This document shows, one piece after another, positions 1-64,000 of a DNA stretch of 64,000 nucleotides. Origin of the DNA: Phaeosaccion multiseriatum (taxonomy: Eukaryota; Protista; Ochrophyta, other classes). The stretch's first letter is position 1. Each line of letters starts with the position of its first letter. Below the pieces are notes generated by a model. That model searched no databases and was not told where the DNA came from. It saw only the letters and a program-made list of their open reading frames with translations. The stretch is taken from positions 3,224,001 to 3,288,000 of the forward strand of contig OZ218954.1 in the NCBI GenBank assembly GCA_965112735.1, in the 5' to 3' direction. The translations under genes were made by a program, and so were the position numbers.

Positions 1-608
1 TTTGTATGTTTATCATCACTCTGCTCATTGATTTGACAAAAAGCATTTGCAATTTGCAATCAATCGGTCTCTCGTCCGATGATTGGTTGGGCCGTCTCTC
101 TCTTTCTCTCTCTCGAGTCGAGCTGACCCGCACGCACACACGCGCGCACGTCCGCCATACAGAGTGAGCGGACTCCGAGTCGAGTCGCTCGTGTCTGCGC
201 GGAGGGGGTGTCCCATGTTCCAGGGCCCCCCGTGTTGCGTTACGATCTGCAATCGTTCCGTTCGGAATCAGTTCCGGTGCGCTTCTCCCCAGCAGGCAGT
301 ATACTTGTACTTCCGCTGGCTTTTGTTCGGTGCTGTTTGCTGGCTGCGCGTATTTTGCTTGACCCGAAGGGAAGGAAGGGATGAAACTGATGAAACAGTC
401 CGACGGCCGGGAGGCTGAGGGACAAGCCAAGAAGACTCTTTCTCTTTCACTCGTCCCACTCAGGAAATCAGAGGCTAAGGACCAAAGGAGGGAGTTCGGA
501 GAGAGTACACAGAGAGTTCATGAGCCCCTCGTCCTCCCGCGCCCCGTGTTGAAGCCCATCTGCTGCCATCTGTCGCGACCCATCCATCCATCCATCCATC
601 ACGATCAC

Positions 609-765
<157 letters not shown>

Positions 766-899
766 GCACCATCTCCTTCAATGCAGTTGCTGGCCCTGCC
801 CTCTCTGAGGGAGATGGCATTCGATGGCATGGTCCACCTCAGAGTCCCCTTTCCCCTCTCCTTCCTCTCTGTCTCTCTCCACATCTCGCGCACGTCCGT

Positions 900-1110
900 C
901 CCTCCTCCTCCTCCTTCTCCTTCTCCTCCTCCCTCCCTCTCCCCCCCCCCCCTCCTCCTCCTCCTCCTCCTCCTCCTCCTCCTCCTCCTCCTCCTTCTCC
1001 TCCTCCTCCTCCTCCTCCTCCTCCTCCTCCTCCTCCTCCTTCTCCTCCTCCTCCTCCTCCTCCTCCTCCTCCTCCTCCTCCTCCTCCTCCTCTTTCTCCC
1101 TCCTCCTCCT
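900..1110. repeat. (CCT)n microsatellite downstream of the channel stop codon
   Basis: Direct inspection. Confidence 0.95.
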
Positions 1111-1165
1111 GCTAGCTACTCTCGGTGACGCTCCTTTCTAATCAGAAACAACCCCTCACCAGCCA

Positions 1166-4100
1166 TCAGCCAGCAAGCCTCCCTACTGACATATCTATCG
1201 CGTCAAGCACAGCGCTCTCCTCCTCTACGCTGGGGCTCCTCACGCGTGCATCTCCTTCCCCTTCTCCTTCTTCTTGTCCTCCTTCGCCCTCCTCCCCGTC
1301 CGCGCAACTCCCCACCTTCAACATCAAAGACGAAGAGTCACTCCCTGGCGTCCCTGATTCCATACTTAGCAACTGCATTCCATCGCTGTGACATTCCGTC
1401 GCTTCGTCGTCGCCAAGAGCAACCGAACTTTCCTCGATGTCAAGGGCGTTGGGGCATGTCGTCGCCAGCCGAGCTATCACCGGTTGTATCACCAACGGCT
1501 GCTGCTGCTCCGGCGTCGCTGACAGCTCCACCCTCTTATGGACTACTGCCTCCCTCACCTTTTCCCCGGCTACTACCTCTCTGCCACCAGCTGCTGTGTC
1601 ACCAACTGCTTGTCGTTTCCCTGTCTCCAGCGTGGACGATGGCGGCAGTCCCCCTACTCGATCGCTACCCTCCCTCTCCTCCTTCTTCTCCTCCTCCTCA
1701 TCATCATCATCCTCCTCCCCCTCCACCTCCTCCTCCTCCTCCTCCTCCTCCTCCTCCTCCTCCTCCTCCTCCACCACCTCCACCTCCACCTCCTTCTCTC
1801 TCTCCTTATCCTCGCTAACATCCACCGGCTGAGCCTGAATCTGCAAAGCCGTGAAGCTCTTCCTCCCCCCATCTGGCGGCACAGCAGCAGTCGATCCTGC
1901 TAGAGCACCCTCTCTCACCAGCTGCATAAATACATGCGTATTGAAGCAGTCGACTTTCTGAAACGCATTCATCGTCCTGGCGCGAGGCGGCAGCTCCCCA
2001 CTGCCGCTACTGCTCAGACCACTCCCCTTTCCTCCCCCACCCCCGCCCACACGCCCACTCCCTCCTTTCCGCGCCCGTCCAGGGGACAACTGAGGTGACA
2101 AGGACTGTTCTTGTTGCTGCTGCTGCTGCTGCTGCTGCTGTTGTTGCTGTTGTTGCTGCTGCTGCTGTACCACCAACTTGTTGGGAGAGTCCGCTCCCAT
2201 CATGCTGCTGACCTCCATCAACAGAGGACGGTACTCCTTCAGCACAGGGAAAGGCTGAGCCGCTGCCTTGGACCTGTGAAACCGTACGGACACGTATGTG
2301 TAACCGTAAAGGCATGTACAAAACAAATGGTAGGGGTTGATGTGGAGTGACTGAGTTAGCGGCGTGTGTGTGTGTGTGTGTGTGTGTGTTGACGGCTGCT
2401 GCCTCCTCCCTCCATCCCCCACTCCGTCCCTCCCCTCCCCTCCCCTCCGTCTCCTCCCTCCGTCTCCTCCCTCCCTCTCTTCCCTCCCTCCCCTCCCCTC
2501 CCCACCCCTCCCCTCCCCTCCCTTCCCTCCCTCCCTTCCCTCCCTACCTCCCTCCCCTCCCCTCCCCTCCCCTCCCCCTCCCTCCCTCCCTCCCTCCCTC
2601 TCCTCCCCTCCCTCCCTCTGTCCCTCTGTCCCATACTCATCCCCGCCCCCCCCCCTCCCCGCTTCACGCACCGACTTAGCTCCTCGAAGGCCTGAGAGAA
2701 CATTGCGCTTTCTAGCGCCTCTCTCAACAGCCTACCAAGCTTGGGGTTCCGAGTCACCATTTTGCTGATGTTGCGATTAGAGAGGAGGTAGAGATGGAGG
2801 GTAGTGAAGGCTCGTACTGCGAGGTCGTGGTCGGGAACCTGTTGTTGTTGTTGAGGAAGGAAGGAGGGAGGGAAGGAGGGACGGAGGGAGGGACGGGCGG
2901 ACGGACGGACGGAAGGACGGAGGGAGGGGGGGAGGGAGGAGGGGAGGGGAGGGAGAAGGGCGTTATTAATCTTCGTATAAGCTTTTACGCACTTGAAGAG
3001 GTATGAGTTTTTGCGGGGAGGGGAGGGGGTGGTGAGGGGAGAGGATGGCACTGGATGGGGAGGGAGGATGGCACTGGATGAGGAGGGGAGGGGATGGTCT
3101 CTAGCCAGAGGTCTGACACGTCTCCAACGATATGCAAATGAGGGATTACAGGCTAAGAGACACATCCCCGCCCCCCCCCCACATCCAGTGCCATCCTCCC
3201 TCCCCATCCAGTGCCATCCTCTCCCCCTGCTTCATCCTCTCCCCTCCACTCCCCTCCTCTCCCCATCCACTGCCATCCCCTCCTCTCCTCTCACCTCAAG
3301 AATCTTGTTAGTGTATCCAAAGAACTTCCCGGAGGGGATGATGGCGAGCACGACTTCGTCCGCTTCACCGTTATGTACAGACACGGTATATGCCTCACCA
3401 ATGCCTTTCACTACGGGGGGGGGGGAGGGAGGGAGGGAGGGAGGGAGGGAGGGAGGGAGGGAGGGAGGGAGGGAGGGAGGGAGGGAGGGAGGGAGGGAGG
3501 GAGGGAGGGAGGGAGGGAGGGAGGGAGGGAGGGAGGGAGGGAGGGAGGGAGGGAGGGAGGGAGGGAGGGAGGGAGGGAGGGAGGGAGGGAGGGAGGGAGG
3601 GAGGGAGGGAGGGAGGGAGGGAGGGAGGGAGGGAGGGAGGGAGGGAGGGAGGGAGGGAGGGAGGGAGGGGAGAGAGCGAGAGAGCGACGGGAAGAGAGGG
3701 GGGAGGGAAGAGAGACCGGAGATGTGCATTCGTTGTTTGTGAGTGGAGAGACTTCTAACATACATTTTCACCACCACCACCACCACCATCCACCTTTCTC
3801 CGTCCGTCCGTCTGTCCGTCCCTCCCTTCCTCCCTCCCTCCCTCCCTTTCCACCACCACCACCGCCGCCGCCATGACTTGCCATCCCCCGTCCCCACCTC
3901 ACACAACTCACCGACAAAGTAGATTCCTTGGCTGAAGCGAGAGCATTCATACACATCTTCTCCCTGCGAGTAGAGCTGCGGACGAAGGTACTGCATGATG
4001 GCGCTCACAAAGCTGAGCTTCTGCCGATGGAAGATGGGAATCACCCGCACACTCGCCGGATGACACTGCAGCATCACCAGCTGTCGGAGCCTCGGCGGCA

Positions 4101-4637
4101 TGCGCTGTAAAATGTACGACTCATCGTAGGCGCTCTTCCACCCCAACAGATACGCCATGTGCGCCCGCACCGCATCCCGCAGCGTCCCCATCACCACCTT
4201 CTCTTCCAGATAGTTATTCACCTCGTTGAGTTGGTTGTTGCGATGCACACCTCCTGACGTGGGGTGTCTGGCCAGATTCCCCACGGAACCAATGACGTAA
4301 CTGAAGAGAGTGGTTCCGCACACCATGGTAAAGACGGCCACCACTCTCTCCCGGTCGTTAAGGGGGGCAATGTCACCGTAACCGACCGTGGTGATGGTGG
4401 TGACGGCCCAATACAGAGAGGCGAGGTAGGTCTTCATCATCTGCGGTAGGATACGTAAGGAATACATAAGCGTAGCAAAGGATAGGACGGCGTGATAGTT
4501 ACTCATTAAATGGATGGTTGGTTGGTTGGTTGGTTGGTTGGTTGGTTGGTTGGTTGGTTGGTTGGTTGGTTGGTTGGTTGGTTGATTGCTTGCTGACTTC
4601 GCTGCTTGGTTGCTTGCTCGCGTGCTTGGTTGGTTGG

Positions 4638-4671
<34 letters not shown>

Positions 4672-7600
4672 CCCTCCCTCCCTCCGTCCGTCCTTCCTTC
4701 TTTCCTTCCGTCCTTCGTTCCTTCCCTTCGTCAATCATTGGTTCCTTCCTTCCTTCTTTCCTTCCGTCCATCCGTCCGTTCTCCCTTCCTTCCTTCCTTC
4801 CTTCCTGCCTTCCTTCTGCCCCTCCTTCCTTGACTTACCTTGTTGCCGGTGAGCCCGTCCTTCACCCACCACGAGTCCGGTGAATCATCGTCTTTAGAGA
4901 AGAACCACCAAATACACGCAAAGATGTGCGCCGAGTAATAGATGATGATGAACACATTCAGCACCTCGTATACGCCGCGAGGAATGTCCAACCCGTGTGA
5001 AGTCCCCTCCTGTTGGTGGGGGGGTTGGTGGTACAGGGGTTGGTGGTACAGGGGTGGGTGCGTAGATTGGTGGGTGGGTGGGTGGGTGGATGTGGGTGCG
5101 GGTGACAGAGTTGGGGGTGGTGGGCGGGACAGGGTGTGGGTGGGGAAAGGTTGTGTGTGTGTGGGTGGGTGGGTGTGTGTGTGTGTGGGTGTGTGTGGGT
5201 GTGGGTGGGTGGGTGGATGGGTCGGTGAGGGAGGGGTGGGTGGGTGGGTGGATGTGTGGATGGGTAGGTGGGCGCGCAGGTAGGGGTGTGGGTGTGGGAG
5301 TGGGTGTGAGGGATGGAGGCAAGGAAGATGAGGGGGACGAGGAGCGAGGAAAAGAGGGACGAGGAGCAAGGAGGACGTGGGAGGGGGTGAGTGCGTGAGT
5401 GAGTGCGTGAGTGAGTGCGTTGAGCCAGTGGGCTGGTGGGTAAGTACATTGCTTCCTCCCTCCCTCCCTCCCTCCCTTCCCTCCTTCCTTCCTTCCTTCC
5501 TTCCCACCCTACAAACACCACATCAGCACACCAAAACACACGAAACACCCCAACAACACCCCAGCAACAGCTCAACAACAGTTCAACAACACCCAAACAT
5601 ACCCACCCAACCTCACCCACCCAACCTCACCCACCTTGTCACCCGTTGCCCGCAGCTCCGTAATCTGCCGCTTTAAGCGCCCCAACCTTCTCAGGCGGAA
5701 AATTCGCAACAGCTGAAGGACTCGAACCCAGCTCGCTGGGCGGTCCCCCAACTGAATGAGATACAAGGGCAGTGTGGACGACATGTCTACAAGGAACCAA
5801 CCCTTCATGTAACGCCCGGCGAGCATGGAGGGCACAGTTACATACACCATCTGTTGGTGATACAGGGAGGCACGGAGGGAGGGAGGGAGGGAGGGAGGGA
5901 GGGGGGGAGGGAGGGCGTGGGAGGAGGGAGGTTTTTCTTAGTTCGGTGCTTCGTTTGCTCGTTCCTGTTCCATACCTATATACCTATCCCTACATGCGCC
6001 GACCGCACGCACCTACCCACCCACCGCATCCACTGCCATCCCACGCACCTGACTGCCGACCTCTTGCATATAGGCGGTGCGAAAGGTGAGGAGGATGTCT
6101 ATAAAGAACACGCTATCGACCATCAGCTCCACCACCAGCAGCCAAGTTGGGGTGGCGCTCTGTTTGACATACGCTATCCGGAAGGGGAGAATGATGGCGG
6201 TGAGGACCAGGAGGACTGCCACCACTACGTCCCACTTGAGCTTTAGTTTCTGTTGAAGTGTATGTTGGGCGGTTGGTGATACGCGGGGTGGAGTTGGGGG
6301 TGGGGGGGGGGGAATGGGTTGGGGTGCTGACAAGAGAATTGATGCTTAGTTTTGTCCTCCTCAATGCCCCACCAAACTGGCATACATATTGCTCTAGACT
6401 GCCATGGACTGCCATGGACTGCCATGGACTGCCATGGACTGCCATGGACTGCCATGGACTGCCATGGACTGCCATACATCGCCTGCCATACATCGCCTGC
6501 GATAGCCTGACATCAAAGTCATCCCACCCACCCACTCCGCACACACTCCACTCACTCCACTTCCGTCCATTGCCATCCACTGCCATCGCTCTCCCATCCT
6601 CCCTCCTATCCACCCTCCCTCCATCCACTGCCATCCATCCCGCAGACACCCCCCTCCTGCTCACCTGCTCCGGCACGAGAACTCCTCTCCTGTTCACCTC
6701 CTCTACCATCTCCTCCACCTCGACCACCCCATGCAAGACTTCGCCTGAATCGTTCCTTGCCATACTCGCCAGGCCTTCGTTCCCTTGTCGCCATGTCCGA
6801 ACGAGGGCCATTCCCAGACCACTTGCTCCGCCCTGGTTCGCCTTAGGGTTGACAAGTTGAGAGAGAGAGGGTGGCGGGGTTGTGGTCCAAGTGGGTTAGA
6901 TTGAGGGGAAGGGAGGGGAGGAGAGAGGAGGGGAGCGGATGGGAGGGGAGGGGAGGGGAGGGGAGAGGAGGGGAGGGGAGGGGAGGGGAGCGGAGGGGAG
7001 GGGAGGAGGGGAGGGACGAAGGAGAGGGAAGAGGAGGGCAGAGCCGACTTTTACCCCTACCCCTCCCTCTACCTCCACCGCTTACCTCTTGTCGCGTTCT
7101 CCGATACGCCATCGCCTTCTTCCACACCTGATTTGCGTGTTTTCTCAACAAACGTCCCTTCATCTGCAGTCTCCCGAGGAGGGAGTGTGTGGCGTCCACC
7201 AGCGACGCTCGTCTACTCGACCCTTGCAGTCGGCGTCTGGCCAGTGCTTTGTTGCGTATCCGAAAGGCAACAACGCAGAGGTTGGCGGGGTCAGTGTGCT
7301 TGATGTGGCGCTTGATGGGAGTCACAATGCCATCTGTGAGGATGTTTTCCTTGAGCACGAGACCATCCTTGGTGAGTTGTTCGCACCCCAGCACTGTTTG
7401 CAAAAGGAGGGAGGGAGGGAGGGAGGGAGGGAGGGAGGGAGGGAGGGAGGGAGGGAGGGAGGGAGGGAGGGAGGGAGGGAGGGAGGGAGGGAGGGAGGGA
7501 GGGAGGGAGGGAGGGAGGGAGGGAGGGAGGGAGGGAGGGAGGGAGGGAGGGAGGGAGGGAGGGAGGGAGGGAGGGAGGGAGGGAGGGAGGGAGGGAGGGA

Positions 7601-10600
7601 GGGAGGGATTGAGTGAGTGAGGGTCGGACTGACTGACTGACGGAATAAGCGTGTGTATGGGCGTTAGAGTGCGGAGGGGAGATTCAGACCCTTCATCCGT
7701 CCCTCCGTCCCTCCCTCTCTTCTTATTCCCTCCCCCACCCACCCACCCACCCACCCACACCCACACCAACCCACCTTCCTCCCATGCCTCCCTGATCTCC
7801 TCCGCCGTCTCTTCAAAGTGCTCCTTGACTTCGGCATACATGGCAAGCATTGGCAGCAAGTCGCCCTGGTCGAACCAAATCAGATCCGAGGGGGCAGCGG
7901 CATAGAAGGTCGCGGGACACGCACTCTGCTCTCCAATCAAACACTCTAATCCAAAGGATGAGCCTGAGCTCCAGGTGCCCACAAAGGCTCCTAAGTGGGT
8001 GTCCACGTTGGCGGAGGTCGAGATGAAGGACTGGTAGTTGAGAAAGCCGCTGCCCCCCCCACCACCACCCCCTCCTCCTCCTCCTCCTCCTCCTCCTCCT
8101 CCTCCTCTCACTCCCCCGCTCCCTCCTCCTGCTCCTCCTCCTCCTTTTTCTCCCCTTCCGTCATCATCCGTCTCAGACCCACACGAGTCATCCTCCACGT
8201 CCTCGAAGGTCTCCTCCGCGTAGCCCTCCACCCTCCCCTTGACCACAAAGTACATTTCCAGCAGGACGTCGTGCTGATGACATATAATGTCACCATACTG
8301 TGCTTCCATGGGCTTGAGCTTGGTGACGAGGAGGGAGAGGAGGTCGTGGCTGAAGAGTACGGGGTCTTGAAACAGACTGAGCTGATGGAGGAGTGTCTTG
8401 TTGTTGCCGAGGAGGGTTTGGTACCGCAAGGGTTTGGGTAGGTCGGACAAGATGGCGCCTTCATTGAACACTGACGTTTTGAAGTAGTAGTACCTGTTTA
8501 TGAGAGGGGGGAGGGAGGGAGGGAGGGAGGGAGGGAGGGAGGGAGGGAGGGAGGGAGGGAGGGAGCGAGGGAGGGAGGGAGGGAGGGAGGGAGGGAGGGA
8601 GGGAGGGAGGGAGGGAGGGAGGGAGGGAGGGAGGGAGGGAGGGAGGGAGGGAGGGAGGGAGGGAGGGAGGGAGGGAGGGAGGGAGGGAGGGAGGGAGGGA
8701 GGGAGGGAGGGAGGGAGGGAGGGAGGGAGGGAGGGAGGGAGGGAGGGAGGGAGGGAGGGAGGGAGGGAGGGAGGGAGGGAGGGAGGGAGGGAGGGAGGGA
8801 GGGAGGGAGGGAGGGAGGGAGGGAGGGAGGGAGGGAGGGAGGGAGAGAGAGAGGGAGAGAGGGAAGGAGGGAGGGAGGGAATGAGTCATAAGAGTAAGAA
8901 CACAACGAGGATGGGTACTCTTCAAGCAAAGGGGGCAGGGCGTATCGTTCGTGATGGTCACTATAACTTATGACAACCAAAGTCACGCTGTAAGTGATAG
9001 AGGATGCCAGGGGTCACTTTCAGTGACATATGCTGTCTAAGTGACTTATGGCATTCACCTGTAGTGGCGCTTGACCTGATCGCAGAGCCCGTCGGAGAGC
9101 CTTCTGTCAATGAGGTAATCGGAAACCTCTTGCAAGTTTCGCTGCGTGGCCTTCTGGATAGGGGCGATGTACTTGACGATCCGTCGGGTGGCTGGAAAAA
9201 GGAAAAGAGCGAGGGGGGGAGGGAGGGAGGGGGACAGCAAGGGAGGGAGGGAGAGAGGGAGGGAGGGGGACAGCGAGGGAGGGAGGGAGGGAGGGAGGGA
9301 GGGAGGGAGGGAGGGAGGGAGGGAGGGAGGGAGGGAGGGAGGGAGGGAGGGAGGGAGGGAGGGAGGGAGGGAGGGAGGGAGGGAGGGAGGGAGGGAGGGA
9401 GGGAGGAATTTTGGTTCCGTTTCAGTTCCTTCCTCCGCACTCCTCGCACCCCCCTTGCCCCTCCTCTGATACATTCCGCCCTCTTTGCCTCACGCACTCC
9501 CCTCGCCCCCTTGCTCTGCTCTGACTCACCGGCAATGATGAATCCAAAGAGGGTGGCACCTACAAGCTCGATGAAGATGCACATGAGCATTTCCTTTGGT
9601 TTTGCAGTGAAGGGGTGGGGAGGGGGAGGGGCAGCAGCATTGTTGCATGGGTGGGTCAGCAGCAGGGCGGTGTGTGGCTGGAACATGCGTATGAGACAAC
9701 GGAACAGCACTCCAACTCTCTCTCTCTTCCTCCCTCACTACGGCACTCTCACTCACTCACTCACTCACTCACCCCCCCTACCCACGCACTCACTCACTCA
9801 CTCACCCCCCCTACCCACGCACTCACCCACTCACTCACCCACCCACTCTCCCACCCTTGTCACTCACCTGCTGAGTGTCTGCCGCCACCTCACCGTAGCC
9901 CACTGTCATCATTGTGTAGACGATAAAGTAAAACGCCGCAAGGTACTGGCTGACCATTGCCCCTGGCAGGCCGCACTTCTCCCACCCGCCACTGTGCTGG
10001 TCCTGGATGTAAACGGCATCATAACATGCCACGTAGAACCACAAGCAACCAAGAAGATGGGCGGCGAGGATGACCATCAAGAGGGTCTTGCCAATGCTGG
10101 TGGAGACGGGGCTAATCTCCACCCCGAGTACCGTGAACTTGACCACACGCAGCAGACTTGCCAGGCGGAGGCTCTTTAGTACTTGCAGCACACTCCAGCG
10201 GCTCTGTGACCCCGTGATCCGAAGAAACACAGTGTCCAACGGTACGGCCGACAGCACATCCACGATCATCCAACCGCGGGCGTAGCGAGCCGCTACTAGT
10301 TTGGGGTGGTTGAACAAGACGTCGTCTTCATAGTAGCCCGTATGAAGCTGCACGGCAACATCGGCAATGTAGCACATGTCCACCACCACCGCCATGCCAA
10401 ACCCAAACCCCGCCGCCGGGCTGTTAAAGGCCATCCGCCAGGGTACCACCAGCACCGTATAGAGAAGGAGGAAGGTGATGAGTTGCTCCCAGGCCACCCG
10501 GAAACGATTGAGAGGGTCCAGCATGTAGCGCGAGTGCTTTAGGCGAAGCTGAACGTTACGCTTAGCCCCCCGGGCCTTCTTGCGCAGAAACACCGCACTG

Positions 10601-10987
10601 AAAATGGTCAGTCCTTTCCCTTCCCCTCCTTCTCCCGCCCCGACGACAGGCATCTTGTCCTTGTCGTTGGCCCTCCGAATGTCTTCATCTATATCCTCCC
10701 TGAGCGTCTCCCAAAAGGAGGCCCCTGGTGTGCTGGTGGTGCGTTTCAACCCCGTCCCGCTGTGGGCCCACTTTCGACTTTCTACCCGCTGCAAAATATT
10801 TGTAGGCCGACCTTGAGTCGCCAGCTTCTCAATGTTTCCTCCTCGGCCTGCGGGGTTGATGCGGGCTCGACTGATTTCCCTTTCCCCTTCCCCGTCCCCG
10901 CCGGACGCCGACGCCGCACCCGCCTCCGCTACCGCCTCTGCGACTTTGCTTCCACCCCCCGCGCCGCCCGTTTGCTGTTGTTGCTGA

Positions 10988-11022
<35 letters not shown>

Positions 11023-11145
11023 GTGTTGTTGTTCTTGCCGTAACCTCTCCGGAACGGCGCCCTCCTCCTGGGACTGCCCCGCCCCGCCCCGCCCTCCACC
11101 TCCTCCATTTCCTGCCCCCTCAGCCGAAGCAGCAGCAGCAGCACT

Positions 11146-11186
<41 letters not shown>

Positions 11187-11808
11187 CACTAGCAGTTGGT
11201 GATACAGCAGTATGGTTCACCGCACCACTCCCACTCCCACTCCGCGCACGGCCACTCCCCCCGCCCCTGTCATCAAGACGAGTACGAACGCTCCCGTACA
11301 GCCCCGCGCTACCGCCGAGATGACCTGAATGCCCCAGTCGGCTGTGTCCGTGAAGCAGCTTCAGCTCACCGGAGCCGAAAAAGTTGAAGCTACCCTTCAG
11401 ATTCTCCGCCGTGTTTGCTCTTTGCAGCCGTGCGGAAACAATAGTCTTTCTTTGCCTCGTGGCCTGTACGTGGGCGAGGGTTGAGCGACGCAACCACGGC
11501 CCCGGTTCGTAGTCTTCATCTTCATCTTCATCATCATCACCAGCAGCAGCAGGGTCATCGTCAACTTCATCACCATCAACACTTGGCCCTTCACGTCCCT
11601 CCTGCTCGTCTCGGTGGCCACCTTGGTCATCAAGCAGCCATGTGCGTGAGCTCCGCCACCTCTCCCCAGACCCCCGCCCTCTCAACCCCGCCGAAGACGA
11701 TGGTGGTGGAGGGTGGGACGGGAAAGAATCCTCCTCCGGTGTTTCTGCTGATGCATCATTATGGTGCGCAGTGCTAGCAGTAGCCCCCGCTATCTCGGCA
11801 TATCCCAT
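1166..11808 (-). CDS. Two-repeat cyclic-nucleotide-binding-domain K+ channel (tandem 6TM+pore+C-linker+CNBD), 13 exons
   Basis: Frame-consistent GT-AG introns at ~9595-9868, 9192-9529, 8494-9058, 7394-7775, 6843-7085, 6250-6664, 5851-6048, 5010-5634, 4441-4838, 3411-3911, 2839-3294, 2274-2671. Unit 1: S4 LKSLRLASLLRVVK, pore TMMTVGYGEV, CNBD EMYFVVKGRVE. Unit 2: S4 LLRIFRLRRLGRLKR, pore TITTVGYGDI, CNBD GIYFVVKG…GKFFG. Start taken as the ATG at 11808 (in-frame TAG upstream); the start and the low-complexity tail are less certain. Confidence 0.9.
3036..3226. repeat. Perfect 45-bp inverted repeat with 101-bp spacer inside channel intron 11 (hairpin/MITE-like)
   Basis: 3036-3080 ggggagaggatggcactggatggggagggaggatggcactggatg is the exact reverse complement of 3182-3226. 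Confidence 0.85.
3424..3667. repeat. (GGGA)n tract = sense-strand (CCCT)n at an intron 3' end
   Basis: Perfect tetranucleotide run ending just before the acceptor at 3411. Confidence 0.95.
4515..4830. repeat. Compound intronic microsatellite (GGTT)n/(GCTT)n/(CCTT)n
   Basis: Direct inspection of channel intron 9. Confidence 0.85.
6398..6475. repeat. Decamer tandem repeat (GCCATGGACT) x7
   Basis: Exact 10-nt periodicity inside channel intron 6. Confidence 0.95.
7408..9405. repeat. Three further intronic (GGGA)n tracts (7408-7608, 8508-8880, 9277-9405)
   Basis: Each is (CCCT)n on the sense strand, upstream of a 3' splice site. Confidence 0.95.
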
Positions 11809-12905
11809 GATGCCTCCCTGCACACTGCTGTGGGGCTACAAGGGTAACGACCCTTGTATGCCCCGCTCGTTCCCCTCCTCCTCCCCCGGCTGCAAGGGGC
11901 CTAGCCCCTGCCCGCCGCAAGCCCTATGATTGGCCGTTCTTCTTGCTACTATCGCCACTCATGTGTGTAGGTGAGGGTTTTGTGATGGCTCAACATTTCC
12001 CTTCCCCGTCTGCAGAGTTGATGGGGGGGCGCGAGGGGAGGGTGGGTTGGTTGAGGAGAAACGGAGAGGGAGAGGGAGGGAGGGGAAGAGAGGATAGAGA
12101 GGGAGGGAGAAGGGAAAAGGGGGAGGAAAACCGCAAGTCGCCTTCAGCAAAAGCGTCTAAGCAGCCGGCACCGAGCTCCTTCCTGGTAGACTACGACGCC
12201 GAGGGCTTCGCCAAATCCACTCCCCCCACCCCTGTCTGTTCCTCCCTCCTCCTTGTCCTGCCTGTGTGGATACCCTCCGGCACCAAAGCCCAGCCGGGCT
12301 GCGTCCAAGGTGTGCACTACCCGAAGCTGTGCTGTCTGCTGGTTGGCATATCGCTCTCTGTTAGTACCTTTGTTGCTCTCCTCCTCCTCGTTCCGTGCTG
12401 CTGCCGCTGCTGCTGCTGTTGCTGCCGCCGCTGCTCCTCCTCCTTAGCACGCCCCTCGTTTTCACAGGAGATCAGAGCACCACTCTTGTGTGCTCCGGTA
12501 TGAAAGCTCGCTGATGTTTGTATGCTGCTCTTGCCTCTCTCTCCCTCCCCCTCTCCCAGCTCGCGTAACGCCAAACGGGGCCACGAAATTTCTCATCGAA
12601 CTGCGCCGGATTTGTAACGGTTTGCAGGATCTTCTACCCATTTTTTTCGACGACAGAGGCCAGGGATCTTCTGGTTCTAAGCAGCGGCGCTTCAGAAGAG
12701 TGGTGCTCATCGCGCTTACGCCAGTGAGGGGGGATCCTACACTGAGGATACACAGGAGGGCCCATTCTTCAGCTCTCCCTGTGGACTCTGCATGGTCGAG
12801 GAGTCGTCAACCTCCCGAATTCCCCCCCCCCCCTCCCTAATGGTCGCTTCAGACTAAGAGGTGTGCCGTCAGCGGCCGACCGAATTCAGATCAGTTCAGG
12901 CATCG

Positions 12906-15900
12906 ATGAGTGGATCAGCAGAGCTGGCGTTGGGGGAGAGCGTGGACCTGGGTCTGGCCGACTCCGTAGAGCTTGTGGGGTCTCCCTTGCGCACTGAGGG
13001 TATGATGTCTCCTCTCAGTGGGGAGGAACAAGACGGAGAGGAAGGCGGAGAGGAGGGCGCCGAGGAGGAGGGCGAGGAAAGCGGAGAGGGGGGCGCCGAG
13101 AATGAGGAGGAGGGAGGAGATGCGGATGAGGAGGTGGTGGCGAAGGAGGACGACCACGAGGAGGAGGATGAGGGGGAGGAGGCGGAGGAGGAAGAGGAGG
13201 AGGACGAGGAGGTGAATGACAAGGAGGCGGAGACGGAAGAGGAGGGGATGGAGGAAGAGGACGAAGAGGAGGAGGACGACGAAGAGGTGGACGCGAAGAA
13301 ACAGGAGGGGGAGGTGGAGGATGTGAAGGAGGAAGAAGAGGAGGAGAAGGAGGAGGAGAAGGAGGAAGAAGAGGAGGAGAAACAGGGGCAGTGGGCCGAA
13401 GGGGGGAATGAAGAGGAGGCTGAGCAAGCTTCTGCAATCAGGAAGCTGGCCGCAGCGAGGCAGAGGAGAAGGCAGCAGCATGCGCAGGAAGGGGCAGAGA
13501 CAGCAGCGGCCGCTGAAGAGGGGGGGAGCAGCAATAGAGGGGAGACCCTGAAGAGGATGGAGGACGAGACGGAGGAGGAGGCGAAGGAGAAGGAGGAGTC
13601 GATTCAGAAGCTTGCCGCGATCCGCCGGAAGAGGAAGGCTGGGACAAAGAGCCAAGGAGAGGATGCTAAGGTGGAGGAAGAGACGCAAGTGAAGAAAGAG
13701 GAACAGGAGCAGGAGGAGACGGAGGAAGAGGCGAAGGAGAAGGAGGAGTCGATTCAGAAGCTTGCCGCGATCCGCCGGAAGAGGAGGGCTGGGACAAAGA
13801 GCGAAGGAGACGATGCTAAGGTGGAGGAAGAGACTCAGGTGAAGGAAGAGGAGGAGGAGCAGGAGGAGACGGAGGAGGAGGCGAAGGAGAAGGAGGAGTC
13901 GATTCAGAAGCTTGCCGCGATCCGCCGGAAGAGGAGGGCTGGGACAAAGAGCGAAGGAGAGCATGCTAAGGTGGAGGAAGAGACGCAAGTGAAGAAAGAG
14001 GAAGAGCAGGAGGATACGGAGGAGGAGGCGAAGGAGAAGGAGGAGTCGATTCAGAAGCTTGCCGCGATCCGCCGGAAGAGGAGGGCTGGGACAAAGAGCG
14101 AAGGAGACGATGCTAAGGTGGAGGAAGAGACGCAAGTGAAGAAAGAGGAGGAGCAGGAGGAGACGGAGGAGGAGGCGAAGGAGAAGGAGGAGTCGATTCA
14201 GAAGCTTGCCGCGATCCGCCGGAAGAGGAAGGCTGGGACAAGGAGCGAAGGAGAGCATGCTAAGGTGGAGGAAGAGACGCAAGTGAAGAAAGAGGAGGAG
14301 CAGGAGGAGACGGAGGAGGAGGCGAAGGAGAAGGAGGAGTCGATTCAGAAGCTTGCCGCGATCCGCCGGAAGAGGAGGGCTGGGACAGGGAGCGAAGGAG
14401 AGCATGCTAAAGTGGAGGAAGAGACGCAAGTGAAGAAAGAGGAAGAGCAGGAGGAGACGGAGGAGGAGGCGAAGGAGAAGGAGGAGTCGATTCAGAAGCT
14501 TGCCGCGATCCGCCGGAAGAGGAGGGCTGGGACAAAGAGCGAAGGAGAGGATGCTAAGGTGGAGGAAGAGACGCAAGTGAAGAAAGAGGAGGAGGAGCAG
14601 GAGGAGACGGAGGAGGAGGCGAAGCAGAAGGAGGAGTCGATTCAGAAGCTTGCCGCGATCCGCCGGAAGAGGAGGGCTGGGACAAAGAGCGAAGGAGACG
14701 ATGCTAAGGTGGAGGAAGAGACTCAGGTGAAGGAAGAGGAGGAGGAGCAGGAGGAGACGGAGGAGGAGGCGAAGGAGAAGGAGGAGTCGATTCAGAAGCT
14801 TGCCGCGATCCGCCGGAAGAGGAGGGCTGGGGCAAGGAGAGAAGGAGAGCATGCTAAGGTGGAGGAAGAGACTCAGGCGAAGGAAGAGGAGGAGCAGGAG
14901 GAGACGGAGGAGGAGGCGAAGGAGAAGGAGGAGTCGATTCAGAAGCTTGCCGCGATCCGCCGGAAGAGGAGGGCTGGGACAAAGAGCGAAAGAGACGATG
15001 CTAAGGTGGAGGAAAAGACGCAAGTGAAGGAAGAGGAGGAGCAGGAGGAGGAGACGGAGGAGGAGGCGAAGGAGAAGGAGGAGTCGATTCAGAAGCTTGC
15101 CGCGATCCGCCGGAAGAGGAGGGCTGGGACAAAGAGCGAGGGAGAGGAGACAAAGGTGGAGGAGGGGGGGGAAGAGACTCAGGTGAAGGAAGAGGAAGAG
15201 GAGCAGGAGGAGACGGAGGAGGAGGCGAAGGAGAAGGAGGAGTCGATTCAGAAGCTTGCCGCGATCCGACGGAAGAGGAGGGCTGGGACAAAGAGTGAAG
15301 GAGAGGATGCTAAGGTGGAGAAGGAGGGCGAGGAGAACCAGGTGAAAGAGGAGGAGCTGGAGGAGGAGGCGAAGGAGAAGGAGGAGAAGGAGGAGTCGAT
15401 TCAGAAGCTTGCCGCGATCCGCCGGAAGAGGAGGGCTGGGACAAAGAGCGAAGTTGAAGAGAAGAATGTGGAGGAGGGGGAGAAGGAGAAGGAAGAGGAG
15501 AAGCGGGAACAGGAGGAGACGGAGGAGGAGACGAAGGAGAAGGAGGAGAAGGAGGAGTCGATTAGAAAGCTCGCCGCGATCCGCCGGAAGAGGAAGGCTG
15601 AGACGAAGGGCAATGGAGAGGGTGCCAAAGGGAAGAAGGATGAAGAGGAGACCCAGGTGGAGGAGGAGCAAGAGACGGAGGAGGATGCAAAGGAGAGAGT
15701 GGAGTCGAGTAAGAAGGGCGACAAGACCAAGGAGGACGAGGAGGGGGAGAAGGAGGATGACGGGAAGACGGAGAAGGAGGAGGAGCAGGATGGAGCCATA
15801 GCAAAACTAGCGGCGGTGAGGAGGAGGAGAGGGGGCGGGGGCAAGACAGGAGGAGGAGGAGGGCTGAGCAAAGGCACCGCACCTGAGTGCAACGCGGCTT

Positions 15901-16291
15901 CCCAGTCAGCAGAGAGGGGGGAGGTGGGGGGGTGTCTCCTAGTCGAAGAGGAGGGGAGGGAGGGGGAGGGGGAGGGGGAGGGGGAGGGGGGGGGGGAGGG
16001 GGAGGATGACGACTTGGAGAAGTCTCTGGATGGGACCGCGCTCTTTGTACCGCTTGTGCCTCCCGTCGACACGCCCATCCCTGCCATCTCTGTGTTATCA
16101 TACAAAGAGCAGCAATTGGTGGTACAGCAGCAGGAAGAGGAGGACGGACAGCCACCTTCGCAGGTAGCGGGACGAGGAGGGGCATCCTCTGTAGCAGCAG
16201 CAGGAGCAGGAGGAAGAGGAGGAGAAGGGGGGGGGGGTGAGGCGAAAGGAGGGGTGACGGGAGGCGAGAAGAGACATTCACCAGCAGCGGT

Positions 16292-16331
<40 letters not shown>

Positions 16332-16919
16332 ACAGATAGCATAGAGAATGCCGCCGAAAAGAAGGGTGACAACGCCAGGAGTATGCAAGCAGGAGCAGCA
16401 GGAGCAGCAGCAGCAGCAGGAGGAGGAGGAGGAGGACGAGGAGGAGGAGGAGGAGGAGGAGGAGGAGGAGGAGGAGGAGGAGGAGGAGGAGGAGGAGGAG
16501 GAGGAGGAGGAGGAGGAGGAGGAGGAGGAGGAGGAGGAGGAGGAGGAGGAGGAGGAGGAGGAGGAGGAGGAGGAGGAGGAGGAGGAGGAGGAGGAGGAGG
16601 AGGAGGAGGAGGAGGAGGAGGAGGAGGAGGAGGAGGAGGAGGAGGAAGAAGAGGAGGAGGAAAAGGAGGGACAGCGACCACCCCCGAGCACAAGGTAGAG
16701 GACGATGTGGAGCAGCAGGATGTCGACATCGATATTGGCCTCGGGGTGATTGGTCAGCGCTATGCGACTCGCCGTATAGAGGAGGCAAAGGCGTGTGAGG
16801 CTCGACAGCTGACGCTGAAGTTGGCCAAGGAGCGAAAGGCGAGGGAAGCACGGCTGAAGGAGCAGCAGGCGCGCGAGCTTGAGAGGGTGGAGAGAGACCT
16901 GCAGGTGAGGTGTACGATG

Positions 16920-16974
<55 letters not shown>

Positions 16975-17669
16975 TATAATATATATATACGAGTGCTACC
17001 TAGGAAGGGTTAGCAGAGAGGGGAGGGGAGAAGGGTCTGTCTGCATACAAGAAAGAGAGAGAGAGAAAGAGAGAGTGCCGCTGGAGAGGGTGGAGAGAGA
17101 CAGAGAGCGAGATAGAAGTAGCTAGGAAGTGTCAAGTGGGGTAGCTGGGAGGTGATAGGAGGGTAGGGGTAGAAAGGCGTCAGCAGGGGAGGAGCGACAG
17201 GTAGTTGGCGCTCACCCCATGCTCCATCACGAAGTCATATTGATCCTTTGGTCAATACCATTTCAACCCAAACTTCAACTTCACACTTCAACTGTAGGTC
17301 GAGGCCGAGCGCAAGAGAAAGGCCGATGAGCTCGCCAGAGAGCAAAAGGAGAGAGAGAGGAGGGCGAGGCTTGAAGCGCTGCAGCAAAGGAGACCGGTGT
17401 TGGCAGCAGGTGTGTGGGTGGGTGAGGTGGGTGAGTGGGTGGGTGGGTGTGGGTATGTGTGTGCATGGTGTGTGTATGAGTGTGTGGGTCTCTGTGTGTG
17501 GGGGGGGCTGTGTGTGTGCGTGTGCGTGTATATATGTTCATGCGCACGCGCGGGAGTATGTGTATGTGCGTGTGCGTTGGAGGTGTACCGGCAGTCAGTA
17601 CGTGTATCATCGGATCAACTTGTAATGGCACAAGTTTGCTCATCTCCCTCACCCACCTACCCACCCACG

Positions 17670-17724
<55 letters not shown>

Positions 17725-20279
17725 GCTCACTATCCCCCAGTGGGAGGAGGAGGCGTCAACGACATGGACATGAACGGAGGAGCCGCCTCCCCTCCTAGGA
17801 CCGTGCCAGCGTCATGTTCAGCAGCCTCGAACTCACCCCCTCGGCTCTTCCCTAGTGCAGCGATCAAGTCTCGCATCGCAGAAGGGGGTGAAGGTGGGGG
17901 TGGAGCGGGGCAATCCATGTCTGTGTATCGGAGGCGCATCCTTGCTGAGAAGAAGGCAATGAAACAGGCCGCCAAGATCGAGCGTATGCGGCTGGAGAGC
18001 AAAGTGGATAAGGTTGGTTTGAGTTTCAGATTTTTTTTATCAGTCAGTCAGTCAGTCAGTCAGTCAGTCAGACACTCAGTCAATGCCCTGGTGGCGGCAG
18101 TCGCATAGTTGGACAGAGCCTCTCATGTACACACACGCACCCACCCACCCACACCCACATCCACACCCAACCCGTGCCCTGACACCCAACCCCCTCCCTG
18201 TCCTGACACTTAACACCCTCCCTCTGTCCTGACACCCAACACCCTCTGTCCTGACACCCAACACCCTCTGTCCTGACACTCAACACCCTCCCTCCGTCCT
18301 GACACCCAACACCCTCTGTCCTGACACCCAACACTCTCTGTCCTGACACTCAACACCCTCCCTCTGTCCTGACACCCAACACCCTCTGTCCTGACACCCA
18401 ACACCCTCTGTCCTGACACCCAACACCCTCCCTCTCTCCTGAGACCCAACACCCTCTGTCCTGACACCCAACACCCTCCCTCTGTCCTGACACCCAACAC
18501 CCTCCCTCTGTCCTGACACCCAACCCCCTCCCTGTCCTGACACCCAACACCCTCCCTCTGTCCTGACACCCAACACCCTCCCTCTGTCCTGACACCCAAC
18601 ACCCTCCCTCTGTCCTGACACCCAACACCCTCCCTCTCTCCTGACACCCAACACCCTCCCTCTGTCCTGACACCCAACACCCTCCCTCTGTCCTGACACC
18701 CAACACCCTCCCTCTGTCCTGACACCCAACACCCTCCCTCTGTCCTGACACCTATCACCCTCCCTCTGTCCTGACACCCAACACCCTCCCTCTGTCCTGA
18801 CACCTATCACCCTCCCTCTGTCCTGACACCCAACACCCTCCCTCTGTCCTGACACCCAACCCCCTCCCTGTCCTGACACCCAACACCCTCCCTCTCTCCT
18901 GAGACCCAACACCCTCTGTCCTGACACTTAACACCCTCCCTCTGTCCTGACACCCAACACCCTCCCTCTGTCCGGACACCCTTAGGCTCGGCAGTACGGA
19001 GAAGATGTCCGTCGCCAAGCTCGGGAGGAGATGGAGGCTCGGCAGCAAGGAGGTAGGCCGGGTGGGTTAGACTATGGAGGAGGGGGAAGAGCTGTGAAGC
19101 GAGGCACCGGCATACGGGGGGAGGAGGGGCACGGAGTATTCTCCTTTGGCAAGGATGGGAGGATGAGGATGATCAGAGACAAGGGTGGCACGCTGAGCGA
19201 GGAGGAGCAGCAGCAGCAGCGTCGGGTGTTTGAGCATCGGCAGCGGCGGGCGCTCCAGCAGCGGCAGCAGCGGAATCAGGATGAGCAGCAGTTGGTGGTA
19301 CAGCAACAGTTGGCGCTACAGCGACAGCAGCAGCGGAATCAGGATGAGGAGGAGGAGGGGGGGGGGGGGGTGGGGGGTGGTGTCCTTCCCCAGATTGGGC
19401 CCCAGATTGAGCCCCAGACTGGAGTGGGACGTTCGATCAGGGGCAGCGGTAGAGGAGCGGGTTCGTCTCGGCTCTTTGATCGAGAGGCATCAGCTGCAGC
19501 AGTTGGTGATACGGCGCATTTGAGCTCGACGAGTGCCAGAGAGGGGCGGAGCACTCGATACCTGCCCCCCGGGAGGGAGGGTGGAGCGGCACCAAGGGGG
19601 CCTACCCAGATGCAACGAGTGAACTTCGGTCAAAGCGACGATGGGGGGTGGGCAGAAGGAAGAGGAGGAAGAGGAGGAGGGGGGGAGCAGGAAGAGGAGC
19701 TGGTGGCGGGTTTCGGGAGAGGAAGCACTGTGATGCGAGGGCGCCTCAGCTCGAGAGAGAAGGTGGAGCGATGCAGGGTACAGCGAGAAAAGGTGAGAGA
19801 GTCTCAGAGTGAATGTGGTAGAGCTCGTACCTTCTCCTCTGCTCTTTTCTTACTCTCCCTCTCTCTCTCTTACCCTCCACTCCCCCCCCTCTCCTCTCCT
19901 CTCCTCTTCTCTCCTCACTTCCCTCCTCTCCTCTCCTCTCCTCACCCCTCTCCCCTCGCCGTCCGTCGCTCTCCCTGTCTCTCTCCCTCTCTCTTACCCT
20001 CCTCCTTCCCATCCGCTCCTCTCCCCCCCCCTTTCCTCTCCTCCCACCCCCTCCCCTCCCCACTCCCACTACAACACGCACAGGCGACTCTCGAGCTACG
20101 CCAACGACGAGCCCGGAGAGAAGAGCATGAGCAGGACAAGACGAAAGGAGCAGGAGGGGGAGGAGGAGGGGGTCCAAACCTCGTGCTTGACGTAGGGAAT
20201 GATAAGCCGGCGCCTCCTAGCGGAGTCCGGAGAGAAGGGGGAGGAGGGCGCAGTGGGAAGTACAGTCAACACCACCACC

Positions 20280-20311
<32 letters not shown>

Positions 20312-20932
20312 GAGCAGCAGCAAGAGCAGTTGGTGATACAGCGGCAGGAGCGGCGTGGGAGTGGGGGTGAGGGTGCGTTGAGCCCTGTGGAAGTGTACGA
20401 AGAAAAGCTTGCTAGGATTGAGCGCAAGGCCGCAGAGGCGAGAGAGAGAAAGAAGAACAAGATGAACCAGCAGGGCCCTAGTAAGGGCCTGGCAACTCAG
20501 GGAGGGCATCGGCATAGCGTTGTTCATGGTCATAGCAGTAGTAACAGGCCAGACCAACGGGGCTACGACCATGATGATGACGTTGACGGCAATCACCACC
20601 ACCATCACAACAACAGCAACAACAGGAACAACAACAGGAGCAGCAACATCAGGGATCGCGACAGATACGACGACGATGATGGAGGAAGAAGGGGAGAAGA
20701 AGGGAACAGCTTCGGGGTACAGCATCACTATTCGACGCAGAAGCTGAAGCAGAAGCACAGGACGCAGCAGCAGCGGCGTCAATACTACGACGCTGACGAC
20801 GGCGGCGGAGGGGGTGATGACGATGATATAGGCCTTCTTCCTGAGCAAGATCGGCTCACAGAGACGTACCGGGCTACCTTTGAAAGCAAGTTCAACAAGC
20901 TTCAGGCCGAGGGCGGTCCAAGGCGGTTCTGA
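12906..20932 (+). CDS. Large Glu/Lys-rich tandem-repeat, predicted coiled-coil protein of unknown function (5 exons)
   Basis: 4-kb first exon (12906-16903), then frame-consistent exons ~17298-17409, 17740-18012, 18986-19791, 20084-20932. About 14 copies of a 49-53 aa unit (EEEAKEKEESIQKLAAIRRKRRAGTKSEG…), a poly-Gly tract, and a C-terminus …FESKFNKLQAEGGPRRF. No family recognised. Confidence 0.7.
13560..15600 (+). repeat. Coding minisatellite, ~147-162 nt unit x ~14
   Basis: Anchor gattcagaagcttgccgcgatcc at ~13601, 13751, 13901, 14048, 14195, 14342, 14489, 14639, 14789, 14936, 15086, 15245, 15398, with a variant at ~15560. Confidence 0.95.
16420..16989. repeat. Coding (GGA)n poly-Gly tract (16420-16660) and intronic (TA)n (16922-16989)
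   Basis: Direct inspection. Confidence 0.9.
18176..18982 (+). repeat. Intronic minisatellite, 22/26-nt unit CTGTCCTGACACCCAACACCCT(CCCT), ~30 copies
   Basis: The tandem array runs up to the acceptor CCCTTAG at 18985. Confidence 0.95.
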
Positions 20933-20950
20933 CCTCACCTGGACGGACCG

Positions 20951-21250
20951 TCTGGCGGCTGATCGGACTGACTGACTGATTGATTGATTGACTGACTGAC
21001 TGACTGACTCACTGACTGACTGACTGACTGACTGACTCACTGACTGACTGACTGACTGACTGACTGACCGGCCCTCTGGCGGCTGATCTGCTCTCACTCA
21101 CTGTCTTACTCTCTCTCTCTCTCTTCGAGTATCGTAGTACCTTAACATAAATAAATGCAAACTTCAAATTGAGACTGACTGACCGACCGACCGACCGACC
21201 CGACGGACGGACGGACGGACGGACGGAAGGACGGACGGACGGACGGACTC
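20951..21250. repeat. (GACT)n and (GACC)/(GACG)n tracts between convergent genes
   Basis: (GACT)n 20966-21068 is flanked by the direct repeat TCTGGCGGCTGATC at 20951 and 21075. Confidence 0.85.
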
Positions 21251-21389
21251 CATCCCTCGCACGCGTATCGCATAGTTCTGAGGAGATGGTTTCGTGGGTA
21301 GACGAATCAATCAATCAAGTTGTCGAAAGGCCTTCGAAAGAGAGAGAGAGGTGGATTGGTTTATTGACCCAACGATAGGGGAGGATCTT

Positions 21390-26578
<5,189 letters not shown>

Positions 26579-26760
26579 GAATCTGTCCAGTGTCCTCCGA
26601 CAAAAAATGATACACTCTGTAGAAGGGCGGTGAATTCGAGGTTGACCAGATGGCACTTGACGGCGCCTTGGGCACCATGGGCATTCTCTGTGAACAACAT
26701 TTAAGAAAAGTAAAAAACAAAAGCAAACAAACAAACAGCAAAAGCAACAGTAGCATTGCA
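26579..26760. promoter_or_regulatory. Probable bidirectional promoter, USP/TMEM234
   Basis: Only 182 bp separate the divergent ATGs; A-rich core at ~26700-26745. Confidence 0.55.
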
Positions 26761-27662
26761 ATGATCCTTTCCTTCCTATTGGTGGGGCTGTGCTGGGGCT
26801 GTACAAATCCGCTCATCCAAAGAGGTGAGCTTGACACGAAGAATATCTCCTTCCTCTTGAGTCCTTCCCTCTTCCGAAGCGCCTTGAGCTGCAGGCCCCA
26901 GGCACCACCAGGCACCCCAAATCCTTCTGCTTTGTGCGTGCGTGTCCCTCCTTGCCTCTACCTCACAGGCACAGAACAACACGGGGCACAGGCAGGTGGC
27001 AAGCTGCCACCCCCATCCGAGAGAGGAGGAGGAGGTTGGAGAACGCCATACCGTGCCTTGGCGGGACTACTGGCGCCCCTGAGAAGCCTTGTGCAGATCA
27101 AAGCGCTGGTTCCGTATGCAGTAAACCAAGGCGGCTCCCTCCTTTACTACCTGCTGTTGTCTTCATACGGTGCGTTACTTTACTGTGTGCGGTACCTATT
27201 CTACATCGTACCCTTGATATAGGAGGCCTTGCGTGCGCCTTCGCTGAGCTCTTGGCTCACTCACCCCTCCACCCCTGCCTGCCTCGTGCAACCTGCTGCC
27301 AGCGGTCATCCGTTTGCGCCCTTGCTTCGCATCTGCACATTTCAATGCTGCTCGTTCCGCCCTCTCTCACTCACTACCCCACCCCTAGCCCCCAACCTCT
27401 GCACAACAACAACCAAACCCACACCTGTGCGACCCTCCCTCCCTCCCTCCCTCCCTCCCTCTCTCCCACCCATGTAGAGATCTCCATGGCCGTTCCAATC
27501 TGCAACAGCCTCACTCTCGTCATCACGGCAGCGACGAGTCTCTACCTCGGAGATCGCTTCTCCCGCCCCGCTTGCGCCTGGAGCGGCATTGCGTTGGTCT
27601 TGCTGGGCATCACTCTCTGTGTCGCGTCCAAGGAGAGAGACAATGGAGGCAAGGGGGGCTGA
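26761..27662 (+). CDS. TMEM234: TMEM234-family small membrane protein (3 exons)
   Basis: MILSFLLVGLCWGCTNPLIQRG | …VPYAVNQGGSLLYYLLL | EISMAVPICNSLTLVITA…GIALVLLGITLCV matches the TMEM234 signature motifs. Introns ~26825-26968 and ~27170-27477. Confidence 0.9.
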
Positions 27663-29952
27663 TTCTGTATAAACATACAGTATATATAATTGGGGGGCTG
27701 ATTCTGTATATACATAGAGTATATATAATTTGTTTATATATACCATGTATATACCTCTTGAGGCCCCCTTGGTGGAGAAGCCGGTGTGGACGGTGGGCCA
27801 GCAGCAGCAGCAGCAGCAGTTGGTGATACAGCCGCCGGGAAATCCACGTGGCATTGACGTGGAGAAGGGGGTGGCGGGCGGCAGTGTCCTTGGATGAAGA
27901 GGGTCTTCGGATATGTGATTGATTTGCTGCCACTGATTGCGAAGTGAAAGGCCAGCAGAGAAGAGACTGGAAAGGCCAACAGACGACAAACCCCACCCAA
28001 CAAGCGAGATGGAGGACGAGCAGACTGCGAAGTTGTTGGTTGAGCAGCGAAACTGTCCATGGACTGCCATCCATCGCTTTAGTGGAAGGAAAGCCCTACA
28101 TGTATGTATACGGACAGCTCGATTTACAGCAACGCAGCTCCGCAGCCGGCAACGGGGCGAGTGTTGTTGTGGCATGTTGGCGCGTTGGCCGATCCTCGAG
28201 GGCTGGTTGCGCTGAGGCAAAGAGGTGCCGACGGAGAGAGGTGGGCGAGTGGTCACGAGCGGCGCTGCACTCTCACTGCTTTACTGCTCTCTGGGTGGAG
28301 AGGGGGAGGCAACACTACTCAGCCTCCTCCTCCGGTTTCGCTTTGCTGCTGACGCGCTGCAGCAGGAGGGTGAGCAATGCAGCGCAAGTCAAGATGGAGA
28401 GCTTTGTTGGTACGTATTTGCTGATCGTAATCACGACGGGTAGCGTCAAGAGCGTGCTTACCCGGGGGAGCTGAGCACAGAGAGGAGGTCCGGCATCAAT
28501 AGCAGCAGCAGAACTTCTGAGACGGGCGGTGGCAGTGATAGCGGAGGAGACAGAGGGAGTAGTGGGAAGGCATTCGGAAAGAGAAAGAGGAAGCACGAAA
28601 CGCTGTTTGACGAGGTGAGGGCGAAGCAGGCCCTGCAGGCAGCGGCCTTGTTCTGCATCGAGGCCATGTCGAGAGGGAGGTGAAGGCGCTCATGGCTCTG
28701 TACGAATTCGAGCTGACCAAGGAGGCAGACGAAGAGCCGCCCAGGAAGTGAAGCAGAAGAGTGGGCCGTTAGCGGAGGCGTTGCTATTCTGTGTGTTTTC
28801 ATCCGTAACGAAGAGGTTCAGAGGGGCCGATGATGACCTTTGATGAAGCCGTTTGCCCCCCTTTCTCCAATCATCAATCGGGCGGGGGGCAAGGACCGGC
28901 ATTGAGGGACGATTAGAATGTTGGAATGTGATGTGTCCATTGTATGGGCACACTCCGCATCCACTGCCAATCACAGATGACAAAAGGGGGGAGAAATACT
29001 TCACTCTCTTCGATCCAGCCAGAGCTTTCCTCTTTACGTTTGCTACAAGGTATATTGTATATGCCAGATACGCTGCAGCGGATTCAAGAGCGGCAATGTG
29101 AGGGGGGGGCGGGGGGGGGCGTCGGTGTGGAGGAGCTTTCGTTGGTGCTGGCAGCCGTGCTGACCACCATCGCTTTGACTCACTGAGGGATGAGCAGCGC
29201 CACACCAGCTTGTTGGACAGCGACAGGGGAAAAGTTGAATACAATAGTTGACTGCTGGACAACGGTGGAAAAGAATTTGTCACGAAGATGAAACAGGGCA
29301 AGGACACGGACTTGCTAACTGTTGATGAGTAAGTTTTTATTTGTATATCCCGCTTTTGCTTTCCACTCTGTTGCCTGCCTTTGGCTGTCGAGTAGAGGCG
29401 CCTCTCCGGACTCCTTCAATAGAGTACATACGCACGTACCCCTTCAGCGCCACCGTGTGGCGGTAGCGGCTCAACTCCATTAATAAGCTGGCGCAGATAT
29501 GCAGCAGCAGCAAACTAACCAAGGCAGCAGTCGTTTAAGCATCACACACACAACATAAATACACCTCCCTCTCTACTCTAAGAACAAATACAAAGTCCGG
29601 GCTCTGTATAACCAACACACACAGCTGACACACATGAAGCTTGAAGCTCTGCCTGCCACTGCACAGGGTAAGTACGTGCTTTCCCGCTCGCTCGCCTCTG
29701 TCCAATCTTCAAAAGCACTCACCCCATGTGCTTCCTTCTTCCTCCCTCACCCCATCCGGTAAAAATACATTGAAAACGCGCCTGGTTGCTGCGTGTGCGT
29801 GCGTACATGAATAATTGTGCATGAACGAAAAAAAAAATAGAATGCCTCACTCACTCCACGGGAAGGGGAAGGTCTTGATACGGCCTTGGTCTGTTGGCAG
29901 GTGGCTTGGCCGTGTGTGTGTGTGCGCGCGCGCGTCTCCTAGCGTGTTGCCT

Positions 29953-32900
29953 TTACTTCATGAAGGTCTTGACGGCGACACCGGCCGCCGCCACCACCAC
30001 CACCACACCGGCAACGGAGATTGCCGCGATGGTACGCGCGGGCAGCGCCTTGTTCTTGGAGTCAGAGTCTCCGTTGCCGCTCAGGGCAGAGCCAGAGGCA
30101 CCGTCTCTGAGGTTCCCGCCCGAGAAAGCATAGCAGTCGGGCTCCCCGGCACACATATTGACCACGGAGCAGCCGAGGTCCGGGTTGGCAGCGAGGAAGA
30201 GCTTGGCGCCTGTTGTGTTGCGTTGTGTTGGGAGGGAACGGACAAGAGAGAGGAGGGACGGGGGGGGGGGGGGGGGGGGGGGAATTAGAGAGAGAGAGCG
30301 CGAGAGGAAAGGGAGGAGGGGAGGAAGTGGTCGGGAAGGGGAGGGGGAAGAGGATATGTGAGGTAGGGGAGAGAGAAGAAGAACGCGGTTCAGCAAGGGA
30401 AGTGGGGGAAGTGTGTCGCCCGTGCACGTGTGAGACACCCTACCCACCGACAAGGAAAGAGGGGACGGAGGCCACTCACAGACCAGGTATGCACACGCTC
30501 TTACACACACACACACCCGCCCGGCCCGACACCCACCACTCCCTAAAACTCAAAGTCACTCACCAGCCTCGAGGTAGCAGGCACGGCAGTCCTGTCCGAG
30601 GTCGAAGGAGTCGCAGTGGAGACCGCCGAACACGTAGAGGGGGTCGTCCTCAGGCAGCGAGCAGGTGGGGTCACAGTAAAGCTCCTTGATGTTCTCTTCC
30701 AAGTACGCCTTGTCCTCGTCTGAGGCCTGCAGTAGGGACAAAAGGGGTGCATGAAGGGTTAGGTAGGGCCCGAGGAGCCAGAGCATAGAGGCATAGAGGC
30801 AAGCGCCACCGGACAAGCGTGCGCCACGTAGTCAAGAGACGGAAGCGAAAGAGCGAGCATTATGTAATGATATATAATATAATAGTAAGGGCCATTCTTT
30901 CCGACATGAATCAATAGTATACGCGATTCGAGTATCCCCAACCGTTACGTAAACTCACCTTGTCGAGGCAGTCCTCGGCGGTCACGCACCCACCGGGGGA
31001 GGGGGTAACGTCCGGTGCGACAGGAGCCTCTGTCGGGGCGGCCGTGGGTGCGGCGGTAGGCGCGGGTGTGGGGTTAGTGCACGTGGCTCCCTCGCACAAG
31101 ACAATGTCTTCACAAAGCTTGTCCTGCTTGGCGGCTCCCTCAGTGTTGAAGCAGAACCGGCACTCCTGGTGGATATCCATGTAATTGCAGTCACTGTAAT
31201 AAAAGGGGGCAGGAAGGAGAGGCAGAGAGACGTGGATGGATCGGATGAGTGGGTGGAGACGCACACACACACACAGAGAGAGAGACGCAGGCAATTCAAG
31301 CGGCAATTACAGGTCATTCCTTCCTTGTTTCTTTTTCCATTCCCCACTTTGACTTACATGCCGGTGTAGGTGGGGAACTCGCCCACGCAGCCGGGATCGC
31401 AGAAGATGTCTCCCCCCATCATGTCAATCGCCTCAATCTGCTCGGTCGACAGATCGGACTTCTTGCAGTCACAATCAGGCGGGTCGACACAGGTGGCACC
31501 CTCGCAGAGAGGGATTTTGTCGCACTTCTGGTCTTGGTTGGCGGCTCCTTCCGTGGTGAAGCAGAAGCGACACTCCGGGTGGATGCTACTAAAGTTGCAG
31601 CCCCTGTTGGTGGTGATGCCGTGCAAGAGGAGGTAGAAGGGGCAGGAGAGAAGGAAAAGAGGAGTAGTAGAACCGAAAGAGGAGACAGAGAAGAGCAGGA
31701 CAGGTGAGTCACACAGAGTGGGTGCTTCGTCTGAGAAGCACTCGAACAGGAGGGCGGGAGAGAGCGCTACCGTTTCACCTAACATGCTCGCACAATCGTA
31801 GGATAGAAAGGCTTCCCTTCTCTCACCCATGACCCCTCACTACAACTGCTATATCCGCAGACTGCAAATTCGACGCAACAAAACTTCATCTTCCAACTCA
31901 AACTCATATCAAAACTTCAACTTACCATCCTCCGTAGGTGGGCTCGTCAGCGCAGGAGGGGTCGCAGTACACATCCCCTCCCATCATGTCCAGCGCCTCC
32001 ATCTGCTCGGCCGTCAGCCCTTCCTTGGAACATGAACACGACGCATCCTCGGCCACCGGAGCAGGAGTGGGCATCACAGGTGCCACAGTCGGCATGGCAG
32101 TAGGAGGGGAGGTAGGCGCTACCGTAGGAGCAGCCGTAGGCGCCGCCGTTGGGGCTGCCGTAGGAGCTGCGGTGGGTGCGGCCGTGGGGGCCGGGGTGGG
32201 GTTGACGCAGGTGGCGCCCTCGCAGAGAGGAATCTCCTCACAAAGCCTGTCCTGCCGGGCGGCTCCCTTCGTGTCGTAGCACAGGCGGCACTCTTCGTGG
32301 ATGCCGCCGTAGTTGCAGCCACTGTCAATGGTCCAAAGTGGAGGGGGGTGGAGCGGAGGGTCACAGGGTTAGACTCACAGACCTCCACTCGTAGACAGCG
32401 GCGAGGCATTAAACAAGACGCACACTGGCACAGGGCATTTCTTGCTCAGCAGCAGCATAACATCAGCCCAACGCACAAACAGCGCCATTTCCACGCGTCT
32501 CCTTGACCTCAACGGAAGACAGCTGAGAAGCAAACCACGCGCAATGGCCTCTCTCTCTCTCTCTCGCCGAACGATGGACGGGTCGAAACACAGCACACAC
32601 ACAGAGCAAACTCTCACACAGACCTTCCTCACTCAACACGAACAGACCAAACAAACAAAGGACGGAGGCTATGGTACAACACAGAGCAAAAGCGCACACT
32701 CACAGGCCTCCGTAGGTCGGATCGTTCGTCCCGCACGAAGGGTCGCAGTAAACGTCCCTCCCGGTCTTGTCCAAAGACTCAATCTCGTCGGCCTCCAGGT
32801 CGCTCTTCTTGCAGTCACAGATGGCAGGTGTAGGGGGAGCCGTAGGAGCGGCAGTTGGTGGTGCGGTAGGTGGGGCAGTTGGTGGTACAGTGGGCGGGGC

Positions 32901-33983
32901 GGTGGGCTCTGGGGTGGGAACTGGGGCGTCCACGTTATTATCAAAGTCGGGGCAGATGTTGAGCTCAGAGGTGGGTGTCTCGGGGTTCTCTGCCTGGTAG
33001 TTGGCAGCTCCTTCGGGGGTGTAGCAGGCACGGCAGTCCTGACCGGCATCAAACATGTTGCAGTGACTGGTGTGCGTGGGGAGGGAGGGCAAGGAGAGAG
33101 GGAAAGAGGGAGAGAGCGGCAGAGAGGAGGGAAGAAGGAAAGGAGAGAGTGGAAAGGTGGGGAGGGCAAGGGGTGGGTGGCGTGATACACAGGCGAGTGT
33201 GTGCTAAACTGACTCGTTCTCAACCAACCACACACGAAAAGTTCGCCCCACCGTTGCTCCCCACTTTCCTTCAGGTCTCCCCCTGTGCCTGTCCCTCTCT
33301 TTCTCTCTCTGCCGGGTGCTCCATCCCTCTGGACTTACATGCCGCCGAAGGTGGGCTCGTCGGTGGAGCAGGAGGGATCACAGTAGAGTCTCTTCTTGCG
33401 GTCCTGCAGGTACTTCATTGAGCTGTCGCTGATGGGGCCGCAACAGTCTGTGCCTTGAAGGCGGCGAGCGGAGGCGGCAGGAATGATTTCGGCCTGCGGG
33501 AAGTGGTGGCAGTTGATGAAGGAGGAGGCGGGTGGTCAGTACAAAGAGCAGTCAACACCGCTTGACTTCTTCTTCTCATTCAGTTCGTGGCCCCAAGCCC
33601 AGCGAGGAACAACGCTTTCCAGAACAACAATGTGGCCTTGGGAAATAACAACAAGCCCTCTCAGTCAACTTACATCCCAGCTCTGTCGGACGGACGAATA
33701 GATGACCGGGGCCAGCATCAGCAGCGGCGAGTGAGGGAAGAGGGGAGGAGGGCAACAAAGTGAAGACGAGTAAGTAGGGGAAGGGCAAGAGAGGGGGGTG
33801 GGGGGGATGTTGGCCACCAGAGATGAAAGGCTCCCACACAACTGGATGAATGTAGACACCACTCTTTCGCTCCGACGAACAACGTACCATCTCCCTTGCA
33901 ACGTTACCGCTGACACGGGCCTCGGCAGAGGTGAGGAGTGTGTGCACACACGCGCCCAACAAGGCGGCGACAGAGGGCTTCAT
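29953..33983 (-). CDS. Secretory-pathway type-I membrane protein with five Cys-rich modules and (PTAA)n linkers
   Basis: Exons 33888-33983, (33674-33682), 33339-33493, 32704-33066, 31926-32321, 31358-31603, 30959-31193, 30564-30726, 29953-30209. Signal-peptide-like N-terminus, RRLQ pro-motif, five (Y/F)CDPxC…G(G)-x-xC(N/D)…CRxC(Y/F) modules, C-terminal TM IAAISVAGVVVVVAAAGVAV. Confidence 0.85.
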
Positions 33984-34755
33984 GGTAGACTGACTGACAA
34001 AGGGACATTGATGAGGCGGAGAAGGGAGAAGGAGCAACAGGAGAAGCGGTTGAGTTGACCAAAGCAGCATGGAGAGGGAAGTACAGCTCGTCTTCAACCA
34101 AAACACCGTTCCTCCTTTCATTCAACCAGCTGTGTTGGATCCCAACGTCGCTCACTGCACACGTGGGGAAGAGGGCCCTCTGCTGCTACCACGCTCCCCT
34201 TCCTTTGTCGTGCTCCCCCAACTGCTTTCACCTGCCCTGCATCCACACACCCGACTGAACCCGTTCTGGATGTCTTCAACTCCTCCTCTTCCTCCTCGAC
34301 CTCTTCCTCCTCCTTCTCCTCTTCCTCTTTCCCTCCTTCGTTGACGCTGTCTCCCCTTCCTACTCTCGTCTTACCTTCAGGTCAGGATAGGGTGACAGGC
34401 GGTAAGAAGGAAGAGAAAGACGAGGAAAGAAGGAAGGAGGGAATAGAAGAAATGCTTATGATGGAACGAGGGGTTGCGGCCAACCCCTGGTTTAAAGTAC
34501 AAACGGCCACTTTACAAATGGCGACGATCTTGAAATAATTCACCAACGTTCAAAAAAAACTTTGTTTCTCTAAAAAAAAAAACTTAAAGCAAGTCGGTCG
34601 TGAAGAAGAAGACTACTCTGATTGACTGCCTGCCTATGGTCTGTGGTCGGTCGTCCTCTTCGAAACAGAAACTGAACGCTGCGTGTGTCAATCCTCGAAG
34701 AAAGGAACGGGGGCGTGCCCTCTGTACAGACGACCTTCCCCGGGGTGTCTGTATA

Positions 34756-35140
34756 TCAAGCCTCCCGCACTCTCGCCCAGGCTGGATGGTTGTAAAACCC
34801 TTTTCGCGGGCTCCAAAAAAAGGTATCATCGACAGGAGTGGCCGGACTCGAACCCCTCTCCTCTGCGCCTGCCCTCCCTCCTGCCGCTCCTGCCACCGCT
34901 GGCCCTATGGGAGGAGGCACCCCTTCTACGCCTGCTGCCAATACATCCTTCAGCACTGCTACTATCCCACCTCCATCCTCATTGCTGCTGCTGCTCCTAG
35001 CATCGCTGCTCGCTCCTCCATGGCTGCTTCCTTGCCACTCGCCTCCGTCGTCCGTGCTCCACTTCGGGCTCGAAAAGGGCGGACATGGTAATATCGACAT
35101 CATCGATATATGTCTCGACATCGATGGTACTGACGCCCCT

Positions 35141-35182
<42 letters not shown>

Positions 35183-38100
35183 TGTTGCCCGTACTGACTC
35201 GCCCTCCGCATGAGGCGGTGATGCATAAGTGCCCAGCTCACAGTGGGGAAGGCGAGCTCTGAGGAGAGGAACGACCCACCAGAGAGGGAGAGGGAGAGAG
35301 AGAGAAAGAGAGAGAGAGAGTGAGGCAGTGTAAGGAGGGAAGGAGAAGGGGAGGGGGAGGCCATGCGGGACGATAAACCGCAGGGCAGCCGAGAGGGAGA
35401 GAAGGCGAGCTGAAAATGAAACTGCTCCCGCACCTGACCATGGGATTTGATCCCGAGAGAAGAGGCCCACTTCACTTGTCTCTTCTCCAGCCCTCACGAG
35501 GTTAGGATGGGGGATGTGTCCAGAGTAGATGAGCTGACTGAGAGAGAGAGGGAGGGAGGGAGGGAGGGAGGGAGGGAGGGAGGGAGGGAGGGAGGGAGGG
35601 AGGGAGGGAGGGAGGGAGGGAGGGAGGGAGGGAGGGAGGGAGGGAGGGAGGGAGGGAGGGAGGGAGGGAGGGAGGGAGGGAGGGAGGGAGGGAGGGAGGG
35701 AGGGAGGGAGGGAGGGAGGGAGGGAGGGAGGGAGGGAGGGAGGGAGGGAGGGAGGGAGGGAGGGAGGGAGGGAGGGAGGGAGGGAGGGAGGGAGGGAGGG
35801 AGGGAGGGAGGGAGGGAGGGAGGGAGGGAGGGAGGGAGGGAGGGAGGGAGGGAGGGAGGGAGGGAGGGAGGGAGGGAGGGAGGGAGGGAGGGAGGGAGGG
35901 AGGGAGGGAGGGAGGGAGGGAGGGAGGGAGGGAGGGAGGGAGGGAGGGAGGGAGGGAGGGAGGGAGGGAGGGAGGGAGGGAGGGAGGGAGGGAGGGAGGG
36001 AGGGAGGGAGGGAGGGAGGGAGGGAGGGAGGGAGGGAGGGAGGGAGGGAGGGAGGGAGGGAGGGAGGGAGGGAGGGAGGGAGGGAGGGAGGGAGGGAGGG
36101 AGGGAGGGAGGGAGGGAGGGAGGGAGGGAGGGAGGGAGGGAGGGAGGGAGGGAGGGAGGGAGGGAGGGAGGGAGGGAGGGAGGGAGGGAGGGAGGGAGGG
36201 AGGGAGGGAGGGAGGGAGGGAGGGAGGGAGGGAGGGAGGGAGGGAGGGAGGGAGGGAGGGAGGGAGGGAGGGAGGGAGGGAGGGAGGGAGGGAGGGAGGG
36301 AGGGAGGGAGGGAGGGAGGGAGGGAGGGAGGGAGGGAGGGAGGGAGGGAGGGAGGGAGGGAGGGAGGGAGGGAGGGAGGGAGGGAGGGAGGGAGGGAGGG
36401 AGGGAGGGAGGGAGGGAGGGAGGGAGGGAGGGAGGGAGGGAGGGAGGGAGGGAGGGAGGGAGGGAGGGAGGGAGGGAGGGAGGGAGGGAGGGAGGGAGGG
36501 AGGGAGGGAGGGAGGGAGGGAGGGAGGGAGGGAGGGAGGGAGGGAGGGAGGGAGGGAGGGAGGGAGGGAGGGAGGGAGGGAGGGAGGGAGGGAGGGAGGG
36601 AGGGAGGGAGGGAGGGAGGGAGGGAGGGAGGGAGGGAGGGAGGGAGGGAGGGAGGGAGGGAGGGAGGGAGGGAGGGAGGGAGGGAGGGAGGGAGGGAGGG
36701 AGGGAGGGAGGGAGGGAGGGAGGGAGGGAGGGAGGGAGGGAGGGAGGGAGGGAGGGAGGGAGGGAGGGAGGGAGGGAGGGAGGGAGGGAGGGAGGGAGGG
36801 AGGGAGGGAGGGAGGGAGGGAGGGAGGGAGGGGGAGGGAGGGAGGGAGGGAGGGAGGGAGGGAGGGAGGGAGGGAGGGAGGGAGGGAGGGAGGGAGGGAG
36901 GGAGGGAGGGAGGGAGGGAGGGAGGGAGGGAGGGAGGGAGGGAGGGAGGGAGGGAGGGAGGGAGGGAGGGAGGGAGGGAGGGAGGGAGGGAGGGAGGGAG
37001 GGAGGGAGGGAGGGAGGGAGGGAGGGAGGGAGGGAGGGAGGGAGGGAGGGAGGGAGGGAGGGAGGGAGGGAGGGAGGGAGGGAGGGAGGGAGGGAGGGAG
37101 GGAGGGAGGGAGGGAGGGAGGGAGGGAGGGAGGGAGGGAGGGAGGGAGGGAGGGAGGGAGGGAGGGAGGGAGGGAGGGAGGGAGGGAGGGAGGGAGGGAG
37201 GGAGGGAGGGAGGGAGGGAGGGAGGGAGGGAGGGAGGGAGGGAGGGAGGGAGGGAGGGAGGGAGGGAGGGAGGGAGGGAGGGAGGGAGGGAGGGAGGGAG
37301 GGAGGGAGGGAGGGAGGGAGGGAGGGAGGGAGGGAGGGAGGGAGGGAGGGAGGGAGGGAGGGAGGGAGGGAGGGAGGGAGGGAGGGAGGGAGGGAGGGAG
37401 GGAGGGAGGGAGGGAGGGAGGGAGGGAGGGAGGGAGGGAGGGAGGGAGGGAGGGAGGGAGGGAGGGAGGGAGGGAGGGAGGGAGGGAGGGAGGGAGGGAG
37501 GGAGGGAGGGAGGGAGGGAGGGAGGGAGGGAGGGAGGGAGGGAGGGAGGGAGGGAGGGAGGGAGGGAGGGAGGGAGGGAGGGAGGGAGGGAGGGAGGGAG
37601 GGAGGGAGGGAGGGAGGGAGGGAGGGAGGGAGGGAGGGAGGGAGGGAGGGAGGGAGGGAGGGAGGGAGGGAGGGAGGGAGGGAGGGAGGGAGGGAGGGAG
37701 GGAGGGAGGGAGGGAGGGAGGGAGGGAGGGAGGGAGGGAGGGAGGGAGGGAGGGAGGGAGGGAGGGAGGGAGGGAGGGAGGGAGGGAGGGAGGGAGGGAG
37801 GGAGGGAGGGAGGGAGGGAGGGAGGGAGGGAGGGAGGGAGGGAGGGAGGGAGGGAGGGAGGGAGGGAGGGAGGACGAGAGTGAGAGCGAGGGGCAGGGAG
37901 GACGAGAGTGAGAGCGAGGTGCAGGGTCAGTTTCGGGGGAAGGTTTACGGTCAGGTTGAGGGTCACGGCCAGTGTCAGGATCAGGGTCTGTGTCCGGGTG
38001 AGGGTGAGGGTCAGGGTGGAAGTCTCAGATCAGGTGCATCTCATAGGAACCGAACTATTGATTTGATTGAATACACTCATAGCTTGACAATCAAAACTTG

Positions 38101-39266
38101 GGTCGACAAGGGTTCCTCACAAAAGTCTATTCAACTGAGAGTAAACGTCACACTCACACTCACACTCACACTCACACTCACACTCACACTCACACTTGAC
38201 CGATGTGAGGTAGGCTGTAAGTGGCCAGCAGGCCGCGTAGCTCCAGCGTGGCATTCGCTTCCTCCTTGGCCTCCCTTTTCGCCCCCTCTTCCGCCGTCTC
38301 ACCCAGCTCCATGAAGCCTGCCTCGAGAGGGAGAGAGGGGGGGAGGGCGGGGGGGACAGGGAGGGGAGAAAAGGGGAAAGGGAGGAAGAGAGAGCGAGGG
38401 GATGAGAGGGAGAGAGAGGAGGAGGAAGACGGGTAGGGGGTAGGAAAGGAGGGTGGCAAGGAAAGAAAGGGGGGCAAGGGGAGAAGAGGGGGAGAGGGAG
38501 GGACGGAGAGCGAGGGAGACAGAAAGACGGGGAGGGGTCAGGGCGAACGAGCGATCTGAACTCAGCTAGTCATCGCAGGACATAGTCCAGGGGGGACATC
38601 CTGGTGGGATGGACTTACTCTGGTGGGATGGACTTACTCACCTGCAGGAAGAGCCCAGAATCCCTTCCGTGGATGGATGGAGCGCTTTACAAGCAGAATA
38701 CGCTCCTCTCCCGCCCCCTCTCCCTCCTCCTCGTCCTTGCTGCTGCCCTTCACGGGAGAAGCTCTTGTCGTTGCGACGGCGCCACAAACAATGCGAGGAT
38801 TGCGGTCTGCACACGGAGAGCCCGAGATGATGGAAAGAGGGGCGTAGTTTGTTGAGGGCGCTTCACTCTCCTCCCCATCGCCTCAACCCTACTCACAGTC
38901 TATAAAGCCACAAGAGCGGCAAACCCTCCTTCGCTTGCTGTCACCGTCCGGGACTTGGTCTTGGAAGTCTATTTTCCTGAGGGTGCTGCTGCTCCTGTCT
39001 CTGCTACTTGTACTTGGGCTGAGGTTGCGGCCTTCTCGACCACGACGTCGATGTCTCAGCTTGGTCCATTCTACCACCCCAGCGGCCCTCAGCATCTGTT
39101 TGGGCTCTCTTCTTGGGTAGCTTATCCAGAGTGACGCCAGCCCTGCTCTCCTCATGGCTACGATCAACCAAGCCCCGCCAGTTTTTCGATTTTCACTTTT
39201 GTCCCTGCTGATTGGGTACCCAAGTGTGTGAAGAACACCCCGGGGTAGGCTCACAATTTCGGCCAT
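34756..39266 (-). CDS. Zn-ribbon Nudix hydrolase (plant NUDX23-like, putative ADP-ribose/FAD diphosphatase), 5 exons
   Basis: Spliced protein: [25 protein letters not shown]…[40 protein letters not shown] (Nudix box)…HIGQVQLIY…[10 protein letters not shown]…[15 protein letters not shown]. The true start may be a downstream ATG. Confidence 0.9.
35548..37873. repeat. ~2.3-kb essentially perfect (GGGA)n tract in a Nudix intron
   Basis: About 580 units, one interruption near 36832. Confidence 0.9.
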
Positions 39267-39477
39267 CTTAGCTAAGCTCTTCTTCTTTCCCCCCCCCCCC
39301 CCTGCACGATTCTTGATAGAAGTAGTGGGAAACTGTACGGTGGAGGAGTGGAAGAAGAGAGAACAAAGGTGTTTGTGAGGAAAGGAACAACAGAGAGAGG
39401 CGGGAGAAGAAGACAGAGGGAGCAGAATGGCGCCTCGACGCCCCTCATAGGAGGCCTAAAGAGGCTCTGCATTGGCA
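39267..39477. promoter_or_regulatory. Probable bidirectional promoter, Nudix/CAF1
   Basis: About 210 bp between the divergent candidate ATGs. Confidence 0.5.
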
Positions 39478-41821
39478 ATGGTGGTTGATGAAAGAGGGGG
39501 GACGAGTGTCGGGTACGGTATGACCAACGGGGTTGATGAAGACCCCCATCTTGGTGAGTGTTGTTGATGTCTCTCGTAGCCTGCCTTAAGACTCTTTGCG
39601 TTGCCTTCCCCCCACCTTTGGGTAGTTAGACGGCCTCGGATAAGCGCCAACTCTCTTTCTCTCTTCTACACACACGTAGACTATTTTCTTTTTATGTCTA
39701 CTCCGTAGTTGCTCAACCGAATCCCCAACACTTCACCCTCTCCGCCCTTTCTCACCCCCCCTCTCCCTCCCGTCTCTAATGCATAGCCGTTTTCCTTGAG
39801 TACTGAATACGAATGTATATGCACCCTAGAATATAGACATATGCTTCACGATCCCTGCCAATCGGAAGGTCCTTCCTTTTGGTGCTGACTGCTGTACATT
39901 GACTCTCCAACGACAGACTCACGAACATCACTCCCCCTGACTTTTGCTGGTCATTTGATGCCTCCGTCTACTCTCTCCATCGTTCCATCGATCCTCATGC
40001 CTCTGACGTCATGTGGAGCAGTCGCTGGGCGCTACCCGGGGCCCAACGGGAAGATTGTCGAGATCAGAAATGTGTGGGCACACAACTTAGAGGAGGAGAT
40101 GCGGCAGATTAGAAAGGTGGTTGAGAAGTACCCCTTCATAGCAATGGTAAGTACGCTCGTGCTTCGCTTGTGCTTTTTGCTTTGCTTGTGTTGTGTGTGC
40201 GTGCGGTAGGGCTGACATGGAAAAGCGTGTGCCAGCTCTGGGGTTGTGTGCTCCGCGTCGCGTGCAGTGCCGTGTATACACGTACACTCAACAAAAGAGA
40301 GGGGCAGAGAGGGGAATACATGCATACGTACATATACGTGCCTACCCCTCCCTCACTCTCTCTCTCTCCGTCTCTCTGGTCTCGTATGTATGCGTCAAAT
40401 CAAGGACACGGAGTTCCCCGGGGTGGTAGCGAGACCCATCGTAGACTACAACCAGACCGATTATCAGTACCAAACGTTACGATGTAACGTCGATCTGCTC
40501 AAAATCATCCAACTAGGGCTGAGCTTCTCCAATGAGAAGGGCGAGTTTGCAGAAGGTGGGTGGGAGGAGGAGAGTGGGCGCACAGCGCACACACCTACAC
40601 GTACATACAGCAGAAGGTGGGTGGGAGGAGGAGAGTGGGCGCACAGCGCACACACCTACACGTACATACACACACAAGGGCGGGGGGCGGAGGAGGAGGA
40701 GGAGAAGCGGGCTTCTCAATCTTCCACGCCGCTTTGGAAATGAAAGTTACCAAGGAGAGGGAGAGCAAGGGCTACTTTATGCACAAACCGTTTCCCATGC
40801 CTTTCCTCTCTCTCCCTACCTCTTTCCATCTCGCTGTCTCCCGTACTTCTCCTTCTCCCCCCCCTCTGCTTGGCTCGGTGCTCACTGCTCGTCGTTCGCC
40901 TCCCGTTTCCTGAACAACCCCTCACCGCTACCACTACAATCTTCCTCCCCACCGCCGGTACCACCACCACCCCCACCCTGACCACCACCATCACCATCCA
41001 CCATCCACCACCACCACCACAGGTTGCTGCTGCTGGCAGTTTAACTTCAAGTTCTCACTTGAGGACGACATGTATGCGCAGGTAACTGACTAGTAACGCA
41101 ACTACTCACCATTTATCTGTCTTACGCCTCACACCCTCACCCTCCTCTTACCTCGTACCTACCCCCCTCCCTCCGTCCCTCCGTCTCGTGCCTTACCACC
41201 CTCCTGTCTGACTCTTGCAGGACTCGATCGACCTCTTGAAGCAAAGCGGCATTGTCTTCGAGCTGCACCAAAGCCGGGGCATCGATGTGCAGGTGAGGGA
41301 GTGAGGCTGACAGGGAGGGGGTTCGAGCAAGTGAGGCAGGCAGGCAGGGAGAGGGAGGGAGAGAGAGAAAGAACACAGAGCACACTAGTATAGTTCACAG
41401 GTTTTCGCCCTTTTGCCCCATCCACTGCTATCCCTCCCCTCCCCTGACTTACTCGCCCCGCCTTGACTCTCTCGTACAGGAGTTCGGAGAGCTGCTGATG
41501 ACGTCAGGGCTGGTGCTGATGGACTCTGTGCACTGGATCAGCTTTCACTCGGGGTACGACTTTGGGTATCTGCTCAAGCTTCTGACGTGTCAGGTAAGGC
41601 CACGGAGAGAAAGAGAAGAGGGAGAGGGAGGGGGGCGTAGAGGGACGGGGAGAGAAAAGGACGGGAGGGAGGAGAGGGGAGGGAGAGATAGGAGGGGGCA
41701 CACACATGCGCATACACACACAGGTATACACACATACAGGTATACACACACCAGGCACGCACACACGTATCATACACACACACATACACCACCCACACTC
41801 CCCCACGCCTTCCCTTAACCC

Positions 41822-41852
<31 letters not shown>

Positions 41853-43205
41853 ACACACGCACACCCTTTGTAACAGCCCCTGCCCGCAGAGGAGTCAGCG
41901 TTCTTCGAGCTACTGCGCGCGTACTTCCCCCACGTGTACGACATCAAGCACATGATGACCACGAGCGACGGCTTCCACGGGGGGCTCAACAAGTTGGGAG
42001 ACGACTTCAAGGTATCGTACCATCCGTACCACGCGACATGTCAATGATTGGTGTAGGGAGTAAGGGAGTGAGGGAAGGAAAAGGGAGGGAGGGAGTGGTG
42101 AGGAGGATGGGATTGCCCCCTTCTGCTCTCCCTGTTCCTTAATCTCCCCCGTTTACACACACACACACACACACATACATACACACGCACGTACAGGTGG
42201 AGCGTATCGGGCAGATGCACCAGGCTGGCAGCGACTCCCTCCTCACAGACCAAGTCTTCTTCGAGATGATCAAGGTGTGGCTTGTATAGTGCCATGTACT
42301 GCCGTCTACTGCTGCTATCGCAAGGACGGGCTCTTACTGATATCACCATCTCGCTCTTCTCCTCTTCTTCTCCCTCTCTGCTCCCCTCCTTCTTTTCTAC
42401 CTGTCTTCATTTCTCCTCCTCTCCCTCTCTGCTATTCGCCTCCTCCCCCCCCCCTTTCTACTTTTGTGCTGATGTTCTCCTTCTCCCTCTCTGCCATTCT
42501 CCTCCTCGTCTCCCTCTCTGCTCTTCTCCTCCTTCTCTTCTTCCTCTCTTCCCCTCTCACTCTCCTCTCCTCCACCACTACCTCCTCCTCCGCCCCCTCC
42601 GCCCCCTCCTCCTCCTCCTCCGCCCCCTCCTCCTCCTCCTCCTCCTCCTCCTCCTCCTCCTCCTCCTCCTCTCGTACCTACCTCTCTGCAGGTGCACTTC
42701 TCGGCGGATGCAACGTCCGACACAGTGCGGAACTTCAGCGGGGAGCTCTACGGATACGGAGCAAACTCCAATGCATTTGGGTGGGTGTGTTTGTGTTTGT
42801 GCATGCGTGTGTGTGTGTGTGTGTCTTTACGTGTGTGCAAGTGTGTGTCTCTCTGCGTGTGTGTGCGTAGGTAGAAGCTTCTCATAAACCGCCCCCTTCT
42901 TATCTACCGGCCATGGTATACGTTGTGTGTGCGTGTGCTTCTCGTCCTACATCACGTGCAGTCGACCAAAGCACACGAGTGCTAGCAACGGCTTCAGCGG
43001 AGGAGCGTCTGGGGCAACAGGGGCAGCACCAGGAGCAGCGGCGGCAGCGGCGACGGGCTCATCAGCGGCTCTGGCAGCAGGGAGTAGTGGTGGGGCTGTG
43101 GTGAATGCGAGCGTGAACGGAGAGGCAGGCAATGGGCTGGTTCTGGGAAGCTTCGCCGCGGGAGATCACGAAGCGGATGAGGACACCGAGTCCTCAGCGT
43201 TTTGA
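39478..43205 (+). CDS. CAF1: CCR4-NOT deadenylase subunit CAF1/POP2 (CNOT7/8), 10 exons
   Basis: [14 protein letters not shown]…IAM|[11 protein letters not shown]…[14 protein letters not shown]…WQFNFKF…[15 protein letters not shown]…[10 protein letters not shown]. Exon 1 (39478-39553, phase-1 GTGAGT) is inferred by frame match to the acceptor at 40021. Confidence 0.95.
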
Positions 43206-43890
43206 GCCCTGTTGTTTAGCCCGCCCCTTGGGTTCTTCGGTCTCTTCTCTCTCTCCCATCTTAGAGAGAAAGAGAGCGCCTACCAGCTTTTAAGCAAGCC
43301 CAACCGAATTGAGGCATATGGGACGGGTGCGGGACAGCCGCCAGCAGGTGGAAAGGCGGCAAGGAGACGCGTGGGGGGGGGGGCGCTGCGACTGGGCCGA
43401 ATATAATCTTTTAATCTTTTTGGTTTTTTTTTTTTTGGAGTGATTTTGTGTTTTTGTGTGGTGTTTTATTTATTGTTTGCGCAGGTAGGCGTGTTGTACT
43501 CTACTCCGTGATAGCGTCGCCATTTGAGGTTTTCTCTTTTCTCTTTTCTTCAACCACGAGCCTCTTCCCTTATACCACCACAGCAATCTAGCGAAATGAC
43601 ACTCTACTACGGCTGCTATGAATTCTGCAAGGGCATAGGAGCTGGAGCTGCTGTGCTGCGCGGTGTTGAGCCGGAAACAGGGATCGAACTCTTTTTTGTC
43701 GTGTCGTGTTTATTGCGAGATTTTGGTGGTGGTCTAAGTGCCCTTCGTCACAGAGAGCGCCAAAGCCCACCGCATATATAGAGAAGCTCAAGTCGCCGGA
43801 GCTCTTCGACAGAAGGAGAGTGGGAAGCACCGTCGAGAAGGAGCACACTTGACTTTGTGGTGAGGGGAAGAGGTGTCGCGAGAGAGAGAA

Positions 43891-46800
43891 ATGAAGAGTC
43901 CGGCGAGAGCCCTTGCGGCGGGTTGCCTTGTGCTCCCCATCCTCCTGCTCAATGCCTCTCGCCAAGACTGGATCAACGCGGGCACAGCTACGCTCCAAGA
44001 GCTCATCGACGCTCAGTATGATCAAAACACAGACCAAGCCAGGAACGTTGTACTCTTCGTCGGCGATGGGGCGGGCCCAAACACTCTGTATGCAGCGCGC
44101 CTGTACAAGGGGCAGCAGAACGGAAACTACGGCGACGAGGAGGTGCTTGCGATGGAAGCGCTGCCCAATCTTGCCATGGCCAAGGTAAGAGGAGCGAGAC
44201 ATAAGTGAGGGTCCTTTCGCCAACCCACGCCCCCCATTGCTGAGAGAGAGAGAGAGAACGAAAGAAAGAAAGAAAGAAAGAGATGAGGCGGGGGAGACTT
44301 GCGTCCTTTATCCCCGAAGCCCACCCTCTCCCCTCATTGCATAGAGAGAGAGCACAAGGCCACAAAAGCCAGGGAGATGAGAGCCCTTTCACCCACCACC
44401 TATGCTCATGACTGCTGACTACCCTCCCACCTCCCCCTCTAAGGTGTACAACACCAATGCCCAGTCCCCAGACTCTGCCGGAACCGCCTCGGCCATGATG
44501 ACCGGTGTCAAGACCAAGTCCTCCGTCATCGGCGTGGACGAAAGCGTCGTGCGAGGCAATTGCCAAACCTTGGCGGGGGCTACCATGCCCAAGTTTGCAC
44601 AGTATGCCAAAGCTCGTGGGATGAAGGTGAGTCGGTGTGCGAGCAGGCAGACTATACACCTGTCCCTCTCACTCCCTCCCCTTTCCTTCCCCTCCCCTCC
44701 CTTCCCTTCCCTTCCCCTCCCGTCCCCTCCCCTCCCCTCCCCTCCCATGCTCAGGTCGGTCTCATCTCCAATGTACGCCTAACCCACGCCACTCCTGCCT
44801 CTGTCTACGCCTCCACCGTCGACCGCAACTACGAGTCTTTCGTACCCCAACAGTGCAGGGGGCTTCAAACCGACCATGCTACTCAGCTGATTGAAGCCAT
44901 GATTGGCCAAGGAGATTTCGTTGACTTCGCCATGGGAGGAGGGAGGAGTGTGTTTCAGCCGAGTTCGAACAGGCAGAATGTCCGTGGTGGTGGGGGTGGT
45001 TTGGGTGGTCGGCCCGACGGGGTTGACTTGGTGCAGCGGTTCCGAAACGTGAGTGGGCGTGAGAGAGAGGGGTGGTAGAGAGGGGAGAGGGGGGGAGGGG
45101 GGGGGGGGAATGAGACAGGCATAATTGCTTTCTTACCCTTTCTTACCCTTCCCTTGCACTTAGCCTCACCCTCACCCTCAGACATAACCCTTACCCGAAC
45201 ACCTCACCCCTCACCCCTCACCCCCCACCCCTCACCCCTCATCCCTCACCCCTCACCCCTCACCCCTCAACTCTCACCCCTCACCACTCACCCTCACACT
45301 CACCCTCACGCTCACCCTCACACTCACCCTCACCCTCACCCTTCCCCTCCCCCTGCAACCAACCCATTTATGCTTTGTCCGTAGTCTGCTGACCACAGCA
45401 CCCAGTACGCGTCAGACACGGCGAGTTTCAATGCCCTGGACCTGAGCGCTGGAGGCAAGATCCTCGGGCTCTTTGCAGACAACGAATTGGCCTACAACAA
45501 GGACAGCGTGGAGGCGAACGAGCCTTCTCTCGCGGACATGACGGAGGCTGCCATCACCTTCCTCGGTAACAACAACAACAACAACAACGATAACGACAGC
45601 AACGACGATGATGGCTCTGGCGGGGATGGCTTCTTCCTGCTTGTAGAAGGAGGCCACATCGACATCGCCAACCACGCCGGCAACCTGCAGGCGGCTGTAA
45701 CCGACACTATGGCCTACGAAGAGGCCTTCATCAGGGCCCAAGGCTTGACCTCTACGCGAGACACGCTGCTCATCTCCACTGCCGATCACGCCTCCTCCCT
45801 CGTTCTCAATGGGTATTGCGGGCGAGGAAGCGACATCTTAGGGCTCTGCATGGACATTGACGGTTCTGGCGAGGCGGCCTCGCAGCAATCGGCGGTGGCA
45901 CTGGACGATAGACCGTACACAGTGGTCACTTACGGAAGGTACGTAATGCTTACGGAAGGTCCGTCGTACTTTCAATCTCTCTATCTATCTCTCTATCTAT
46001 CTAGTTACCAGACCAGACCGGACCGGAAAGTTAGATTATCTCTCCCTTGTTAGTGGATGTCCCCTAGACGTCCTGCTCTGCTTCGCTGTGTCACTAACTA
46101 CTACTACTTCTGCTGCTGCTGCTGCTGCTGCTCTTCTCTATTCTACAATAGCGGCCCGGGCTCCATTCTGCTCAGGAGCGGTCCCAACAGGCTGGCGAGG
46201 GATGGCACCAGACAGACCGTGACCGCCGCCACTGCTTCGGGCGATGACTACATCAGAGAGGCGCTGTTGCCCTTCGCCAGGGAAACGCACTCTGGGGTTG
46301 GTGAGTTTTGAGAGAGAAGGAGAGGGGCAGAGAGAGAGGGAGAGTGAGAGGGAGGGAGGGAGGGAGGGAGAGGGGGAGAGAGTGAGAAGGAGAAGGAGAG
46401 AGGGAGGAAGGGAGGGAGGGAGAGTGAGAGGGAGGAGGGAGGGAGGGAGGGAGGGAGGGAGAGTGAGAAGGAGGAGGGAGGGAGGGAGGGAGGGAGGGAG
46501 AGGGGGAGAGAGTGAGAAGGAGAAGGAGAGGGGGAGGGAGGGAGGGAGGGAGAGGGAGTGGAAAGGAGAAGGAGAGAGAGAGGGAATAGTATGGAGTAGG
46601 GAAGGGGTTGCTTTTCTCGCTGTCGTCATCCATCCTCCTTCGGCTCGAATCATCTTTTCTGTGGGCCCTGGACATGGTTATCTGATTACCATATTGATAA
46701 TGGCCGGCGACAGGTCTGATTATTGATTATGGTCGGCACCAGCCCGCCTGACTATTGACTATGGCGGGCGCCAGGCCTGAGTATTGAAGGGCGTTGTGCC

Positions 46801-47034
46801 TACTCCTTTCCCCTCTCTTCTCTCTTCCTTCTCTCCCACCGCCAGCCCCCGTTCCTTAACTCTTTCTCCTCCCACTCCTACACCCATTGCACCCCGTCAG
46901 ATGTGGCGATCTATGCTTCTGGTCCCTGGTCCCACCTCTTCAAGGGCACCATGGAGCAGACGATGGTCTTCTACGTCATGATGAAGGCCATCAGTGAGAC
47001 GGAAACAACGGTGGCAACAGCAGCGGCGCCTTAG
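43891..47034 (+). CDS. Secreted PhoA-family alkaline phosphatase (6 exons)
   Basis: NVVLFVGDG, active-site PDSAGTASA, THATPA, GFFLLVEGGHIDIANH, TADH, ETHSGVDVAIYASGP; hydrophobic N-terminus. Confidence 0.93.
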
Positions 47035-47653
47035 GACGCAAGGCTACTCACTAGCGAGAGTGCTTGAGGACTTTAGCAACGCCTTTATCGCAGTGTGGGG
47101 GTCTGGCAGGCAGGCGGGGGAGAATCGAGGAGAAAGGGAGGTAGAGGTATGCAGGCATGTGGGCAGGCAGGCAGTGGGTGCATGGGGGAGGACAAGCAGG
47201 TTGCTGTTGTTCACTACTGCACCTACCACCTACGTGTATGAAAAGTATCGATGAGTCGAGGAGGAAAACCGAGAGAACCGAAGAGAAGAGGGCAAATGTG
47301 AATTTGAGTTGAAGATAAACGGATCTCTTGCAGCTCCTCAGTCACATATGCATACACCACGCGACAGCAGCCGCCGTAAGGCGTAGCCAACCCCAGAGAC
47401 GGAGGTCGTTTGAAGCTGTTTCTATACTGAAGAGGGGGGGGGGGGGGGTGGAGAGGGGGAGGGGAAGGTATTGTGCACGACAATCGTCAAAAACATTCCT
47501 TCCTCAAACGTCGAAGCTACGGAGCTCCCAACCTCGAGCATCCGAGCATTACTGCTACCGTTGTTGAACGAGAGAAAGGCTAGGGATAGAGAGCTGCAGG
47601 GGTTGGAACCAGGAAATTGCGTCCTCTTCTTCTTTGCTGCCTGAGAGAGCACC

Positions 47654-48355
47654 ATGTGGGGAAATCTGGCCGGCAACTTGGCCGCCAAGGTGAGCAAGTT
47701 TGCGGATGACTTGGAGAGCTCGGTGGACCAAGCCATCGCGCAGGGAGGGCCGAAGGTGGCGACAGCTGCAGGGGCCGTGGCAGCCGCAGCAGCTGTGGCT
47801 GCAGGGGGGGAAGAGCTGCTAACTGGCGACAGTGTCAATGATGAAGGGCAAGAACGACACGAGCGAGGAAGCGGCAGCATCTTCGACAAGGAATGGAGCG
47901 AGAGCGTTGGGTACAGTGTCGTGGGAGGAGGAGGAGAAGGAGAAGGGTCACCAGCACCAGCAAAAGCACCGGTAGACGACCCAGCGGATGGCTCGTCTTC
48001 TTGGTCTTCTTCCTCTGCTGCTGCTGCTGCTGCTGGTGCTACTACTGCTGCTGCTACTACCCCGAAAGAGAGCAAGGAGGTCAGAGAGGAGAAGCGAAGG
48101 GCGCGGAGGGAGAAGCTCCAGCAGCGACGAGCAGAGAAGCAGCAGCAGAAGACGAAGTCTGCGGTGAAGCTTGGAGGGGGGCCTTCAAGCGCCACTTCCG
48201 CCTCCTCCTCCTCCTCCCCGCGATCGTCCTCGTCCACACCACCCCCCCCCTCCTCTGCCGCCGTCAGTAGCCCATGTGCTGGAGTGGAGGTTTCATCAGC
48301 GCTGCCGAGCACGTTGGGTGGAGACGAGATGGAGACGGAGACGACCTCCGTCGAG

Positions 48356-48390
<35 letters not shown>

Positions 48391-51328
48391 GGGAGCGCAG
48401 CAACAGGAGCAGCAGGATCAGCAGCAGTGGCAAGGGCAAGACGATGATTCACTGCCGTTGTCAGAGAGGCAGGCTGCTCATTTGCAAGATTTGCAAGCAG
48501 CAACAGCAGCAGGGGCAGGAGCAGCAGGTGCAGCCGCAGCAGGTGCAGCAGCAGGGTCGGATGATGATGCTTATGATGAAGCAGCGAGCGGCCGCGGTGG
48601 CGGGGGAGGGCTGGTGGTGGCAGAAGAGGGATGGGGGGACGACACTGCAGATGTCGACGACATTTTGGGCTTGGGAGATGAGGACGGTGAGGAGGCCAAT
48701 GACGGAGGCCTGGCGACTGGCGACGATGCGCCAGGGGATGATAGAGCTGGTGGAGCTGCTTCTGCGGCCCCTTTGGGGCTACCAAGGGAGGGGGGTGGGG
48801 GGGGTGGAGATGATGCCGCTGCTGATGATGCTAGTGACGGGGCCCAAGCGCAGAAGGGGATGCATCAAGAAGACGACGAAGAAGAAGAAGAAGAAGATGA
48901 GGAAGGAGGAGGAGGAGGAGGAGGAGGAGGAGGAGGAGGAGGAGGAGAAGAAGAAGAAGGACAACCGAAAGAAGAGGAAGGAGAAGCAGGAGCAGAAGAG
49001 AAGGGCGAGGACACGGACGGGGCGGCGGCTCACAAGGCAGAAATCGGTCAAGAGGACGACGGAGGAGGCAGAGGGGAGAGTATGGATTTCGATCCGACCA
49101 ACACTCTAGTGAGCAAGGGTATTGAGCCGCAGCAGCAGGGGGAGGAGGAGGAGGAGGAGGAGGAGGAGGAGGAGGAGGAGGAGGAGGAGGAGGAGGAGGA
49201 GGAGGAGGAGGAGGGTGGGGTGGAGAAGGGGCTTGAGGGGGGCAACTTGGCTGTCCAAGGAGAGGCTGGAGAGATTCACAGATCCGCAGAGCCTCTTGGG
49301 GTGCAGAACGGGGTGGGAGACGAAGACACGGGGAGGGAGGAGGAGGAGGAAGAGCACAGCGATAGAGGGAGCATGGATGGGGAGGAACAGTCATCAGCGA
49401 GAGGCGACGCTGGCTTAGGAGAAGATGATGGCGGAGATGGGGTGGCAGGGGTGGCTCGGAGGGATGGAGAGGAGGAGGAGGAGCAGGAGGAGGCCGTGAC
49501 TGAAGGGGATGGAAAGCATGTGGTGGTGGAGGAGCAGCAGGAGGTGGTGGTGGTAGACGAGGGGGAAGAGGAGGTACTGGTGAAGGAAGAGGAGGGAGGG
49601 GAGGAGGAGGAGGAGGAGGAGGAAGAGGAATCTGAGGAATCGGAGGATGAGGATTCGGAGGAAGATGAGGAAGAGGGGGGGGGGGAGGGAGGGGGGTCCA
49701 GGGATATGCTGAGACGACAGTTACAAACGTCACAGGAGGCGTTGCGCGAGAGAGAGCGGCAGCTTGAGTCTGCCCACAGCACCATGGCACAGCTGCAGGG
49801 GCACATTGAGACCCTCGAGGCCGAGAACATCGCCGCTTGGGAGGAAGGAGGAGGTGGTGGTGGAGGAGGAGGAGGAGACGCTGCGCTTGCGGCAGAGAAC
49901 GCGGCGCTGAAGAAGAGGGTCAAAGCGCTGGAGGCGAGGGAGTCAGAGTGGAGCGAGAAGGATCAAGTTCTGGCGGCCTACATGGAGGAGGGGAAAGCTC
50001 TGGCCATCAAGCAGAGCCATATGGAGAAGTTGGTGAGGGAAGCGCGTGGGGAGCGTCGGACGCTGATGGACGAGAGGGATGGCTTGATCAAGGAGAAGGC
50101 GTTACTTGTGGACAAGGTGGAGGGATTGACTGTGCAACTCAAGGAGAAGGAGGGGCAGCGTATCACCACATCGCAGACTCTGTCCGCCATGCAAGCCGTC
50201 AGCCAAGCCTCATCTGTTAAGGTGCGATTGGGGGGGGGGATGGTAGTGGAGGGGATGGGAGGGGGAGGGAGGAGGTGAGGGATTACTTGTGTAGGGGGGG
50301 ATGGCAATGGATGGGGACAAGAGGGGATTTTCCTTTGCACACCCAAAGTTCTAGTGTCACTACCTCACTCACATTTGCAAGTCACACCCTCCTCCGTCAC
50401 TGTATCGATGTGCTTGCACCCCTCCCTCCCCTCCCTCCCTCCCTCCCTCTCTCCCTCCCTCCCTCCCTCCCTCCCTATCTCCCTCCCCTCCCTCCCTTCC
50501 TCCCTCCCTCCCTCCCTCCCTCCCTCTCTCCCTATCTCCCTCCCTCCCTCCCTCCCTCCCTCCCTTTATCGCCAACACACTTCCACGCCATAGGTGGGGA
50601 AGATTGACAAGGAGCTCGACAAAGCCCGTGAAGAGAGCATGGCCAAGGGCATCGCTCTTGAAAAGGCATGGGAGGAGGTGAAGGAGATGAGGAAGATCGT
50701 TGCCGAGTTGAGAGCGGAGAAAGACGCATTGGCAAGGAAGGTGAGAGGGAGATAAGAGGGAGGGCGGGAGAGGGAGGAGACAGAGAGAAAGAGGGAGAGG
50801 CGCCCCCCCCCAACCCTCATCCTCCTCCTCCTCCTCCTCCTCCTCCTCCTTTGTACCACCAACAGGTGCGCGAGGGAGGTGACCACGCAGACGTGGTGGA
50901 GTCCAAGCGACGCATGTTTGAGCAGGAGAAGAAGCTCCTCCTCGCCACTCACGAGCAGCTGCAGGACTCACTGCAGCGCACCATGCACGAGGCGGGCCTT
51001 AGAGAAGAGAGTCTCAAGGGGGAGGTGGCAGATATGCGGCGCCGATGGACCGACGCCGTGGAAAAGTGAGTGGAGTTGCAGTTTCAGTTTTTAGGTTCTT
51101 TTTTTCTTTTTTTCTTTTTGGACCCCCTCCTTTCTTTTGAGAGTCTGAGCAGGCTCGATATTAGTGTTCGACAAGATCGATGTTGGTGAGGGTACTACCA
51201 CAACTGAAACTGACATCTGAGTATCATCTGCTGGCCCCTGCTTGTGCGTGTTTTTGTCTCTTTGTGGCCAGGTCGGACTACATTCAGGCTAAAGCCCACG
51301 AGGGCGCCGCACCCATGCTGAGACAGGT

Positions 51329-51374
<46 letters not shown>

Positions 51375-52677
51375 AGAGAGAGGGAGAGAGAGGGGGGGGG
51401 GCGAGGGCGAGGAAGGACGTCTGGGTGTAGTGGTCGGAGGAGCTGTGTTGTTTGGTATTGTAAGATTCGGTTACACATACCCAAGGCCCCTCACAACCAA
51501 CCCACCCCCCCCTCAACACACACCCACACACCACCCCACACAGCTCAAGGCGCTGCAGGAGGAGCTTCGTGTGCGATCGGAGGCTGCATCAGACATGGAG
51601 GCCATCTTAGGGGAGAGAACCGTCAACGCGGAAACCGAGGCAAGGACCGCGGAGGTGGCTCGGCGGGCAGCAGAGACCAAATGTGCTGACGTCACTTCAC
51701 AGTTGGCGGCGACGGAGGCAGAGGTGCATAGTCTGCAGGAGAACTTGGCCGTGGCCAATGTCTCTCTCAAGACGCTCAAGATGGAGTGCAAGGCCCTGCA
51801 AGGGAAGGCGTTGCAGGCAGAGGCAGAGGCAGAGGCTGCCAAGGAAGCGGCCGCGAGGGCGACAGAGGTCGGGGAAGAGGCGATGGGCAAGCTGAGGGAC
51901 AAGCTTCAGCAGGCGGAGGCGAGCGAACGGGATATGAAGCGGAGAGGAGAGCAGCACGAGGTACAGCGCAAAGCTGAGTTTGCGGCGCTGAGGGTGCAGG
52001 TGGAGGAGACGAGGCGGCGGAGCCACGCCTTGGAGGAGGCTGCCTCTTCGCATGGGGGAGGAGTAGGAGGCTTAGGCCTAAGTCGCAGTAGTAGTAGTAG
52101 TGGTGGTGGTGGTGGTGGTGGTGGTGGTGGTGGTGGTGGTGGTCATCACAATCGCCATCAGAGGATGCTGTCACAGCACGACTACCTCACGGAGGCCTTG
52201 GGTGGTAGTGGTGGAGAGGGTGGTGACGCTGCTGCTTTTAGGGAGCGGAGGAACAGCAGCACCAGCAACACCAGCAATGGTAACAGCAACGGCACCACAC
52301 CTGGTGGAGGGGGGCACATGGTAACGTCTCTGGCCAGTGGAAACCCCTCCTTCGCCATGCTGGACCGACTACAGCAGGGGCTGAAGATGAAGGAGGGGGA
52401 GATTGCGAGTCTGCAGGGTAGACTGTCCTCGGCCGAAGAAACGAGAGACGCCCTCCTAGACGAAGTGGCCACACTTGGGCACCAACTGACCCAACTAGAG
52501 GCGGCGTTGGCTGGGCTGCCCCTGCTGAAGAGTCAAGTAGCGGAGCTGACGCAGAAGAATGACCTCTTGCTGGAGTTGCTCGGGGAGAAGGAGGAGGAGT
52601 TGGAGGAAACGGTGGCCGACGTACAGGAAACAAGGAGTATGTTCAGGGCCGCGCTGAACGAGATGCACCCTACCTAA
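47654..52677 (+). CDS. TMF1: TMF1/golgin-like coiled-coil protein (5 exons)
   Basis: YMEEGKALAIKQ (TMF_DNA_bd-like), APMLRQLKALQ, and C-terminal LKMKEGEIASLQ…LLELLGEKEEELEE…QETRSMFR (TMF_TATA_bd-like). Introns ~50222-50593, 50741-50865, 51066-51271, 51327-51543. Confidence 0.85.
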
Positions 52678-52910
52678 CGAGAGCGCCGTGTAGAGAGGGG
52701 TCGGTGTGTTAGTGTCTCAAGTTTCGGTTTCAGGTGTGTTAATACTTACCGGAGTTCCTTCGAATCAAACCAAAACCGACCCGACCAATGACTCGCCAAT
52801 CAAAGCGTCGTCCTCCACAGTGTCCACGGTGCTTTTATGCCCAACTGAGAGAGTCCTAGTTCCTCACTCCCTCTCATCCCTCCCTCCCTCCCCTGAGGTG
52901 GGCTTGGCAC

Positions 52911-54981
52911 TCAAAGCTTGGACAGGAGGTGGCCCCCGCCCTCCCTCTCGCCTTCGCCCTCCGGCTCGGCAGATATCGCGAAACTGTCGCCGCCGCACCC
53001 CCTTCTCGTCTCACTATTTCTGCTACCAGTACCACTAGTACTACCACCTCTGTCATTTGTGCTACTACTCCTACTATTTCTATGCCTCCTACTGCTACTA
53101 CTACTGCTACTACTACTGCTGCTACTACTACTACTACTACTACCATTCCTCCTACTAACCCCACTACTATTGCTACCACTACTTCCTGTCGTCCCTCTAC
53201 TGCTCCTCTTGCCCGAGTAGTAGAAGCGAGAAAACGCCTCCCCCGCTGCCTCCTCCCCTGCCGTGCATAGTCGACCAAATCGCTTCACAGCCTCTGCCCA
53301 GGGGATGACCTCGCCAGGCCGTTGTACCGGTATGCAATAAAAGATACCGTCTGCGCGTGCATGCGTGAAGCCGCTCTCCGGGTGAATCAGCTGCGGGACA
53401 GGAGAGAGTCAAACGGCAACAGCCGTTAGCATCGAGCTCCAGTGAGTGGAGTGGTTGGTCTGAGGAGACAGGGCGGGGGGTGGGGAGAAAGGAAGAAAGC
53501 GATACCCTGTAGCTGCCTAGAGGGTTGTAAAATGAAAAGTTAGTTGAAAGTTGAAACTGTCCGTGCTTTGAAAGCTGAAGCTGAAGCAGCTCATACCTGC
53601 GCTTCGACGTACACCTTCCTTCCGTCCACACGCTGCACTTTAGCTCGGAGCAGCATGGTGCTCCCGAGGGGAATGAAACGCTTGTACTGGACCTGACGGA
53701 GGAGAAGGAGGAGGAGGAGGAGGAGGAGGAGGAGGAGGAGGAGGAGAAGGGTGAGGAGGAGGAGGCGGGGGAAGAGGACGATGAGGATGAGGAAGAGAAG
53801 GATGAGGATGAGGAGGAGGAGGACGATGAGGATGAGAAGAAGAAGAAGAAGAAGAAGAAGAAGAAGAAGAAGAAGAAGAAGAAGAAGAAGGAGGAGGAGG
53901 AGGAGGAGGAGGAGGAGGAGGAGGAGGAGGAGGAGGAGGAGGAGGAGGAGGAGGAGGAGGAGGAGGAGGAGGAGGAGGAGGAGGAGGAGGAGGAGGAGGA
54001 GGAGGAGGAGGAGGAGGAGGAGGAGGAGGAGGAGGAGGAGGAGGAGGAGGAGGAGGAGGAGGAGGAGGAGGAGGAGGAGGAGGAGGAGGAGGAGGAGGAG
54101 GAGGAGGAGGAGGAAGAAGAAGGAACGACAACACTGACCTTGAGCTCTATGGTGGGGATGCCTCGCCGGGAGTAGCCAATGTGTCTCCACACGAGTGTGC
54201 CCAGCGCATCGTCCAGACACGTGGCAGTCGCTCCTCCGTGCACCGCACCTGGGTCGGTCCGAAGAGTGGGAAGAGCAGCAGCAGCGGGCGACATAGGAGC
54301 AGCGGCAGCAGGGGCAGCAGCAGCAGGGGCAGCAGCAGAGACGCAAGTAGTCAGTTGAAACAGTAGAGAAAGGCATTGACGCTGCACCACAGTACGTTGA
54401 AGTTCATTCGTAAGTGCACGCCTTTCTGTGGCGTAAGTAGAGACAATAGGATTAGGGCGTAGGTGGTCGCTGTCCATCACGGAGTCTCTTGTGAGCGTTG
54501 CTGGGTGTTTAAGGCGTCCCTGCCACCTGTCTCTCTCACCTGGCGGTCCTTCGCACTTGTGATTGAAGGCTACAGCTCCGACCATGGCCCGACTTGGTCC
54601 ATGCCACCACATCTGCGTGCGTATCTTACCCGCCATGAAGGAGTATCCTGTGTAGCCCATAGCAGTCGCGATGGCGGGGTCCACGGAGATCATGGGGAAG
54701 TCATGACCGAAGCCGGTCTGCACATAGCCTCCTCTCGTGACGAAGAAGCCGTCCTCATCGAACTCCCCTCTAACTGCAGGTGCCGCTTCTAGTCCTGCTG
54801 CTCCTGCTGCTGCTTCTGCAGCCTGTGCTGCTACAAAGGAGGAGTCCTCCTCGTTGGCAACAGAGGCCTCGCTTGTTGGGTGGGTTCCGCTGCTGCTGCT
54901 CCCGCTCGGCGACTCCAGGAGCACCTGTAGCCATGGTGGCGTAGCGAGCATTTCGGTGCTTTTATCCTCGCCCCCCCTCAT
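52911..54981 (-). CDS. Hotdog-fold acyl-CoA thioesterase (THEM4/PaaI-like) with C-terminal SKL
   Basis: CEGPP|GAVHGGATATCLDDALG…TIELK|VQYKRFIPL…VDGRKVYVEAQ|LIHPE…ARADGIF; the last exon reads through to …HLLSKL*. Confidence 0.85.
53698..54124. repeat. (GGA)n/(GAA)n tract filling thioesterase intron 2
   Basis: Almost the whole intron is pyrimidine repeat on the sense strand. Confidence 0.9.
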
Positions 54982-55430
54982 CGTCTCCAGCGTACTTGCG
55001 TGTGTGTGTTATGTATTTTGTGTTTTGCTCATCATTCATCATTCTGATCCTGGAGGACCAACACGGGAAGATCAACAGAAATCTCGGCTGCGAGGAAGGC
55101 CGCTGCTGCACAATGCGCCTGGCCTTGCTGATTGACGGCCCTTTGCCGCCCCCGACGGGACGCTCGCTCCTGGAGCCCTTCCACCCCCTTTTTTCACGCC
55201 GATGGAGGTCCCAAGCCTGCAACAGCTAGCGACTGTATTGACTACCCACACCTTCTCTCCTACTCGCATCGCCGCCTCTCACACGACCGCACCATGGAGA
55301 ACCAATACGGACCAAGAAGTCAAAGAAAAACTCGCGACCTGCGGGAGGCAGGACCGTCCGTGCGTGTGATAAAAATGACATTTGATTCAATACGTCTGTG
55401 TGATAAAACGATCTGAAATGCAAAAGGAGA

Positions 55431-56961
<1,531 letters not shown>

Positions 56962-57206
56962 CTGTAGGTCGTTTATCTCGTTGTTTGTTGTGTTGTGTGT
57001 GGTGTCTGTGCTTGAGGTTTAGGGGGATCAATTCCGGCCATAAAGCTGGAACTCAAACTGCGTCACTCTTTCTTGGACCTTTCCACCCTAATCCACCCTC
57101 ACTTTCATTTCCCCTTCCCTACTTCTCCACTACTCCAAGAAGCCCGTGTGTGTGTCGAGGGATCCTTGCTTCCTGACTTCGCGCGAGGGACAAAGAGATC
57201 CTTGGG
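56962..57206. promoter_or_regulatory. Probable bidirectional promoter, polyubiquitin/RBR-like E3
   Basis: The putative ubiquitin leader exon and the E3 ATG are under 250 bp apart, head to head. Confidence 0.45.
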
Positions 57207-60200
57207 ATGTGTGACTGCCCCGCCCCTGTTGCCATGCGGCGCTTGGTATCAGAGCCCGGGAAAGGCAAGAGGCTGAATAAGGGCGCTAAGGACGGAAGTG
57301 ACGGACGGAGCAGCAAAAAGGAGCACACTAGAATGCACAGCCAGGTCATTCAAACCTTCAAATGTGGGATTTGCTTGGAGGACAAGGCGAGAGTGACTGC
57401 GGCAGCCAAGGCTTCACCAGCAGCGAAGGACGAGCTTTGGGCCTGCCCGACTGAGGGCTGCTCTACAATGAACACCTTCTGTATGGGGTGTATCCAGGAC
57501 TTTCTGGTAGAGCAGGTGGCGTCCTCTCGCTACACCCTTCGCCAAATGAAGTGCCCTGGTTGTAGATCTCGGCTGCCCACCGGCCGCTGGAAGAGCTTGG
57601 TCTCGCCCACGGTAAGGGAACATCCCATCCCCCTTTTCCACTCGCGTGTCCCCACTAAGACAGAGAGCAGAATTTGAAGCCTATCAGCGTCCTCACGCCC
57701 TTCCTTCACTCCTCCTCCTACCTACCTAATCTCTCTCTCTCCATGCATAGGTCTTCAAACAGTATAGCGACAATCTGTGTGCCGTCACGTCAGTGCGATG
57801 CGAGGGGTGCGATGCGGACAGCAGCCTGCTGCGTTGCCTCGACATGGTTCCGCGCTGGGATGTAAGTCAAGCGGAGACTGTCCGGCACAACAAAAGCAAG
57901 CGCAAGCGGACAGTGAGGAATCTCATTGTCGATTATGGACTCACGCCGCCCGTCATGGATGAGCTCAGGTAGGACCCAGGGGGGGGGGGAAGTGGGCTGA
58001 GTTTCTGGGTTGTGGTGTCCGACTACTCCTTACGATGTGGTATGAACACACTCGTGTTTTTACGGTGGCCTTTTGCCGATCAGTGATTCAACGCACAACA
58101 ACACAATAGTCTTTTCTGTGGTGTGATGTGTGATGGTTACGGCGGTTGTGTGTGTGTACTAATTTTGCTTGAATTACGCGTGTACATGTGTGTGTATATG
58201 CACGTAGGGAGGCTTTTGACACGTACGGAAAAGGTCTGAGCAAAGCGGAGGACATGGTCGACACACTCAAGCGGCTTCTCTTCTCAGATGTGGAGGAGTT
58301 GAGGGGAGGAGGGGGAAGGGCAAAGACCGCCAAGGAGGCAGCAGAGACAGTGGCGGGAGCAGCAGCAGCAGCAGCAACAGCTACAGTAGCAGCAGCAACC
58401 GCAGCAGCGGCAGTAGCGGTAGCAGTGGCAGCAGTGGCAGGAGGAGAGGCTGGAGGAGGGGAAGGAGCGGCGAGCGAGGCAGCAGCAACAGCAGCAGCAG
58501 CAGAAGGGGCCGTAGGAGCCGCAGCTGCAGCGGGAGAAGCAGCGGAAGAAGCCGCAGCGGTAGCGGCAGCAGCACTAGCGGCCGCAGTAGCAGCAGCAGG
58601 AGAGGAAGGAGCGGCGAGCGGGGCAGCAGCAGCAGCAGGAGATTCAGCAGCAAGAGCAGCAAGATCAGTATCAGCAGCAGTAGCAGCAGCAGCAGCACTT
58701 GGTGAAACAGCAGCAACAGCAGCACTTGGTAATACAGCAGGAGCAGCAGCGCTTGCTGATGCAGCAGCAGTAGCCGGAGCGGCAGCAGGAGAGGCAGGAG
58801 CCGCTGCAGACGCAGTACGAGATGCAGCATCTGATGCGGAAGAAGCCGCAGCAGCAGCAGCAGCAGCAGCAGAAGAAGCAGCAGTTGGTGATACGGGAGG
58901 AGAAATGGAGGGGGAGGACATGGGCCTCATGAGCTGGGAGGACGCACACGCTGTGTGGGAGAAGGTACGGTATTAGCAGTGGTACTGTACAGTTTGTGTG
59001 CCTTGTACTGAAAGGCATCTCTCCCCCACCGTTCCATGCTTCTTTCGCCTGTGTATGTTTGTGTGTGCATGTCTGTGTATGTGTGCTTGAGTGTGTTTCA
59101 CCTTGAAACGTATCGTTATCATACTGTGTATGTATGTGTGTGTGTGTTGTGCGTCCTTTCTTGATGACTGACCAAGCTCTCTACTCCTTCCTCATGAATG
59201 TACCCCCTCCTATTCCCTCTCTCGTTCTCGCTCCCCCCCCTCCCTCTATCATTCTCCCTCTCCCCCTCCCTCTCTATCATTCTCTCTCTCCCTGTCTCTC
59301 TCCACCCCCTTCTCTCTACGTGTGGTTGTCGTCAATCACTGACATAGTGCACGGAGGTCGTCATGTATAGTGTCCTCCCGCTGGTGCCCGACCTGGAGCG
59401 AAGAGCATCGCTGCTTGTGGCATGGCTCAGGCGCTACCCCTTCATCATTCTCAACACATGTGGATATGGAAACCGAGCCCTGTCTCAGGGGGAGGCGGGG
59501 GAGGCGGAGGAGGAGGATGCCATCGCGGAGCATCTCGATTGTGATGCTGAGTATTGCTTCACCTGCCAGGTGGGTGGGTGTTTGGTGTTTGGTGTTTGAG
59601 TTGTAGGGTATGGCGGCCTTGCCATTCGTGAGTGTCAATTTGGATGGGACGCAGCTCTGTGACGCGATCGATTTTAGTCCAACAGTAACTTGAAACTGAA
59701 ACGGTGAGCATCCGCACCCCGCACCCCTACCTACCACTACCACCGCAGGTGGGATACTGGCATTCGGGCACCACATGCAGGGAGAACGCTCAGATGGAGC
59801 TGGAGAATAGCGATGGGGAGGTGGGCGGGGAGGGCGTGCAGATGTGCCCAGCGTGTCTGGTGCCAACCATGCGCACAGAGGGCTGCAGCCACATCATCTG
59901 TGTGTGCGGTCACAACTGGGAGTGGGAGGAGGAGGATGAGGAGGACACGGAGGATGGAGGCAGCGACGACGGACGCAGAGAGGGTCGCCGCGAGGGCATG
60001 TCCGGGAACTTGCTCTTGCATATCGACGAAGTAGAGGATGACTTGTTTGGTGGTCTCTTCTCCCCTGTGAGACGGGCGGCGGAGGTGGCAGAGGCAGCAC
60101 ACCAACGGGAGCTGGAGCAAGGCGGACTCCTCTTTGCGTTGGAGGAAGAAGAGGAGGATGTTCTAGGGATTCTCTTTTCTCCCGGAGGAGGAGGAGGAGG

Positions 60201-60384
60201 AGGAGGAGGAGAAACGTGGGGGTATCGGGCGGGGGTTTGGCGGCACGGGTATCGCCTCATCAGCAGCCTGCTTTGGGGCGACGAGGAGGAAGACGACGCG
60301 GAGGAGGGGGGGGAGGAGGAGAGGGTGGAGGCGGGCGGGGAGGATGAAGAGGAGGAGCTCATGCCTGATTGCGTGATTGCATGA
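57207..60384 (+). CDS. Atypical RING-between-RING (RBR)-like E3 ubiquitin ligase (5 exons)
   Basis: RING1-like CGIC…CPTEGC…CMGC…CPGC; interrupted IBR-like RCEGC……CDAEYCFTCQVGYWHSGTTC; RING2-like CPAC…TEGCSHIICVCG. Introns ~57612-57750, 57969-58208, 58965-59348, 59570-59748. Confidence 0.8.
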
Positions 60385-60733
60385 AGAGGCGAGAAGACGA
60401 GGAGGAGAAGTCAAGTGTATGTACTTTGGTCGGCGGCTTGTTTGGGTGGGTGGGGTGAGTCCATGCCCATCGAGAAGCTCTTTTGGTTCGGCACACACAG
60501 TATATAGAGCGATGGGTCCAATGCACATAGGTAGAGAGGTAGAGGAGGGGAGAGATTTTGAGGGTTTTTTTACTCAGGGAATTTATCAGGTCGCTTGGTT
60601 TATTGTTGTACTTTAGACTTTAGATAGGGAGGGGGGGGATTTGTTTTTGTTTTTGTACATCTTGGCTCACTAAATACTTAAGGCGAAACTGAAACTGAGG
60701 CCCCAAAAATGGAATATAATCAAAAAATCAAAA

Positions 60734-61990
60734 TCAGACGTGCTTGGTGAAGAAGTCTGCAACCAGCTGCACCGCCTCAGCGGCCTGTTTGGCGTTGTCC
60801 TCGTTGCCAAAGTCCGCCCTCCCCTGCACCCCTGAATGTGTGTGGCAGTGAGGACATGGGGAGAAGGAGGGTGGGGGAGGTTAGGGAAATTTTTTCAAAT
60901 TTTTTCCCTCAAGAGTTTGACACTACATAAAAGGGGGGGAGGGTGCAGGGAGGGAGGGAGGGAAGTGACACATGTATGGGCAAAAAGCGGGGAGCAGGAT
61001 CCCCTTGCGGGGCAAAAACAGACGGCGCGGCCGACGCAGAGGTTTGATCCCCCGATCGACACAAGTTTCTTGACAGGAAAATGTTTGATGCTGCATGCCA
61101 TCTTGATAGGCGTGGCAAACAACGGCATCTGATCCCCACTTTCGCGATAATCTTCTCTCTCTCGTGCTCTCCCACACTGTCCCTCCTCCTTTCTCCTTAC
61201 TTCCCTCCCTCCCTTTCCCCCCTTCCTCCCTCCCTGCAACACCAACACACTCACATCCGTGGAACATGTCCGGAAAGTGCTTGATAAAGGTCGTGTCTCG
61301 CTTCTCCAGCACGGGCCTTACCACGTCCATCAAGTCGCCGTCATCCTGTGAGTAAGGAGGAGGAGCAGAGCACCAACAGGTGAGGAAAGACAAAAGATTA
61401 TGACAAGATTGGAGACCAAAGAGGACAGGAAGCGAGGACGGAGGGACGGAGGGAGGGAGGGAAGGAGGGAGGAAAGAAGAGAGGGAGGGAGGGAGGGACG
61501 GAGGGACGGACGGAGGGAGGGAGGGAGGGAGGGAGGACACGAGGCCGACAGGACAGCGACCTGTGTCTGCCTCTAAGCGTTGGGTACCCATACCCAATCC
61601 TACCTTACTGCTCAGGAAGCAAAGAGGGACGGTGGCCTTCTCCACTTGCTGACGATCGATCATGGCGGGGTGGCATGTCGCCCCTGCCTTGGCGAGGCCG
61701 CTGTTCACCACCTTCGCACGGTAAGGCAGGTACGTAGGTTAATATGTATGTAGGTACGTAGGCCAGATGGATGGATGGATGGATGGGTAAGTAGATGAGA
61801 GATGGATGAATGGATGAATAAGTAGATTAAAGGTGGAAGAGACATGGGGCAGATACATGAATAGACAGTTGGGTAAAAATAAAAGACGATAATTAGTTGG
61901 ATAGGGGATATTTAGGGACTTGCATGCCTCGCTACATGTGTGAAGGCGCCTCACACACGTTCGCCCAAAGGAAATGCACAGGTCGGTGGC

Positions 61991-62030
<40 letters not shown>

Positions 62031-63300
62031 GGTGCGTTTGTGCGTGTGTGTCTTGGGGGGGTGGATGTGGGGAGTGCCTCCATTCCCTGCCCCATCCTCT
62101 TTCCCTCCTCCCTATCACACACATACGCTCACGCACATACACACACATGCACACACACGCACGTACACACACACACATCCACACACACATACATACACAC
62201 ACACGCACACATGCACACACCAAGCAAGGGGAGCGTACCACCAACCACTGAAGACGTACCTCCATCATCATCTTCCCTCCCCAGCAGAAGCCAACACAGC
62301 CGAAGCTTTGAACGCTGTAGGCAGCCAACGTTTACACGGGAAGAGGAGAGAGAGAACCACTTTCAAGGTTAGTTGTTTGTCCTTGATTTTGCTTGGCTGA
62401 CCCTGTTTGATCCTCGGTCCTTCCTTTCCCTGTGGCGGAAATGGTTGCCCCTCCTTCTCTCCGCTCCGTCTCTCCCCCCCCCCCTTCTCCCCCCCTCCTC
62501 ATCCTCACCCTTCGCTTCTCATGGCAGCTTGCACAGCCTCGACGACGGGCTTAATCTTTTCTTCAAAGCCGAAGCTGCCCACCCAGGCCTTGAACTCCTC
62601 GGGCTTAGGGGGGGGGAAGTTGGACAGAGCCCACTGAGTAGGGCGAGAGAGAGAAGGGTGGGAGAGGGAGGGAGAGAGAGAGGATAATAGAAGAGAGGGT
62701 GAGGGAGGGGGGGCGAAGGGGGGGTGCGAGAGAGAGACGAGGAGAGTACACAAATCAAGGGTTACGACAGGACAGAGAGAGTCGAGCGGGTTACCCCTCT
62801 CCACCCTACTTCCTTAACCCTCGTTCCAAGTGAGCGCACTCACCGGGTTGCCATTGAAGAAATCGGGGATGGCCACGTAGAAGCCGGCCTTGGAGAGGGT
62901 GTCGGCAACCTGAATGTCGGCGACGGAAGGAGAAGGGTTTTTCGTCAGTTAATGCGGAGCGAAACGAGCAAACAGCCCGCGTTCGAGTGGTTGGACCGCA
63001 ATTAAATCTTTCATCCGCTTACTTGCCTGCTTCGATTGGGAAGAAGGCCCAAAGATATCGTACACCTGGGGAGGAGGAGGGAGGAGGGAACACGACGTAA
63101 GTGGGGGAAGAAAAGAAGAAGAAAGAAGGGAGAATTGAGACTTCCCGCCCAGTAGCTCAGCGACTTACATGGATGATCCCCTTTGCTCCCGGAGTGCCCG
63201 CGAAATACACACTGACTCCTCCCATCTCCTTCGTCACGCCCTTGGGCTCGTAGGATACGTCCAATACCCCTGGCAGGTCCGAGGGGCAACAGGTGGCCAT
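60734..63300 (-). CDS. Dienelactone hydrolase family (alpha/beta hydrolase), 8 exons
   Basis: MATCCP…VYDIFG…VADTLSKAGFYVAIPDFFNG…GCVGFCWGG (nucleophile Cys)…HP…SKDD…MFHGW…RADF. One GC-AG intron. Confidence 0.92.
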
Positions 63301-64000
63301 CTTTGCCGAGTGCTTGCTGCTGAGGTGGGAAACAGCAGTATAGATCAGCAGCAGTACCAGCAGCTTCTGAGGAGGGGGAGGAGGAGGAGGAGGAGGGAGA
63401 AGCACGTGGAGAAACCAAATGTGAATTAGAGAACCACCTTCTCTCCCTTTTTTTGTCGAGCGGCTCTCGGGCTAGAACAGAACACAATAATTAACACTTT
63501 CATTTAAAACAACCAAGGGAGTGCAAAACCAGTAGAAGGTTCTCTTGAGAGGTGTGAGCCTGGTGCTACGTCCTTACTTTGGGGTTGAAGAGACAGGAGG
63601 ATTTGAGAAAGAAAGGGATATCTTGCCCCGTAGGAATTGCGTATTAGCCTTTCCTTTTCCTTTTCAACAATAGCTGCTAGTATCTGAAGCCGAGCGCAGG
63701 TCAAGGAAGAATCCCTCCCTCCTGGTCGTATCCCTGGTGAGTTTGCATCTCGCAGGGTATGCCTCCCGCCGTTACCCCACGAATGTGTGAACCCGTCTGC
63801 AACGCAACGCCCGGCTTTCTTTCGGGGTACTCTACCGGCTGGGCTTACTCTCCTCCCCACCCCCACCCCTTTATACTCCTTTTGCATCCCTCTTTCAGAA
63901 TGGCTTGAGCTGAATCTAAACTAAGAATCCTGTGTTTCTTCCTCGTCTCCGTCTCCATCTATTTTTCCCATCTACCCCAATCCAGAGATTCCCACTCCCC

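What the first reader, a model, noticed from the sequence alone, without database searches (positions are those of the whole stretch)
35538..38195. Intron with ~2.3 kb of adenosine-free sequence before its 3' AG: extreme distant branch point
Seen: conserved Nudix sequence (HIGQV|QLIY) requires splicing from 38195 to the AG at 35538-35539. The sense strand has no A between 37881 and that AG; it is (CCCT)n then CTCTCTCAG. The nearest branch-like words are a duplicated CTCGCTCTCACTCTCGTCC unit (37872-37918) and CTGAC words (~37925-38015), and the previous AG is near 37988. Established: branch points normally lie ~20-40 nt from the AG, and known distant ones lie a few hundred nt away. Inference: either second-step scanning or looping over ~2.3 kb, or a non-A branch nucleotide.
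Basis: partly seen in the sequence, partly recalled or inferred. Interest (0 to 1): 0.75.

Follow-up and report, generated by a model that had tools for sequence, protein, structure and literature searches.

The report
Giant CCCT repeat before splice acceptor
A conserved intron of a Nudix hydrolase gene in a stramenopile alga carries 584 copies of CCCT (2.3 kb without one adenosine) right up to its 3' splice site, so if the gene is spliced the branch point lies about six times farther away than any reported in the papers read here; no RNA data could be checked.

Summary
On the minus (sense) strand, 35540-37880 is 2341 nt without an A. It consists of 584 CCCT units with a single 2-nt flaw and ends 9 nt before the AG at 35539/35538.

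The exon junction HIGQV|QLIY is required by homology. Exon 3 aligns to residues 91-131 and exon 4 to 132-174 of the Ascophyllum orthologue. Ectocarpus and Ascophyllum have an intron at the same codon position and phase, but it is 428 and 426 nt long, has ordinary base composition and holds no CCCT array. The tract is therefore a lineage-specific expansion of this genome's very common microsatellite inside an old intron.

The most likely mechanism is a branch adenosine in the CTGAC/CTCAC cluster just upstream of the tract (37881-38011), with ligation to the first downstream AG 2.34-2.47 kb away. Distant branch points are reported up to about 400 nt. The pattern recurs at 200-390 nt in four introns of the neighbouring channel gene.

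The same scan noted similar introns elsewhere in this genome (s1-365266, s1-362904, s1-326425, s1-348191).

The parts
38897..39155 (-). Exon 1 of the Nudix gene (5' end and start codon not determined). It encodes the zinc-ribbon motif and ends ...CRSCGFID.
   Evidence: Pfam PF14803 Zn_ribbon_Nudix, E=1.4e-5, 25.3 bits against a cut-off of 25.6; sequence
38807..38896 (-). Intron 1 (90 nt, GTGAGT...CAG); the last A is 21 nt from the 3' splice site
38642..38806 (-). Exon 2 (..[24 protein letters not shown])
   Evidence: Reading frame and homology to P0019/P0004 residues around 55-91
38318..38641 (-). Intron 2 (324 nt), C/T-rich, AG exclusion zone 238 nt
38194..38317 (-). Exon 3: Nudix box ([16 protein letters not shown]) through ..YSLPHIGQ + GT
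   Evidence: Pfam PF00293 E=8e-6; PDB 3cng residues 73-113, E=7e-9; P0019 residues 91-131, 63% identity
35538..38193 (-). Intron 3, 2656 nt, phase 2: the intron of the finding
   Evidence: Donor GTGAGT at 38193 and acceptor CAG ending at 35538; same position and phase as the 426-428-nt introns of Ascophyllum and Ectocarpus
38152..38193 (-). Seven tandem GTGAGT units: a microsatellite of consensus donor sites at the 5' end of the intron. Use of any later unit would put TGA in frame.
   Evidence: frame read
37881..38011 (-). Cluster of branch-point-like words (CTGAC x4, CTCAC x4, CTGAT x1). The last six lie inside the AG exclusion zone, and the last CTCAC has its A at 37881, 10 nt before the array.
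   Evidence: YTNAY scan; the 28-nt duplication 37867-37926
35549..37870 (-). (CCCT)259 + CC + (CCCT)321 array
35540..37880 (-). Adenosine-free stretch, 2341 nt, 100% pyrimidine apart from two G's near its 5' end (37875 is one)
35434..35537 (-). Exon 4 (QLIYSGHIP...[13 protein letters not shown]), 104 nt
   Evidence: BLASTP to P0019 residues 132-174
35259..35433 (-). Intron 4 (175 nt); the last A (in CTCAC) is 62 nt from the AG
34756..35258 (-). Exon 5 ([14 protein letters not shown]..., poly-Gln, low-complexity tail, stop codon)
   Evidence: BLASTP to P0019 residues 177-200; ORF end

Best explanation
The genome's very common microsatellite, (CCCT)n, has expanded to about 2.3 kb inside the polypyrimidine tract of an old, conserved phase-2 intron of a zinc-ribbon Nudix hydrolase gene. 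The expansion lies between the branch-site region and the 3' AG. Shown: the position of the tract, the exon junction, the conservation of the intron, and the absence of the tract in relatives. Inferred: the intron is removed by the ordinary U2-type spliceosome. U2 pairs with one of the CTGAC/CTCAC words at 37881-38011 immediately upstream of the array, and the adjoining C/U tract serves as an AG-independent polypyrimidine tract for the first step. Exon ligation then uses the first AG downstream of the branch, 35539/35538, which is 2.34-2.47 kb away. That AG is found by scanning or by diffusion of an unstructured tract that holds no competing sites. The expansion is tolerated because a unit made only of C and T cannot create an AG, a GT or a branch adenosine, so it lengthens the AG exclusion zone without adding a decoy.
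For: The tract and its limits are. The junction is required by homology: exon 3 aligns to P0019 residues 91-131 and exon 4 to 132-174 with no gap, and exon 5 to 177-200. The orthologous intron has the same codon position and phase in Ascophyllum (426 nt) and Ectocarpus sp. (428 nt), with balanced composition, longest A-free runs of 17 and 27 nt, and an AG exclusion zone of 47 nt. There is no CCCT array in 43.5 kb of the relatives' loci, against 23 arrays (3.6 kb) in this window. Many database hits are genomic ORF fragments that stop exactly at ..PHIGQV/M, which is the same exon end. Twelve YTNAY words lie in the 323-nt unique part of the intron, six of them downstream of the last AG, and there is no AG from 37988 to the acceptor. 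This is the layout described for mapped distant branch points (PMC1431707). The architecture recurs in the neighbouring channel gene, where four introns have CCCT arrays of 200-390 nt running to the acceptor, and the AG exclusion zone has a median of about 235 nt over 13 curated introns. No transposon ends or target duplication flank the array.
Against: The distance is about six times the largest reported in the papers read (about 400 nt). Distal branch points in human weaken 3' splice-site use as distance grows (PMC5378181). The near-perfect purity of the array could mean a very recent expansion, so intact exons do not prove that the expanded allele still works. The absence of AG in the 117 nt between the last AG and the array is only weakly unexpected (2.5 expected). 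Only 2-3 of the 5 long-tract introns have a strict YTNAY word at the array's upstream edge.
Confidence: 0.5

Rival explanations
1. The expanded allele is not productively spliced. The intron is retained, or exon 4 is skipped, which shifts the frame (GT + AGCTC...). The gene is impaired or silent on this haplotype, and the exons are intact only because the expansion is recent.
For: The array is 99.9% pure, as expected of a young or actively slipping repeat. GC-rich intronic expansions in human are linked to retention of the host intron (title of Sznajder et al. 2018, seen in the reference list of PMC6651174; the paper itself is not held). Splicing efficiency falls with branch-to-AG distance. 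There is no RNA evidence.
Against: The same architecture at 200-390 nt occurs four times in one neighbouring channel gene with intact exons. Scan notes report kb-scale cases elsewhere, so the organism evidently lives with such introns. All five Nudix exons are open and the catalytic Nudix box is intact.
Confidence: 0.2
2. The assembly overstates the tract, or the tract is one variable allele, and the true tract is much shorter. The intron would then be an ordinary distant-branch-point intron of this genome, with a few hundred nt.
For: Pure microsatellites are the hardest sequence to size, and no reads could be inspected.
Against: The array is embedded in unique sequence on both sides with no N. 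It carries one internal imperfection at a fixed place, which is unlike padding. Arrays of 128-332 nt in the same window and scan notes of arrays of about 400 units elsewhere suggest real kb-scale arrays in this assembly.
Confidence: 0.13
3. The branch forms close to the 3' splice site on a C or U inside the end of the tract (non-adenosine branch), so no long-range search is needed.
For: In human, 8.4% of mapped branch points are C and 8.4% are U (PMC4315302). There is no A within 2341 nt.
Against: The array and the CT dinucleotide run before the CAG offer no yUnAy-like pairing partner for U2, whereas a dozen good matches sit just upstream of the array. Non-A branches are reported to work with lower efficiency.
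Confidence: 0.12

Closest known systems
Distant branch points with extended AG dinucleotide exclusion zones (alpha-tropomyosin exon 3 at -175, PTB exon 11 at -351; Gooding et al. 2006, PMC1431707)
   Same: The order is the same: a branch-site consensus, then a long pyrimidine tract, then the first AG serving as the 3' splice site, with no AG in between. The previous AG lies just upstream of the candidate branch sites.
   Different: The distance here is 2.34-2.47 kb, against up to about 400 nt. The spacer is a pure tetranucleotide microsatellite, not a regulatory region. The known cases are mostly regulated alternative exons, whereas this is a constitutive-looking exon inside a catalytic domain. 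The branch is not mapped here.
Human PKD1 intron 21 pyrimidine-rich element (2.5-kb polypyrimidine tract that forms H-DNA; PMC11667243)
   Same: Both are kb-scale homopyrimidine tracts on the sense strand of an intron, and both are mirror-repeat sequences able in principle to form triplex DNA.
   Different: [quoted passage not shown] It is not described as running up to the acceptor or as excluding branch adenosines. This one is a single pure (CCCT)n array ending 9 nt from the AG.
Intronic tetranucleotide expansions of human disease, such as (CCTG)n in CNBP intron 1 (75-11,000 repeats; PMC10849350)
   Same: A pyrimidine-rich 4-nt repeat expanded to kb scale within an intron of an expressed gene.
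   Different: The disease repeats are pathogenic, contain G (so they can pair and bind MBNL) and are not the polypyrimidine tract of the acceptor. Here the repeat has no purine, and similar arrays are frequent in this genome's introns.
Zinc-ribbon Nudix hydrolases (PF14803 + PF00293; solved example 3cng from Nitrosomonas europaea; brown-alga orthologues CAM9139923.1 and CAM9265347.1)
   Same: The Nudix box with the EEANA variant, the YSLPHIxQV strand and an N-terminal CxxC ribbon are shared. Identity to the brown-alga proteins over exon 3 is 63-71%.
   Different: The substrate is unknown. The C-terminal tail is low-complexity and species-specific. Intron 4 sits at a different codon than in Ascophyllum.

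Membership tests
Distant-branch-point intron with an extended AG exclusion zone | No AG between the candidate branch region and the 3' splice site used | tested here: met
   The last AG is at 37989/37988 and the next is 35539/35538, giving an exclusion zone of 2450 nt
Distant-branch-point intron with an extended AG exclusion zone | A yUnAy branch consensus with an adjacent polypyrimidine tract at the upstream edge of the zone | tested here: met
   Six YTNAY words lie between 37981 and 37881; the last CTCAC is 10 nt before the array
Distant-branch-point intron with an extended AG exclusion zone | The branch nucleotide is mapped to the distant site (lariat) | not testable with these tools
   This needs lariat RT-PCR or lariat sequencing.
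Distant-branch-point intron with an extended AG exclusion zone | The 3' splice site is actually used in mRNA | not testable with these tools
   Only homology supports it. There are no RNA reads and no same-species cDNA or protein in the collections.
Zinc-ribbon Nudix hydrolase | Nudix box GX5EX7REUXEEXGU, in the EEANA variant | tested here: met
   PF00293 E=8e-6, above its cut-off; aligned without a gap to 3cng residues 73-113
Zinc-ribbon Nudix hydrolase | N-terminal Zn_ribbon_Nudix domain | tested here: inconclusive
   PF14803 scores 25.3 bits against a cut-off of 25.6, E=1.4e-5, on exon 1
Zinc-ribbon Nudix hydrolase | A contiguous Nudix fold across the exon 3 / exon 4 junction | tested here: met
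   The exons align to P0019 residues 91-131 and 132-174, and Pfam's NUDIX domain covers residues 65-172 of P0019
H-DNA-forming homopurine-homopyrimidine mirror repeat (PKD1 intron 21 type) | A long homopyrimidine strand with mirror symmetry | tested here: met
   GC skew and AT skew are both 1.000 over 35750-37749, and (CCCT)n is its own mirror image
H-DNA-forming homopurine-homopyrimidine mirror repeat (PKD1 intron 21 type) | Formation of a triplex, or polymerase stalling | not testable with these tools
   This needs chemical probing or replication and transcription assays
Transposon-borne (CCCT)n cassette (as noted elsewhere in this genome by the scan) | Terminal inverted repeats or a target-site duplication flanking the array | tested here: not met
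   The two flanks share no inverted word of 9 nt or more and no direct word of 10 nt or more

The most novel reading that the evidence does not exclude
In this stramenopile the spliceosome routinely completes exon ligation hundreds to thousands of nucleotides downstream of the branch. The choice of 3' splice site would then be set only by 'first AG after the branch', with essentially no distance limit. [quoted passage not shown]
Probability: 0.4. Interest if true: 0.8.

Novelty: new variant of a known kind. Interest (0 to 1): 0.62.

Why it matters
How the spliceosome finds the 3' AG after the first step (linear scanning, diffusion, or help from proteins) and how far it can reach are old questions. 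They have been studied mostly with engineered substrates of limited size. One paper read here notes that technical limits on substrate size prevent in vitro validation of very distal branches (PMC5378181).

A functional gene whose only possible branch adenosines lie 2.3 kb or more from the acceptor would extend the distances reported in the papers read here about sixfold. The genome also appears to hold many shorter versions of the same layout, which would make it a natural test system.

It would further explain why this particular microsatellite can flood introns in one orientation. A repeat of C and T only cannot create any splice signal. If the allele is instead unspliced, the locus is an example outside human disease of a microsatellite expansion disabling a gene.

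Tried and rejected

2. Same-species protein or cDNA. The word-index search with the exon 5 region and with exon 3 gave nothing. An exact 33-nt word from exon 4 was absent from the metagenome contigs.

3. Exon 4 alone against solved structures gave only chance hits. Its placement came from BLASTP against the brown-alga orthologue instead.

4. Alternative splice pair. Donor 38195 with the second AG (35535/35534) also keeps the frame, but it gives HIGQ|LIY, two residues shorter than every orthologue. I rejected it in favour of 38193/35538. Either way the acceptor abuts the array.

5. Transposon-borne array. There are no terminal inverted repeats and no target duplication, so this was rejected for this locus.

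6. Looping out by RNA structure. The sense strand of the intron holds no G-rich partner for CCCU repeats (composition). I did not pursue this by folding.

7. Rfam found no RNA family anywhere in the window.

8. A simple test of whether A-free runs end in AG more often than chance over all 25 runs of 80 nt or more was uninformative (5 of 25). Only the longest pure runs show the pattern.

9. Literature searches for this genome's CCCT microsatellite and for its dispersed 11-nt word found nothing relevant.

10. The joined (spliced) protein was never built, searched or folded.
Full report
WHAT IS THERE

On the minus strand of the window, positions 35540-37880 form a 2341-nt stretch without a single adenosine. 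It is the longest such run in the window by sixfold. Tandem Repeats Finder calls it 584 copies of a 4-nt unit at 99% matches. A script shows (CCCT)259, two extra C's, then (CCCT)321, followed by a CT dinucleotide run and CAG. GC skew and AT skew are both exactly 1.000 across the core. The only AG after 37989/37988 is the one at 35539/35538. A 28-nt tandem duplication carrying CTCAC lies at 37867-37926. CTGAC words have their A's at 38011, 37975, 37951 and 37927.

THE GENE AND THE JUNCTION

Reading the minus strand gives a five-exon gene:
- Exon 1 runs to 38897 and carries a zinc-ribbon motif (PF14803, 25.3 bits, just under the cut-off).
- Exon 2 is 38806-38642.
- Exon 3 is 38317-38194 and carries the Nudix box (PF00293, E=8e-6). 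It aligns without a gap to residues 73-113 of the solved Nudix hydrolase 3cng.
- Exon 4 is 35537-35434.
- Exon 5 is 35258-34756.

The donor that keeps the frame and the protein length is GTGAGT at 38193. An exhaustive profile search with exon 3 found 105 relatives. The best full-length ones are annotated proteins of the brown algae Ectocarpus sp., Ascophyllum nodosum and Hapterophycus canaliculatus.

BLASTP places exon 3 at residues 91-131, exon 4 at 132-174 and exon 5 at 177-200 of the Ascophyllum protein. Pfam's NUDIX domain covers residues 65-172 of that protein. The two exons either side of the array must therefore be joined for the catalytic domain to be whole. Everything was done exon by exon and by reference.

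THE INTRON IS OLD AND THE ARRAY IS NEW

In the Ascophyllum and Ectocarpus genomic loci, an intron interrupts the same codon in the same phase, after the second base of the codon that follows Gln. There it is 426 and 428 nt long with balanced base composition, longest A-free runs of 17 and 27 nt, and an AG exclusion zone of 47 nt. A third relative, a Logan contig, has the same donor position. Many database hits are genomic ORF fragments that end exactly at ..PHIGQV/M.

None of the 43.5 kb of relatives' DNA contains a CCCT array of four or more units, whereas this 64-kb window has 23 of them, 3.6 kb in total. Without the array the intron here would be about 320 nt. The array is therefore a lineage-specific expansion inside a conserved intron. 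The flanks share no inverted word of 9 nt or more and no direct word of 10 nt or more, so there is no sign that a transposon brought it in.

The organism is a photosynthetic stramenopile outside the sampled brown algae: exon 3 is 63-73% identical to theirs, and the ubiquitin is of the stramenopile type on my own reading. Its own proteins are not in the collections.

IT IS THE EXTREME OF A LOCAL RULE

I curated 13 introns by hand, nine in the neighbouring cyclic-nucleotide-gated channel gene and four in the Nudix gene, and measured them. AG exclusion zones are 54-424 nt with a median of about 235, apart from the 2450 nt here. Four channel introns carry CCCT arrays of 200-390 nt that run to the acceptor. 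Two of them, like this one, have no A at all before the AG (215 and 310 nt). Two end in AAACAG, where the only A's are 3-9 nt from the junction. Six of the seven longest pure pyrimidine runs in the window end within 8 nt of an AG.

The intron of the finding also begins with seven tandem GTGAGT units. Both of its ends are thus microsatellites made of splice-signal-like words. Unchecked first-stage notes describe the same polarity, and kb-scale repeat introns, on other pieces of this genome. The scan has therefore met this architecture before on other DNA.

HOW IT MOST LIKELY WORKS (INFERENCE)

The layout matches the one described for mapped distant branch points: branch consensus, pyrimidine tract, and the first AG used, with the previous AG just upstream of the branch region (PMC1431707). 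Twelve YTNAY words lie in the 323-nt unique part of the intron. Six lie downstream of the last AG, and the last has its A at 37881, 10 nt before the array. By contrast, neither the array nor the CT run before the CAG offers anything for U2 to pair with.

I therefore favour a branch at 37881-38011, a first step that does not need the AG, and exon ligation to the first AG 2.34-2.47 kb downstream. A repeat of C and T cannot generate an AG, a GT or a branch A. This would explain why this repeat, in this orientation, can grow in that place without creating decoys.

A rough polymer estimate of my own, not a tool result, supports feasibility. The end of a 2.3-kb unstructured RNA would be at a micromolar effective concentration near the catalytic centre. 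That is hundreds of times lower than for a 30-nt spacer but not negligible when no competing AG exists.

WHAT SPEAKS AGAINST IT, AND THE RIVALS

Branch points in human lie 19-37 nt from the acceptor in 90% of cases, and 78% are A (PMC4315302). The farthest well-studied ones are about 175-400 nt away, and distance weakens use of the AG (PMC5378181).

No read-level step beside the array could be run either.

The purity of the array may mean that it is young, in which case intact exons say little about function. I therefore keep three rivals:
- the allele is not productively spliced (0.20);
- the array is shorter than assembled, or is one variable allele (0.13);
- the branch forms on a C or U near the acceptor (0.12).

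COMPARISON AND NOVELTY

The closest known mechanism is the distant-branch-point intron with an AG exclusion zone. Two of its sequence features were tested and met, and the two functional ones could not be tested. The closest known sequence object is the 2.5-kb polypyrimidine element of human PKD1 intron 21 (PMC11667243). That element is a mosaic inside the intron and is not described as excluding branch sites up to the acceptor. Intronic CCTG expansions in CNBP are a cautionary parallel, because expansions can harm splicing.

I class the finding as a new variant of a known kind. The same logic applies, but the distance is about six times beyond what the papers read here report, the spacer is a pure microsatellite, and the architecture looks common in this genome.

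VERDICT

Interest is 0.62.

Noticed in passing
window 38152-38193 (minus strand): The intron of the finding starts with seven tandem GTGAGT units, each a consensus 5' splice site. Use of any unit after the first would bring TGA into frame.
   Followed up: partly
window 3411-9529 (minus strand): Five of the nine introns of the channel gene end in AACAG. Two of these follow CCCT arrays of 209 and 380 nt, so the only nearby A's are 3-9 nt from the junction. This hints at either very close or very distant branch sites in this organism.
   Followed up: partly
window, 20 sites (for example 1486, 5853, 6272, 11195, 19502, 20329, 27819, 58884): The 11-nt word GTTGGTGATAC (up to one mismatch) occurs 20 times, against 0.47 expected from shuffles. 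One copy forms the last bases of the intron ending at 5851. The scan's notes report the same word genome-wide.
   Followed up: partly
window 13550-15716 (+): A coding-looking tandem repeat of 147/297 nt, about 14 copies at 88% identity, inside a 1372-aa Glu/Lys-rich open frame (repeat motif ...EESIQKLAAIRRKRRAGTKSEG...).
   Followed up: no
window 55431-56579 (minus strand): A polyubiquitin gene with five head-to-tail units of 228 nt at 94% DNA identity. The protein has the [16 protein letters not shown] variant, which I read as stramenopile-type.
   Followed up: no
window 18178-18981: A 26-nt minisatellite, 32 copies at 88% identity, C-rich on the + strand.
   Followed up: no
window 35259-35433, compared with L002 17572-17902: The intron after exon 4 sits at a different codon here (after ..IPWS) than in Ascophyllum (after ..ETDEV). 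This indicates intron sliding, or loss and gain, between the lineages.
   Followed up: partly
P0006 (ENA contig, 175 aa): An intron-less, bacterial-looking zinc-ribbon Nudix protein is as close to exon 3 (71% identity) as the brown-alga orthologues are.
   Followed up: no
L002 10172-16296: The first intron of the Ascophyllum orthologue is about 6.1 kb, against 90 nt here. Intron sizes in this gene are very labile between lineages.
   Followed up: no
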